A DNA stretch of 64,000 bases from an uncultured bacterium. Its GTDB lineage: Bacteria; Krumholzibacteriota; Krumholzibacteriia; JACNKJ01. Shown one piece after another: positions 1 to 64,000 of this stretch. The stretch is taken from assembly GCA_963695095.1 (NCBI GenBank), contig CAVOFT010000001.1, positions 2,848,001 to 2,912,000 of the forward strand, in the 5' to 3' direction. Position 1 is the first letter of the stretch, and each line of letters starts with the position of its first letter. Both the position numbers and the translations under genes were made by a program. Below the pieces are notes generated by a model. That model was not told the origin of the DNA and searched no databases. It saw only the letters and a list, made by a program, of their open reading frames with translations.

Positions 1-41
1 CCGGCCCGCGTCGCCTGAATCCCGAGCGACTGCCGGCCTGG

Positions 42-701
42 ATGCGCCGCGGCCCCGCGGTCGCGCTGCTCGGCCTGCCCGTGCCGGGCCTGGGCTTGCT
101 CATCGCCGGGCGCCCGGGTCGAGCCGCGCTCGCCTTCTTCAATGCGGGGCTCACGGTGCAGGCCCTGCTCATCCTCGCCGGACTGGGGCGGGAGCTGGGG
201 CCCTGGGGCGTGAGCAGCGCCGTGGAGGCCTGGCTGGCCGGCGCGGCCATCGCCCTCGCCCTCGGCGCCCTGCTCTGGATCGCCGGCGCCCTGGACGGCG
301 CGCGCTTGCTGGCCAGCGCCCAGCGGCGACCGCGCCTGGTGCCTGCGGACCGCTACGCGCTCGGCCTCCTGCTGGCCCTGCTGCTCTTCGCCGCCGGCTT
401 CCGACCCGCCGACTTCGCCGGCGATCTCGATGGTCTGGCCGTGTCGCTGGAGACCCGTGGTTTTCGCCACTTGCCCCTGGCATGCGAGCTGTGGGCCCTG
501 CGCCTGGATCAGGGGCGGCCCGAGTACGCCCTGCGCGCCGCCGACCTGGCGGCGGCCACGGACCGGCCGGTCCTGGCCGGCGCCCTGCTGTACTCGGTGC
601 GCGAGCGCTGGCAGGTCTGCGCGACTCGATTCGGGCGGGAATTGGCTGCCACGGGCGGGGTCGCCGGCCGGGAGCTGTTCGGGCCTCTGGACGCGCACTA
701 G
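42..701 (+). CDS. Hypothetical membrane protein
   Basis: 219-aa ORF with about 4 hydrophobic segments in the N-terminal half and GC3-rich codons; no recognisable motif. Confidence 0.6.
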   Translation: MRRGPAVALLGLPVPGLGLLIAGRPGRAALAFFNAGLTVQALLILAGLGRELGPWGVSSAVEAWLAGAAIALALGALLWIAGALDGARLLASAQRRPRLVPADRYALGLLLALLLFAAGFRPADFAGDLDGLAVSLETRGFRHLPLACELWALRLDQGRPEYALRAADLAAATDRPVLAGALLYSVRERWQVCATRFGRELAATGGVAGRELFGPLDAH

Positions 702-785
702 CGCGCCGGCTTGGCAAGGCCGCCCCCGCGGGTGTACCTTTGCGGAGTGGAGTGTCCGCTAACCCACTCGGTCCGGAGGTCGCCC

Positions 786-1718
786 ATGTCCCCGCTGAAC
801 CGCCGCGAATTCCTGCAGGGCCTGGCCGCCGGCTCCGCCCTCGCCCTGAGCCCCCTCTCCCTGCTCGCCGGCGAGGACGCGCCGCGGGCGATGGCCATCG
901 CCCGCTGGCAGGGCGAGACCCTTGGTGATGCGAACATGACCGCGGCGGCCGAGCGCCTCACGGAGCGCGCGCTGGCTGCGATCGGTGGCATGGGCCGTTT
1001 CGTCGGCGAGGGCGATCGCATCTGGATCAAGCCCAACATCGGCTGGAACCGCAGCCCCGCCCAGGCGGCCAACACGCATCCCGACGTGGTGGGCACGCTC
1101 GTGCGCCTCTGCTTCGAGGCCGGCGCCAAGTCGGTGCGCGTGGGCGACCACCCCTGCCAGGAACCGCGCCAGACCTATGCGACCAGCGGTATCGGCGCGG
1201 CCGTCGCCGCCGCCGGCGGGGAAATGGTCACCCTCGATCCCGCGCGCTGTCGACGCGTGGCCCTGGGCGGCGCGCGCCTCAAGGAGTGGGAGGTCTTTCC
1301 CGAGATCCTCGCGGCCGACCTCGTCATCAACGTGCCGGTGCTCAAGCACCACGGTCTGTCGCGGACCACGGCCTGCATGAAGAACTACATGGGCGTGGTG
1401 GGCGGCAACCGCAGCGCCTGGCACCAGGACCTCGCGAGCTGCCTGGTGGACATCACGGCCTTCATGAAGCCGCGGCTCTGCGTCCTGGACGCCACGCGGA
1501 TCCTGCTGCGTCACGGCCCCCAGGGCGGCAAGCTCGAGGACGTGGCGGTGAAGGGTCTGGTCGCGGCCGGCACCGACATCGTGGCGCTGGACGCTCTCGG
1601 CGCTTCGCTCCTGGAGCTCGACCCCGCCGAGCAGAAGACGCTGACGGCGGGCGTGGCGGCCGGCCTGGGCAGCCTGGACTACCCTGCGCTCGCTGGCGCG
1701 GAGATCGCCGTCTCGTGA
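786..1718 (+). CDS. DUF362 domain protein with Tat signal
   Basis: GGAGGT RBS at 775-780, ATG 786; NRREFLQG twin-arginine motif; IKPNIGW...THPDVV, INVPVLKHH, KNYMG and GTDIVALD motifs typical of DUF362. Confidence 0.85.
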   Translation: MSPLNRREFLQGLAAGSALALSPLSLLAGEDAPRAMAIARWQGETLGDANMTAAAERLTERALAAIGGMGRFVGEGDRIWIKPNIGWNRSPAQAANTHPDVVGTLVRLCFEAGAKSVRVGDHPCQEPRQTYATSGIGAAVAAAGGEMVTLDPARCRRVALGGARLKEWEVFPEILAADLVINVPVLKHHGLSRTTACMKNYMGVVGGNRSAWHQDLASCLVDITAFMKPRLCVLDATRILLRHGPQGGKLEDVAVKGLVAAGTDIVALDALGASLLELDPAEQKTLTAGVAAGLGSLDYPALAGAEIAVS

Positions 1719-3376
1719 CCGCGCGGGCGCGGGCGCGGCGGCTGGTCTGGCTGCGCCGCTGCGTGCAGGCGGCGAGCCTGGCGCTCTTCGTCGCGCTGTT
1801 GCTCGCCACGCGGCCGCCGGCAGCGGGAGCGCCGTCGGGCTGGCTGGGCTTCTACTTCCACATCGATCCGCTGGTGCTCGTCGGCAACTGGCTGGGCGGG
1901 CATCGCCTGGCCGGCCTCGCCCTGCTCGCCCTGGCCACGCTCGCGCTCACCCTGCTCCTCGGTCGCGTCTTCTGTGGCTGGCTCTGCCCGCTGGGCGCCC
2001 TGCACAACGCCCTGAGCTGGCTGGGCGGGCGGCGGCCGGCGCGGCGCGCGCAAACGGACGCGTTCTCGCGCTGGCAACGCGCGAAGTACTGGCTGCTCGC
2101 CGCGCTGCTGGTCATGGCGCTCGGCGGCGCGCACTGGGTAGGCGTCGTCGATCCGCAGTCGCTCCTCTACCGCAGCCTGGCGACGGGCCTCCTGCCCGCC
2201 CTGCAGTGGGCCGTCGAGGCGAGCGCCGGCGGCATCTTCGACGCCGATCCACACCTGGGCCCCTGGCACCTGACCGCCCTCAGCGAGCCGATCTATCGCT
2301 TCTGCCGAGACGAGCTCTTCGCCGGGCAGAGCCTGGTCTTCGCCGGCGGGGCGCTGATTCTCTTCATCTTCATCGGCCTGCTGCTGCTGAACCTCCTGCG
2401 CCCGCGCTTCTGGTGTCGCTACCTCTGCCCCCTCGGCGCCCTGCTCGGCGCCTGCGCTGGGCGCACGGCGCTGCGCCTCACGCCCTCCGGCAACTGCGGC
2501 AATTGCCAGCGCTGCCTGCTCCGCTGCCCCGCGGCCGCGCAACCCGAGAAGCCCGGCCAGTGGCTGCCCGAGGAATGCTTCGGCTGCTGGAACTGCGTGG
2601 CCAGCTGCGGAGAGGACGCCCTGGATTTCCGGTGGCAGTGGCCCTGGCGCCGGCCCGCGGCCGCGCGCGTGGATGTGGGCCGGCGCGCGCTGCTCGGCGC
2701 GGGCCTGGCCGGACTCGGCGCGCTCTTCCTCTTCAAGCTGCCGCCCCTCGCACGGGGCAAGACCTACAACCCCGAGCTGATCCGGCCGCCGGGGGCGCTC
2801 GCCGAGCCGGACTTCCTCGCCCGCTGCGTGCAGTGCGGGCTGTGCATGAAGGCCTGCCCGACGGGCGCACTGCAGCCCGCCTTCGATCAGGCCGGGCTCG
2901 CGGGCCTGTGGACGCCGGTGCTCGTGCCGCGCCTGGGCTACTGCGATCACGGCTGCGCGCTCTGCGGGCAGGTCTGTCCGACGGGCGCCATCCAGCCGCT
3001 GGCTCTCGCCGAGAAGCAGGCGCTGCGCATCGGCCTCGCCACGCTCGACACCACCCGCTGCCTGCCCTACGCCTATGGCCGCGAGTGCATCGTCTGCGAA
3101 GAGCACTGCCCGGTGCCGACCAAGGCCATCTACTTCGTGGAGACGGAGGTGGAGCTGCGCGGCGGCGAGCGGCGGCGGCTCAAGCAGCCGCGCGTGGACG
3201 CAGCGCTGTGCACCGGCTGCGGCATCTGCGAGACGAAGTGCCCCTTCGCAGATCGGGCGGCGATCCGCATCACCAGCGCGGGCGAGAGCCGCCATCCCGC
3301 GAATCAGCCGCTGCTGCCCGGGGCGCTTCCGCTCGGCGGCGGCGCGGACCTGGGAGCCGATCCCTACGGCGGTTAG
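1715..3376 (+). CDS. Membrane 4Fe-4S polyferredoxin (NapH/MauN-like membrane part fused to NapG/MauM-like domain)
   Basis: GTGA overlap with upstream stop; GRVFCGWLCPLG and RFWCRYLCPLG motifs, TM helices, multiple CxxCxxCxxxCP motifs, LIRPPGA..E..FL.RC. Confidence 0.85.
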   Translation: MTARARARRLVWLRRCVQAASLALFVALLLATRPPAAGAPSGWLGFYFHIDPLVLVGNWLGGHRLAGLALLALATLALTLLLGRVFCGWLCPLGALHNALSWLGGRRPARRAQTDAFSRWQRAKYWLLAALLVMALGGAHWVGVVDPQSLLYRSLATGLLPALQWAVEASAGGIFDADPHLGPWHLTALSEPIYRFCRDELFAGQSLVFAGGALILFIFIGLLLLNLLRPRFWCRYLCPLGALLGACAGRTALRLTPSGNCGNCQRCLLRCPAAAQPEKPGQWLPEECFGCWNCVASCGEDALDFRWQWPWRRPAAARVDVGRRALLGAGLAGLGALFLFKLPPLARGKTYNPELIRPPGALAEPDFLARCVQCGLCMKACPTGALQPAFDQAGLAGLWTPVLVPRLGYCDHGCALCGQVCPTGAIQPLALAEKQALRIGLATLDTTRCLPYAYGRECIVCEEHCPVPTKAIYFVETEVELRGGERRRLKQPRVDAALCTGCGICETKCPFADRAAIRITSAGESRHPANQPLLPGALPLGGGADLGADPYGG

Positions 3377-4242
3377 GGCGCCTCGCCCGGCAGGGCGCCG
3401 AGGCCGACCCAGAGGCGCAGGGTATCCCCGACGAGCCAGGCCAGGCCGAAGCGGCCGGCGTAATCCTGGAATTGCAGGGAGCGCTCGCCAAGGGCCAGCA
3501 GCGTGGCGTCGTTACGGCAGGTCTCGGCCAGGGCCGCCAGCGCGCTGACCGTGGCCGCGCTGTCCGGATAGGCCGCGATGAAGAAGCGCTCGGGCGGCGA
3601 GCCCTCGCCGTACTCCCCCAGCACCGCCCAGACGCGACCATCCAAGCTCAGCGCATCGCCGCCGGCGAAGGGCAGATAGGCCTCCGTGCCGAAGGCTCCG
3701 CGCAGAAGCCGCTCGCTGCCCGGCCGCAGGCCGCCCTGCAGCAGGCGCGCGAGCAGAGGGTCGGCGCCGGGCGCGGGCCGCTCGCCGCCCGCCGCGTCCG
3801 CGAGTGCGGCCATCGCGACGAGGCGCTCGGCCTCGCCGCCGGGATTATTGACCTGAATGAAGCAATCGCCCGCCACCAGCGTGACCTGAGAAGGCGAGGC
3901 GCTGTGCCGGCGGGCGAGCGTCGCGAGCGGCGCCTCGGCACCGCACTTGAGCAAGTAGATCGCGTAGGCGGCGCGCGCATCCGCGAGACGATAGACTTCG
4001 AGATCCAGTGCCCGGCCCGCGCTATCGGCGTAGCTCGCCACGAGCAGATCGATGAACCCGAACTCGTGGAAGAGCTCAGCGCCGCCGTTGATATGGCCGT
4101 AGAGCTCGCGTCCCGTGTAGAGCCGCGGCTGCCCCGCCAGCGCCCAGCCGGGCGGCGCTGGCGGCGCCGTCAGGGGCGTGGCAGCCGGCGCGGCGCGGAC
4201 CACTGCCGCCATCGCCAGGACCAGGATCAGGCCGCGCATCAT
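3373..4242 (-). CDS. Secreted DUF6599-like protein
   Basis: Signal peptide; LYGHINGGAELF..FGF motif; co-located with DUF362 genes. Confidence 0.65.
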   Translation of the reverse strand: MMRGLILVLAMAAVVRAAPAATPLTAPPAPPGWALAGQPRLYTGRELYGHINGGAELFHEFGFIDLLVASYADSAGRALDLEVYRLADARAAYAIYLLKCGAEAPLATLARRHSASPSQVTLVAGDCFIQVNNPGGEAERLVAMAALADAAGGERPAPGADPLLARLLQGGLRPGSERLLRGAFGTEAYLPFAGGDALSLDGRVWAVLGEYGEGSPPERFFIAAYPDSAATVSALAALAETCRNDATLLALGERSLQFQDYAGRFGLAWLVGDTLRLWVGLGALPGEAP

Positions 4243-5429
4243 GCCTCCAGGTGCTCGATGCGCGCGGGGTCGGCGATGCCCAGCCCCAGCGCCTCGGCGT
4301 AGCGCAGGTAGTCCGTGAAGCGCGGATGCTCGTTCACGGCCACGCCCATCTCCTTGCGCTTGGCCACCATGCGGTCGTGGCAGACGCGGTCCAGCGCGAA
4401 GGGGTCCGTGGCCAGGAAGAGCCGGTGGTAGTCCCAGGTGAAGGCGGCGTTGCCCATGGGGCCGCCGTCGTACTGGCCGACGAGGCCCTCGTTGATGTTG
4501 AGCACCAGCTTGTCGCGGAGCACGGGGAAGGCCAGCACCTCCGTACAGACCTTGAAGAAGAGCGGCTGGTGCAGGCGGCCCGTGTTGCAGATGGCCCCGT
4601 AGCCGAGATTCTTGGTGGCCATCGAGATGCCGTTGCCCGTGTTCTTGAAGGCGGCCAGGTTGATGATCTTCGTCAGTCGCTGCGTGAGCAACTTGCCGAA
4701 GGGCGAGCGCAGATCGTTGAAGACGTGCTGGTGGAGGTAGTTCGGGTCGCTGGGCGCGGCCGCATCGGCCCAGTAGAAGACCTCATCCTCGAAGTTGCCA
4801 GCGCTGACGTGCCGGCCGTCCGGCCGCAGCCAGCCGCTCTGATCCGCACCTTCCGCGAAGGCCGCCTCGTCCATGGTCTGCAGGCCTTCGATACCCACGC
4901 CAGGGAAGCGCTCGGCAGTGAAGCCGGCCTCGGCGAGCATCACGTCGAAGCGGTCCCAGATGACGATGTTCGCACGCGGCAGGCCGTTCTCGGTCAGCCA
5001 GGCGATCACGGCATCGACGAGCTCCGGATGCGTGCTGATGAGTCCCGCGCCGACCGGGTTCACCTTGATGCCCACCACATCGGCCGGCGTGAACAGGCGC
5101 TTGAAGCTGGCGGCGGCGTCCAGTCCCGTGAGCGCGCTGAGGCCGCGGCGGAACATCGCCGCCACGACTGCCGCATCGACGGCGCCCGCGGCGAGCGCGG
5201 CCGCATCGTGCACCTCGACCACCCGGCCCGGCTGCGCGCCGGGCAGCGAGTGGGCGACCCGCGGCGCGGCCAGGGCCTTGTCGATGTTCGTGGCCGGCTC
5301 GGCCGGCGCCTCATCGGCGGCCCAGGCGGCCGGACGGCCGAGCAGGAGCCCGGCGCCGACCGCCCCACCCAGCTTCAAGAAACCACGGCGATCACAGTGA
5401 AAGAGCCCCTCCAGAGAGCGATAGGCCAT
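4239..5429 (-). CDS. DUF362 domain protein with Tat signal (second paralog)
   Basis: DRRGFLK twin-arginine motif; VGIKVNP...STHPELV, KIINL..FK, KNLGYG, ATDPFALD motifs. Confidence 0.8.
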   Translation of the reverse strand: MAYRSLEGLFHCDRRGFLKLGGAVGAGLLLGRPAAWAADEAPAEPATNIDKALAAPRVAHSLPGAQPGRVVEVHDAAALAAGAVDAAVVAAMFRRGLSALTGLDAAASFKRLFTPADVVGIKVNPVGAGLISTHPELVDAVIAWLTENGLPRANIVIWDRFDVMLAEAGFTAERFPGVGIEGLQTMDEAAFAEGADQSGWLRPDGRHVSAGNFEDEVFYWADAAAPSDPNYLHQHVFNDLRSPFGKLLTQRLTKIINLAAFKNTGNGISMATKNLGYGAICNTGRLHQPLFFKVCTEVLAFPVLRDKLVLNINEGLVGQYDGGPMGNAAFTWDYHRLFLATDPFALDRVCHDRMVAKRKEMGVAVNEHPRFTDYLRYAEALGLGIADPARIEHLEA

Positions 5430-5594
5430 GCTGGACCCCCTTTGCCGGCCCTCACTGTAGCTCAGACGATTCGGTCTGAATACAGCATAGCGCAAGCCTC
5501 TCGGGCGGCCACTGACCAGGCAGTTCAGAAGTAAGCGATCGCTTCATCGATGTAATACATTGAAATAGATGCATTTAGCTTATCAATCACCCTC

Positions 5595-5627
5595 TTGACA
5601 TTTCCAGTCCTGTGAATATCTTCACAA
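5595..5627 (+). promoter_or_regulatory. Sigma70 promoter (TTGACA-16-TATCTT) overlapped by a Rex operator cTGTGAAtatcTTCACAA
   Basis: TTGACA 5595-5600; TATCTT 5617-5622; 5610-5627 matches the Rex consensus TTGTGAA-N4-TTCACAA at 13 of 14 specified positions. Confidence 0.75.
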
Positions 5628-5687
5628 GGACAACGATGTCCTGAACTCGGCAATCCCCTTGCTAGCGATGGGCGGGAGGTCGGCAGC

Positions 5688-6572
5688 ATGGACCAGGATC
5701 GGCGCGCGTTTCTCAAGTCCCTCGGCCTGGCTGGCCTCGGCGGCGCCCTGCCGAGCGCGACCCTGGCCAGCCGCTCCGGCGGCGATCACGGCGAGGACAT
5801 CGGCGTCCTGGTGGACAGCACCTTCTGCGTCGGCTGTCGCAAGTGCGAGTGGGCCTGTCGCGACACCAATGCGATGGCCAACCTCCCCATCGAGGACTAC
5901 GCGAATTCGGCGACCCTGTCGGCCTTGCGCCGGCCCGACGCCAGCTTGCACACGGTCGTCAACGCCTATGCGACCCCCGAGGGCGGCGATCCCCGCTTCG
6001 TGAAGTTCCAGTGCATGCACTGCCTGGAGCCGGCCTGCGCTAGCGCCTGCATCGTGGGTGCGCTCGAGAAGGATCCCGGCGGTCCCGTCCGCTACGACGC
6101 CGGCAAGTGCATCGGCTGCCGCTACTGCATGGTGGCCTGCCCCTTCCAGATCCCCACCTACGAGTACGACGAGCCGCTCACGCCTCGCGTCATGAAGTGC
6201 ACTTTCTGCTTCGAGAAGACCGTGGCCGCCGGTGGGCGGCCGGCTTGCGTCAGCATCTGCCCGGAAGGTTGCCTCATCTTCGGCGGCCGCGCCGACCTGA
6301 TCGACTACGCCCGCCGCCGCATCGCCAAGGCACCGAATCGCTATCACGACCACATCTACGGCGAGCACGAGGTCGGCGGCACGAGTTGGCTCTACCTGGC
6401 GGGCGCGCCGCTGACCACCCTGGGCTTCCCGGAGCTCGAGTCCGTGGCGCCCGGCCACTATACCGAGCGCGTGCAGCACGCGGTCTTCAAGAACTTCTTT
6501 CCGCCCCTGGCGCTCTACGGCCTGCTGGGGGGCATCATGTGGCTGAACCGCCGCGGAGCGGATGAGGAATGA
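5688..6572 (+). CDS. HybA/HmcB-like Tat-exported 4Fe-4S electron transfer subunit
   Basis: DRRAFLK Tat motif; four Cys clusters (CVGCRKCEWAC, CMHCLEPAC..AC, CIGCRYCMVACP, KCTFC..PAC..ICP); IYGEHEVGGTSWLYL; C-terminal TM helix. Confidence 0.9.
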   Translation: MDQDRRAFLKSLGLAGLGGALPSATLASRSGGDHGEDIGVLVDSTFCVGCRKCEWACRDTNAMANLPIEDYANSATLSALRRPDASLHTVVNAYATPEGGDPRFVKFQCMHCLEPACASACIVGALEKDPGGPVRYDAGKCIGCRYCMVACPFQIPTYEYDEPLTPRVMKCTFCFEKTVAAGGRPACVSICPEGCLIFGGRADLIDYARRRIAKAPNRYHDHIYGEHEVGGTSWLYLAGAPLTTLGFPELESVAPGHYTERVQHAVFKNFFPPLALYGLLGGIMWLNRRGADEE

Positions 6573-7762
6573 GCAGCCACGAGGCGAAGCCCATCTTTCA
6601 CCCCCTGCGCACGCGGGGCATGCTGCTCACCCTGGCCGTGATTGCCCTCGGCGCCTACTTCGGCGCCCGCCGCTTCCTCTTCGGCATCGGCAGCACCACC
6701 AACCTCGACGACCAGTATCCCTGGGGGCTGTGGATCGGCTTCGACGTCGCTACCGGCGTCGCCCTGGCGGCAGGCGGCTTCACCAGCGCGGCTCTGGTCT
6801 ACATCTTCGGCAAGGAGCGCTTCCACGCCGCGATCCGACCGGCCCTGCTCACGGCGGCGCTCGGCTACACCTTCGTCGTGCTGGGCCTGCTGGCCGATCT
6901 TGGCCGCTACTGGGCGGTCTGGCATCCCATGCTGCCGTCGATGTGGAACGGCAACTCCGTGCTCTTCGAAGTCGGCATCTGCGTGATGATCTACCTCTCG
7001 GTGCTCTACGTGGAGTTTGCGCCCATCGTGCTGGAGCGCCTCGAGCAGGTGCTCAGTCCCCGCGGCCGCGCGCGGCGCGCGGTGGGCAGCCTCAAGCGCG
7101 GCCTGGATCGTGCCCTCTTCCTCTTCATCATCGCCGGTGTCGTGCTGTCCTGCCTGCACCAGTCCTCGCTGGGTAACCTGATGGTCATCGCGCCCAGCAA
7201 GATGAACGCGCTCTGGTGGACGCCCTTGCTCCCCCTGCTCTTCCTGCTCTCGGCCTTCGCCGTCGGCTTGCCGATGGTCATCTTCGAGTCGCTGCTGGCC
7301 TCGCGCGGCTTCCGCCGGCCCTTCGAGATGCACTTGCTCGTGCCCATTGCCCGCATCGCCGCGCCGCTGGTCGCACTTTACCTGGCCTTCAAGGTCGGCG
7401 ACCTCACGCTGCGCGAGGCCTGGGCCCCCGCCCTCCAGCCCACCGGCGCGGCGCTGGCGTTCTGGCTGGAGATGATCGTCGGACTCGTGCTGCCGGTGCT
7501 GGTCTTCGGCCACCCGCGCCTGCGCCGCCGTCCCGGCTGGCTCTTCGCCGGTGCTGCGGCCATGGTGCTGGGCGTCGCCCTGAACCGCATCAACGTCTTC
7601 ATCGTCGCCTACCGGCCGCCCTACGCCGAGCAGACCTACTTGCCCAGCTTCGGCGAATGGGCTGTCTCGGCCGGCCTGGTGGCCGCCTTCGTCCTCGTCT
7701 ACCGCCTCGCCGTCACCTACCTCCCGGTGCTGCCGACCGGCGAAGAGGAGAGTCACGCATGA
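6569..7762 (+). CDS. NrfD/HybB/HmcC-family integral membrane quinone-interacting subunit
   Basis: YPWGLWIGFDV..GVALAAGGF, DLGRYW, SVLFEV..C, LSCLHQSSLG, LNRINVF motifs; about 10 TM helices. Confidence 0.9.
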   Translation: MSSHEAKPIFHPLRTRGMLLTLAVIALGAYFGARRFLFGIGSTTNLDDQYPWGLWIGFDVATGVALAAGGFTSAALVYIFGKERFHAAIRPALLTAALGYTFVVLGLLADLGRYWAVWHPMLPSMWNGNSVLFEVGICVMIYLSVLYVEFAPIVLERLEQVLSPRGRARRAVGSLKRGLDRALFLFIIAGVVLSCLHQSSLGNLMVIAPSKMNALWWTPLLPLLFLLSAFAVGLPMVIFESLLASRGFRRPFEMHLLVPIARIAAPLVALYLAFKVGDLTLREAWAPALQPTGAALAFWLEMIVGLVLPVLVFGHPRLRRRPGWLFAGAAAMVLGVALNRINVFIVAYRPPYAEQTYLPSFGEWAVSAGLVAAFVLVYRLAVTYLPVLPTGEEESHA

Positions 7763-8856
7763 ACACCCTGCGCGCGCTGCTGATCGTTGCCCTCTTGAGC
7801 TTGCCGGCCGCCGCCGGTGCCGCGGAATGCATCAAGTGCCATAGTTGCGAGAAGCCGACGCCGGCGGAGCCCTGCCTCAGCGACTGCCCCCGCGAGGGCC
7901 ACCAGCCGGGCTGGGCGGATTTCGCAGCCATGGACCTGCCGCAAACCTGCGTGCTCGATCAACTCGTCGATCGCTACGAGCCGGTCATTTTCAACCACGC
8001 GCAGCACGCCAAGATGTCGGGCATGGGCGGCTCGAGCTGCCGCCTCTGCCATCATGCCAACCCGCAGGGTTGGGTAGGCAACTGCTACGGCTGTCATCCC
8101 GCGCACCTGGCCGGGCGCCATGTCGGCGTGCCCGATTTGAAGACGGCCTATCACCGCCAGTGCATGTTCTGCCACAAGGAATGGAGCCACGAGACCAACT
8201 GCGAGGTCTGCCACGCCCCCCGGGGCAAGGGCACGCTGGCCGCCATGCCGCCCAAGAAGCCGAGCGACAAGATGCACGCCTTCCAGCACCGCGAACTGCC
8301 CAAGCGCGTGAGCTTCAAGACCAGCTACGAGCCCGCGCCCTACGTCACCTTCGACCACGACCAGCACACGGAGAACTACGGCCTCAGCTGCTTCGAATGC
8401 CACGGCAGCGACCAGTGCTCATCCTGCCATGATACCGATGCCACGAAATTCTCCCCGCGGCTGCATAACTTCAGCAACATCAATACCTGCACGAAGTGCC
8501 ATAATGCAGGGCGCTGCAGCACTTGCCACTCCCAGGAGGCCAATCGGACCTTCGACCACGCATACACCGGCATGCCCCTCAAGTCCTATCACAAGGACCT
8601 CGCCTGCGATCGCTGTCACGAGGATCGTCGCACGCATGGTCACATGCCGCGCGAGTGCCATGGCTGCCATGGCGAGTGGGGCGCCGACGACTTCAACGCG
8701 GCGAGCTTCGACCACGCTATGAAGGTGGGCGTGAATCTGCGGGAGTTCCACGAGGGCCTCGATTGCCAGGACTGCCACCCCGGCAAGGACTACGCCGCCG
8801 CGCCCATCTGCCACGAGTGCCACGACGACGCGATGGCGCCTAGCCGCCTGCGCTAG
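7759..8856 (+). CDS. Multiheme cytochrome c (13 CxxCH motifs, cytochrome c3/HmcA-like)
   Basis: ATGA overlap with upstream stop; Sec signal; 13 CxxCH in 365 aa; c3-type F.H..H and LKTAYHRQCMFCH motifs. Confidence 0.9.
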   Translation: MNTLRALLIVALLSLPAAAGAAECIKCHSCEKPTPAEPCLSDCPREGHQPGWADFAAMDLPQTCVLDQLVDRYEPVIFNHAQHAKMSGMGGSSCRLCHHANPQGWVGNCYGCHPAHLAGRHVGVPDLKTAYHRQCMFCHKEWSHETNCEVCHAPRGKGTLAAMPPKKPSDKMHAFQHRELPKRVSFKTSYEPAPYVTFDHDQHTENYGLSCFECHGSDQCSSCHDTDATKFSPRLHNFSNINTCTKCHNAGRCSTCHSQEANRTFDHAYTGMPLKSYHKDLACDRCHEDRRTHGHMPRECHGCHGEWGADDFNAASFDHAMKVGVNLREFHEGLDCQDCHPGKDYAAAPICHECHDDAMAPSRLR

Positions 8857-9026
8857 GCGTTTCGCGAGACGGCCATCTCCGCCCTCTCCCCTCGGGCGGG
8901 GGCCAATGATCTCATTGACCCCCGCCCGCCGGCAGTTCATGCTGTTGTGGCTATTCAGAATCCACAGCCCCATTCGTGGCTGTGGCATGGTGGTTGGCAG
9001 GCGACTTGAAAGGATGGCTGGCAAGG

Positions 9027-10667
9027 ATGAAGACGCGCTCTCTCTTGAGTTCGGGGATGATCTGGCTCACGCTCCTGGTCGTGGCCTGTTCGAGCGACGA
9101 CAAGCCCACGGCGCCCGGTGAGGACAGCCCCATCGTCGGCAGCGTCAGCGGCATCGTGGCAGAGGCAGGGAGCGGCTCGCTCGCGGATGTGTTCGTCAGC
9201 CTCGGCTCGCGCACGACCCAGACCAACGAAGACGGCTGGTTCGTCTTCGTCGACGTGCCGGTCGCCAGCGACGCCGTGCTCGGGTTTGAAATGGATGGCT
9301 ACCTGGGCACCTCTCGCCGGGTGGACATCCTGGCCGGCGAGACGACCCACTTGCCCAGCGTCGAGCTGCTGCTGGTGGAGACGCTGTTTCTCGATGCCGT
9401 GGCCGGCGGCACGGCGAGCACCGGCGACGGCGATGGCTCGGCCAGCTTTCCCGCCAACGCCCTCGTGACCGCCACCGGATCCCCCTACACGGGCACGGCC
9501 GAGGTGCAGCTCAGCGTCGCGCTGCCCGAGGACGGCTTCTTCTACAATGCCTTCCCGGGCGACTTCGAGGGCGAGGCGGCGGGCGGCGGCACGGTTCCCT
9601 TCATTTCCTACGGGATCATGGGCGTGGAGCTGCGCGGAGCCCTGAGCGAGCCGCTCTTCCTGGCCGACGGCGTCACGGCCGAGCTCACCCTCCAGGTGCC
9701 GCCGGGGGCGAGGCGCTTGGCGCCCGCCACGATCCCGATGTGGTACTTCGACGAGGAGCGGGGCGTCTGGGTGGAGGAAGGCGAGGCGATCCTGGTGGGC
9801 GACACCTACGTCGCCGACGTCGAGCACTTCACCATCTGGAATTGGGACTTGCCGACCGCGGACATCTGCGAGATCACGGGACTGGTGCGGAATGCCCACG
9901 GCCTGCCCGTGTCCGGTGCGCGCATCTACTCGGAGGGCATCGGCTGCACCTTCGCCGATCAGGCCTACAGCGGCAGCGACGGACGTTTCAGCGTGCGGGC
10001 AATCAAGGACTGCTCGGCCGGACTGCACGCCATCAAGGGCACCGCCGCCAGCCAAACGGAGACCCTGGATGTCGGCACCGCGGACACACAGGCTCTACCC
10101 GATCCCCTGGTGCTGAGCCTGCCGGCCTTCTCCATCACCCTGAGCTGGGGTGCGGAGCCCGAGGATCTGGATTCCCACCTGCTCGTGCCCATGACCTGGA
10201 ATCCGGCCTACGATTTCTACCACATCTATTACGACAGCGAGGGTAGCCTGCTGGCGAATCCCTACACCAATCTCAATACGGACGATACGGACGGCATCGG
10301 CCCCGAGATCATCTCCGGCACGCAGCTCTACGCCGGCACCTATTCCTACTACGTGCACCACTACGATGGGCTGACCACGATCGCCGCCTCGCCGACGCGG
10401 GTCACGCTGCAGGCGAGCGGGATCTACCGCACCTGGAATGCCAGCAGCGCCACCGGCAGCTTCCATGACGGCGGCGGCTACGAGGGCAGCGACCAGAACT
10501 ACTACGAGGACTACTGGCACGTCTTCGATCTCGTCGTCAGCGCCCAGGGCGAGCTCAGCGTCGTCTCGCGCAACCGGGTGCTTGTCGACGCCGAAGACGG
10601 TCCGTGGTGGACCGCGGGCGTCACGATCTTCGAGGAGAGCCTGCGCGGGGCCACGAAGAGCCGCTAG
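9027..10667 (+). CDS. Lipoprotein with carboxypeptidase-regulatory-like domains and C-terminal YfaP/DUF2135-like domain
   Basis: Lipobox LVVAC; GSVSGIV..TQTNEDGWFVF; PMWYFDEE.GVW.EEG; VEHFTIWNWD; ITLSWG..PEDLDSHL...GPEII. Confidence 0.7.
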   Translation: MKTRSLLSSGMIWLTLLVVACSSDDKPTAPGEDSPIVGSVSGIVAEAGSGSLADVFVSLGSRTTQTNEDGWFVFVDVPVASDAVLGFEMDGYLGTSRRVDILAGETTHLPSVELLLVETLFLDAVAGGTASTGDGDGSASFPANALVTATGSPYTGTAEVQLSVALPEDGFFYNAFPGDFEGEAAGGGTVPFISYGIMGVELRGALSEPLFLADGVTAELTLQVPPGARRLAPATIPMWYFDEERGVWVEEGEAILVGDTYVADVEHFTIWNWDLPTADICEITGLVRNAHGLPVSGARIYSEGIGCTFADQAYSGSDGRFSVRAIKDCSAGLHAIKGTAASQTETLDVGTADTQALPDPLVLSLPAFSITLSWGAEPEDLDSHLLVPMTWNPAYDFYHIYYDSEGSLLANPYTNLNTDDTDGIGPEIISGTQLYAGTYSYYVHHYDGLTTIAASPTRVTLQASGIYRTWNASSATGSFHDGGGYEGSDQNYYEDYWHVFDLVVSAQGELSVVSRNRVLVDAEDGPWWTAGVTIFEESLRGATKSR

Positions 10668-10684
10668 CGCCGCCGCCAAGATCT

Positions 10685-10719
10685 GCGGCAGGAGTCGGGG
10701 AGCACCCGACTCCTGCCGC
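10685..10719. other. Intergenic 15-bp perfect stem-loop without U-tract
   Basis: GCGGCAGGAGTCGGG-gagca-CCCGACTCCTGCCGC. Confidence 0.6.
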
Positions 10720-10740
10720 CAGTTGCCAGGAGTCGCCTCG

Positions 10741-11223
10741 ATGCCGGATCCGGGCCGCTACACCGATCGACCCCTGCCCCCCTATCGCTTTCTGCCCGGA
10801 CGCGCTGCGCACCCGACGCGCGATCCCGCGGGCCACTCCTTCGGGCTGCCCCCGACGGCGCCGGCCGACCTGAGCAGGGCGGATTGGCGCACGAACGCGG
10901 ACTTCCTCTTCGCCGCGGACCTCTTCAACCACCGCTTCTGGTGGGAAGCCCATGAGATCTTCGAGGCGCTCTGGCATGCGGCGGGGCGGCAGACGCCGAC
11001 CGGCCATTGCCTGCAGGCCCTCATCCAGTGCGCGGCGGTCCACCTGCAGGCCGAGCTTGGCCACCTGCGCGGTGCGCAGAGCCTCCTGCGCCGCGCGAGG
11101 CGCCATGCCGCCGCTGCCGGCGGCGGCAGCCTGGGCGTGGACCTCGCGGCGCTGCTCGAGGCCACCGGCCGCTTCGCGGCCGCTCCCGAAGGGGCCGCCG
11201 CGCGCCTCACGCTCGTTCCCTGA
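10741..11223 (+). CDS. DUF309 family protein
   Basis: LFNH.FWWEAHE.FEALW and LQALIQ.AA..L motifs. Confidence 0.85.
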   Translation: MPDPGRYTDRPLPPYRFLPGRAAHPTRDPAGHSFGLPPTAPADLSRADWRTNADFLFAADLFNHRFWWEAHEIFEALWHAAGRQTPTGHCLQALIQCAAVHLQAELGHLRGAQSLLRRARRHAAAAGGGSLGVDLAALLEATGRFAAAPEGAAARLTLVP

Positions 11224-11295
11224 TCGCAGCGTCGGTGAACTTTCGGATTCACCCTTTCGCCCCAGCCGCCGATAAAGCTCCACGGAGGTGTGGCG

Positions 11296-11643
11296 ATGGA
11301 AAACAGACGCAAACATCGGCGCTATCTCATGTTTGACATGTTGTCCGTGGAGCTCGTCGACCGCGGCGCTTGCGTCGGCTACCTCATGGATCTCACGCCG
11401 GCAGGCCTGATGATGCGCAGCAGTTGCGCCCTCAAGCCGGGCACCCGCTACGGCCTGCGCGTCGAGCTGCGGGAGCCGATCGCCGGCGAGACCTGCCTCG
11501 CAGTGGCCGGCGACTGCCAATGGTGCCGGCGCGCGCCCAGCGGCGAAGGCTACAACGCGGGACTGCAGATCATCGCACCGACCGCGCAGGTCCTGGCCAT
11601 CATCGAGGCCCTGAGCCACCCGCAGGTGCCCGCGGGCGAGTAG
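11296..11643 (+). CDS. PilZ domain protein (c-di-GMP binding)
   Basis: GGAGG RBS; RRKHRR and DLTPAG (RxxxR / DxSxxG-like) motifs. Confidence 0.8.
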   Translation: MENRRKHRRYLMFDMLSVELVDRGACVGYLMDLTPAGLMMRSSCALKPGTRYGLRVELREPIAGETCLAVAGDCQWCRRAPSGEGYNAGLQIIAPTAQVLAIIEALSHPQVPAGE

Positions 11644-11765
11644 CCGGCGCCACGGGCTGCCGGCCCAGCATGCGACCAGTGTGGGTTCCCACTCCCTGCT
11701 CGATGTGTTATGAAGGATCGGAGCGCCGAGGCGACGTCGCCCCGGCCGCGAGCAGGGGGTTCGAC

Positions 11766-12824
11766 ATGAGCTGGAGCGTTGGCGCGAGCGCGCTGATCAT
11801 CGGGGGCGGCGTCATCGCCCTCAGCCTTCTCCTGGGCTTTCTGTTGCGGCACTGGCTGCTCAGCCGCCTCGCCCGACTGGCTGCGGCGACGGCTTCCCAC
11901 GTCGACGATGCGATCGTCGGCTCGCTGGCGCGGTCGCTGCCGGTCTGGCTCCTGCTGGGTGGCCTCTTCATCGCGGCGCGCATCGTGGAACTGCCGCCCG
12001 CGGCAGCGACGGTCTTCGCCAAGCTCCTGACCGCCGGCTTGATCCTGTCGATCACCGTCTGGGCCGCGAATCTGGGCGTTGCTCTGCTCCGCACACCGGC
12101 GACGGCCGCCGGCACCGCCGCCCCCGCCACCGGCGTGCTGCGCTACGCCGTCAAGATCGTCACCTTCTCGGTCGGCGGGCTCGTGCTGCTCAGCAACCTC
12201 GGCATCGCGATCACGCCCGTGCTGACCACCCTGGGCATCGGCGGCCTCGCCGTTGCCCTGGCGCTCCAGGACACGCTCTCCAATCTCTTCGCGGGCATGC
12301 AGCTCACCCTGGCCGGCAACATGCGCGTGGGCGATTTCATCAAGCTGGAGACGGGCGAGGAGGGCTTCATCGACGACATCCACTGGCGGGTCACCCGCAT
12401 CAAGATGCTGCCCAACAACTTCGTGCTGATTCCCAATAGCCGCCTCGCGCAGAGCATCATCACCAACTACTACCAGCCCACCCAGGACCTCGCCGTGCTG
12501 GTGCCGGTGGGCGTGCACTACGCGAGCGACCTCGCCGAGGTCGAACGGGTGACCTGCGCCGTGGCCCGCACGATCATGCAGACCGTCGCCGGCGGCGTCC
12601 CCGACTTCGAGCCCTTCATCCGCTACAACGGCTTCGGCGACTCGAGCATCAACTTCAACGTCATCATGCGCGGCAACAGCTTCACGGACGCCTTCCTCAT
12701 CAAGCACGAGTTCATCAAGGCGCTGAGCCGCACCTACGCCGAGGCAGGCATCGTCATCCCCTACCCGATCCGGGCGCTCAATCTGGAGCAGGAAAAAGTG
12801 CGCGTGGAGCTGGCGGGGCGCTGA
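11766..12824 (+). CDS. Small-conductance mechanosensitive channel (MscS family)
   Basis: LGIGGLAVALALQDTLSNLFAG, VGDFIKL..GEEG, IPNSRL, FGDSSINF motifs. Confidence 0.92.
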   Translation: MSWSVGASALIIGGGVIALSLLLGFLLRHWLLSRLARLAAATASHVDDAIVGSLARSLPVWLLLGGLFIAARIVELPPAAATVFAKLLTAGLILSITVWAANLGVALLRTPATAAGTAAPATGVLRYAVKIVTFSVGGLVLLSNLGIAITPVLTTLGIGGLAVALALQDTLSNLFAGMQLTLAGNMRVGDFIKLETGEEGFIDDIHWRVTRIKMLPNNFVLIPNSRLAQSIITNYYQPTQDLAVLVPVGVHYASDLAEVERVTCAVARTIMQTVAGGVPDFEPFIRYNGFGDSSINFNVIMRGNSFTDAFLIKHEFIKALSRTYAEAGIVIPYPIRALNLEQEKVRVELAGR

Positions 12825-12833
12825 GCGCCCGCG

Positions 12834-13844
12834 CTAGTACAAGCTCTTCACCTGACTCCAGCTCGCGCGCGCGGCCGCCGTGTCCGTGCAGCCCTGGTCC
12901 CAGGCGCCGATGTGGAGGCCGCAGGGTGAATTCGCGGAGGTGCAAGGGGAGCTGCTGCGCAGCGTGAGATCGCCGCCCGGCGCATCGCAGTAGAGCGGAT
13001 CTTCGCTGATGTTCCCGTTGCTGCCCAGCTGATCGACGACGTCGCTGCTCCAGTCGCCGCCGGCATTGCCGTAGATGTCCGTGCAGCTGCACGCAAAGGT
13101 CCCGCTGCCGTAGGCGAACACCGCGCCGCCGGTGAGGCCGTCCGTGAACAGGCAGCGCTCCAGGCTCGCCGCCGCGTCGATCGTGACGATGGCGCTGGCG
13201 CGCACGTCGCAGCCATTGGCGGCGAAGGTGCACGCCGTGAAATCGGCATCGATGGCATAGAGGGCCACGGCACCGCCGTCGCGATAGGCGTGGTTGTCCA
13301 CGAAGGTGCAGCCGTTGACGACGAGGCTGCTGCCGCCGTAGCCGTAGATGGCGCCGCCGTCTTCGCCGGCGACATTGCCCTCGAACCAGCAGCCGTTGAG
13401 GACGACATCCGCGCCGCTCTCGCGGAAGTAGATAGCGCCTCCGTAGCCGCCGCCGACGTTGCCCACAATCCGGCAATCGTTCACTTCGGCGGCTGCATTC
13501 CAGAAGTAGATGGCGGGCCCGGAGGTGAAGCTGCCGCCGGTGATGACGAGGCCCTCGATCCGCGTGCCTGCGCCGGTGTCGACGAGCAGCAGGGCGCGAC
13601 TGTTGCCACCGGCGTCGATGGTGACGCAGTCGCCGATGCCGGTCTCCCCGCGCAGGGTGACCCCGGAGGGCAGGCCGAGGTCCCACTCCGCGTAAACGCC
13701 GCAGGCCACGAGTACCGTGTCGCCGGCCCCCGCTGCCGCCAGGCCGGCGGCGATGCTGGGCTGATCGGCGGGCACGTGAATCGTGGCCGCCTGGACGGCG
13801 GCGCTCCCGAGCAGGCCCAGCACGATCGCCATTCCCTTCTTCAT
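12834..13844 (-). CDS. Secreted right-handed parallel beta-helix protein with C-terminal SWSQVKSLY tail
   Basis: Signal peptide; ATIHVPADQPSI...GDTVLVACG; repeated GGAIY/F.GN motifs; NISEDPLYC...LRSSSPC. Confidence 0.85.
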   Translation of the reverse strand: MKKGMAIVLGLLGSAAVQAATIHVPADQPSIAAGLAAAGAGDTVLVACGVYAEWDLGLPSGVTLRGETGIGDCVTIDAGGNSRALLLVDTGAGTRIEGLVITGGSFTSGPAIYFWNAAAEVNDCRIVGNVGGGYGGAIYFRESGADVVLNGCWFEGNVAGEDGGAIYGYGGSSLVVNGCTFVDNHAYRDGGAVALYAIDADFTACTFAANGCDVRASAIVTIDAAASLERCLFTDGLTGGAVFAYGSGTFACSCTDIYGNAGGDWSSDVVDQLGSNGNISEDPLYCDAPGGDLTLRSSSPCTSANSPCGLHIGAWDQGCTDTAAARASWSQVKSLY

Positions 13845-13942
13845 CCCATCCTCCTCCTCGGCAATAGATTCGAGTTCATGATTCTAGCGCGGGCAGGCGC
13901 CGGGAGCAACCCCCAAGCCGCTTGGCCAGGCCGCCGCTCGCC

Positions 13943-14158
13943 CTACTCCCCCGCCCAGGTGAACACGTCTTCCACCGTCGACGCGAAGACCCTGGCAATG
14001 CGGAAGGCCAGGGCCAGGCTCGGCCCGTAGCGCTCCGCCTCGAGCGCCAGGATCGTCTGCCGCGAGACGCCGCAGCGATCGGCCAGCTCCTGCTGGGTCA
14101 TCTCGCCGTGCTCGAAGCGCAGGCGGCGGATGCGATTGCCGATGGGCGGCGGGCTCAT
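13943..14158 (-). CDS. XRE-family HTH transcriptional regulator
   Basis: NRIRRLR...MTQQELADRCGVSRQTI..LE..RY.PSL.LAFRIA.VF. Confidence 0.9.
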   Translation of the reverse strand: MSPPPIGNRIRRLRFEHGEMTQQELADRCGVSRQTILALEAERYGPSLALAFRIARVFASTVEDVFTWAGE

Positions 14159-14559
14159 TCGGCGACGTCCAGCGGGCGCGCGGCGAGCAGCAGCAGGGCA
14201 AGGGCCCGCGCGATCACCAGGCTCGCGAAGGCTCCCATCACGACCAGGGGCAAGACCCAGACGCCGACCGTGGCGACACCGGCCCGCGCGCGCGCGAACC
14301 ACAGGCCCATGCACATGGCGACCACGAAGAGGTAGGAGGCCGCGAAGCCGAATACGGCCGCGCGGCGGGCGAGGTAGCGCTCGCGCTCATCGCCCAGCTC
14401 GCGGCGGAACAGGAGCGGAGTCGCGCCCGTGAGCGCGAGCAGCGCCATGGCGGCCGGCGCCACCTTCGGGCTCACGGCGATGTGCAGCACCACGTAGGCA
14501 GCCACGGCGAGCAGCCCGACAATGAGCTGGTAGAGCGCGGATTTCTGTTGGGTGGACAC
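14155..14559 (-). CDS. Small membrane protein (DUF2178-like) co-transcribed with the XRE regulator
   Basis: GGAGGT RBS and GTG start; 4 TM segments with central DERE..L motif; ATGA overlap with the XRE gene. Confidence 0.65.
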   Translation of the reverse strand: MSTQQKSALYQLIVGLLAVAAYVVLHIAVSPKVAPAAMALLALTGATPLLFRRELGDERERYLARRAAVFGFAASYLFVVAMCMGLWFARARAGVATVGVWVLPLVVMGAFASLVIARALALLLLAARPLDVAE

Positions 14560-14611
14560 TGGCGAGACCTCCTGCGATGAGAGGCCACCAGCATGGCAGA
14601 TCCTGCGACCG

Positions 14612-14653
14612 ATGTAAAGTATTTCATACTTTATGTCGATCATTTCATACTCC
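14612..14653. promoter_or_regulatory. Candidate XRE operator: two 21-bp tandem units, the first containing the palindrome AAAGTAT-TTC-ATACTTT
   Basis: ATGTAAAGTATTTCATACTTT / ATGTCGATCATTTCATACTCC; AT-rich patch upstream of the membrane protein-XRE operon. Confidence 0.55.
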
Positions 14654-14677
14654 GCCAGGGGGCGCCCTCCGCAAGCG

Positions 14678-14706
14678 AAAGCCCCCGTCCGCACCTGGAC
14701 GGGGGC
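14678..14706 (-). terminator. Rho-independent terminator after acs
   Basis: GCCCCCGTCC-6nt-GGACGGGGGC hairpin followed by TTT on the minus strand. Confidence 0.65.
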
Positions 14707-14736
14707 TCTCTTTCTCTCGTGCGCGGGAGCTTGGGG

Positions 14737-14770
14737 CCGGGTCGCGCGCGTTGTTTCGCGCGCGAGAGGC
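14737..14770. repeat. 34-bp REP-like palindromic repeat, copy 1
   Basis: CCGGGTCGCGCGCGTTGTTTCGCGCGCGAGAGGC; 32/34 identical to 59209-59242. Confidence 0.7.
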
Positions 14771-14794
14771 CGCGAGCGAGCGCTCGCGAGCGCC

Positions 14795-16744
<1,950 letters not shown>

Positions 16745-17034
16745 GGTTCCGCTCCTCCTGGGTCACGGGTTGCTGTCTGCCTTCGCCGCCGCCGGGCGGG
16801 CGGGGCGGGATACCTGCAGGTGAGGCCGATAATGGGACCGATTTGTCCAGTTACCCGACTACGATACAACGGAAGAGGAGAAATCGCCAGTCTCCCCCGG
16901 GGATTTCCCGAGGGCTCCGCGGGAATCCCTGGCCCCGGCCGATGGGCCTTGCTACCTTGAGTGACGCGGATCCAGCCGCAGCCCAGGTGGCGCCGGCCGG
17001 AGATCGAAGTCGTTTCACAAGAAGGAGATCCGCC

Positions 17035-17766
17035 ATGTGCGCCAAGCTGCTCCACCGGAGTGCCATCCTCGGCGTCTTCCTGCTCACGCTGGCCACCGGC
17101 GCCCTCGCCGCCGAGCCGGCCGAGTTCTCGGGCAAGGTCCTGGAGACGATGAGCACGGACACCTACACCTATGTTCGGGTCGGCGATGGCCGCACGGAGG
17201 CCTGGGCGGCCGCGCCGCGCTTCGCCGTGGCCGTGGGCGAGCAGGTGGCCTTCTCCACCGCCATGCCCATGAAGGACTTCAAGAGCGAGACCCTGAAGCG
17301 CACCTTCGCCGTCGTCTACTTCACCAACGAGATCCGCCAGCTCGGAGCGGCCGCGGCAGCGCCCGCCGCACCCAAGGCGCCGGCGGCAGCCAAGGCCCCG
17401 GCGGCAGCCATGGCGCCCGGGACCCCGGCCCCCTCGGCGGCGCCCATGGCCCGCATCGAGCCGCCGGCCGGCGGCACGGCCATCGCCGCCCTGGTGGCGA
17501 AGCCCGCCGACTTCAGCGGCAAGCGCGTGACCGTGCGCGGCAAGGTCGTCAAGTTCAACGCCAACATCCTGGGCAAGAACTGGCTGCACCTGCGCGACGG
17601 CAGCGCCGGCACCGCCGGCGCCGACGACATCACCGTCACCACGAGCGCGGGCGCCAAGCTCGGCGACATCGTGACGGCCACCGGCGTCGTCGCCACCAAC
17701 CGCGATTTCGGCTCCGGCTACAGCTACACCGTGATGATCGAGGAGGCCACCCTGGCCCAGCCCTAG
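17035..17766 (+). CDS. Periplasmic double OB-fold protein
   Basis: AAGGAG RBS; signal peptide; GKVLET....YTYVRV, Ala/Pro linker, VTVRGKVVKFNANILGKNWLHLRDG, DFGSGYSY. Confidence 0.75.
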   Translation: MCAKLLHRSAILGVFLLTLATGALAAEPAEFSGKVLETMSTDTYTYVRVGDGRTEAWAAAPRFAVAVGEQVAFSTAMPMKDFKSETLKRTFAVVYFTNEIRQLGAAAAAPAAPKAPAAAKAPAAAMAPGTPAPSAAPMARIEPPAGGTAIAALVAKPADFSGKRVTVRGKVVKFNANILGKNWLHLRDGSAGTAGADDITVTTSAGAKLGDIVTATGVVATNRDFGSGYSYTVMIEEATLAQP

Positions 17767-17775
17767 GACCCGCCC

Positions 17776-18975
17776 GTGAAGGTCCTCCTGGCCCTGATCC
17801 TGCTCCTCCTGCTCGGACTCGGCGCCGCGTCGCGGAGGCGCCTGCGCCTGCCCGGCAGCCGAGCCCTCACGCTCGTCGGCGCTGAATTCCTCCTGCTCGG
17901 CTGGGCGCTGGGCGAGCAGGGGCTGGGCTTCCTGGATGCCGCCCTGCTCGGCGATCTGGAGCCGCTCGTCATCCTCGGTCTCGGCTGGATCGGCCTCCTG
18001 GTGGGGCTTCAGTTCGAGGCCGCGCTCTTGCGGCGCGTCCCGCTGGGCTTCTACGGCGCCGGCCTCGGCCAGGGCCTCATTACCATGGCCCTGCTCTACC
18101 TGCCCCTGCAGGCCCTGCTCGCGCAGCTCTTCGGCCCGGGGCCGGGCAGCAGCGGCGCCGCCTTCTTCCTCGCCGCCGCCGGCGCGGACAGCAGCCAGCA
18201 CCTGCTCACCCTGGCCCTGCGCGAACGGCGGGGCGTCGCTCCGGCCTCGGCGCCGCTCTTTCGCTTCTGCGCGGAGATCGACACGCTGATTCCGCTGCTG
18301 GCCCTGCCCATGCTCGCCGGGCTGCTGCACGCGCGCGCCTGGCTGGGAACGCCCGCGGCCGGAGCCGGGCCGGCGCTGCGGGGGCTGGGCCTGGCCGCGC
18401 TGCTCGGGCTCGTCCTGGGCCTGCTCCTCACCTTGCTGCTCAAGGGCACCCGCCGGCCGGCCCACCACTTGCTGGTGCTGCTGGGCTTCCTCGCCCTCTC
18501 GGGCGGTCTCGCGCAGGTGCTCGGCCAGCCGCCGCTCTTCGTCAACTTCGTGGCCGGCGTCGTCACCGTGAACCTGCTCGGCCATCGTGCCGACACCTGG
18601 CGCCTGGCCGCCGCCAGTGAGAGGCCCTTCTACACCATCTTCCTTCTCCTCGTGGGCGCGGGCTGGCACCTGGGCTCGCGCTGGGCGCTCCTGGTCGCTG
18701 TCGCTTTCTTCGTGCTGCGCGTAGCGGCCAAGGTCCTGGCCCTGGCCTTCGCCGGCCGCCTGGCCTGGCGGCGCTCACGGCTGCCGCTCGGCGCCGGTCT
18801 CGCTCTCAGCGGGCAGAGCGGGGTATCGGTGGCCATGGTGGCCAGCCTGCAATCCCTCGAGCGCAGCACGCTCGCCGATGCCAGCATGTCCATCCTGCTC
18901 ATCGGCTTCCTGCTCTCCGCCCTCATCGCGCCCTGGCTCACGCGCCAGGGCCTCTCGCCGGGGCAGCCGACATGA
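17776..18975 (+). CDS. Cation:proton antiporter (CPA2-like), divergent
   Basis: About 12 TM helices; LGWIGLLVGLQF, IFLLLVGA, GLALSGQSGVSVA. Confidence 0.7.
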   Translation: MKVLLALILLLLLGLGAASRRRLRLPGSRALTLVGAEFLLLGWALGEQGLGFLDAALLGDLEPLVILGLGWIGLLVGLQFEAALLRRVPLGFYGAGLGQGLITMALLYLPLQALLAQLFGPGPGSSGAAFFLAAAGADSSQHLLTLALRERRGVAPASAPLFRFCAEIDTLIPLLALPMLAGLLHARAWLGTPAAGAGPALRGLGLAALLGLVLGLLLTLLLKGTRRPAHHLLVLLGFLALSGGLAQVLGQPPLFVNFVAGVVTVNLLGHRADTWRLAAASERPFYTIFLLLVGAGWHLGSRWALLVAVAFFVLRVAAKVLALAFAGRLAWRRSRLPLGAGLALSGQSGVSVAMVASLQSLERSTLADASMSILLIGFLLSALIAPWLTRQGLSPGQPT

Positions 18976-20354
18976 GACAGCTCGTTCTCTTGCTGCTGCT
19001 CGCCCTGCTCGTCTGGCTGGCCGAACGCGCCTTCCTCCCGATGGCTGGCCTGCCGACGGGCCAGGCCAGCGTCGCGCTGGGCTTCCTGCTCCTTGCGGCT
19101 TACCTGCTCGGCGAACTGGCCGCGCAACTGCGACTGCCGCGCCTGTCCGGCTACCTCATCGCCGGACTGCTCGCCGGACCGGATCTGCTGGGGCTGGTGA
19201 GCCGGGAGAGCCTGCAGCGCCTGGAGGCCATCGACGGGCTGGCCCTCACCTTCATCGCGCTCAGCGCCGGCGGCGAACTCGAGCTGCGCGCCCTCAGGCG
19301 GGGCCGGCGCTTGCTCGCCTGGGGACTCGTCTGCCAGCTCGGCCTCATCTTCGTCGCCACGGCCCTGCTGGTGCTCGCGATCAGCCCCCTCTTTGCCTTC
19401 ACGCGCGGCATGGAGAGGACGCAGCTCTGGCTCGTGGCCGCCCTGCTCGGCGCCCTCGCCACGGCACGCAGCCCGGCCAGCGCCATCGCGATCGTCAAGG
19501 AGCTGCGCGCGCAGGGGCCCTTCACGGAAGCCGTGCTCGGCCTCACGGTGGCGATGGACATCCTCGCCATCCTGCTCTTCGCCCTGGTCCTGAGCCTGGC
19601 CAGCGCGCTCCTGGCCGGCAGCCCGCTCGATCTGGCCTACCTGGGCGGCCTGCTCGCGGAGCTGGGCAGCAGCCTCGCCGTGGGCGCAGCGCTCGGCGTC
19701 GCCCTGTCGGCGTGGCTCCGCCGCCTGCGCAGTCACCATCTGCTCACCCTCTTCCTCGTCGCCATCGTCGTCAGCGAGACCAGCCAGGCCCTCACGCAGT
19801 GGCTGGATGCGCGCTTCGGGGCCAGCTTTCACCTGGAGCCGATGCTGATCTGCATCGCCATGGGCTTCGTCGTGCGCAACTTCAGCCGGCAGGGCGACGT
19901 CTTCCTGCACGCCATCGAACGCGGCGGCTTGACGGTCTTCGCGGTCTTCTTCGCCATGGCCGGCGCCGCCCTGGACCTGCAGACGCTGCGCGCGACCTGG
20001 CCGATCGCGCTGGCGCTCGTGGCGATCCGCTTCGGCGCCGTCCAGTTCAGCAGCGCCCTGGCGGCCCGGCTGGCCGGCGCCGATCGCCTGACGCAGCGGA
20101 AGCTCGGCCTCGGCTTCATCACGCAGGCGGGCGTGAGCCTGGGCCTTGCCCGCGCCCTGGCCCTGCGCTTTCCCGACTGGGGCCCGGCCGTGGCCACGGT
20201 GGCCGTGGCGAGCATCGGGCTCAATCAGCTGCTGGGACCGGTGCTGCTCAAGTCGGCCCTGGAGGCGACCGGCGAGGCGGGCGCCGCGGGCGCGCCGGAG
20301 CGGGAGCTGCCGCCGCGCTCGCGCGCGGCGCCGGCGCCGCCGCTCGTGGACTGA
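18972..20354 (+). CDS. Cation:proton antiporter (CPA2/Na+/H+ exchanger family)
   Basis: LPRLSGYLIAGLLAGP, FIALSAGGEL, ARSPA.AIAIVKE..A.GPF, FFAMAGA, TQAGVSLGLA. Confidence 0.85.
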   Translation: MRQLVLLLLLALLVWLAERAFLPMAGLPTGQASVALGFLLLAAYLLGELAAQLRLPRLSGYLIAGLLAGPDLLGLVSRESLQRLEAIDGLALTFIALSAGGELELRALRRGRRLLAWGLVCQLGLIFVATALLVLAISPLFAFTRGMERTQLWLVAALLGALATARSPASAIAIVKELRAQGPFTEAVLGLTVAMDILAILLFALVLSLASALLAGSPLDLAYLGGLLAELGSSLAVGAALGVALSAWLRRLRSHHLLTLFLVAIVVSETSQALTQWLDARFGASFHLEPMLICIAMGFVVRNFSRQGDVFLHAIERGGLTVFAVFFAMAGAALDLQTLRATWPIALALVAIRFGAVQFSSALAARLAGADRLTQRKLGLGFITQAGVSLGLARALALRFPDWGPAVATVAVASIGLNQLLGPVLLKSALEATGEAGAAGAPERELPPRSRAAPAPPLVD

Positions 20355-20373
20355 GCGCGGAGCGCCTCCGGCC

Positions 20374-22969
20374 TCAGTCCTCCGGCCCGGCGAGCGGGTC
20401 CATATCGGCCGCCCGCAGCCAGTCGGCGGTGAAGACCTCGGCGAGATAGGCGAAGAGCGCCTGCGAGTCGATCGATAGGCCCAGCTCGCGGTTCATGCGG
20501 CTGGCCGTCTCGCTGCCGTTGGCGCTGCCCACGTGGCACCAGTGGGCGCCGCCCGCCTTGACGAGCAGCATCTTGTTGTGGATGGGCGCGCTGCGGCCCG
20601 CCCGCTCGCCGGGCAAGCTGCCCAGCGCGACGTGGAGATCGAGTTCCTCCTCCCCGGCAATCGCGTTGAAGCGCTCGACGGTGAGGCGATTCTTGGCGCC
20701 GTCCTCGTCGTCGCCGGTGCCGCTGAGGAGCACGCGGACCCGGGCCCCCCGCCTGGCCGCGGCCAGGTAGGCCTCCAGCCGCGGATTGGGCGCGCGGCCC
20801 TCGCCGTAGCCCCACCAGGCGCGCTCGTACTGCTGCTCGACCAGGACCAGGTCGCCACGGCCGGCTTCCCGCAGGTGGCCCAGGTAGCCGCGATCGGGGC
20901 GCAGGGCGTTGTCCGGCGATTGGCTCAGCTCGAAGCGCGCCTGCTGCCGCTCGCTGAAGACTTCCGGCTGCACGGGCGCGTAGCCGGCGCGCGGGCTGCC
21001 CGGCCGCGGGGTCCGCTCCTCCAGCCCCTCCCGCGGCACGTAGCGGTGGATGTCGCGCTGGCGGTTGGGATCGAAGTCCGCCATCCACACGGCAATCGCC
21101 CGCTCGAGTACGCAGGGCGCATCGGTGACCAGGAAGGCGCCGCGCGCGCCGCTGGTCCCGTCGGCCATGTCGTCGTCGGGCAGGCTGCTCTGCGTGAAGT
21201 TGTCGCTGCCGAGGAGGAGCCGCCGCCGGTCGGCGATGATGAACTTCTGATGGCAGTGGTTGTAGCGGTCGGGAATGATCGGCGTCCATGCCCGTGTGGC
21301 GCGGGTCGTCCCCGTTGCGCCAGAAGAAGACGGCGCCGCGGCCCGAGGGATGCTCGTCGATGCGCCGCGCGACGGCGCGCACCACGTCGTAAGTGCCGCC
21401 CCGGGCGCCGAACACCTCGCCGTCCAGGAGCATCGTCACGCGCACACCCCGTTCCATGGCCGCCACCAGTTCGTCCGCGAGCCCGGCGTGCGTGAACAGG
21501 TAGGTCTCGATCTCCAGGCTCGTGGTGGCGGCGCGCAGAAAGTCGCGCAGGCCCGCGAAGCTGTTGTCCGGCGAGACGAAGGCCGTCACCTCGGCGGTGG
21601 CGGCGCAGCGAGCCGTGTCGAGGAAGCGCTCGCGATCCCAGCCCGGGTAGGCGACGCCCATGCCGAGTTCGGGATCCAGGGCATCGCTGATCCAATCGGC
21701 GGCCGCGTTGGTGTCCAGACGACGGCCGCTCTCCAGGCTGCGCTTGCGCCAGAGCACCTGCCCCTCGGCGGGCAGGTAGTCGTTGAAGCGGAAGGGCTGG
21801 GCGGCCGGCCCCGACCAGCCCGACTGCGCCTCGGCCCAGCCCGCTTCCCAGACCAGCGCGTCGACCACGCGGCCCTGCTTGTTCAGCAGCACCAGCTCGT
21901 CGCCGCCGTTGTCGAGAATGAGCAGGCTATCGCCGGGCGTGGGCTGCCGATCGAAGGCGAAGTCCGGCGGGAAGCCGAACTCCCAGGTGAAGCGCTCCAT
22001 GTTGCGCGCGACGTGGATGACGGCGCCGGGCGCCAGCGTGCTCCCGGCCGGGAAGCGCCAGACGCCCTCGTTGTCCGTGACCGACCAGCCGTCCAGGCGC
22101 TGCTTGCGATCTCCGGCATTGACGAGAGCGAAGGACTCGCCGCCCTCGCCCTCCCCGGGCTCGGCGGCATCGTAGCAGACTTCGTCCAGAAGCAGGCGCG
22201 CGGCCGGTTGCTTGCCCCAGAGGCCGCCGGCCTTGGCTTCGCTGCTGCGGCCGCGGAAGGCCTGCTCCCGGGCGACGGGCTGCCGGCCCCGCTCGCCGCC
22301 TTCGACGCGCAGCCAGTCCTCGCTGGAGCGGGGGCGCAGATTCCAGTAGTCACTGCGACGTGCGAAGATGCCGCGCAGCCCGGGCAACTGGTCCCCTTCC
22401 CTCAGCACGGGATGCTGGCCGTCGGCGAGCTCGACGCCGAGCTCGCCGCCCTCGCCCGCCAGGGTGGCCAGCCAGGGCACGCCATTGGCGTCGCGGCGAA
22501 TGGCGACCACCGTCAGCGCCGGCAACTCCACGAGGCGATTGCCCCAGAGGGCCGGCTCGGCGATGAGATCGCCGGGCCGCGCCACCCAGCTCTTCTGCCG
22601 GCGCAGGCCCTGCTCCCGCAGGGGCTCCAGATCCCGCAGGGGATCCGCCACGGCCAGCACGGGGCCCTCGGGCTCCAGGCGCAGCAGTCCCGTCACCCGG
22701 ACGAGATCGCCCAGCTCGGCCGTGTGTTCCCCGCTGCTGACGCGCAGGCCGGGCAGGGGCCGCTCCTGGGGATCGGCCAGGTAGAGATCGCTGAAGAAGT
22801 CCCCGACCAGGACACCCGTCACGGTCAGCCGACGGCCCTCCCAGGCCCGGGCATCCAGGGCGAGCCCCGCATGGAGTTCGGTCCAGTCCGTGGGCGCCGG
22901 CTCCTCGGCGCGCAGCGCGGTGGCCAGGCTGATCAGGAGGGCGAAGAGGAAGCCAAGACGCGGGCGCAT
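20374..22969 (-). CDS. Secreted phospholipase D-family protein with OB-fold and lamin-tail domain (one frameshift near 21280)
   Basis: Signal peptide; LTD motifs (LDEVCYD...LDGWSVTD..LDNGGDELVL); FVSPDNS; HQKFIIAD...GSDNF and HNKMLLVK...GSANG. Confidence 0.8.
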
Positions 22970-23039
22970 CGCGAACCTCGCAGCTGATGGTCGGCTGGAC
23001 TCTAGCCCGCGCCGCCCCCGCGGGCAAGGGGTGGCTCAC

Positions 23040-23068
23040 TTGACAGCGGGGCGGCCAGCATCTACGAT
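23040..23068 (+). promoter_or_regulatory. Sigma70 promoter of the thiamine operon
   Basis: TTGACA (23040-45), 17-bp spacer, TACGAT (23063-68) immediately upstream of the riboswitch. Confidence 0.7.
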
Positions 23069-23081
23069 GACCCTGCAAGAT

Positions 23082-23155
23082 CCGTTGGGGGTGGCCACCG
23101 GCCTGAGATCAAACCCCTCGAACCTGATCCGGTTCACACCGGCGGAGGGAAACGG
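23082..23155 (+). ncRNA. TPP (thi-box) riboswitch
   Basis: P1 CCGTT/AACGG enclosing GGGGGTG..CTGAGA..ACCC..GAACCTGATCCGG..ACCGGCGGAGGGA; upstream of a thiamine pyrophosphokinase operon. Confidence 0.93.
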
Positions 23156-23248
23156 GTGCTATCGCATCTGCGGGGCATCCAATCGGGTGCCCCGTTATTG
23201 TGTCCGGGATCTTGCGGCAATGTTCACGCAAGCCACCGGAGGCGCATC

Positions 23249-25786
23249 ATGCGTACCGATCGCTGTCGCCTGGCGGTAGCCGCCGCCGCCTTCCTCGCTG
23301 CCCTGGCCATCGCCGGGGCCCTGACCGCCAGCGCGGAGCCGGACGCCGCCGCCGAGCTCATCCTCAGCGGTCGTCTGCTCGACGCCGGCACCGGCGCCCC
23401 CGTGCAGGCGGCCGCCCTCTTCGTGCCCGCGCTCGGCCTGCGGGCAACGAGCGACGCCGAGGGACGCTTCCGCCTCATCGATCCGCCGCGCGAGGCCTTC
23501 ACCCTCGTGATCAGCCACCTCGGCTACGAGCCGCGCGTGGTGCTGGTCGATGCCGCCCGCCGGGCGGGCGGTGAGCTCGAGCTGCGGCTCGCTCCCCTCT
23601 ACTACCGCGGGGAGAAGGTGGTCGTGACGGCATCGCGCTACAGCCCGCAGATCCACCTCACGCAGACCAATCTCACGCGCGAGCAGATCGCCACCGGTCC
23701 CGCCGAGAAGGACCTGCCGCTCCTGCTCGAAAGCACGCCCGGCCTCTACGCCGCCTCGGATGCGGGCAACGGCGTCGGCTACACCTACCTCAAGCTGCGC
23801 GGCTTCGACCAGAAGCGCATCGGCGTGATGATCAACGGCATTCCGCTCAACGACCCCGAGGACCACCAGGTCTACTGGCTGGACATGCCGGACCTGGCCG
23901 CCTCGCTGGAGGACGTGCAGGTGCAGCGCGGCGTCAGCAACTCGCTGGGCGGGATGAGCGCCATCGCCGGATCGGTGAACCTGGTCACGGAAGTGCTCGC
24001 CGACGAACGCGGCGGCCGCTTCGCGCTCGCCGGGGGCAGCTTCGGTACCGGGAAGCAGTCGCTGGCCTGGCAGAGCGGCCTCCTCGGCGGCCGCTTCGCG
24101 AGCGGCCTGCGCATCAGCCACGTGGCGAGCGACGGCTACCGCGAGCGCTCGGCGAGCGATCAGTGGGGCGTCTTCTGGAGCGGGCGCTACCTCACCCCCG
24201 GCAGTTCGACGCAGGTGAACATCTACACGGGCCGCGAGCTGACGCATCACGCCTGGTGGGGCCTGAGCCAGCGGCAGCTCATCGAGAACCGCCGTGGGAA
24301 TCCGGAGACCTATGCCAACGCGGTGGACGATTTCCGCCAGCCCCACTACGAGCTGCACCACCGCTGGGATCTGCGCGAGGGCTTCGAGCTGGCCAGCAGC
24401 TTCTACTGGATCCACGGCGAGGGCTTCTACGAGAACTTCAAGGCCGACGCCGATCCGGCCACCTACGCCCTGGACACGGCGCTCGGCGTGCCCGATTCGG
24501 TGCCCACGGACCTCGTCCGCCGCAAGTGGGTGGACAAGGATCAGCGCGGCCTGCTCAGCCGGCTCACCTGGACCAAGGGGCCGAGCCGGCTGATCCTGGG
24601 CGGCGACGTCTACGATTTCCATTCGCGGCACTGGGGCAATCTGCAGGCGGTCGAGGGCTTCGCGACGGATGCCGTCATCTACCTGCCGCCCTACCACGAG
24701 TACACGGGCGACAAGACGGCCTGGTCGCTCTTCGCCAACGAGCAGTTCACGCTCGGCCTGGGCCTGACGGCGCTCGTCGATCTCCAGTTCCAGCAGAAGG
24801 ATTACGACTTCTTCCAGCAGGCCACGGGCAACTTCCAGGGCGAGCTGCGCAACCGCTACCAGGTGGACTACCGCTTCTTCAACCCGAAGGGCGGCCTCCA
24901 CTGGCGGGCGCCGGGGACCCCCGGGGGCGGCGAGCTGGGCCTCTACGGCCACTTCGGCATCGCCCACCGCGAGCCGGCCGACAGCGAGCTCTTCGACGCC
25001 TGGTCGGACGGCAGCGATCTCGGCGCCGAACCCCTGTTCGCCACCGGGACGCCCTACTACGTCGGCAACGAGCTGCAGTACATCTTCTGGACGAATCCGC
25101 AGGTGGAGCCCGAGTCCGTGCGCAACTACGAGGCCGGGGCTGCCTGGCGCAGCGAGGCCGTCTCGCTGGCGCTGAACGGCTACCTGATGGAATTCGAGCA
25201 CGAGATCGTCGACTACGGCGCCCTGACCGACGAGGGCCAGGGCGTGCGCGGCAATGCCGATCTCACCCTGCACCGCGGCCTCGAGCTCGGCCTCACGGCG
25301 CTGCTGAATCGGCTGCCCGGCCTCGCCGACCTGGCGGGCAGCCACCGGCTGGATGTGGCCTTCGCTCGCTCCTGGGACAAGTTCGAGCGCTTCTTCTTCT
25401 ACGAGGCGGACGGCACGCGGCTCAATCTCTCCGGCAATCCCATCGCCGGGACGCCGCAGCATCTCGCCACGCTCGCCCTCGACTCGGACTGGGGCCCCCT
25501 GACCAGCCGCTTCAGCCTGCGCAGCGCGGGCCGCCAGCACCTGGACTCCAGCGGTCTGGGCGCGCGCACGATCGACGGCTACCAGGTGCTCGACGTCGGC
25601 TTCACCCTGCGGCCGGCCGCCCTCGGCCTGGCGTCGCTGGCGGGGGCCGAGCTGGACCTCAAGCTCTACAACGCGCTCGACGTGGAGTACGAGACCTGGG
25701 GCTACTACGACGCCTGGGGCGAGGGCAACTACAAGGTGCCGGCGGCCAAGAGCCACTTCCTGGCGGGGGTACGCTACGCCTTCTGA
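23249..25786 (+). CDS. TonB-dependent receptor, probably for thiamine
   Basis: Signal peptide, CarboxypepD_reg-like N-domain, VVVTASR, SDAGNGVGYTYLKLRGFDQ.RI.V.INGIPLNDPE, C-terminal GVRYAF; under a TPP riboswitch. Confidence 0.92.
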   Translation: MRTDRCRLAVAAAAFLAALAIAGALTASAEPDAAAELILSGRLLDAGTGAPVQAAALFVPALGLRATSDAEGRFRLIDPPREAFTLVISHLGYEPRVVLVDAARRAGGELELRLAPLYYRGEKVVVTASRYSPQIHLTQTNLTREQIATGPAEKDLPLLLESTPGLYAASDAGNGVGYTYLKLRGFDQKRIGVMINGIPLNDPEDHQVYWLDMPDLAASLEDVQVQRGVSNSLGGMSAIAGSVNLVTEVLADERGGRFALAGGSFGTGKQSLAWQSGLLGGRFASGLRISHVASDGYRERSASDQWGVFWSGRYLTPGSSTQVNIYTGRELTHHAWWGLSQRQLIENRRGNPETYANAVDDFRQPHYELHHRWDLREGFELASSFYWIHGEGFYENFKADADPATYALDTALGVPDSVPTDLVRRKWVDKDQRGLLSRLTWTKGPSRLILGGDVYDFHSRHWGNLQAVEGFATDAVIYLPPYHEYTGDKTAWSLFANEQFTLGLGLTALVDLQFQQKDYDFFQQATGNFQGELRNRYQVDYRFFNPKGGLHWRAPGTPGGGELGLYGHFGIAHREPADSELFDAWSDGSDLGAEPLFATGTPYYVGNELQYIFWTNPQVEPESVRNYEAGAAWRSEAVSLALNGYLMEFEHEIVDYGALTDEGQGVRGNADLTLHRGLELGLTALLNRLPGLADLAGSHRLDVAFARSWDKFERFFFYEADGTRLNLSGNPIAGTPQHLATLALDSDWGPLTSRFSLRSAGRQHLDSSGLGARTIDGYQVLDVGFTLRPAALGLASLAGAELDLKLYNALDVEYETWGYYDAWGEGNYKVPAAKSHFLAGVRYAF

Positions 25787-25814
25787 TCCGCGGCATCCGG
25801 CCAACATCGCGCGC

Positions 25815-26516
25815 ATGCTCTTCCCCAAGCTGGGGCGGCGGGCGGTGCTGCTCTGCGACGGTCCACAACCGCCTTTCGCGGTGCTCCGGCACTGGCTCGC
25901 GGAGGCGGACATCTTCCTCTGCGCGGACGCCGCCGGCCGCCCCTACCGGCGCCTGCCGCGCTTGCCGGACCTGGTGATCGGCGACTTCGACTCGCTGCGC
26001 CGGGACGACAGCGCCCACTTCGAGCAGGGTCCCACGGGCGACCGCGTCGACGGCCTGCCGGCCCTGCACGTCGCCGAGCAAGAGAGCACGGACTCGGAGA
26101 AGGCCCTGATGTGGGCGCTCAAGCACTTCTTCGCCGAGGCAGTGCTGCTGGGCGCCACCGGCGCGCGCCTGGACCACAGCTTCTTCAACGTCTCGCTGGT
26201 CGAGCGCTTCGCCGATCGCATGAGCGTCTGCCTGGCCGACGAGTACAGCGTGAGCATCCGCCTGGCGCCGCAGTCCTTCACCCACTGGCAGCTGCCGGTG
26301 GGCACCGGTTTCTCGCTGATCCCTCTGGCCAGCCCCGTCCAGGAGGTGAACCTGGCCGGTGCCGCCTATCCCCTGCACGACGCCCGCCTGGCGCCGGGCG
26401 GCCCGGCCACCGTCTCCAATCGCGTGGTGGATCCGCCGCTCGGCATCCGCGTGGGGCAGGGCTCGCTCCTGCTCAGCGTCTCGCTGCTGCGCGATCGCGA
26501 CCAGCGCTGGAGCTGA
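25815..26516 (+). CDS. thiN: Thiamine pyrophosphokinase
   Basis: CADAAG, PDLVIGDFDS, EQESTDSEKA, LLGATGARLDH, YPL, VSN motifs. Confidence 0.9.
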   Translation: MLFPKLGRRAVLLCDGPQPPFAVLRHWLAEADIFLCADAAGRPYRRLPRLPDLVIGDFDSLRRDDSAHFEQGPTGDRVDGLPALHVAEQESTDSEKALMWALKHFFAEAVLLGATGARLDHSFFNVSLVERFADRMSVCLADEYSVSIRLAPQSFTHWQLPVGTGFSLIPLASPVQEVNLAGAAYPLHDARLAPGGPATVSNRVVDPPLGIRVGQGSLLLSVSLLRDRDQRWS

Positions 26517-26520
26517 AGCG

Positions 26521-27900
26521 GTGACTGCTGCAGCAATCGCCGTCTACGCGCTCTTCCTGGTCTTCGTCGTCGCCCGCTACTTCCGGCCGCGCGTGGACGA
26601 CGAGGGCGACTACCTGCTGGCGGGCCGCTCGCTCACCCTGCCCGCCTTCGTGGCCTCCACGGTATCGAGCTGGTACGGGGGCATCCTCGGCGTCGGCGAG
26701 TACAGCTACAGCTACGGCCTCGCCAACTGGCTCGTCTTCGGCGTGCCCTATTATCTCTACGCGCTCATCTTCGCCCTCTTCCTGGCCGGGCGGGCCCGGC
26801 GCTCGCCCGCCTTGACCATCCCCGATCAGCTTCGCGCCCGCTATGGTCCGGCCGTCGCCCTCACCGGCAGCATCGTCGTCTTCGTGATGACGGCCCCGGC
26901 CGCCTACATGCTCGCCCTCGGCGTGATCATCAGCCAGCTCACCGGGCTGCCGCTCCTGCCCGCGCTCCTCGCCGGGACGCTCTTCAGCCTGGTCGAGATC
27001 TACCGGGGCGGCATGCGCGGCGTGATCTTCACGGACAAGGTGCAATTCGTGCTCATGTTCCTCGGCTTCGGCCTGCTCCTGAGCGCGGCCATGGTCAAGC
27101 TCGGCGGCCTCGGCTGGCTGGCCGCGCAGTTGCCACCCGGCCATCTGAGCGCCACGGGCGGTCAGGGCCTGCAGGCCGTGCTCGTCTGGTACTTCATCGC
27201 CAGCGCCACCCTGGTCGAACCGGTCTTCTACCAGCGCTGCTTCGCGGCCAAGGACGAGGCCACGGCCCGCCGCGGCCTGCTGATCGCCATCGGCTTCTGG
27301 ATGCTCTTCGACTTCCTGACCACCTTCTGCGGCCTCTATGCGCGCGTCGCCCTGCCGGAGCTGGCCGCGGCGGGCGGGCCGGGCGCCGAGGCCGCCTATC
27401 CGCTGCTCGCCCAGAAGCTACTGCCGCCCGTGGCGCAGGCGCTCTTCACGGTGGGCATGCTGGCCACCGTGATGAGCACCATCGACAGCTATGCCTTCCT
27501 GGCTGCGATCACCTTCGGCCGGGACATCCTCTGGCGGCTGCGCGGCGAACGGGGCAGCGCCACCCGTTACAGCCGCCTGGGCATGCTCGTGACGGCGATC
27601 CTCAGCGTGGGCCTCGCGCTCTGGCGGGAGTCCATCGTCGGCCTCTGGCACGACCTGGGCAGCATCGGCACGCCCGCCCTGCTATTCCCGCTCGCCCTCA
27701 GCTTCCGCGCGCGGGCGCCGGCGCCGGCCTGGATCCTCGCCGCCATGCTGGCGGGAGGCGGCGTGAGTCTGGGCTGGGTGATCGTCGAGGCCGTGACCGG
27801 CCTCTACCCGCTCGGGATCCGGCCCATCTTCCCGGGCCTCGTCCTCAGCGGACTGCTCACGGCGATTGCGCTGCGGCGGGGTCCAGGCCCGTCAGGCTGA
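26521..27900 (+). CDS. Sodium:solute symporter (candidate thiamine importer)
   Basis: DYLLAGRSL, TIPDQL..RYG, GGMRGVIFTD.VQF, YQRCFAAKD, ATVMSTIDS; in the TPP operon. Confidence 0.88.
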   Translation: MTAAAIAVYALFLVFVVARYFRPRVDDEGDYLLAGRSLTLPAFVASTVSSWYGGILGVGEYSYSYGLANWLVFGVPYYLYALIFALFLAGRARRSPALTIPDQLRARYGPAVALTGSIVVFVMTAPAAYMLALGVIISQLTGLPLLPALLAGTLFSLVEIYRGGMRGVIFTDKVQFVLMFLGFGLLLSAAMVKLGGLGWLAAQLPPGHLSATGGQGLQAVLVWYFIASATLVEPVFYQRCFAAKDEATARRGLLIAIGFWMLFDFLTTFCGLYARVALPELAAAGGPGAEAAYPLLAQKLLPPVAQALFTVGMLATVMSTIDSYAFLAAITFGRDILWRLRGERGSATRYSRLGMLVTAILSVGLALWRESIVGLWHDLGSIGTPALLFPLALSFRARAPAPAWILAAMLAGGGVSLGWVIVEAVTGLYPLGIRPIFPGLVLSGLLTAIALRRGPGPSG

Positions 27901-28573
27901 TGCTGCCGTCCTCCCAGTTCGCCGGCTCGCTCCAGAAGGGCAGGCTCTGCTGGAGGAAGTCCTCCGTGGCGGCGATGGCCGCCTCGATGAGGGGATCCGC
28001 TTCGCCCGGGCGGGGCGCCCACTGGGCATGGCCCTCACGCAGCATGAGCCAGGATCCAGGCAGCTCGCTGCGCCCGCGCACGCCATAGCGACGGAGCTCC
28101 AGATCGGTGGGCGCCTCGGCCAGGCGGACGACCAGCTGCAGCTCGCACAGACGGCGGTCGACCGGCGCCGCCTCGCTGCGCAGGACGAGCTGTTCCACGA
28201 CGACGGTCAGGTGCAGGACCGGGCGGCCCGCGACCGGCTGCGTGTTGAAGCCGAAGGACTGCAGGTTGCGCGCGAGCGTGTCACGGAGGCGCAGGCTGGG
28301 ATCGGCGTAGGGCAATCGGCGCAGGGCCTCGTCACCGGGCAGATCGGGCGCGCGCAGCTCCCAGCGCAATGGGCTGAAGGCACCCAGGCGCTCGTCGGTG
28401 GGCAGTTCCACCTGGTCGAAGCGCAGGGCCGGCAGCTGCTCGGCCCGCTCCAGGTACTCCAGGCGCAGCAGGGTGAGGCCCTCGGGATCGAGCCGCAGCC
28501 CTCCACCCGCGGGGCGGCAGGCAAGCGCGGCCAGGAGGGAGCAGCCGATCAGGACGCGAGCGGGCGACAGCAT
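27857..28573 (-). CDS. Hypothetical lipoprotein
   Basis: Lipobox LLAALAC after ATG 28573; normal codon usage; 44-bp convergent overlap with the SSS gene. Confidence 0.6.
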   Translation of the reverse strand: MLSPARVLIGCSLLAALACRPAGGGLRLDPEGLTLLRLEYLERAEQLPALRFDQVELPTDERLGAFSPLRWELRAPDLPGDEALRRLPYADPSLRLRDTLARNLQSFGFNTQPVAGRPVLHLTVVVEQLVLRSEAAPVDRRLCELQLVVRLAEAPTDLELRRYGVRGRSELPGSWLMLREGHAQWAPRPGEADPLIEAAIAATEDFLQQSLPFWSEPANWEDGSISLTGLDPAAAQSP

Positions 28574-28634
28574 GCCTCGATTATCGCGCGATCGCCCGCC
28601 GCAATCCAGCCCTCTTCGCCCGGCGCCGGCCGGC

Positions 28635-30713
28635 CTAGTCGGCGGCGGCCAGCCGGCGCAGCAGCGGGCCTGCCGCGGGCTCCCAGTTGCCCTTGAGCTG
28701 GTTCTGCCCGCCGACGAAGGCCAGGTAGCTGTACTTGCCGTAGTGGGGCACCTTGCTGGCGATGGCCCGCAGCTCGCTGGGGGCGTCGGCAAGCACGGCC
28801 AGATAGCCGCCGCCCTCCCCGCGCTTGCCGGCGTAGACGAGGGCGTGGCCACCCGGCTCGAAGCGCTGGCCCTGGAACATCGTGAAGAAGGGCGTCTGCT
28901 TGAGACCCGGCGCTGCCTCGCCGATCGCGGCCGGCGGGGGCGCCGTGCCCAGCCAGATCACCGTGCGCTCCGCGCTCGCCGTGCCTTCGTCCGCGGCGGC
29001 CTCGCGGAGGCGCGGCTCGCCCTCGACGAAGGCGGCGGCGAACTCGCGCGCGGCCGCGGCGAGCTCCGGCGCCAGGCCGGGCTCGAGCAGGAAGAGCGGA
29101 TCCTCGTCGGCGAGGACGAGGCTGAGCGTGGCCTCCATCTCCTCGTCATAGAGGCGGCGGAAGACGTGGCAGTCGGGGTCCACGGCCACGCTCAGGGGCT
29201 CGGCGCTGAGCCGGCGCTCGAAGGGCAGGCGCGCCACGGCGGTCTGAACCCTGAAGTCGATGGGCCCGCCGGCGCTCTCCACGCGCAGGGGCACGCTGAG
29301 GATGAGCGGCTCGCCTTCCTGCACGAGCTCGCCGCGCAGGATCCACCCGTCGCCCTGCGGCGCCGCCGTCACCTCGCCCAGGGCGAGCTGGGCCGCGCCC
29401 GGCTGCTCCAGCCACTGCCGGCGCTCGTCCTCGAGGGCGCCCGGGGCGAGGCCGCCCACGGTCTCGATCGCCCGGAAGAAATCCGCCCAGGTCGCCGCCT
29501 GCCACTGCCGTTCGGCGACGACGCGACGCAGGGCGGCGCGGAAGGCCTCGCGCCCCACCCGCTCCTCGAGCATGTGGAAGACGAACATGCTCTTGCCGTA
29601 GCCCACGGCCCGCGTCGGCGCGTCGTGGCGGCTGACGAACTCGCTGAGGGGAAAGTCGCGGCCGTCGCGGGTGTAGTGCGTGTAGTCCTTGAGCGTCGTG
29701 CGCCGGTACTGCCGCGCGGCCGCCGCCGATTCGCGCTCCTTGTAGAGGTAGTCGGCGGTGTAGACGGTGAGCCCCTCGCACCAGTTGCCGCCCTCGCCGA
29801 TGAAGACGGAGTTGCCCCACCAGTTGTGCGCGATCTCGTGGCCGAGGCTGGTGGCCTTGATGAAGGGCAGCCGCAAGACCTGCTGCCCGAGCAGGGTCCA
29901 GGAGGGCATGCCGTAGCCCGTGGGGAAGAAGTTCTCGACCACGGCGAACTTCGCGAAGGGGTAGGGCCCGAGGAAACCCTCGTAGAGATCGAGGTAGTCC
30001 GCGCAGGCCTCGAGGTAGCCGGCGGCCAGGCTCGAGTCCTCGGGGAAGAAGTAGGTCTCCACCAGCGTGGGGCCGTGCTGGATCCCGTCCACGCGGAAGC
30101 GGCCCGCGACCAGGTCCAGGCCCTCGCTGGCCTCGGGCGCCTGCCAGGAGGTCTCGCGGCGACCGGCGGCCGTGAAATCGCGCGCGCGACGGCCATTGGT
30201 GATGCTGCTCCAGCCGGCCGGGAGCACGACCGTGACCCGGTGCGCCGAGGCGCCCTCGCCGACGAGGGGATACCAGCCCGCGCCGGCCGCCAGGTAGATG
30301 CCCTCCTCGCCAACTGTGGCGCGGATCTCCGCCCCCACCTTTTCGCGGCCGAAGACGGTGCCGCTCACATCTTGGTAGACCTTGCCCTGCCAGCGGATCA
30401 GCCAGCGCTCGCTCGCGCCCGCGCCTTCCGCGCGCACGAGACGCCAGCGGCGCAGTCCGTCGCCCAGGCTGCTGTCGGGCGGCAGCTCGCTCAGGCTGAG
30501 CCCCGCCTCGCCGGCCTCGGGCGTGAGCTCCGCGTGCAGGCTGAACTCGAGCGCCGCGGCGGGCGCGGACAGCAGCAGCGTATCGGCGGCGCTGAGGCCG
30601 TGGAGGGCCGGGTCGAGCTGGACGCGGAGCGCGTGCTCGCGGACGGCCGGCTGGGCTGCCGCCCGCAGGGGCAGGCAGAGGCAGAGCGCAATGAGGACGG
30701 AGCGCTGGATCAT
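28635..30713 (-). CDS. M1 family (gluzincin) aminopeptidase, secreted
   Basis: Signal peptide; GPYPFAKFAVVE..PTGYGMP; HEIAHNWWGN...W.EGL; YGKS. Confidence 0.9.
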   Translation of the reverse strand: MIQRSVLIALCLCLPLRAAAQPAVREHALRVQLDPALHGLSAADTLLLSAPAAALEFSLHAELTPEAGEAGLSLSELPPDSSLGDGLRRWRLVRAEGAGASERWLIRWQGKVYQDVSGTVFGREKVGAEIRATVGEEGIYLAAGAGWYPLVGEGASAHRVTVVLPAGWSSITNGRRARDFTAAGRRETSWQAPEASEGLDLVAGRFRVDGIQHGPTLVETYFFPEDSSLAAGYLEACADYLDLYEGFLGPYPFAKFAVVENFFPTGYGMPSWTLLGQQVLRLPFIKATSLGHEIAHNWWGNSVFIGEGGNWCEGLTVYTADYLYKERESAAAARQYRRTTLKDYTHYTRDGRDFPLSEFVSRHDAPTRAVGYGKSMFVFHMLEERVGREAFRAALRRVVAERQWQAATWADFFRAIETVGGLAPGALEDERRQWLEQPGAAQLALGEVTAAPQGDGWILRGELVQEGEPLILSVPLRVESAGGPIDFRVQTAVARLPFERRLSAEPLSVAVDPDCHVFRRLYDEEMEATLSLVLADEDPLFLLEPGLAPELAAAAREFAAAFVEGEPRLREAAADEGTASAERTVIWLGTAPPPAAIGEAAPGLKQTPFFTMFQGQRFEPGGHALVYAGKRGEGGGYLAVLADAPSELRAIASKVPHYGKYSYLAFVGGQNQLKGNWEPAAGPLLRRLAAAD

Positions 30714-30835
30714 CGCACACCTCGGGGCAGGGGGACTTGCAGCTCCAAGCTAGCGCAGGCCGCGCCGCGGGAAAAGCCCCGGCGCTCGGCCGGGCGCCCG
30801 ACATCGCGACAAGAGCAGTCCCTTGTCTCCTTGTC

Positions 30836-30912
30836 GCGAATGATTCGCATTTTAACCCTTGTCAGGCACCCGATTTCGCCTATCTTGGCAGCACTTCCAA
30901 GAATGGTTCCTG
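30836..30912 (+). promoter_or_regulatory. perR-ahpC promoter with Fur/PerR-type inverted repeats
   Basis: GCGAAT-G-ATTCGC (30836-48); TTGTCA-16-TATCTT (30859-86); CAAGAAT-G-GTTCCTG (30898-912). Confidence 0.45.
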
Positions 30913-30915
30913 ATT

Positions 30916-31308
30916 ATGCGCAAGACACAGCAGCGCGAGGCCATCCTCGGCTTCCTCAAGGGCACCCGGTCGCACCCCACCGCCGAGCAGACGCACGCGG
31001 CGGTGCGCCAGGGGCTACCGGCCCTCAGCCTGGGCACCGTCTATCGCAACCTGGGCCGGCTGGTGGGCGAGGGCCTCGTCCGCGAGCTGCCCGCCGGCCC
31101 GCAGGGCCGGCGCTACGACGCGGTCCTGGAGCCCCACCACCACTTCTTCTGCACGCGCTGCGGAAAGGTGGAGGACGTCTACCCGGGCCTGCCGTCCACG
31201 GTCAAGGAAGCCATGATCCGGAGCATCGATCGGGAAGTGACGCAATTCAGACTGCAGTTCTTCGGCCTCTGCGAGGACTGCGACCAGCCAACCAGGAACG
31301 TGAGGTGA
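30916..31308 (+). CDS. perR: Fur-family regulator, PerR-like
   Basis: TQQREAIL, SHPTAE, LSLGTVYRNL, RYD...HHHFFCTRCGKVED, GLCEDC; directly upstream of a peroxiredoxin. Confidence 0.8.
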   Translation: MRKTQQREAILGFLKGTRSHPTAEQTHAAVRQGLPALSLGTVYRNLGRLVGEGLVRELPAGPQGRRYDAVLEPHHHFFCTRCGKVEDVYPGLPSTVKEAMIRSIDREVTQFRLQFFGLCEDCDQPTRNVR

Positions 31309-31315
31309 TTGAAGG

Positions 31316-31933
31316 ATGCCAGCGATGATCGAGCAGAAGGTGCCCGTGCAGGTGGGCCAGCCGGCCCCGGACTTCAAGGCCGTCGCCGTGATGCCGGACA
31401 ACAGCTTCAATGAAGACTTCAAGCTCTCCGACTACAAGGGCAAGTACGTGGTCCTCTATTTCTACCCCTTGGACTTCACCTTCGTCTGCCCGACGGAGAT
31501 CATCGAGTTCAACCGCAAGCTGGCCAGGTTCAAGGCGAAGGGCGTCGAGGTGATCGGCGTGTCCGTCGACAGCCAGTTCAGCCACTGGGCCTGGAAGAAC
31601 ACGCCCGTCGAGCAGGGCGGCATCGGCAACATCCAGTACCCGCTGGTCGCCGACCTCGGCAAGACGATCAGCGAGGACTACGGCGTGCTCCTGCCCGGCG
31701 GCGTCGCCCTGCGCGGCACCTTCCTCATCGACAAGGCGGGCCTGGTGCAGCATGCCACCGTCAACAACCTGGGCCTGGGCCGCAACATCGACGAGACCCT
31801 GCGCATGGTCGACGCCCTGCAGCACCTGGAGAAGCACGGCGAGGTCTGCCCGGCCGGATGGACCGAGGGCGAGGAGGCGATGAAGCCCTCCTCCACGGGC
31901 GTGGCCGAGTACCTGACCAAGCACGCCAAGTAG
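31316..31933 (+). CDS. ahpC: 2-Cys peroxiredoxin (AhpC/TSA)
   Basis: [37 protein letters not shown]. Confidence 0.95.
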
Positions 31934-31961
31934 CTCACCTGCTCACCCCTCAGTGACAGGC

Positions 31962-31991
31962 GCCCGCCCGGCTCAGGCCGGGCGGGCTTTT
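31962..31991 (+). terminator. Rho-independent terminator after ahpC
   Basis: GCCCGCCCGGC-tcag-GCCGGGCGGGC-TTTT. Confidence 0.8.
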
Positions 31992-32048
31992 CATTGCTTC
32001 GCGCCGGCAGGCCGTCTAGGCTCGCGGCCTAGCCGGCGGAGGTCGCGC

Positions 32049-32834
32049 ATGATCCGTTCCCGCGCCGTCGTGGCGCTTCTTCTCCTCGCCCTGCTCGGGG
32101 CCGCCTGCGGACGCCGCGGGCCGGAACGCATCCACTTCTACGCCGCCGCCAGTCTCACCGATGCGGTCGCCGAGATCGTCACGGCCTGGGAGGCGGATGG
32201 CGGCCGGCCCCCCGTGCTGCCGGTCTTCGCCAGCAGCTCCACGCTGGCGCGACAGATCCGCGAAGGCGCCCCCGCCCAGCTCTTCCTGTCCGCCAACGAG
32301 CAGTGGATGGACTACCTGGTCCACGAGACCGAGCGCGTGCGCTCCGACAGCCGCCTGGATCTCCTCGCCAACCGCCTGGTGCTCGTCGTGCCGCCCGGCA
32401 ATCCGGCCGGCATCGACTCCCCGGCGGATCTGACCCAGCGCATCGACGGGCTGGCGATCGGCGATCCCGATCACGTGCCCGCGGGCATCTACGCCGTCGC
32501 CTGGCTCCAGAGCGCCGGGCTCTGGCAGCAGGTCAAGCGCGAGCTGCGGCCGGCCAAGGACGTGCGCGCGGCCCTCGCCTACGTGGAGAAGGGCAGCGTG
32601 GACGCCGGCATCGTCTACTTCACCGATGCGCAGGCGGGCAACGTGGAAGTGGTGGCCGTCCTCGACGGCCGGCTCGCGCCGCCCATCCGCTACCCGCTCG
32701 CGCTCATCGAGCCCGAGGACGATGACGAGGAACTCGCGCCCGCGGCCCTGAGCTTCTACCGCTGGCTGACCAGCCCGCGCGCGGCGGCCATCTTCCGCAG
32801 GCACGGCTTCCTCACCCTGGCGGAAGGCCGGTGA
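32049..32834 (+). CDS. modA: Molybdate ABC transporter substrate-binding protein (lipoprotein signal)
   Basis: AAASLTDA, FASSSTLARQI.EGAPA.LFLSAN, DP.HVPAG.YA, DVRAALAYVE. Confidence 0.92.
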   Translation: MIRSRAVVALLLLALLGAACGRRGPERIHFYAAASLTDAVAEIVTAWEADGGRPPVLPVFASSSTLARQIREGAPAQLFLSANEQWMDYLVHETERVRSDSRLDLLANRLVLVVPPGNPAGIDSPADLTQRIDGLAIGDPDHVPAGIYAVAWLQSAGLWQQVKRELRPAKDVRAALAYVEKGSVDAGIVYFTDAQAGNVEVVAVLDGRLAPPIRYPLALIEPEDDDEELAPAALSFYRWLTSPRAAAIFRRHGFLTLAEGR

Positions 32835-33505
32835 GCGCGGCCGAGTGGCAGGCCCTGAGCCTCTCGCTGCGCGTGAGCCTCGTGGCCACGCTGGTCGCCC
32901 TGCCGCTGGGCCTCGTCATCGCCGCCTGGCTGGCCCGCGGCGCCAGCCGCCTGCGCTGGCTGGTCGATGCCCTCGTCCAGATTCCTCTGGTGCTGCCGCC
33001 CCTGGTCACCGGCTACCTCTTGCTGCTGCTGCTGGGCCGGCGCGGGCCGCTGGGCCGGCTGCTGGCGCCCCTCGGGCTGGACTTCGCCTTCGACTGGAAG
33101 GGCGCCGCGCTCGCGGCGGCAGTGGTCTCCTTCCCGCTGCTCGTGCGCGCCGCGCAGGTCGCCTTCGCCGCCGTTGACCCGCGGCTGCCGCTGGCCGCGC
33201 GCAGCCTGGGAGCGAGCCGTCTGGACTGCTTCTTCACGGTGACGCTGCCCCTCGCTCGCCGCGGCATTCTCGCCGGCCTCCTGCTCGCCTTCACGCGCGG
33301 CTTCGGCGAATTCGGCGCCACGATCGTGCTGGCGAGCAACATCCCCGGCGAGACGCGAACCGTGCCCTTGGCCATCTACTCCCTCATCGAGAGCGCGGAC
33401 GGCGAGGCGGCCGCCGGCCGGCTCGTCCTGGTCTGCGTGGCCGTGAGCCTGGCGGCGATGCTCGGCGTGCAGCTCCTGCAGCCGCGCGCGAGCCGGGAGC
33501 GCTGA
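32831..33505 (+). CDS. modB: Molybdate ABC transporter permease
   Basis: PLVLPP.VTGY.LL, FPLLVR, AFTRGFGEFGATI. Confidence 0.93.
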   Translation: MSAAEWQALSLSLRVSLVATLVALPLGLVIAAWLARGASRLRWLVDALVQIPLVLPPLVTGYLLLLLLGRRGPLGRLLAPLGLDFAFDWKGAALAAAVVSFPLLVRAAQVAFAAVDPRLPLAARSLGASRLDCFFTVTLPLARRGILAGLLLAFTRGFGEFGATIVLASNIPGETRTVPLAIYSLIESADGEAAAGRLVLVCVAVSLAAMLGVQLLQPRASRER

Positions 33506-33506
33506 G

Positions 33507-34199
33507 GTGCTGCGCCTGGATCTCGAGTTGCGCCGCGGCGACTTCCGTCTGCAGGTGGATCTGACGATCGCCGCGCGCGTCTGCGCCATCGTCGGTCCCA
33601 GCGGCGCCGGCAAGACCAGCCTGCTCGAGGCCGTGGCCGGTCTGGCCCGGCCCGAGAGTGGGCGAATCGAGCTGGACGGCGTCACCCTCTTCGACGCCGC
33701 CGCCGGCATCGACCTGCCGCCGGAGCGGCGGCAGCTCGGTTACGTCTTCCAGGACGGCGCGCTCTTTCCCCACCTCAGCGTGGCGGGCAATCTGCGCTAC
33801 GGGCTGCGGCGCCGGCAGGGCGCGGGCCCCGCCTGGGGCGAAGTGGTCGAGGTGCTGGGCCTGGCCGGCCTGCTCGCGCGCCCCGTGACCGGCCTGTCCG
33901 GCGGCGAGCGGCAGCGCGTCGGCCTGGGTCGCGCCCTGCTCGCCGCTCCCCGCCTGCTCCTGCTCGACGAGCCGCTGGCCAGTCTCGATGCGGAGTTGAA
34001 GCTGCGCATCCTGAGCTTCCTGGCCCGCGGTGTCGAGGCCTTCGGCGTGCCGGTGCTCTACGTCTCCCACTCGACGCGGGAACTGCTCGAGCTCGCCGAG
34101 CACGCCGTGCTGCTCGCCTCCGGCCGCGTCACCGCCGCGGGCCCACCTGCGGCCCTTTTCGCGCCGGACGGCCCGGCCGCGCGGCTGGCCCTCTATTGA
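33507..34199 (+). CDS. modC: Molybdate ABC transporter ATPase (short, no TOBE domain)
   Basis: GPSGAGKT, GYVFQD..LFPHL, LSGGERQRV, LLLDEP. Confidence 0.9.
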   Translation: MLRLDLELRRGDFRLQVDLTIAARVCAIVGPSGAGKTSLLEAVAGLARPESGRIELDGVTLFDAAAGIDLPPERRQLGYVFQDGALFPHLSVAGNLRYGLRRRQGAGPAWGEVVEVLGLAGLLARPVTGLSGGERQRVGLGRALLAAPRLLLLDEPLASLDAELKLRILSFLARGVEAFGVPVLYVSHSTRELLELAEHAVLLASGRVTAAGPPAALFAPDGPAARLALY

Positions 34200-34303
34200 C
34201 GTCGCCCCCGGCTTGACGCTCCCCCCGGCTGCGCACTACTGTGGGCCCAATCGTGGCGGGATCCGCACCCGCCTGCACCCGTGACCGTGCAAGGAGATGG
34301 GAT

Positions 34304-35959
34304 ATGACTTTCCAGGACAAGCTGGCCGGCCTGCTCACCAGCCGCGGCAAGGCCGTGCACGACAATCCTCCCCGTGCCGAGCTGATCCGCGCGGCGCTGG
34401 CCAACGGCGAGGCCGTGGCGGCCACGTGCGGCGCCCTCGTCACCTGGACTCCGCCCGAGTCCACCGGCCGCAGCCCGAAGGACACGGTCATCGTTCGCCG
34501 CCCCGAGAGCGAGCAGACTATCGACTGGAGCGCGGCCAACAACATCCCGCTCGATCCCGAGACCATGGACATGGTGCTCGAGGACGCGCTGGCCGCCTTC
34601 ACGCGCCTGCCCCGCCTCTACAAGATCAACCGGCTGGTCGGCGCCGACCCGGCCTACACCCTGCCCGTGCACATGGTGAGCAGCCACGCCCTGCACTCGG
34701 TCTTCGCCGACAACATGTTCCGGCCCTGGTCGGACGCGGAGGTCAAGCAGAGCGTCTTCAAGGACAGGCCCTTCACCCTGATCGCCCTGCCCTACGAGAA
34801 GCTCGACCCCAAGCGCTATGCCGGCCGCCTGCGCGAGGATCCGCGCCTGGGCCACACCTCGACGATGGTGGTGGCCATGGACTTCGATCGGCGCCTCGGC
34901 GTCGTCTACGGCTCGGCCTACTGCGGCAGCGTCAAGAAGCTGATCTTCACCGTGATGAACTACATCCTGCCGCCGGCGGGCATCCTGCCCCTGCACTGCA
35001 GCGCCAACGAGGGGCCCAAGGGGGACAGCGCTCTCCTGCTCGGCCTGTCGGGCACGGGCAAGACCACGCTGTCGGCGGATCCCGGCCGCGCCCTGCTCGG
35101 CGACGACGAGCATGGCTGGAGCGAGGCCGGCATCGCCAACTTCGAGCACGGCTGCTACGCCAAGCTCATCGACCTCGACCCTGCCAAGGAGCCGGAAATC
35201 CACAAGGCCTGCTTCCACGAAGCGCCGGTGGAGCAGCACGGCGCCGTCATCGAGAACACGATGATGTGGCCGGACGGCAGCTTCGATCTCTACGATGCCC
35301 GCCTCACGCCCAACAGCCGGGGCAGCTATCCGCTCAGCTATCTCAGCAACATCAAGCCGAGCTCGATGGCCGGCCATCCGAAGGCCATCCTCTTCCTCAC
35401 CGCCGACGCCAACGGCGTCATTCCGCCGGTGAGCAAGCTGACCCGCGAGCAGGCCATGCTCTGGTTCCTGATGGGCTACACGAGCAAGCTGGCGGGCACG
35501 GAGACCGGCATCGTCGATCCGGTGAGCACCTTCTCGCGCTTCTTCGGCGCCCCCTTCATGCCCCGCAACCCGGACGACTACGCGTCGATGCTCGGCCGCA
35601 AGCTGGACGAGCACGGCACGCAGGTCTTCCTCATCAACACCGGCTGGTCGGGCGGGGCCTACGGCGAAGGCCACCGCATGGACATCAACCTCACGCGCAG
35701 CATGGTCAACGCCGCGCTCGCCGGCGCCCTGGACAGCGTGGACTGCGAGGCCGATCCCATCTTCAAGGTGCTGGTGCCGACCAGCTGCCCGGGAGTGGCG
35801 GATCCCAGCATCCTGAAGCCGGTGAACACCTGGAAGGACAAGGCCGCCTTCACCGCCCGGGCCCGCAAGCTGGCCGGCGAGTTCGCGTCCCAGTTCGACA
35901 AGGCCTACGGCGACAAGGGCATCGATGCCGCCGTGGCCGCCGCCTGCCCCGGCCGCTAG
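34304..35959 (+). CDS. pckA: Phosphoenolpyruvate carboxykinase (ATP)
   Basis: TGRSPKD, LHCSAN, GLSGTGKTTLS, GDDEHGW, GCYAK, FLTADA.GV.PP, NTGWSGG. Confidence 0.95.
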   Translation: MTFQDKLAGLLTSRGKAVHDNPPRAELIRAALANGEAVAATCGALVTWTPPESTGRSPKDTVIVRRPESEQTIDWSAANNIPLDPETMDMVLEDALAAFTRLPRLYKINRLVGADPAYTLPVHMVSSHALHSVFADNMFRPWSDAEVKQSVFKDRPFTLIALPYEKLDPKRYAGRLREDPRLGHTSTMVVAMDFDRRLGVVYGSAYCGSVKKLIFTVMNYILPPAGILPLHCSANEGPKGDSALLLGLSGTGKTTLSADPGRALLGDDEHGWSEAGIANFEHGCYAKLIDLDPAKEPEIHKACFHEAPVEQHGAVIENTMMWPDGSFDLYDARLTPNSRGSYPLSYLSNIKPSSMAGHPKAILFLTADANGVIPPVSKLTREQAMLWFLMGYTSKLAGTETGIVDPVSTFSRFFGAPFMPRNPDDYASMLGRKLDEHGTQVFLINTGWSGGAYGEGHRMDINLTRSMVNAALAGALDSVDCEADPIFKVLVPTSCPGVADPSILKPVNTWKDKAAFTARARKLAGEFASQFDKAYGDKGIDAAVAAACPGR

Positions 35960-36047
35960 CGCGCCCGTTGACGGGGGCAGGGCGCCCCGCTAGACTCAGG
36001 GCCGGCTCCCTGCCCGGGAGCCGGCCGCTACTACTCCCGAGGTGCTC

Positions 36048-36758
36048 ATGCTGCGCCGGCCACTCCTGCGCGATCCCTTCCTCGCCGCCGCCGTGGCCAT
36101 CCTGGTCGGCCTGGCGGCGCCGGCCGCGGCCCGCGCGGCCGGCCGCGGCTTGCAGGAACCCAGGGACCCGCTGCGCTCGACCTTCGCCATCAGCTTCGGC
36201 GTGCTCGAGCTCGCGGACGAGGCCTACGGGGACTTCTTCGATCGCGGCGAGCTGAACACCTGGACCCTGCGCTACGACTACCGGGTCTGGGGACCCTTCC
36301 GCCTCGGCAGCGCCCTGGCGGCGAGCCGGAAGAGCGAAGTCGCGCGCGAGGTCTCGCTCGGCAGCGCGGCCTACCCCGTCCGCTACCGCTTCAGCGCCTT
36401 CACCGCCTTCGGCGAGCTGTTCCTGCGCAGCGAGTTGCCGAGCCTGGGCTTTCTGCATCCGCAGGTCAGCGCCGGCCTGCTCGTCAGCCGCATCCACGCC
36501 GAGAGCAGCGGCTATAGCCTGGGCTACGAGGCGGGCTGGGAGGACTATCGCCCGCTCGACGAAGTCGTCAAGTACGGCCACGGCTGGCGCGCCGCCCTGG
36601 GCCTGCACTGGCCCCTCTGGGCCAACGTGGCGCTCTACGCGGAAGGCAGCCGCCAGGAGCTGGACCGCTACGACGCCCCGGTGGACCGCGATCCGCCCGT
36701 GGGCAGCTTCAGCCACAGCGGCGACCGCCTCGAAATCGGCCTCCAGCAGAGCTTCTAG
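36048..36758 (+). CDS. Outer-membrane beta-barrel protein
   Basis: Signal peptide, alternating amphipathic strands, C-terminal Phe (LEIGLQQSF). Confidence 0.6.
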   Translation: MLRRPLLRDPFLAAAVAILVGLAAPAAARAAGRGLQEPRDPLRSTFAISFGVLELADEAYGDFFDRGELNTWTLRYDYRVWGPFRLGSALAASRKSEVAREVSLGSAAYPVRYRFSAFTAFGELFLRSELPSLGFLHPQVSAGLLVSRIHAESSGYSLGYEAGWEDYRPLDEVVKYGHGWRAALGLHWPLWANVALYAEGSRQELDRYDAPVDRDPPVGSFSHSGDRLEIGLQQSF

Positions 36759-36887
36759 CCGGCTCAGACCGGCGCTTGCCGCCCCTGGCTACTCCCTGGT
36801 ATGATTAGGGCCGCTGGGCGCGCCGCTCTGCCCCCGTGGATGCGGCCCGCGGCGCCCTGCCACTCGCCCTCGCGCCAAGGAGTCCCC

Positions 36888-39354
36888 ATGTCCAAGCGCC
36901 TCGTTGCCGCCCTGGCCTTGCTTTGCTGCTGCGTTCCCCTCGCGCTCGCCGACGGCGGCACGGGCAAGCGGCTCGTCCGCGTGGCCGGCTCCGGGGAGAG
37001 CGGACCCGCCCTGGCCGACCACGGGCTCCTGCTCGTCGCCGAGCTGCCGGAGGGCGACGGCTACCTCGCCTTCGCGGACGCTGCCGAGCTGGCGCGCCTG
37101 GCCGCCTGGGGCCGCGCGGTCGAGGTGCTCGACGCCATGGACGACGGCAGCCGCGAGTACCTGATCGCCTATCGCCACGCGCCGGGCGTGCTCCACACCC
37201 AGCACCCCGATCCCGCGGGCGCGCGCCTGCTGTGGACGGGCGCAAGCTATCGCCTGCTCAGCGTGCCGGCCGGGGACCTGGCGCTCACGCCGAGCTGCTT
37301 GCCCGACATCCAGCGCGTCTTCCGCCGGCCTCTGCGCTTCGTGCGCAGCCCCTGGGTGGAGCCCTCTCCGCAGCGGGACGTCGATCCCCAGATCGCCGCG
37401 ATGGTGGCGGGCGTCGTCCAGAGCGAGCTGCAGAGCCAGGTGCAGACCCTGCAGAACTTCGGCACCCGCCATTCGCAGTACGCGGGCGGCCTGTCGGCCT
37501 CGCAGTGGATCCGCGACCAGTTCCTCGCCTACGGCTACACGGACGTGAGCTTCCACGACTACAACAGCTGGAACGACAACGTGGTCTGCGTGAAGCCGGG
37601 CGCGGTCTACCCCGATCGCTACGTCGTGATCGGCGGCCACTACGATTCCACCAACTTCAGCGGCGACAGCTATGCGCCTGGCGCCGACGACAACGCCACC
37701 GGCACCGTGGGCGTGCTCCAGGCCGCGAAGGCCTTCGCGGCGGGTGAGTTCGAGTACACGACCATCTTCATCGCCTTCAGCGGCGAGGAGCAGGGCCTGG
37801 TCGGCAGCGACGCCTGGGCCGCGGCGGCCGCGGCGGCGGGCATGGACATCGTCGGCATGCTGAACCTGGACATGCTCTGCTACAAGGCGACGAGCGACGC
37901 CGAGGACATCGACATCATCAGCAACGCCTCCAGCGATCCGCTGGCGGACCTGGCCTACGCGGCGATCGCCGCCTACGTGCCCGAGCTGGCCGCCGTCGAA
38001 GGCTACCTGTCCGGCGGCAGCAGCGACCACGCCTCCTTCTGGGGCAACGGCTTCCGGGCCATCTTCTTCTTCGAGGACAGCAACGCCTACAGCCCCTACA
38101 TCCACACCGCTAACGACATCATCGGCACCAGCGCCAACAACTTCGACTTCATGTTCAAGAACGTGAAGGCGGCGGTCGCCACCTTCGCCGTCATGGCGCG
38201 GCCCTTCCACATCGCCATCCAGCACGAGGCGCTCGCGCACAGCGAAAGCCTGGGGCCCTTCACCGTCAGCGCCCTCATCCAGGCCGCCGCGCCGCTCGCG
38301 CCGGCCAGCCTGCTCCTCCACTATCGCGCGAACGGCGGCTCCTTCCTGACGCTGCCGCTCGCGGCCACCGGTCAGCCGGACGAGTACGCGGCCACGATTC
38401 CCGGCGCAAGCGCCGGGCAGCCTGGTGGAGTACTACCTGAGCGCGGCCGACCAGTCCGGCTACACGGCGACGGCGCCCGAGGGCGCGCCGGCCCTGCTCC
38501 ATGCTTTCCGCACGGGCGTCACGGCCGTGCTCCGCGATGACGTCGAGGCCGACCTGGGCTGGACCCTGGGCGCCGCCGGCGACGATGCCACGACGGGCCT
38601 GTGGATCCGCGCCGATCCCGTGGGCACCAGCTACCAGCCGGAGTACGACCACACGCCCGATCCCGGCGTGCTCTGCTTCGTCACGGGCAACGGCGCCCCC
38701 GGCGGCAGCGCGGGCGACCAGGACGTGGACGGCGGCAAGACCACCCTGCTCTCGCCGCTCTTCGACCTCGAGGGCGCGAGCTGGGCCGGGCTCTCCTACT
38801 GGCGCTGGTACACGGACGAGACCAGCCACGACGACGACTTCCTCGTGGACATCTCCAACGACGGCGGCGCGAGCTGGGTGAGCCTGGAGATCGTCGCCGA
38901 CAGCGCCTATCCCTGGGTGAAGGCCGTCTTCGACGACCTGGGGACCATCCTGCCCCTCACCAGCCAGATGCGCCTGCGCTTCATCGCCAGCGACACGGGC
39001 AGCGGCAGCCTGGTGGAAGCGCTCATCGATGACTTCGAGGTCGTGGCCGTCACCGACGACCTCACCGGCGTGGAGCCGGATCCGGCGGCGCCCGCCGCCC
39101 GCCTGGCCGCCTACCCCAACCCCTTCAACCCGAAGACGAGCCTGCGCCTCAGCCTGCCCAGCGCCGGGCGCGCCGAGCTGCGCGTCTTCGACGCCGTCGG
39201 CGCCGAGGTAGCCCGGCTCCTCGACGGGCCGGCCGCGGCCGGCCCCCTCGAGCTCAGCTGGGACGCCGGGGCTCTGCCCAGCGGCCTCTACTTCGCGCGG
39301 CTCAGCCTCGACGGCCGGCCGGTGACGAGCCTCAAGCTCACTCTTCTCAAGTAA
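36888..39354 (+). CDS. Secreted M28 zinc peptidase with C-terminal T9SS/FlgD-like CTD (one +1 frameshift near 38406)
   Basis: GGHYDS, PGADDNATG, FSGEEQGLVGS, NLDM, SDHASF, HT.ND; tail TGVE...YPNPFNPKT...LPSGLYFARL...KLTLLK. Confidence 0.88.
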
Positions 39355-39420
39355 GGGACTCGCGGGCCTGCGGCCGAGCGCCGCTTCACAGGCGCTCGGC
39401 CCGCAGGTCCGCGAGCCCCC
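39355..39420. other. Long intergenic hairpin after the M28 gene
   Basis: CTCGCGGGCCTGCGGCCGAGCGCC ... GGCGCTCGGCCCGCAGGTCCGCGAG near-perfect inverted repeat. Confidence 0.55.
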
Positions 39421-39557
39421 ACTCGAGCCCGCCAGCTCGAGCCCGCCCCATTGACGAGCGAGGAGAGCCGCTTCTTATTGAAGGGTCTGCCGGTCTGGCG
39501 GAGCTAGGAAATCGGGTCGCGGCCCAGGCGCGCCCATGCACACAGGGGGGATGATCG

Positions 39558-41075
39558 ATGAAGGACTTCATGCGCACACTGAGGCTCACCGAGGTCAACT
39601 CCGGGGCCAGCACCCGCGAGTGGATCGCCAAGCCGGGCGGCGGCGAGCTGGCCGTCTTCTCGCCCGGCGACGGCAGCCGGATCGGCACGGTGCTGCAGGC
39701 CGGGCCCGCGGACTACGACAAGGTCGCCGCCGAAGCCCTCGCAGCCTTTCACGAGTGGCGCCTGGTGCCCGCGCCCCAGCGCGGCCTCATCGTGCGCGAG
39801 TTCGCCAACGCCTTCCGCGAGTACAAGGAGCCCCTGGGCAAGCTCGTCAGCTACGAGATGGGCAAGATCTACACGGAAGGCCTGGGCGAAGTGCAGGAGA
39901 TGATCGACGTCGCCGACTACGCCGTCGGCCTCTCGCGCACCATCGGCGGGCCCACCCTGCCCAGCGAGCGCCCCGGCCACCGGCTCATGGAGCAGTGGCA
40001 TCCCCTCGGCCCCATCGGCATCGTCACGGCCTTCAACTTTCCCGTCGCCGTCTGGGCCTGGAACGCGATGCTCGCCGCCGTCTGCGGCGACACCTGCATC
40101 TGGAAGCCCTCCAGCAAGACGCCGCTGACGGCGATCGCCATCCAGCACCTTTGCAACGACGTGATGAAGGCCCACGGGCTGCCCTCCATCTTCAACCTGG
40201 TGGTCGGGCGCGGCTCCGCCGTGGGCGAGCTGATGATCGCCGACCGCCGCCTGCCCCTGATCAGCGCCACGGGCTCCGTGCGCATGGGCCGGCACATCGG
40301 CGAAGTGGTCGCCCGGCGCCTGGGCCGCAGCCTGCTGGAGCTGGGCGGCAACAACGCCGTCATCGTGGACGCCTCGGCGGACCTGGACATGGCCTTCAAC
40401 GGGGTCATCTTCGGCGCCGTCGGCACGGCCGGCCAGCGCTGCACGAGCACGCGCCGGCTCTTCCTGCACGAGTCCATCGCCGAGCCCTTCCTGGCCCGGC
40501 TGGTCGCGGCTTACGGGCGCGTGCCCATCGGCGATCCCCTGGATCCCAAGACCCTCATGGGCCCGCTGATCGACGAGGGCGCGGTGGACGACATGCTGAA
40601 GGCCCTGGCGGCGGCCAAGGCCCAGGGCGGCGAAATCCTCACCGGCGGCGAGCGCCTGGACCGGCCCGGCTCCTACGTCCAGCCCACCATCGTGCGCGGC
40701 CCCCGCGACATGGCGATCGTGCGCGACGAGACCTTCGCGCCCATCCTCTACGCCTTCACCTTCACCGACATCGACGAGGTGATCGCCCAGCACAACAGCG
40801 TGGACCAGGGGCTGTCGAGCAGCATCTTCAGCCGGGACTTCCTCAACATCGAGCGCTTCCTGGGCCCGGCCGGCAGCGACTGCGGCATCGCCAACGTCAA
40901 CGCCGGCACCAGCGGCGCGGAGATCGGCGGCGCCTTCGGCGGCGAGAAGGAGACCGGCGGCGGCCGCGAGTCGGGCAGCGACAGCTGGAAGCTCTACATG
41001 CGGCGCCAGACCAACACGATCAATGCCAGCCGGGCCATGCCGCTGGCCCAGGGCGTGCAGTTCGACCTGGAGTAA
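39558..41075 (+). CDS. Aldehyde dehydrogenase, ALDH7/piperideine-6-carboxylate dehydrogenase type
   Basis: PAPQRG, EGLGEVQEMID, TAFNFPVAVWAWN, LELGGNNA, GTAGQRCT, GAEIGGAFGGEKETGGGRESGSDSWK. Confidence 0.93.
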   Translation: MKDFMRTLRLTEVNSGASTREWIAKPGGGELAVFSPGDGSRIGTVLQAGPADYDKVAAEALAAFHEWRLVPAPQRGLIVREFANAFREYKEPLGKLVSYEMGKIYTEGLGEVQEMIDVADYAVGLSRTIGGPTLPSERPGHRLMEQWHPLGPIGIVTAFNFPVAVWAWNAMLAAVCGDTCIWKPSSKTPLTAIAIQHLCNDVMKAHGLPSIFNLVVGRGSAVGELMIADRRLPLISATGSVRMGRHIGEVVARRLGRSLLELGGNNAVIVDASADLDMAFNGVIFGAVGTAGQRCTSTRRLFLHESIAEPFLARLVAAYGRVPIGDPLDPKTLMGPLIDEGAVDDMLKALAAAKAQGGEILTGGERLDRPGSYVQPTIVRGPRDMAIVRDETFAPILYAFTFTDIDEVIAQHNSVDQGLSSSIFSRDFLNIERFLGPAGSDCGIANVNAGTSGAEIGGAFGGEKETGGGRESGSDSWKLYMRRQTNTINASRAMPLAQGVQFDLE

Positions 41076-41112
41076 GCGCCGGCGGCCGCGGCGGCGCCGA
41101 GCAGCGGGAAAA

Positions 41113-41148
41113 GAAGAAGGGAGTCCGGCGAACCGGACTCCCTTCTTC
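41113..41148. terminator. Bidirectional terminator between convergent genes
   Basis: GAAGAAGGGAGTCCGG-cgaa-CCGGACTCCCTTCTTC. Confidence 0.8.
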
Positions 41149-41170
41149 GCTGCAAGAACCGGGGTCGAGC

Positions 41171-41878
41171 CTAGTAGAGCGCCTTGACGCTGGACCAGGT
41201 CGAATTGTCCGTGGCCGTGGTCTCGAGACCCAGCGAGTAAGCGACATCGCGGGGACCCGTGGTGCTGGTCTGGCTGTAGGGCGTCCAGCGGGGATAGCCC
41301 CAGAACGCGCCGTCGCGATAGGCCTCGCCGCAGCCGTAGATGATGTCGGTGTTCAGCACACCGGCATAGGGAGCAGCCTGCACCGTGCCCGTGTCCATCT
41401 GGAAGCCAATCGACATGCCGGTCGTGATCGTGATCGGCGCCGGCAGCTGGGCCTCCATGTAGTAGATCCAGTAGCTGGGATCATTCTGATTCACCGTGGT
41501 CATCTGGGCCCAGGTGAAGTAGTGCGTCGTGACCGCGGTCTGGCCGGGAGGGCACTGACCGTTGTAGATGCGGATGTAGAGGCCATTGGGCGTGACGCCC
41601 GCGGCGCCCCACTGGATGCCATAGACGCCGACCTCGTTGAAGGACTGGCCGACCAGGCTGTTGGGAATGCCATCGGCGATCTCGGAGGCATAGGCCACCG
41701 AGGAGTTGCCGGCGGAGAGGTTGTACGGGCCAGTGGAAGCGGGCTGCGAGTAGAAGATGGCCCGGCCCATCTCGACATCGGCGCCGAAGCCGTCGGTCTC
41801 GATCGAGGAGGGACCGGCGGCCAGCGCCGTCGTCGCGCCCAGCGCGAGGATCGCAAGCAGAGTGAGCATTTTCTTCAT
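41171..41878 (-). CDS. Secreted hypothetical protein with C-terminal STWSSVKALY tail
   Basis: MKKMLTLLAILALGATTALA signal; Tyr/Thr/Gly-rich beta-type body; conserved 15-aa tail. Confidence 0.8.
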   Translation of the reverse strand: MKKMLTLLAILALGATTALAAGPSSIETDGFGADVEMGRAIFYSQPASTGPYNLSAGNSSVAYASEIADGIPNSLVGQSFNEVGVYGIQWGAAGVTPNGLYIRIYNGQCPPGQTAVTTHYFTWAQMTTVNQNDPSYWIYYMEAQLPAPITITTGMSIGFQMDTGTVQAAPYAGVLNTDIIYGCGEAYRDGAFWGYPRWTPYSQTSTTGPRDVAYSLGLETTATDNSTWSSVKALY

Positions 41879-42055
41879 CTGGTGTCATCCCCTTGAACGT
41901 TGTGAGGATTCGCCGCCATCGGGGGCCGCCCAGGAGCGGCCTCCCAAGAGGCGGTCGGCGGGACTCAAGGCCCCACCGCTGCATAATTTAACCATAGAGA
42001 ATGGCGGGTTGTCCAGTCCCGGAGACGGCCACGGGGCGCGGAAACCCCCATATCG

Positions 42056-42093
42056 AAAACGAAAACGGGCGGGGGCTTGCGGCCCCCGCCCGT
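42056..42093 (-). terminator. Rho-independent terminator after the 42133..42831 gene
   Basis: ACGGGCGGGGGC-5nt-GCCCCCGCCCGT then TTTCGTTTT on the minus strand. Confidence 0.8.
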
Positions 42094-42132
42094 CCTGCTT
42101 CGCCGCGATCCCGAAGGATCGCTCAACTCAAA

Positions 42133-42831
42133 CTAGTACAGAGACTTGACCGAGCTCATCGTGGCATCCTCGACAGCCGTGGTCACGCTGTAGAGGCAGA
42201 AGGCCATCCCGACGTAGGGCTGCACGGTCCAGTAGGGGATGTCCAGGAGAGGGAAGCCCTGCAGGGGAGCGCCGCAGTCGCCGCCTTCGGCGATGCAAGT
42301 CTGCCAGCCCCACTGGCCCTCGTCCGTGAACACCATGACGCCCTGGACCTCGACCCAGTAGCGCTGACCGGCGGTCTGCGCAACCGGCGTGATGTTCGCC
42401 GACACCGCATACCAGCCGTTGGTCACGTCATAGGTCTCGGTGAAGGTGTGAACTTCCTGCGTGGAGTGCAGGGCGCCGGGATAGCAGGCACCATTGTCCA
42501 GGTAGAAGGTCACGACGTAGTAGTCCACGGTGCCCGGGGTGACGGGGTAGTTCCAGTACTGGCCCCACCAGTCCATGGCATCGACGGAGGTGCCGCTGGC
42601 CGCGACGTAGTCGTCGGCGCAGCCGGAATCAAACGGATACACGAGATCGATCTGGCTGGAGAGGCCGGTGCCCGCAGGATCCGGCATCTGGCAGAACAGG
42701 GTGACGTCGCGGCTCGTGGTGACGCCGGGACCGCCGTTCCCCATCGGGGACGCGCTATCGAGCGTCGCGGCCGAAGCCAGCGAAGCCGTCATCAGAAGCG
42801 CAAAGAGGGCCATCAGTAGCTTGGAATGCAT
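42133..42831 (-). CDS. Secreted hypothetical protein with C-terminal ATMSSVKSLY tail
   Basis: AGGAGG RBS; signal peptide; ADDY...DWWG.YWN beta-sandwich-like body; conserved 15-aa tail. Confidence 0.8.
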   Translation of the reverse strand: MHSKLLMALFALLMTASLASAATLDSASPMGNGGPGVTTSRDVTLFCQMPDPAGTGLSSQIDLVYPFDSGCADDYVAASGTSVDAMDWWGQYWNYPVTPGTVDYYVVTFYLDNGACYPGALHSTQEVHTFTETYDVTNGWYAVSANITPVAQTAGQRYWVEVQGVMVFTDEGQWGWQTCIAEGGDCGAPLQGFPLLDIPYWTVQPYVGMAFCLYSVTTAVEDATMSSVKSLY

Positions 42832-43026
42832 GTTGTTCCTCCTGTAGCGTAATCAAGCTGAGTGGCAATGGAAGCTCCGCAACTACCTTGTGCGCACATG
42901 AACACTGGCCTGCGGTATGCCTCAGCCATGCAGAGTATGGCACGAATCGGCCTGCGCGTGCAAGGGCTCTCAGGGGGCCTCAGGGCCCGATTTGGCGGGC
43001 TTTCAGGACCTTCCGGTCCCTATTCT

Positions 43027-43773
43027 TCAGATTCCGAAGCGGATCGTCACGGCGACGTAGGGCCCGCTGCCCGCCTCGAGATCGATCGCGCCGACGAGGG
43101 CCGTCTCCCCTTCCAGGGTCCAGTCGCCGCTGGCCAGCTCATAGCCCCCTTCGGTCAGGATGCCCACCCAGCGGGCGAGGCGCAGGTCGAGACCGACGTG
43201 CGGCCGCAGCAGCAGGAAGAGCTGCTCCCCGCGCAGGTAGACCTGGACGATGCCCGTGTCGCCGGCCCTTCGCTCCACGGTGACTTCGCTGGCGCCGCCG
43301 CCGAGGGCCAGGCCGCCCTCCACGAAGATCCGCTTGTGCAGGGGCAGGACGCCCTTGACGTCGAACCAGCCGGCCCCGCGGCTGAAGCGGCTGAAGTCGT
43401 CGCCACGCCGGGATTCGGCGGCGCCGCCGTAGCCGCCGCCGCCCAGGGCGACGAAGAGCTTGTCGCCGCTGTGCATGCTGAACCAGCCGGCGCCGCCCCA
43501 GCTCAGGGTCTTCTCGGGCAGCGCGATGAGGCCGGCCGGGTGCTCCGCCAGCGCGCGGTTGGCCGCCTCCAGGTCCAGCTCCCGCCAGACCATGCTCGGC
43601 CCGCCGCCGGTGCCGGTGCCGTCCAGGTAGTCGTCCTTGAACTCCTCCTCCTCCCAGAACTTGTCGAAGTCCTTGCTGAGGTCCTCGCCGATGGGGGGTG
43701 TCTGGGCGGGCGGCGTCTGGGCCGCCGCCGGCAGGGCGGCAAGCAGCACGAGCAGGATCGCCAGGCGGGTCAT
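43027..43773 (-). CDS. Outer-membrane beta-barrel-like hypothetical protein
   Basis: Signal peptide; Gly-rich amphipathic strands; ends VAVTIRFGI. Confidence 0.6.
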   Translation of the reverse strand: MTRLAILLVLLAALPAAAQTPPAQTPPIGEDLSKDFDKFWEEEEFKDDYLDGTGTGGGPSMVWRELDLEAANRALAEHPAGLIALPEKTLSWGGAGWFSMHSGDKLFVALGGGGYGGAAESRRGDDFSRFSRGAGWFDVKGVLPLHKRIFVEGGLALGGGASEVTVERRAGDTGIVQVYLRGEQLFLLLRPHVGLDLRLARWVGILTEGGYELASGDWTLEGETALVGAIDLEAGSGPYVAVTIRFGI

Positions 43774-43807
43774 CCGGTCTCCCTTCGCTGTCAGCGCCCG
43801 CGGGCGC

Positions 43808-44806
43808 TCACTTGAGATGAAACTCCAGGACATCGCCATCGGCCACCGGATGCGCCCGGTCCACCGTCTGGCCGTCGAACTTGCCCGAGCCCCAGAGGCG
43901 GGCCGAGGCGAAGCGCTCCACGAATTCCCGATGCACCTTGGCCGCCACGTCGATCACCGTGCTGCCGATGGGTAGCAGGTAGGGTGCGCCGGCGGCCAGC
44001 GGCTTCCCGGGCGCCTTCGTGTAGATGCGCACGAGCTGCAGGGCCGCGAAGACGGTGTGGGCGAAGTTGTCCAGGCCCTGCGCGCGGGTCACCGACACCA
44101 GCACGCGCGGCCAGCGGCCCCCGATCAGCTCCGTGAGGAAGTCCAGATTGACCGGCGCGTCCGGGTGGTCCGCCTTGGTGGCCACGAGCAGCGTGGCCCG
44201 CTCGTTCTGGGCGCGCAGGGGGTCGGCGGTGTCGACCTTGTCCACCAGGCGCAGGCCCCGCTCCTCGAAGCCGGCGTCGATGGTCTCCACCATCTCGCAG
44301 CAATCGGGCGCCGAGAGGTCGGCGATGAGCAGGATGAGGTCGGCGGCGCGGGCCTGGTCCAGCAGCCAGGGCTCGAGCGGCCGCTGCAGGACCGGCGGCG
44401 TGTCCACCAGCTCGATGGCGATGTCCTCCCAGCGCATCATGCCGGGCTGGGGCAGGCTGGTGGTGAAGGGGTAGTCCGCGATCTCGGGGCGGGCGGCGGT
44501 GAGCGCGGCGAGCAGGCTGCTCTTGCCCGCGTTGGGGGCGCCGACCATGAGCACCTGGGGCGCGTCGCCGTGGGGCAGGTAGTAGGGGTTGTGGACCTTG
44601 CCCTTGCCGGTCTTCTTGGCCTGCTCGATCTGCGCCTGCAGGGCCGAGAGCTTGCGGTTCAGCTCGGCGCGGATCTTGTCGGTGCCCTTGTGGTGGGGCA
44701 TGATCGCCATCATCTCGCGCAGATGGGCGATCTTCTCCTCGGGCTCGCGGGCCGCCTTGAAGCGGTCCTCGGCCTTGTGGTAGTGCGGCGGCAGGTTGGT
44801 GGGCAA
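43808..44806 (-). CDS. OBG-HflX superfamily GTPase, DRG-like, with C-terminal TGS domain
   Basis: TTG start after GGAGG; MPTNLPP...[36 protein letters not shown]...STV.DVA.KVH...DGDVLEFH. Confidence 0.88.
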
Positions 44807-44856
44807 GGGAGCCTCCGGCGCGGGGCGAGCGTCCGCCGCCCGCCCCGCGCCGAAGT

Positions 44857-45624
44857 CTAGATGTAGAGGTGTTCGGGGTCAATCTCCTCGCGGAGCACGC
44901 GCAGCTCCTCGTCCGTCGGAGCCGCGTTCGCCTCCACCTGCGGCGGCAGCAGGAGCGGGAAGCCGGTGGCGGCCACCACCTCGTCCACCGTGACGCCCGG
45001 ATTGACGGCGATGAGCTGCATGCGCTTGCTCGCCTCCTCGTAGCCCAGCGTGGCAAGATTGGTCACGACGCGATAGGGCCCGGCGTCCGGGAAGAGGCCG
45101 GCGGCCTCGCGCGCCCCCGGCCCCGTCAGGTAGCCGGGCGTGGTCACGAAGTCGATCTTGGGAATGAAGCGCTGCGGCTCGTGCCGCATGATCGCGATCG
45201 TGCGCCAGCAGAAGCTGCCCACGTCGTTGCCGCCGCCGCTGCCCGGCAGGCGCACCTTCGGGTGCTCGTAGTCGCCGATCACCGTGGAGTTGAGGTTGCC
45301 GTACATGTCGATCTGCGCGCCGCCCAGGAAGCCGTAGGTGACGAAGCCGCGCGCGGCCGTCTCCATGACGTCGCAGATGCCCGTGGCCACCAGGGCGCGG
45401 TAGAAGGTCTTCGACTCGCCGACGCCGCGGGGCAGGTACTTGAGGCTGGAGCCGATGCCGCCGAATTCGAAGACGCTCACGAGATCGGGCGCGTAGAGGC
45501 GCTTGGCCAGGGCGGCGGCCAGCATGGGCACGCCGGTGCCGATGAAGGCGCTGGAGCGGTCCTCCATCACGCGGGCGGCCAGGCAGATCAGCAATTCGGT
45601 GCCGTTGTAGCGATCGCTCGTCAT
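44857..45624 (-). CDS. Family I CoA-transferase subunit B (glutaconate CoA-transferase GctB-like)
   Basis: [45 protein letters not shown]. Confidence 0.88.
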
Positions 45625-45630
45625 CAGGGC

Positions 45631-46605
45631 CTACCTCCCCACCGCGAGGCCGCGCAGGGCCTCTTGCTTGGCGCCGCCGCCGATCGACTTCAGGTAGGCC
45701 GCATGATCCGGCAGCCGGCGCATCGTCTGTTCGAGGTAGGCCTCCGTGCCCGCGGCGGTCTTCGCCGCCTCCAGCCAGGCGAGGATGTCCGGTTCGTCGC
45801 GGCCGTAGAGGTAGGGCATCTCGCCCGGATGGCTGCCGAAGGGCGCGTGCACGACGGCGTCGACCAGGAAGTAGGGAATCACGTTGCGCTCCGGATACTG
45901 GCGGATCGTCTCGGTGTCGATGATCTCCTCGGCGCTGATCAGCACCTTCTTGCTGGCGCGGGCGATCTCCAGGGCGAAGCCGCTGATGCCGTCGAGCTGG
46001 CAGTTGCCGTACTTGTCGGCCCGGTGCACGTGGATCACCGCGCAATCCACAACGAGCGCCGGCAGCAGCATCACCTTGCCGTTGCCGAAGGGATCCAGGG
46101 CCACCTTGCCGGCCGAGCGCCTGAAGGTGTCCGTGCCCAGCATGCTCTTGATGGGCAGGAAGGGCACGCCCATCGCCGCCGCCTTGAAGCGCCAGGCGAT
46201 GCCGGCGTTGCTCCACTCCACCACCTCGAGGCCGTCCTTCTCCACGGCGCGCCGCAGCACGTTGGAGAGGCCGTGCACCTCGTAGGCGTTGTAGGTGATG
46301 TCCATGGCGTCCACCATGCCGGCGGCGACCAGCCAGTCCACGTCCTGCAGGCCCTGGCCGACGAGGCGCAGATGCCGGCGCCCCTGGCGGACGATCTCGC
46401 GCACGATGCTCAGCGGCGCGCGACAGGTGCCGTACAGCTCGAAGCCGATGTAGTCGCCGTCGGCCACGCAGCGGCGCACCGCCTCGTGCTCGTCGACGAG
46501 CTTGTCCACCAGGGCCATCGACTTGCGCTCGCGGTTCCAGCGGCGCAAGCCGTCGAGGTCGGGCTCCTGCAGGAGCCGCCCCCGCCCGCTCTCCAGTAGC
46601 TCCAT
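45631..46605 (-). CDS. Family I CoA-transferase subunit A (GctA-like)
   Basis: EAVRRCVADGD, EIVRQG, AAAMGVPFLP.KS.LGTD, IHV.RADKYGN, AVV.AP.GSHP. Confidence 0.88.
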   Translation of the reverse strand: MELLESGRGRLLQEPDLDGLRRWNRERKSMALVDKLVDEHEAVRRCVADGDYIGFELYGTCRAPLSIVREIVRQGRRHLRLVGQGLQDVDWLVAAGMVDAMDITYNAYEVHGLSNVLRRAVEKDGLEVVEWSNAGIAWRFKAAAMGVPFLPIKSMLGTDTFRRSAGKVALDPFGNGKVMLLPALVVDCAVIHVHRADKYGNCQLDGISGFALEIARASKKVLISAEEIIDTETIRQYPERNVIPYFLVDAVVHAPFGSHPGEMPYLYGRDEPDILAWLEAAKTAAGTEAYLEQTMRRLPDHAAYLKSIGGGAKQEALRGLAVGR

Positions 46606-46849
46606 GTTGCCTCCCACGCTGCCCGCCGGAGCGGGATTCAGGACCAGTGCCTCCGGCATGGTGCCGGAGCGGAGAGCGGGCGTCAAGCCCCCGGCCAGCC
46701 TGCCCGCTCGGAACCGTAGGAGACCAGGGGTGGCCACCTTTGATTGTTCGTCGGTTCGCCCGCAATCCATGCCTGATAGCGCCCAGCAGCTTGCTTCCGC
46801 CAAATGGATCTGCTCTACTGGAAGCGCTCATCAACCTGGAGGAGGGGGC

Positions 46850-48259
46850 ATGTCCACGGATCTCAGCCAGTACTCGGCCGGCGTCCGCGCCCGGGTGGAA
46901 GCGGGGCGCGCCCTGATGGCCCGGCGCGAGGCGGCCCTCGAGCGCATGCGGGCTTGCCGCTTCGACACCATCGCGGTGCACGGACTCTACACCATGCAGG
47001 AGGCGCTGGAGAACAACCAGGGCTCCATCATCGAGCCGGCCTACCTGTCCACCAGCGAGCACTACGCCGACGCGGACGCCATGGAGGCGGCGCTGGCCTA
47101 CCTCATCCCCACCTGGTGCTACGCGCGCATCGCCAACCCCACCACCTACTACCTCGAGTGGATGCTGGCCCTGCTCGAGGGCTACGGCACGGGTCTGGAG
47201 ACGAGCGCCGTCGTGACGGCCAGCGGCATGGCCGCGATCATGGCCGCCGTCGATCCCTTCCTCGTCAAGCGCACGAAGGACCCCGCCGAGCGGATGAACT
47301 TCGTCTCCTCCTGCCACGTCTATGGCGGCACCTTCCAGCAGTTCTCGGTGCGCCGCGACCAGGACCGCGGCCACGAGGTGCGCTGGATCAGCGATGTCAT
47401 GAACATCGACGCCTGGGCCGCCCGCATCGACGCCGACACCCGCTTCGTCTACGTCGAGCTGCCCAGCAACCCGACGATCAGCTTCGTCGACCTGGCCGCC
47501 CTGGCCAAGCTCGCCCACGCGCACGGCATTCCCCTCATCGTGGACGCCACCGTGGCCACGCCGGCGCTGCTGCGCCCGCTCGCCCACGGCGCCGACATCG
47601 TGGTGCACTCGGTCTCCAAGAGCATGACGAGCAGCGGCATGGGCGTGGGCGGCGTGCTGGTGGCGCGCAAGGACATCGTCAGCAACATCGACAACCCGGA
47701 GATGAAGGCGGACTTCGCCAGCTGGGTGAAGTTCCTGCCCTACCGCGACAACGGACCCAGCATGAATCCCCTGCACGCCGTCATGGTGATGAACGACCTG
47801 CGCACCCTGCGCAGCAAGATGGACCTGGTAAGCAAAAGCAGCCAGACCGTGGCCGAGTACCTCGCCGCGCATCCCAAGATCGAGCAGGTGGACTACCTCG
47901 GCCTGCCGGACAACCCCAAGCACGCCGTCGCCAAGCGCTACCTCAAGCTCGTGGACTCGGAGCTGGAGACCGGCGGCGAGCCGGTCAACCGCTACGGCCA
48001 CCTGATGAGCTTCCGCGTCAAGGGCGGCGGCGAGGCGGCGCGGCGCGTCTTCGACGGCTTCCAGATGATCTGGCGGGCCACCGATCTGGGCCGCATCAAG
48101 TCCGTGGCGACGATCCCGGCGATCAGCACCCACCAGCAGCAGGGCGAGGCCGCGCGGGCGATGGCCGACGTGGCGCCGAACATGATCCGCCTCTGCGTGG
48201 GCGGCGAGCACCCAGAGGACATCATCGCGGACCTGGAACAGGGCCTCAAGCGGGTATAA
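46850..48259 (+). CDS. PLP-dependent Cys/Met metabolism enzyme (O-acetylhomoserine sulfhydrylase / methionine gamma-lyase-like)
   Basis: FDTIAVHG, YARIANPT, SGMAAI, YGGT, ELPSNP, VDATVATP, DIVVHSVSK (PLP Lys), IRLCVGGE. Confidence 0.88.
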   Translation: MSTDLSQYSAGVRARVEAGRALMARREAALERMRACRFDTIAVHGLYTMQEALENNQGSIIEPAYLSTSEHYADADAMEAALAYLIPTWCYARIANPTTYYLEWMLALLEGYGTGLETSAVVTASGMAAIMAAVDPFLVKRTKDPAERMNFVSSCHVYGGTFQQFSVRRDQDRGHEVRWISDVMNIDAWAARIDADTRFVYVELPSNPTISFVDLAALAKLAHAHGIPLIVDATVATPALLRPLAHGADIVVHSVSKSMTSSGMGVGGVLVARKDIVSNIDNPEMKADFASWVKFLPYRDNGPSMNPLHAVMVMNDLRTLRSKMDLVSKSSQTVAEYLAAHPKIEQVDYLGLPDNPKHAVAKRYLKLVDSELETGGEPVNRYGHLMSFRVKGGGEAARRVFDGFQMIWRATDLGRIKSVATIPAISTHQQQGEAARAMADVAPNMIRLCVGGEHPEDIIADLEQGLKRV

Positions 48260-48460
48260 GCCGCTCGATGACAAGGCATTACGAAGGCTCTTCCGGCGGC
48301 GGCGGCGCGGCCGGGCGGGGCCCATTTCGGCGAGCAAATCAAGATCCGGTAGTCTTGCATAACCCGGGGCGAGCGTGTTTCTTCCTGGGGTTCTCAGGGG
48401 CCGAACGCGGTTCCGCTCCGACCTCTACCCAAGCCACGCGTCAACACAAAGGAGTAAGCG

Positions 48461-49799
<1,339 letters not shown>

Positions 49800-49845
49800 T
49801 TCGGCAGCATTTCAGCGCGGCGGCGACGCCGCGCATGCAATTGAG

Positions 49846-49877
49846 AAGGCGGGGTGCGCGAGCGCCCCGCCTTTCTT
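49846..49877 (+). terminator. Rho-independent terminator after gdhA
   Basis: AAGGCGGGGTGC-gcga-GCGCCCCGCCTT-TCTT. Confidence 0.75.
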
Positions 49878-49904
49878 CTATCACGCGGCGAGAGGTCAGG
49901 TAGC

Positions 49905-50360
49905 CTATCGCGTGATCGTGATCTTTGCCTGCCCCATGGCTGCGCCGACCTGCAGGCGCGCCAAGAAGATCCCCGACGGGAGCGCCGTACCGTCACCCGC
50001 TTGACCATCCCAGGTGATCCCGTGGGCGATCGCGTCAGCAGTGACATGCTCGCTCCAGACGCGTGCCCCTGCCACAGAATAGATCTCTAGCACGCCCGCT
50101 CCGGTGGCGCGCACCGGCAACTCGGCCTGGAACACGATCGCACCGCGCGCTGGATTTGGTCGCACCACGAGGAGCAGGCTCGGTTCGCTCGCGCTCTCAG
50201 TGGATGGCACCGTCGTAAGCGTCGCCGCCACCTCGCCGACTAGTCGGAATGGACCGCAGCTTCCCTCCTCGCCGTCGACGACGAGGTAGTATGTGCCCGA
50301 GGTTAGGAACACTAGCTGCACAGACCAAGAGAACTGCGAGGATCCTGCAACTGCGCCGCT
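49905..50360 (-). pseudogene. 5'-truncated remnant of a CTD-bearing secreted protein (end of a PPC-like domain plus CTD)
   Basis: TSGTYYLVVDG..G.CGPF, RPNPARG...LEIYSVAG.RV...WDGQ..DG..LPSGIFLARL; no signal peptide or convincing start. Confidence 0.6.
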
Positions 50361-50413
50361 GGCGGGAGCCGTTGGCCCAAGTCGCGTTCGAAGTCGCTGC
50401 CATTCCCATCCTC

Positions 50414-51277
50414 CTATTCTCTTCCTGGCCGCTCCGGTCGCTTGAGCTCCACGACTACCGTTTGCTGGACCCCGGGTTCGCTGCCTTTCCAGGGGATGCG
50501 GTCGATGAGAATCGTCTGATTGGTGATCCAGAGCGGATTCTGTTCGATCCACTCCTGCGTCTCCAAGAGCGGCCAAACACCTCCGGTTGCGGGCTCGGCG
50601 ATCCATAGATCCGCGGCCGTGGGATCTTCACCCATAGAGTCAAGGGCCATTGGCTTAGTGAAGGCGAGCCAGCGCCCATCTGGCGACCATGAATAATCGT
50701 AGTCTGCAACGACCTTGAGCGTGTCGAGAACGCTCACCTCGCCCGAAGGGACCCACACAACATAGAGCAATTGCAGGGGCTGTCCGTAGATCCCACCATT
50801 CACCGCGAGGGCTTCCCCATCCGGGGACCACTTCGACCAGCTTCCAGCTACGGGGAGAGGCGGGTCGATCACAATCTGCCGGGACGCAAGCTCGAGCACA
50901 ACAAGCTCGTGATACTCTGCAGCGGACTTCCACAAGACGCAGCTGATGTACTTGCCGTCCGGGGACCACTTGGGTAGGGAAGCATTGCCATCAATCAGCG
51001 GCACAGCTTCCCCCGTCCGCAGATCCTGAAGCTCGAGGTGGGGGCGGTGGTCTTCGATGCGGACGAGCGCCAGCAGGGAATCTGGGCCATGAGCGCTGTT
51101 CAAGTCCGGCGACGGAAAGAGATACCCTGAAGCATCCTCAAAGGATACCTCGCCTGGCTGGCGCTCCCGGACAGCACCCACGGTCCAGGGAGATTGTGCC
51201 GGGATGCAGCCAGCTTCACTTGCGGCCACTGCCAGGCTGCTGGCCAGGATCGCAGCGCGAGCGATCAAGAAGCGCAT
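50414..51277 (-). CDS. TolB/PD40-like beta-propeller protein, atypical codon usage
   Basis: Signal-like N-terminus; three WSPDG repeats; many A/T-ending codons. Confidence 0.75.
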   Translation of the reverse strand: MRFLIARAAILASSLAVAASEAGCIPAQSPWTVGAVRERQPGEVSFEDASGYLFPSPDLNSAHGPDSLLALVRIEDHRPHLELQDLRTGEAVPLIDGNASLPKWSPDGKYISCVLWKSAAEYHELVVLELASRQIVIDPPLPVAGSWSKWSPDGEALAVNGGIYGQPLQLLYVVWVPSGEVSVLDTLKVVADYDYSWSPDGRWLAFTKPMALDSMGEDPTAADLWIAEPATGGVWPLLETQEWIEQNPLWITNQTILIDRIPWKGSEPGVQQTVVVELKRPERPGRE

Positions 51278-51409
51278 GGAGAGCCCCCTTCCTAACTAAT
51301 GGGGACGGGAAGGACCAGCACTCGCGACCAAGATCACGATGCTTCTGATTCTCGGGCAGTGTCAAGGAAGAAGCGCGGAATTGGCCGTTGGCGCCCCGCT
51401 CACTCACTC

Positions 51410-51511
51410 TCAGCGCAGCATGAGCACCCTGGCTGCGGCCTGCTCGCCGCCACTAGCGACACGCAACAAATGGACGCCATGCCCCAAACGCCAGCCTGCT
51501 TCATCGCGGCC
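51410..51511 (-). pseudogene. Isolated 33-codon remnant of a CTD C-terminus
   Basis: GRDEAGWRLGHGVHLLRVASGGEQAAARVLMLR* aligns ungapped (13/33 identical) to the last 33 aa of the CTD ending at 59256. Confidence 0.55.
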
Positions 51512-51537
51512 GCCCCGACGCGCGAGCGCTGGCCCGC

Positions 51538-54489
51538 TCAGGCGCGCAGGACCACCCCCCGCCCGTGGCGGCCGTCGAGATAGACGGCCAGGGGCGCGGA
51601 CAAGCGCAGATGGCGCAGGAACTCCGTCTCGGCGGCGGCGGGCTGGGCGAGCAGCCAGTCCCAGTCCACCTTGACGCCGTCCCGGCCCTCGTGAGCGGTG
51701 AAGTAGCCCACCTCGAAGCTCGTCAGGTTGTGGAAGAAGTGGCTGCCCTGGCTGGGCTCCACGGCGATGTCGGCCATCGCGGTCTCCACGATCACGCGGG
51801 CGCCGTTGATGTCCGACCAGGCCACGGGAATGCCCAGCCAGCGGTCGCGGGAGCCCCAGCGCCCGGGGCCGATGAGCAGGTAGGGCCGCCCTTCTTCGCC
51901 GAGCCGTTCGTTCATGCCGCGCAACTCCAGCGCCACGTCGGCCGTGCGGCCGCGGTCGAAGCTGTCCGGCCGCACGTAGACCAGGTCGCAGAGGTTCTCG
52001 ATGGCGCCGTTGCCGAGCACGGAGCCCGAGCGGATGAGCACGCGGCTGGGATCGGTGACCCGCTGATCGAGATCGATCTCCTCGCGGCCCACGACGAGGG
52101 GCCGGATCTGCAGCACGGCGAACTCCCCGCTCTCGCCGGGACGCGCGCCGGGCTGGGCGGCGAACTCGATCTCCACGGGCGCGGCCATGCCGCGGCTGCC
52201 GAGGGCAAGCAGTTCCCGCAGCAGGGCCGGCAGCGGGAAGCGGTCGCCCTTGAGCACGCCGGCCATGGTGACCAGGCGCACGCCGGGCCGCGCGATGCCG
52301 TCGTAGACGGCGTCGTTGTCGGGCATGTAGGTGGAGGCCACCGCGGCGAGGGTGCCGTCGGCCTCGGCGCGCTCCAGGTCGCGGCGCACGAGCGAGGCAT
52401 TGCCGTCCGTGCTGGGGAAGAGCTCCGGGCGGCTCAGGTCCAGCGCCCAGAATTCGCGCTGGCTGGAGCGCAGCATGTCCTGCGTGCTGCCGAACTGGGG
52501 CAGCCGCTGCGGGTGCGCCGGCGAGAACCAGAGGCTGCGCTCGCCCTCCACCACGCTCTTGCCGAGCCCCAGCACCACCGAGGCCGAACCCTCCTCGGGT
52601 TTGGCCTCGAAGAGCGGGTAGAAGTTGTAGGACTGCGCCACCCCGGCGATGGCGGGATAGAGCAGGTCGCCGTGCAGACCGCCCACCATGCGCTGGACGA
52701 CGACGGCCATCTTCTCCTCCTCGATCCGGTTGGGCGTGCCGCGCAGGTAGGCCTTGGCCGTGGCGTAGTAGGTGGAGGCGAAGACCAGCTTGATCGCGTG
52801 GCAGAGCTGGTCCAGGCGCTGCTCGTCGTCCGGGTGATTGTTGGGCAGCATGTGGCTGGTGTAGACGCCCGCGAAGGGCTGGTGCTGGCTGTCCTCGAGC
52901 AGGCTGGAGGAGCGCACGGCCAGCGGATAGCGCACTTCGTCGAGAAAGGTCATCAGATCGTCGCGCACGGGCTCCGGCAGGCGCCCGGCGACGAAGGCGG
53001 CGGCCACCGCCGCATCGTCCCGGGCGGCGAGCGCCCGACCGAGCAGGTCGTTCTCCTCCATGAACTGGTCGAAGACGCCCGTGGCCAGCACGGCGCACTC
53101 GGGCACCGTGATGCGCACATCGGGGAAGCGCTCGCGGAAGTCGTAGCGGGAGAGCAGGGCGTCCACGAAGGCGAGGCCGCGGCCCTTGCCGCCGAGGGAC
53201 CCGCTGCCGATGCGCACGAAGCTGCTGCTGGCGTCGAAGTGCTGGCGGGAGAAGTCGGCCACGCGGCCGCGGCGGCTGAGCTTGCGATACTCCGCCAGCG
53301 TTTCGCGCAGGTAGCGGCGCAGCTCCTCGTTGTCCGCGAACTGGCTCACGCGCACCGGACGAATGCGCAGCGCCAGCTCGAACTCCGTGCGCGCCATGAA
53401 CCAGTTGCTGAAGTGGTTGCGGCGGGCATGATAGCGCAGCGACTCGCCCGGCACCTCCTTGAGCAGGCGGGCCATGGCCGTGAGGTCGCGGGCGCGGCCG
53501 ACGACGGTGCCGCTGGGCAGCATGAAGACGAAATCGCCGAAGCCGAGATTGGCCTTCATGAAACCGCTGAGATCGGCCAGCAGGGTGGGGGAGGCCTTGT
53601 TCAGGAAGCTCACGCCCAGCGCGTGCGCCTCCTGCGCCCGCTGCTCGTCCGAGGACTGCAGCAGGACGGGCAGCTCGGGATCCGCCCGCCGCACGCTGCG
53701 AATGAACTCCACGCCCGCGCGCGGATCGATGGCGCCGCCGCGCGCGAAGCTGGCGTCCGTGATCACGCAGAGCAGGTAGTCGGCGAAGTCCTCGTAGATC
53801 CGCTCGGCCTCCTCGAAGGTCTCCGCGAGCAGGATCTTCGGCCGCGCGCGCATGCGCAGCAGCTTGTCCATGATGTCGATGCCCTCGGCCATCAGCGCCT
53901 GGGTCTGCCGCATCAGCTCCGTGTAGAGCATGGGCAGGTAGGAGGAGTAGAAGCCGACCGAGTCCTCCACCAGCAGCATGCAGCGGACCTGGCCCTCGTA
54001 GGCGTCCGCCGCCACGTTCACCGAGTCCTCGATGCACTTGATGATGGCCAGCAGGATGCGGGCGTCCCCGCGCCAGGCGAAGACGCGGTCGATGTCCGGC
54101 TTCAGGTCCTGCTCGCTGAGCATGGCCAGCTCGCGCGTGTTGTAGACGAGCAGCACCACCGGCATGTCCGGCCGTAGGCGCTTGGCGCGGCGGCCGAAGT
54201 CGTGCACCTCCATGTCGCCGAGATGGGTCATCGTGATGATCAGATCGAAGCGCTGCTCCTGGAGGCGGGCCAGCGCCTGTTCGCCCGAGGAGACGCGCGT
54301 GACCATCGGCGCGTAGCTCAGATTGAGCTGGGCGTACTCGCCCAGCAGCAGCTCGGTGAGGCGGCCGTCCTGCTCGATCACGAAGGAATCGTAGAGGCTG
54401 GACACCAGCAGGATATCGCGGATGCGGAAAGGCATCAGCCGATCGAAGCCGGTGAAGCTGAAGGCGCTGGGCAGGGTTTCCTTGGACAT
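51538..54489 (-). CDS. Receiver-domain-modulated PEP/pyruvate-binding (PPDK_N, ATP-grasp) protein
   Basis: REC-like N-terminal half (LLVEDS, VITD, LNK); GSLGGKGRGLAF, PLAVRSSSLLEDS, MAVVVQ, EIEFA, LQIRP; C-terminal GPGRWGS and SQGSHFF. Confidence 0.85.
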   Translation of the reverse strand: MSKETLPSAFSFTGFDRLMPFRIRDILLVSSLYDSFVIEQDGRLTELLLGEYAQLNLSYAPMVTRVSSGEQALARLQEQRFDLIITMTHLGDMEVHDFGRRAKRLRPDMPVVLLVYNTRELAMLSEQDLKPDIDRVFAWRGDARILLAIIKCIEDSVNVAADAYEGQVRCMLLVEDSVGFYSSYLPMLYTELMRQTQALMAEGIDIMDKLLRMRARPKILLAETFEEAERIYEDFADYLLCVITDASFARGGAIDPRAGVEFIRSVRRADPELPVLLQSSDEQRAQEAHALGVSFLNKASPTLLADLSGFMKANLGFGDFVFMLPSGTVVGRARDLTAMARLLKEVPGESLRYHARRNHFSNWFMARTEFELALRIRPVRVSQFADNEELRRYLRETLAEYRKLSRRGRVADFSRQHFDASSSFVRIGSGSLGGKGRGLAFVDALLSRYDFRERFPDVRITVPECAVLATGVFDQFMEENDLLGRALAARDDAAVAAAFVAGRLPEPVRDDLMTFLDEVRYPLAVRSSSLLEDSQHQPFAGVYTSHMLPNNHPDDEQRLDQLCHAIKLVFASTYYATAKAYLRGTPNRIEEEKMAVVVQRMVGGLHGDLLYPAIAGVAQSYNFYPLFEAKPEEGSASVVLGLGKSVVEGERSLWFSPAHPQRLPQFGSTQDMLRSSQREFWALDLSRPELFPSTDGNASLVRRDLERAEADGTLAAVASTYMPDNDAVYDGIARPGVRLVTMAGVLKGDRFPLPALLRELLALGSRGMAAPVEIEFAAQPGARPGESGEFAVLQIRPLVVGREEIDLDQRVTDPSRVLIRSGSVLGNGAIENLCDLVYVRPDSFDRGRTADVALELRGMNERLGEEGRPYLLIGPGRWGSRDRWLGIPVAWSDINGARVIVETAMADIAVEPSQGSHFFHNLTSFEVGYFTAHEGRDGVKVDWDWLLAQPAAAETEFLRHLRLSAPLAVYLDGRHGRGVVLRA

Positions 54490-54661
54490 CGCATGCACCT
54501 CCGCGGCGGCCCCATCCTAGCGGCCGGGCCCGCGGGGGGGAAGGGCCAAAGCCCGCCCGCGCCTGAGGCCGGGCGAGACGCCATTTTCATTGCTCGCCGG
54601 CCGTCGCTCGCTACACTGGGGCGGTCCGCGGCCAGCCCGCCGCGGCGGGACGGGCCCGGGC

Positions 54662-55786
54662 GTGCGCGAGCGCATTCGCATTCTCCATGTCATCACGCAG
54701 CTCGACACGGGCGGCGCCGAGCGGCAGCTGCTTGCGCTGTGCCGCTCGCTGCCTGCGGACCGCTTCGCCCAGCAAGTGGTCAGCCTGAGGGCCGGCGGCG
54801 GCCTGGCCGCGGAGTTCGCCGCCTCCGGCTGCCCGGTGACCGAGCTGGATCGGGCCGCCCAGGGCGGGCCCCTCGGCCAGCTCATCGCCCTGGCGGCGCT
54901 CCTGAGGCGTGAGCGTCCGGACATCCTGCAGACCTGGCTGCTCAAGGCCAACCATGTCGGCCGCCTGGCCGCCCTGCTGGCCGGCCAGCACCCGGTGGTG
55001 GCCAGCTTCCGCGACATGGGCTTCCAGGCGGGGCCGGGCGACACCCTGCTCGATCGCCTGCTGGCTGGCGGAAGCAGCCTGATCCTCCACAACTCGGCCA
55101 GCGGCCGCGCCGCCTGCCTGGCCCGCACCGGCGAGGCGGGGGGAAGCCGCCACCTGCTCTTGCCCAACGGCGTGGACACGGAGCGCTTCCGGCCCGATGC
55201 CCAGGCCCGCCGGCGCCTCCGCGAGGAGTTGGGCCTGGGAGCCGCCGATTCCGTGGTCGTCATGGTGGCCAGACTCCACCCGGTGAAGGACCCCGGGCTC
55301 TTCCTCGCCGTGGGCAGGGCCGTGCGGCAGAGTCTGCCCAGTTGCCGCTTCTGGCTGGTCGGCGCGGGTCCGCTAGCGGCCTCCTTGCAGGCCGAGCTGG
55401 CCGCCCGGCCCGATCCTGGCCTCTGGCTGGCCGGGGAGCGCCAGGACATCCCCGCCCTCCTGGCCGCTGCAGACCTGGCCCTGCTCACCAGCCGCAGCGA
55501 GGGGCTCTCCAACACCGTCCTGGAGGCGATGGCCGCCGGCCTGCCCGTCCTGGCCCCGGATGTCGGCGGCAACCGGGAACTGATCCGCGATGGCGAAACC
55601 GGTTTCCTGCTGAAAACCCGGGATCCCGTGGAAATTGCGGCACTTGTGGTACAGGTCTTGCGGAATAAGCCACTTGCCAGCAATCTGGGGGGGCAGGGGC
55701 GGCGGCGGGCAGAGGCGGAATTCTCCCTGAACCGGCTGGTCACGCACAGCCTCGGATACTACGAGCGTCTGATCGAGGATGGATAA
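54662..55786 (+). CDS. Glycosyltransferase family 4
   Basis: LHVITQLDTGGAERQL, PNGVD, VARLHPVKD, SRSEGLSNTVLEAMAAGLPV. Confidence 0.9.
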   Translation: MRERIRILHVITQLDTGGAERQLLALCRSLPADRFAQQVVSLRAGGGLAAEFAASGCPVTELDRAAQGGPLGQLIALAALLRRERPDILQTWLLKANHVGRLAALLAGQHPVVASFRDMGFQAGPGDTLLDRLLAGGSSLILHNSASGRAACLARTGEAGGSRHLLLPNGVDTERFRPDAQARRRLREELGLGAADSVVVMVARLHPVKDPGLFLAVGRAVRQSLPSCRFWLVGAGPLAASLQAELAARPDPGLWLAGERQDIPALLAAADLALLTSRSEGLSNTVLEAMAAGLPVLAPDVGGNRELIRDGETGFLLKTRDPVEIAALVVQVLRNKPLASNLGGQGRRRAEAEFSLNRLVTHSLGYYERLIEDG

Positions 55787-56642
55787 GCGTATGCCGAACA
55801 CTCAGGGGCCAGCGAGTCCGGACCTCATCGTCGCCTTCTTCCGCAATGACGATGTCAACGAACTCACTCCCGAGCTCGTCGCCGTCAGCGAGCTGCTCTT
55901 CGCCGAGGGCATTCCGATCATCCACGCCGTCGAGCCGGGCAATGTCACGGACGCCTGCGTGGACTGGCTGCTCGAGAAGAAGGCCCAGCACGGCCGCCTG
56001 CTCGAGATCATGCAGCACGGCTACAACCACACGAAGCACTACGGCGGGGAGTTCGGCGGCAAGCGGGCCTACCAGGAGCAGCACGACGACCTCCGCCGCG
56101 GCCGCGAGATCATGGACCGCCGCTTCGGCGACCACTGGTTCCCGGCGGTGAACTTTCCCTACGGGCCCTACAACCAGGCGACGATCCGCGCCGTCGACGA
56201 CCTGGGCTACACCATCTTCAACGGCCACTACAACCCGCGCCTGTCGCGCCGGCTCTTCTACGTGATCGGGCGGCTGCTGGGCAAGGGGCAGATCCTCAAC
56301 CGCCACATCAGCCATCACCTGGAGATCTACCCGGGCACGCATGTCTTCACGATCGACATGGCCATCAGCTACATCGATCGCTATCATGGCAACTACGGCA
56401 GCAACCAGTGCGACTGGCACGGGCTCGCCGACTTGATGCAGCGCTTCGAGGCCGCCAAGCGGCACATCCACGCCATCGGTTGGCTGCTCCACCACCGCTA
56501 CCACTCGACGCCGGCCAGCCTCAAGCTGGTGCAGGACACCATCACCGCCATGCGCCAGGGTAACCCCGGCATCGAGTTCTGGAACTTCGAGGAGATCCAC
56601 GCCGCCTACGCGCCGCAGGCGGCCCAGCACAAGGTCGGCTGA
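55779..56642 (+). CDS. Polysaccharide deacetylase-like protein (DUF2334/CE4-like)
   Basis: FFRNDD, EIMQHGYNH, EF, FPYGPYN, LLHH; inside the GT cluster. Confidence 0.75.
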   Translation: MDKRMPNTQGPASPDLIVAFFRNDDVNELTPELVAVSELLFAEGIPIIHAVEPGNVTDACVDWLLEKKAQHGRLLEIMQHGYNHTKHYGGEFGGKRAYQEQHDDLRRGREIMDRRFGDHWFPAVNFPYGPYNQATIRAVDDLGYTIFNGHYNPRLSRRLFYVIGRLLGKGQILNRHISHHLEIYPGTHVFTIDMAISYIDRYHGNYGSNQCDWHGLADLMQRFEAAKRHIHAIGWLLHHRYHSTPASLKLVQDTITAMRQGNPGIEFWNFEEIHAAYAPQAAQHKVG

Positions 56643-56689
56643 AGCCCGCGCCGTCGCCAACGCGGACCGGAAGCCGCCGCGAGGCCGCC

Positions 56690-57907
56690 GTGCCCCCCAC
56701 CGCATCTAGCGCCCAGTTCGACATCCTCTGCTTCGGCGAGGACTGGTACAAGTCCAGCTATACCAGCACGCGGCAGATCGCCCTGCGCCTGGCCATCGGC
56801 CGCCGCCTGCTCTGGGTCAACCCGCTGCCCATGCGCGCGCCCTCCCTGGCCGGAGCCGACGAGCGCCGCGCCTTCCTGCGCAAGGTGGGCCACAAGCTGA
56901 AGACCCACCTGCGCCTCCTCTCCCGGCCGCAGCCGGGCGTCTGGGTGCTGAGTCCCCTCTACCTGCCGCTCTTCTTCAGCGCCCGCGGCGATCGCGCGAA
57001 CGCCGCCCTGCTCACCGCCCAGGTGTGGCTGGCCCTGCGCCTGCTCGGCCTCCGGCGGCCCCTGATCTGGTCCTCCTCGACCTATCACGCCCTCTTCGTG
57101 GCGCGGCGCCTGGCCCACCACCGCTTCTTCTATCGCTTCGCGGACAAGAACAGCGCCTTCACGGACCTGCCGCCCGAGCGGGCGGAGCGGGCGCGGGCCC
57201 TCTTCGAGAGCTACGACCTGGCCATCTGCGCCGAGGCCGACCGGGTCTACTGCGCCTCGCGGGCCGTCTACGAGGATCTGCGGGCGCGCAGCGGCGAGGC
57301 GGCCAAGCTCGTCTACCAGCCGCACGGGGTGGACTTCGCCCACTTCCACGCCGCCGCGGAGGGCAAGCTGCCGCTGCCCGCCGCGCTCGCGCGCCTGCCG
57401 CACCCCGTGGTCGGCTACTTCGGCAGCCTCACCAACCACAACAACAAGCGCATCCTGCGCCTCATCGCCGAGCGGCATCCGGACTGGAGCCTCGTGCTCA
57501 TCGGCCGGGTAGTGGGCGACTACGGCGAACTCGCCGGGCTCGCGAACGTCCACCTCACGGGCGCCGTGCCCTACGCCGAGCTGCCGGCCTGGGCGCAGGT
57601 CTTCGACATCGGCATCATGAACTGGAACGAGACCGAGTGGATCGCGAGCAGCTTTCCGGTCAAGGCCCTGGAGTACCTGGCCCTCGGCCTGCCGGTGGTT
57701 TCGGTGCGCATTCGCGAGCTGGCCGAGCAGTTCGGGGATCTCCTGCGCATCGCCGAGGGCGAGGAGGACTTCGTCCGTCTCGTCGAGGAGGAGCTGGCCG
57801 CGGACGCGCCCGCCAAGCGGGCGGCGCGCGTCGAGCGCGTGCGCGGTCGCGACTGGTCGCGGCTCGCGGCGGCCATTCTCGCCGACGCCGGCGCGGGGGC
57901 ACCGTGA
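56690..57907 (+). CDS. Glycosyltransferase (GT4-like)
   Basis: PHGVDFAHF, PVVGYFGSL, NVHLTG.VPY.ELP, FPVKALEYLALGLPVV. Confidence 0.88.
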   Translation: MPPTASSAQFDILCFGEDWYKSSYTSTRQIALRLAIGRRLLWVNPLPMRAPSLAGADERRAFLRKVGHKLKTHLRLLSRPQPGVWVLSPLYLPLFFSARGDRANAALLTAQVWLALRLLGLRRPLIWSSSTYHALFVARRLAHHRFFYRFADKNSAFTDLPPERAERARALFESYDLAICAEADRVYCASRAVYEDLRARSGEAAKLVYQPHGVDFAHFHAAAEGKLPLPAALARLPHPVVGYFGSLTNHNNKRILRLIAERHPDWSLVLIGRVVGDYGELAGLANVHLTGAVPYAELPAWAQVFDIGIMNWNETEWIASSFPVKALEYLALGLPVVSVRIRELAEQFGDLLRIAEGEEDFVRLVEEELAADAPAKRAARVERVRGRDWSRLAAAILADAGAGAP

Positions 57908-57909
57908 AC

Positions 57910-59136
57910 ATGAGCATTGGCCATTCGGCGGCGGGCGCGCCGCGCCTGCTCTACGTCCTCGACCGCTTCCCCACGGACACGGTCACCTTCATCACCAACG
58001 AGATGCGCGCCTTCGCCGCCGCGGGCATCGACTTCGAGATCGTCTCGCTGCTCGGGGCCGGCCCCTGCCCGGCCGCGGCGCGCGAGTTCCTGCCGCGCGT
58101 GCGCACGCTGCGCCCGATTCCGCCGGGGCTCGCCCTGCGCGCCTGGCTCCACTATGCCACCCGCCGGCCGCGCGCGCTGGCCGGTCTTCTCGGCACGGCC
58201 TTCGAGGACGCCGGCCCGGCCAAGGCCCTGCGCAACCTGGCCCAGCTCGCCGTGGGCGTCGTCTTCGCCTACACGGTGCGAGACAGGCCCGGCCACATCC
58301 ACGCCCACTTCGCCTTCAAGGCGGCGACGGCCGGCCTCTGCGCGAAGCGCCTGAACGGCAATGGCTTCAGCTTCACGGCCCACGGCAGCGCCACCGTGCA
58401 GCCGGCCCGGCGCCACAGCCTGCGCAGCAAGATTCGCGGCGCCGACTTCGTGGTGGCGGTTTCCGAGTACAACCGCGGCGTGCTGCGCGCCCTCTGCGCC
58501 GAGCTTCCCCCCGAGCACATCCTGCTCAGCCGCACCGGCATCCGCCTGGCCGACTTCCCCTACCAGCCGCGCCCGCCGCGCCGCGAGGGGCCCGCGCGGA
58601 TTCTCTGCGTGGCCTCGCTCTACGCGGTCAAGAACCACGAGGGCCTGCTGGCCGCCTGCGCGCTGCTCGCCGGGCGGGGCGTCGACTTCCGGCTCGAGCT
58701 CATCGGCAAGGACGAGGGGCGCGGCCGGGAGCTGGCCGCCCTCGCCGCGCGGCTCGGCATCGCCGAGGCGGTCGTCTGGCACGGCGGCGTCGATCACGGC
58801 GAGATCGCGCGCCACCTCGCCGCCGCGGACCTCTTCGTGCTCGCCAGCCACAGCGAGGGCGTGCCCGTGTCGATGATGGAGGCGATGGCGGCGGGAGTGC
58901 CCGTGGTCGGCCCGCGCGTGACGGGCCTGCCCGAGCTGGTGAGCGAGGGCGAGAGCGGCCTGCTCGCCGATCCCGCGCGGCCGGAGGAATTCGCGGCGGC
59001 GATGGCTCGCCTGCTCGGCGATCCCGCGGCGGCCGCGGCCATGGCGGCCCGGGCGCGCGCGCGCATCGAGGAGGCCTATGACATCGAGGCCAATGCCCGC
59101 GATCTTGCCCTCCACCTGCGCTCTCAGCTCGCCTGA
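57910..59136 (+). CDS. Glycosyltransferase family 4 (WcaL-like)
   Basis: TFITNE, HIHAHFA, FSFTAHG, VSEYN, SHSEGVPVSMMEAMA. Confidence 0.9.
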   Translation: MSIGHSAAGAPRLLYVLDRFPTDTVTFITNEMRAFAAAGIDFEIVSLLGAGPCPAAAREFLPRVRTLRPIPPGLALRAWLHYATRRPRALAGLLGTAFEDAGPAKALRNLAQLAVGVVFAYTVRDRPGHIHAHFAFKAATAGLCAKRLNGNGFSFTAHGSATVQPARRHSLRSKIRGADFVVAVSEYNRGVLRALCAELPPEHILLSRTGIRLADFPYQPRPPRREGPARILCVASLYAVKNHEGLLAACALLAGRGVDFRLELIGKDEGRGRELAALAARLGIAEAVVWHGGVDHGEIARHLAAADLFVLASHSEGVPVSMMEAMAAGVPVVGPRVTGLPELVSEGESGLLADPARPEEFAAAMARLLGDPAAAAAMAARARARIEEAYDIEANARDLALHLRSQLA

Positions 59137-59159
59137 GGCCGGAACTCCGCGTAACGCCA

Positions 59160-59183
59160 AGGGGGAGCCGCTCGGCTCCCCCT
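59160..59183. terminator. Hairpin between convergent genes
   Basis: AGGGGGAGCC-gctc-GGCTCCCCCT. Confidence 0.6.
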
Positions 59184-59208
59184 GTCTGTTAAGCTAGCGA
59201 GCCGGCTT

Positions 59209-59242
59209 CCGGGTCGCGCGCGCTGTTTCGCGAGCGAGAGGC
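59209..59242. repeat. 34-bp REP-like palindromic repeat, copy 2
   Basis: CCGGGTCGCGCGCGCTGTTTCGCGAGCGAGAGGC; 32/34 identical to 14737-14770. Confidence 0.7.
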
Positions 59243-59255
59243 AGCCGGCGAGCGT

Positions 59256-61599
59256 CTACTTGAGGAGCAGCAGCTTCCCGCTGACGCCGCCGCTCGCTCC
59301 GTTCACCCGCACCAGGTAGAGGCCGCTGCCCAGCGCGACGCCGCGCTCGTCGCGGCCGTCCCAGCGCACCTCCTGCCGGCCCGCGGGCTGCCACTCGTCC
59401 GCCAGCGTGCGCAGGCGACGGCCCTGGGCATCGAAGATCGCCACCTGCCAGCGGCCCGCCGCGGGCAGCTCGTAGCTGATCAGCGTGCTCGGATTGAAGG
59501 GATTGGGCTGATTGCCCAGGATGCGCAGGGCGAAGGATGGCCGCCGCCGGCTCCTCCACCGCGGTCAGATCGTCGATCACGTGCAGCGAGTCGCCGCTGC
59601 TGGTCGCATAGCCCAGCTCGGTGTTGTTGGCGTCGCGCACCCTCTCCTGGATGAAGACCAGGGGCGTGGAGCCCGCGGCCAGGCCGCTGAATTCGAGCAG
59701 CGCCACCTCGCCGCCCCCTTCCCGAGCGCCGTCGAGAAAGGCCAGCGAGAAGTGCGCCGTGCTGCTGCCGCTCTCCGTGTAGTCGTGGAAGTAGCTCTGC
59801 AATCCGGAGCTGGTGACCCAGCTCCCCGCATGGATGGCAGTCAGCTCCGCCACGCTCTCGTCGAAGTCCACGACAACGTCGACGCCCTTCACGGGCACCT
59901 GACTGGGGTCGATCATCACGCGCAGCGTGCAGGCTTCGGCGACGTTGGTGGTGCAGCTGACGGGATCGATGCTGAGGCGGCCCTTGAGGGCGTTGAGGCG
60001 ACCCGTCGCGGCCTGCCAGATGCGCCGGCTCGTCTGCTCCTGGAGGAATACCGTGGCGTTGAGCGCGAGCCGGCTGCCAGAAGCTCGCGAACGCGATGGG
60101 CACGCTGAAGCTCTGCACACCGACCGCGGGATCCACGGGAATGCCGCCAGGTCGAGCGGGAAGACGCGCCGCAGGGCCTGGCTGGTGCCAGTTGTGTCCG
60201 TTGCCGCCGACGAGTAGATGCTGTCTTCGGTGACGGCCGACTGCAGGCGATAGTCACCGGCCGGGTCCAGCGGCTCGGTCCAGGTCCAGACTGACCACGA
60301 GCGTGGAGTCGGCCGCACGCCAGTGCAAGGCTGATGCTGCCGGGGCTGAGCACGTTCTTGCGCGCCGTCATGCCGCTGTGATAGGTGCTCTCCACCTCAG
60401 CCCAGATCCACGACGCCGTCGATCCAGAAGTGCGGCGTGAAGTCGCGCCCCGTAGCCCAGAGATCAGCTGCTGGTTCTGGACGGAGTTCTGCAGCCACAT
60501 GATGTCGGCGCCGCTGGGCCACCAGGTGTGGCAGCGGATCAGACGCCACCGAGCTGCCCTGGCCGGGCAGCCAGGCGTCGAAGGCAAACTCGGGTGCGGC
60601 GCAGTAGCCGCAGCCTGCGTTCGTGTGGAACCACCCGAGGGGCACATGCGGCAGCGTGTAGCTATCGCAGGAGGCTTCCCGGCTGTTGTCGCCCGGCGCC
60701 TCGTCGGCAGGCAGTAGCGCTTCAGCGTGCAGATGGTAGTAGTGGCCCGCGGCGGCCAGGAAGTCCGGGAAGTCGAGCGTCGCCTGCTCGGCCGGCTCCA
60801 GATGATGACTCAGGATCTCGCTGTAGACCAGCGTCCCCGATTCCTCGATGCGGAGCTCGACATCGAAATCCTCGGCCAGCGCACCCTTGTTCGTCACCAG
60901 CACGGACGGGGCGATCGTGCCGCCGGCCGCAAACTGCTCGCCGTCCGGGGTGAGCGCCAGCAGGGCCAGGTCATGGTCGAAGGGCTCGTAGACGCGCACA
61001 TCGTCGATGTACCAGTCGTCGGCGTAGTCGCCGTAGTAGCGGAAGGCGAGGTAGACCACCGGCTCGCCCGCATAGGCCTGCAAGGCCAGGGTGACGGGGT
61101 CCGCGGTGAAGTCACCGATCTCGTGGTTGGCCGGCGTCCAGTCGACGAGCATGGTGAAGGCGGCCGGATCGGTCTGGCTCGTCGTGCTCGCCGCGATGTA
61201 GTGGTGCTCGCCGAAGCCCGGCCAGTAGTCCTGCTTCTCGTAGAATTCCAGGTAGGCGGACTGCAGCGCGGAGAAGTCCAGCGCCGGCGTCACCAGGTAC
61301 TCGTCCTGGAGCAGGCCCGGCGAACCGTAGTGCACGCGCGCCGAATAGGCGCCGCTGTGCTTGAAGGTGCCGTTTCGCTCCCAGGTGAAGGTGCTGCCCA
61401 GGTGGATCACCGCCCAGCCCGCGGGCGGGAAGCTCCCCTCGAAGCCCTCGTTCAGGATGTCATTGCGCACGGGCTGGTAAGGCGGCGCGGCTTGGGGATC
61501 GGGACAGGGGGAGAACGCTTCGTGAGTCGAGGCCTGCCCGGCTCCCGCGAGGAGAGCCAAGGCCATGGCCAGAGCGCGAAGGGCAGCGCCATTACGCAT
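59256..61599 (-). pseudogene. Multidomain secreted protein (cleaved-adhesin-like, CARDB-like, Omp28/thioredoxin-like CxxC, cohesin-like, CTD); several frameshifts as assembled
   Basis: Signal peptide; EGFEGSFPPAGW...DEYLVTP...WYIDDV; TNAGCGYC; TPHFWIDG; KGVDVVVDFD; NQPNPFNPST...WDGRD..G..LGSGLYLVR...KLLLLK. Confidence 0.75.
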
Positions 61600-61757
61600 G
61601 CTCGAGCCTCCCGCGGCAGGACCGCTGGTTCCGGTTGGAGGATGATTATAGCAGATCGCAACCATTCAGTGGAAATTCCTCTTGAGTGCGGCCAAGGGAT
61701 TGTTCAATCGTCATTTTTCTGAGACATCGCCCTCCCGGTTGACGGCTGTCGGACCGC

Positions 61758-63899
61758 CTAGAGGGACAGCCGGCTCCCGATCTGGAAGATCGCCAGCGAG
61801 AGCAGGTAGGCGAGGCCCGTCAGACCCAGCCACTGCGCCGCGGCCAGGCTCCAGCGTCCGGACTCCCGCCGCGTGATGGCGAAGGTGGCCATGCAGGGCG
61901 TGGCCAGCAGCGCGAAGACCAGGATCGAGAGCCCCTGCAGGGGGCTGTAGTGGCCGGCGAGCGCCGCGCGCAGGCCGCTGGAGTTCTGCGCTGGGTCCCC
62001 CATCGCGAAGATGATGCCGAGCTGGGCGACGAAGACCTCCTTGGCCGCGAAGGCGCCGAGGAAGGCCGTGTTGATGCGCCAGTCGAAGCCCAGCGGCGCC
62101 ATCGCCGGCTGCAGGGCCTGGCCGATGCGCCCGGCCAGCGAAAACTCCAGGGCCTCGGCGGCCCGCGCCGCGGAGAGCGCCGCGGGGTCCGCACCCGGGC
62201 CGAGCAGCGCATCGGCACGGTAGCTCTCCGGCTGCGGGAAGCTCATCAGGATCCACAGCAGCACCGAGATGCCCAGGATCAAGGTGCCCGCCTTGCGCAG
62301 GTACATGGAGGCGCGCTGCCAGACGTGGATGCTGATGCTGCGGCCCGTCGGCCGCCGGTAGGGCGGCAGCTCCATGACGAAGGGCGTGGCCAGGCCGGCC
62401 AGCACGCTGCGGCTCAAGATGCGCGCCACGATCAGCCCCAGGCCGATGCCGAGCAGGTAGAGGCCGAAGAGCACGGGCGTGTGCCAGGCCCGCGGGAAGA
62501 AGGCCGGGATCATCAGCAGGTAGATCGGCAGGCGAGCGCCGCACGAAATGAAGGGCAGGATCAGCATCGTCACCAGGCGGTCGCGGCGGCTCGGCAGGGT
62601 GCGCGTGGCCATGATCGCCGGTATCGTGCAGCCGAAGCCGATCAGCATGGGGATGAAGCTCTTGCCGTGCAGGCCGAAGCGGTGCATCACCCGGTCCATG
62701 ATGAAGGCCGCCCGCGCCATGTAGCCCGTGTCCTCGAGCAGGCTGATGCCCAGGAAGAGCAGCACGATGTTGGGCAGGAAGACGAGCACGCCACCCACGC
62801 CGCCGAGAATGCCGTCGACGACGAGGCTCTCGAGCCAGACGAAGCGGCCGGCCGGCCAGAGGGCCGCCGCCCGGCCGCCCAGCCAGCCGAAGAGGGCGTC
62901 GATGCCGTCCATCAGCGGCGCGCCGAGGCTGAAGGTGAGCCAGAACAGGCCGTACATGAACGCCAAGAACAATGGGAGGCCAAGCACGCGATGCGTGAGC
63001 ACGGCGTCGATGCGCTCGCTTTCGGTGACGCGATCCACGCGCGCGGGCCGGCGCGTGACCTCCCGCGCCAGGCCGGCGGCGAAGCCGTAGCGGCGATCGG
63101 CGATGAGCACGGCCACGGGGTCGCCCAGGCGGCGCGCCAGGCGCTCGTTGACGGCGGCCAGGTGCTCGCGCAGGGCGGTGAGATCGGCCACCTGCGCCTC
63201 GACGGCCGCCAGCACTTCCATGTCGCCCTCGAGCAGCTTGACGGCGGCGTAGCGGCGCGGGAGGCGCAGCTCGCCGAGCGGGGCGAGGCGCGCTTCGAGC
63301 GCGGCGATCTCTGGCTCGAGGTCACTGCCGTAGTCCACGCGCGGCAGCTCGGCGCGGCGGCTCGCCGCCAGGCGCAGGCGCTGGCGCAGCTCGTCGATGC
63401 CGGCGCCCTTGTGGCCCACGGTCTCGGCGACCATGGCCCCGGTCAGCTCGCCCAGCCGCTCGACGTCGAGCAGCTGGCCCTGGCCGCGGGCGATGTCGGC
63501 CATGTTGAGCACGAGCACGAGATTGACCTCCAGCTCCATGAGCTGGACGGCCAGGTGCAGGTTGCGCTCGAGGTTGGAGCTGTCCAGCACGTCGACCACG
63601 ACGTCCGGCCGCTCGTCGATGAGGAAGCGGCGGGCCACGCGCTCCTCGTCGCTGTGGGCGTGGAGGCTGTAGGTGCCCGGCAGGTCGACGATCTGCATCG
63701 GCCCGCCCACGCCGCGCAGGCGCCCCCACTTCTTCTCGACGGTTACTCCAGGATAGTTGCCGACGTGCTGGTGTCCGCCGGTGAGGCGATTGAAGAGGCT
63801 GGTCTTGCCCGAGTTGGGATTGCCGGCCAGGGCCACGGTGATCTCGCGGCCGCGCAGCAGCTCGCCGGGAAAGGCCGCCGTGCTACCCGACGTGCGCAT
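61758..63899 (-). CDS. feoB: Ferrous iron transporter B
   Basis: GNPNSGKT, GNYPGVTVE, DLPGTYSL, NMAD, LEDTGYMAR, GFGC, SCGAR, MELPPY, AKEV. Confidence 0.96.
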   Translation of the reverse strand: MRTSGSTAAFPGELLRGREITVALAGNPNSGKTSLFNRLTGGHQHVGNYPGVTVEKKWGRLRGVGGPMQIVDLPGTYSLHAHSDEERVARRFLIDERPDVVVDVLDSSNLERNLHLAVQLMELEVNLVLVLNMADIARGQGQLLDVERLGELTGAMVAETVGHKGAGIDELRQRLRLAASRRAELPRVDYGSDLEPEIAALEARLAPLGELRLPRRYAAVKLLEGDMEVLAAVEAQVADLTALREHLAAVNERLARRLGDPVAVLIADRRYGFAAGLAREVTRRPARVDRVTESERIDAVLTHRVLGLPLFLAFMYGLFWLTFSLGAPLMDGIDALFGWLGGRAAALWPAGRFVWLESLVVDGILGGVGGVLVFLPNIVLLFLGISLLEDTGYMARAAFIMDRVMHRFGLHGKSFIPMLIGFGCTIPAIMATRTLPSRRDRLVTMLILPFISCGARLPIYLLMIPAFFPRAWHTPVLFGLYLLGIGLGLIVARILSRSVLAGLATPFVMELPPYRRPTGRSISIHVWQRASMYLRKAGTLILGISVLLWILMSFPQPESYRADALLGPGADPAALSAARAAEALEFSLAGRIGQALQPAMAPLGFDWRINTAFLGAFAAKEVFVAQLGIIFAMGDPAQNSSGLRAALAGHYSPLQGLSILVFALLATPCMATFAITRRESGRWSLAAAQWLGLTGLAYLLSLAIFQIGSRLSL

Positions 63900-64000
63900 C
63901 TAGAGCCGCTCCACGCCGATGGTGGCCGCCTCGGCCTTGCGCAGCGACAGGTGGCAGCCCTTGATCTTGATGTCGATGGGATCGCCCAGCGGCGCCACGC
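63900..64000 (-). CDS. feoA: Ferrous iron transport protein A (3' part; runs off the window)
   Basis: Translates to ...VAPLGDPIDIKIKGCHLSLRKAEAATIGVERL*, abutting the feoB start. Confidence 0.9.
   Translation of the reverse strand, partial: VAPLGDPIDIKIKGCHLSLRKAEAATIGVERL

Follow-up and report, generated by a model that had tools for sequence, protein, structure and literature searches.

The window, by which we mean the whole stretch of 64,000 nucleotides analysed here, encodes three predicted exported proteins that end in a similar 15-residue C-terminal tail, two of them from adjacent genes (Table 1). An earlier note on this DNA had placed an ungapped 15-mer at the end of each, and all three lie where it put them, on the minus strand and directly before a TAG stop. 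As only 26-29 of 48 bases are identical between any two, conservation is at the protein level, which the note had argued from the differing codons. Its claim that the protein bodies are not homologous holds in so far as BLASTP aligns the tails only for the adjacent pair, but phmmer gives a faint match of 6.3 bits; with this match and their similar length, the proteins of 41171-41878 and 42133-42831 may be remote paralogues. In the ESM Atlas, the 235-aa protein has look-alikes in clusters of Zixiibacteriota, Eiseniibacteriota and Krumholzibacteriota. The beta-helix protein has paralogues at other places in the genome, in which a full T9SS-type C-terminal domain stands at the junction where the tail would be. 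The hairpin between the two adjacent tail genes suggests separate transcripts. Directly upstream of this pair, 43027-43839 (minus strand) encodes a small beta-barrel-like protein with a signal peptide and no Pfam match, and this gene does not recur among the tail-gene neighbours at 68 loci.

Table 1. Genes, tails and related features of the window.
Feature	Position	Strand	Remarks
Exported 336-aa right-handed beta-helix protein	12834..13844	-	Tail at end
Tail and stop of beta-helix protein	12834..12881	-	
Cleavage-site-like half, T-A-A-A	12870-12881	-	
Neighbour ORF ending in type A T9SS sorting domain (long address form)	38425..39354	+	TIGR04183 23.6 bits, cut-off 23
Hairpin separating the 41171 gene from the aldehyde dehydrogenase gene that converges on it	41113..41148		Seen in sequence; absent from terminator-scan list
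Exported 235-aa protein	41171..41878	-	Tail at end; no Pfam or NCBIfam family
Tail and stop of 235-aa protein	41171..41218	-	
Helix half	41174-41200	-	
Cleavage-site-like half, T-A-T-D	41207-41218	-	Predicted cut after T
Terminator-like hairpin between the two tail genes	42062..42096	-	Consensus match only
Exported 232-aa protein	42133..42831	-	Tail at end; partial DUF7901 match
Tail and stop of 232-aa protein	42133..42180	-	
Cleavage-site-like half, T-A-V-E	42169-42180	-	
ORF ending in FlgD_ig / type A-like sorting domain	49905..50606	-	PF13860 27.4 bits, cut-off 27; TIGR04183 19.8, below cut-off

The tail recurs at the ends of proteins across the genome

If the tail is a sorting signal, then a scan of the proteome should return tens of C-terminal hits, as the earlier note had predicted. 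Across the whole genome (3.64 Mb, 70% G+C), a profile built from 44 seeds matched 68 ORFs at most four residues from the stop and 6 internally, in search spaces of 206,925 near-stop and 5,409,634 internal positions, a comparison that is circular for the 44 seeds only. A regular expression run over 41,385 stop-to-stop ORFs gave 44 C-terminal and 3 internal matches, so that by either method the tail is far more frequent than chance. The 65 best tails have the consensus T/V, A/P/G, T/V, E, x, x, S/T, W/F, S/G, x, I/V, K, S/A, L, Y. Seven residues had been called invariant from the three window sequences; K12 (63/65), Y15 (60/65) and L14 (58/65) are nearly so, but the other four vary genome-wide, with T1 in 42 tails, A2 in 39, S9 in 45 (G9 in 20) and V11 in 25 (I11 in 37). 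Position 2 is A or G in 45/65 and Pro in 14/65, while position 3 is V in 24/65 and T in 28/65.

No Pfam or NCBIfam model covers any of the 137 tails scanned, 0/137 match TIGR04183 or PF18962, and the family-model search that the note had proposed found no curated model. No match among solved structures was obtained for the last 40 residues, and the literature searched, mostly open-access, holds no description of the tail that we could find. The tails have neither a transmembrane helix nor a basic cluster, as had been noted for the first three: a 19-residue window above Kyte-Doolittle 1.6 lies within the last 40 residues in just 1 of 65. The tail is a real, widespread C-terminal signal without an existing model.

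The bodies of the 65 tail proteins are as diverse as a sorting signal had been expected to show, falling into 40 BLAST families, the largest of which comprises 12 beta-helix proteins. Signal peptides, predicted for nearly all carriers, were found by a simple heuristic at 59/65 N-termini; with a stricter start window, 50/62 tail genes have a signal-peptide-like start versus 743/2481 other genes (30%). Tail proteins have a median length of 222 aa and a maximum of 460, and domain-bearing proteins a median of 572. Pfam recognises a family at E 0.001 in 10 of the 39 full-length tail proteins scanned here. Tail genes also cluster with domain-bearing genes, 27/62 lying at most two genes away, versus 10.8 at random and a maximum of 22 in 2000 draws.

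Most tails of the genome stop exactly at Tyr, which would suit a tag recognised by a tail-specific protease of the periplasm or by a PDZ/TPR protein, acting in quality control or maturation. However, extensions of 1-3 residues past Tyr (R, RD, GF, VPE) are common, and among the cargo are surface proteins of adhesin-like and beta-helix type with paralogues that rely on T9SS domains. We regard such a tag as highly improbable.

A 48-residue ORF (G000:C1:736712-736858, minus strand) consists almost entirely of signal peptide and tail, and may be the smallest form of a natural substrate or else what is left of a gene. At L011 (G000:C1:2926429-2929969, minus strand), three paralogues carry tail variants, two of them extended past Tyr. 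Two of the three have lipoprotein-like N-termini; lipoproteins with the tail would be odd T9SS cargo.

The first half of the tail resembles a T9SS cleavage site

Judged from its sequence, the tail is made of two halves, a cleavage-site-like stretch at residues 1-4 and a predicted short helix at residues 7-15. The earlier note had set the tail apart from T9SS C-terminal domains by length alone; the tail is indeed shorter, but that contrast missed the first half, which matches a T9SS cleavage-site motif. This two-part anatomy, as read from sequence, is new here. We derived the motif by expectation maximisation on 146 linkers that precede type A-like domains, with no tail included, and obtained T (0.76), then A (0.57), G (0.21) or P (0.09), then V (0.45) or A (0.39). 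Its best fit falls on tail position 1 in 45/65 tails, with 28 offsets scored, and in 88/136 tails of a mixed set, with 18 offsets. The simple form T[AG][VA] is present in 74/148 linkers versus 12% of shuffles.

Within the genome, paralogues align as far as this motif and then carry either the helix half or a full domain. The pair at C1:122456 and 2999889 has C-V-L-T-G-V-E in common before tail or full domain, and the pair at 2970300 and 745261 has T-A-A-E-E. No ORF of this genome carries both a tail and a full domain. At L012 (G000:C1:2971713-2972840, plus strand), a beta-helix protein has a long, domain-type linker ahead of the helix half and looks like a form midway between tail and full domain.

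Tail residues 1-4 also resemble measured PorU cleavage sites. Those of Porphyromonas gingivalis are reported as X/(GSA)(VLI), for example EGT/SIAD, EPT/ATEQ (the HBP35 site) and AN/GVED (PMC4560394), and Prevotella intermedia is described as preferring PT/GI (PMC11969387). Pro directly after the predicted cut, which is found in 14/65 tails here, in 56/136 of the mixed set and in 9% of long-domain linkers, departs from the small-residue rule of these sites. PorU cleavage has moreover been called sequence-independent (PMC4804311), so the common linker motif may reflect common descent rather than use. With these points weighed, the tail is probably a minimal T9SS signal that is cut by PorU.

Tail-bearing genomes mostly encode T9SS components

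This genome encodes a PorU (NF033707 440.9, cut-off 420), a SprA (TIGR04189 535.9, cut-off 200) and, directly after porU, a PorV-family gene that passes the family model and not the equivalog model. The nearest named relatives of this PorV are from Candidatus Krumholzibacteriia, at 84% identity, which makes that phylum the probable one of the host. FlgD_ig matches occur in at least 148 places, and a profile made from them detects 178 ORFs, in 161 of which the matched part is at the extreme end; these matches represent the type A-like address domains.

Beyond this genome, the DNA pattern of the helix half is present in 151/151 sampled genomes of the same phylum, at 1-70 matches each, versus 0-4 matches for reversed-pattern controls. 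A stricter pattern run against all species genomes returned at least 137 stretches, and the titles among the matches listed are mostly Eisenbacteria, Krumholzibacteria, Latescibacteria, Gemmatimonadota and Fibrobacteraceae. We checked T9SS genes in 50 genomes of the matches listed and dropped one (G175), where the hit was a 15-residue chance ORF. Among these matches listed, the 49 genomes with a true tail have a PorV match in 49/49 cases and SprA in 47/49; a PorU-like gene is found in 46/49 at E 1e-40, of which 40 score above the PorU cut-off (11 candidates scored per genome). As a side observation, the Calditrichia-like genome G152 (locus L022) has 15 PorV-family matches. Five further tail genomes gave a more mixed result: three have SprA, G402 has PorV-family and PorU-like genes without a SprA match, and G401, a fragmented assembly, has 4 tail-pattern matches and no SprA, PorU or PorV match.

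The tail could instead belong to a separate export or anchoring enzyme that merely shares its hosts with T9SS. The helix half is unlike known T9SS motifs, the carrier phyla are all related so that ancestry can give the co-occurrence, and the G401 tails come without T9SS matches. However, the tail-pattern matches of G401 come from four contigs that measure 2.1-4.3 kb, and type A-like domains are present on two of them as well, which is expected of mis-binned pieces; this counter-example looks like mis-binning. Furthermore, the tail swaps with T9SS domains after one common motif, and we found no dedicated neighbour. A separate enzyme is, in our judgement, improbable. The earlier note had proposed a dedicated export or anchoring tag; a sorting signal is supported, but on this evidence the most probable machine is T9SS itself and not a separate one.

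A single-copy fibronectin-III protein carries the tail in other classes

Three pattern hits are proteins of 130-145 residues with a signal peptide, one fibronectin-III domain and the tail. Their relatives come from Calditrichia, Melioribacteraceae, Fidelibacterota and Ignavibacteriales, from Rhodothermus marinus (WP_012842694.1), Rhodocaloribacter litoris and Cyclonatronum proteinivorum, and from many Hymenobacter species; with the exception of one UniRef label, they are labelled hypothetical, uncharacterised or fibronectin-III. The present genome has no match to this family at E 0.001. When representatives were searched by HMMER with this family, most of the proteins returned were large ones with fibronectin-III repeats, on which the tail was not mapped. 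The residues [GSA][VIL] stand five and four positions before Trp in 35/43 orthologues, and Rhodothermus-like carriers have P-T-A-[VI]. The linker motif of the present genome misfits this family at the same offset, the family's offset being one residue shorter.

In the phylum of G194, 78 of 201 sampled genomes matched the carrier; after four weak ones without a tail-reaching match were dropped, a tail-reaching carrier remained in 74/201, in essentially one copy each. Each of the 74 encodes SprA together with a PorU-like gene (one PorU below cut-off), and in the same 201-genome sample the carrier is found in 0/39 genomes without SprA and in 0/16 with SprA and no PorU. As 88 SprA-positive genomes of the sample have no carrier, the protein is not a universal core component of T9SS. 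The co-occurrence of carrier, SprA and PorU is confounded by lineage and is weak as statistics. Of the SprA-less genomes, 37/39 belong to one interleaved group, or about one loss. Similarly, 11 of the 16 SprA-positive, PorU-negative genomes belong to a group of 49 that has a single carrier, so 0/16 is expected from lineage; the other 5 give P 0.15, and within groups the PorU contrast does not reach significance.

The second half is a predicted helix

The helix half follows the pattern [ST]-[WF]-[SG]-x-[IV]-K-x-L-[YF] and shows no resemblance to known T9SS motifs. An AlphaFold2 model of the single-copy carrier has a beta-sandwich, which Foldseek matches to fibronectin-III domains, and a terminal helix at 119-129, the last 11 residues; mean pLDDT is 88 and that of the tail about 70. 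Over residues 7-15 the hydrophobic moment has its peak close to 120 degrees (0.47), compared with 0.32 at 100. Of the amphipathic helix that had been suggested, a helix is predicted for the single-copy carrier, and the moment peak lies off 100 degrees.

C-terminal anchors of some penicillin-binding proteins bind the membrane as amphipathic helices. The tail might likewise attach to one face of a membrane, whether periplasmic or at the cell surface, with no protein reader, and the helix modelled at the end of the single-copy carrier and the aromatic and aliphatic residues at positions 8, 11, 14 and 15 would fit this. Nine residues are short for a membrane anchor, however, the moment peak is at 120 and not 100 degrees, and K12 in 63/65 tails points to specific recognition. 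Membrane binding would also leave unexplained both the cleavage-like half and the absence from SprA-less genomes, and we think it quite unlikely.

Candidate readers of the tail

If a dedicated protein reads the tail, then its gene might lie nearby. We surveyed 80 loci, dropped 12 that were duplicates or chance ones, and found no neighbour of the multi-copy tails conserved above 3 of the remaining 68; the neighbourhood of the single-copy gene shows just housekeeping synteny. No type B domain matched the 137 tails scanned, and no PorP/SprF-like shuttle recurred as a neighbour at the 68 loci. PF11751 had no match in the genome, and its controls were silent too. When PorV of this genome (118 aligned sequences) was modelled in complex with a tail fragment of 32 residues (137 aligned sequences), the pair, run by itself, scored 0.02 against a mark of 0.32, which speaks neither for nor against binding.

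The genes porU, porV and an M6-like inactive protease gene stand in a row at L001 7887-16249 (minus strand), an order that recurs in many genomes of the G194 phylum. We rejected the M6-like protein as a dedicated reader: 18/74 carrier genomes have no strong match to it, and 38 non-carriers have the gene. Near the porU operon, at L001 18463-19551 (minus strand), lies a gene for topoisomerase VI subunit A, here in a bacterium. Eight further PorV-family barrels are encoded at G000:C1 positions 295935, 743511, 1351871, 1515083, 1822486, 1893542, 2395474 and 3032453. Six of the eight lie directly behind one large protein each, five of these six with a recognisable divergent C-terminal domain, and by this arrangement the barrels look like dedicated cargo-shuttle pairs; for this reason we do not favour them as readers of the tail.

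The helix might instead be a docking peptide that binds a T9SS-exported partner, which could be a cargo protein with a full domain, the complex that attaches cargo, or a surface layer. The tail protein would then ride through SprA or be held at the surface uncut, its first half a leftover linker. This hitch-hiking would fit the small size of tail proteins, their clustering beside domain-bearing genes, the frequent Pro after the predicted cut and the same co-occurrence data. Against it, we found no conserved partner gene, and the cleavage-like half keeps a fixed distance from Trp in 40 unrelated families and in a single-copy family over several classes, which is not expected of a dispensable linker. 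We consider hitch-hiking unlikely and return to the tail as a T9SS signal in its own right.

Discussion

We infer that tail proteins are exported and anchored, and propose a model in which the tail acts as a T9SS address. Sec would first carry the protein over the inner membrane, as the N-termini suggest. The T9SS would then read the last nine residues instead of a beta-sandwich domain of 70-80 residues, with the general shuttle PorV, PorU itself or another adaptor as candidate readers, and the small cargo would pass through the SprA translocon. Finally, going by the identity of the motif, PorU would cut after the Thr of T-[AGP]-[VT]-E, join the new C-terminus to a surface glycan and free a 14-residue peptide.

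The closest known system is the type A C-terminal domain of T9SS cargo (TIGR04183 / PF18962, here mostly PF13860-like). Like the tail, it pairs a Sec signal with a C-terminal address; in paralogues both come after one cleavage-site-like motif at a common junction, and both occur in the same hosts, with SprA, PorV as shuttle and PorU (NF033707) as sortase. It is, however, a beta-sandwich of 70-80 residues, whereas the tail has 15 residues with a predicted helix, is without motifs B, D and E, and sits on cargo of less than half the median size. T9SS signals are described as two major families, A and B (PMC12618676), and by sequence the tail is not a member of either. Type B domains with cognate PorP/SprF shuttles, as presented there, are a precedent for a signal class with its own reader, but are folded domains, often beside a shuttle gene (PMC12618676); the tail genes studied here have no conserved neighbouring barrel.

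A shrunken T9SS address has a precedent in the short signals reported from Prevotella intermedia, which have 40-55 residues and three beta-strands, keep motifs B, D and E for PorV binding, and are still cleaved at PT/GI-like sites and glycosylated (PMC11969387). Compared with the signals described in that report, the tail has the cleavage motif only, followed by an unrelated Trp/Lys/Tyr helix, and its lack of these strands and motifs weighs against the T9SS reading. The smallest signal shown to suffice in PMC4804311 is a 22-residue hairpin. Outside T9SS, LPXTG, PEP-CTERM, GlyGly-CTERM and MYXO-CTERM are, as portrayed in bioRxiv 10.1101/2023.06.07.544157, likewise short C-terminal tags on tens of unrelated exported proteins, made of three parts (signature motif, transmembrane helix and basic cluster); unlike these, the tail is without a transmembrane helix or basic cluster. 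T9SS is said to be possible in other phyla of the group, the tail-bearing ones not being named in the passages concerned (PMC11285876).

A wider proposal, which we advance tentatively, is that the tail is a further class of T9SS signal, 15 residues long, in which PorU may cut after residue 1 and a nine-residue helix may replace the folded domain. In Calditrichia, Ignavibacteria, Rhodothermia and Hymenobacter, this class could have been kept as a lone fibronectin-III protein in each genome, which may be an overlooked component or a regular client of the attachment machinery; in Krumholzibacteriota and Eisenbacteria the class could have expanded to dozens of small cargo proteins.

The T9SS signals described in the literature searched are folded beta-domains of at least 40 residues, and recognition by PorV is explained by their strands, so a 15-residue signal would need another mode of recognition. 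If the proposal is true, the tail would be a very small display tag, the shortest T9SS tag for outer-membrane export and surface display, and thousands of hypothetical proteins would be re-annotated as surface proteins, given a pattern present in 151/151 genomes of the organism's own phylum. With the carrier in Rhodothermus marinus (WP_012842694.1) and Hymenobacter, the question is within reach in cultured hosts, and a conserved carrier in culturable bacteria makes the idea of a T9SS tag testable.
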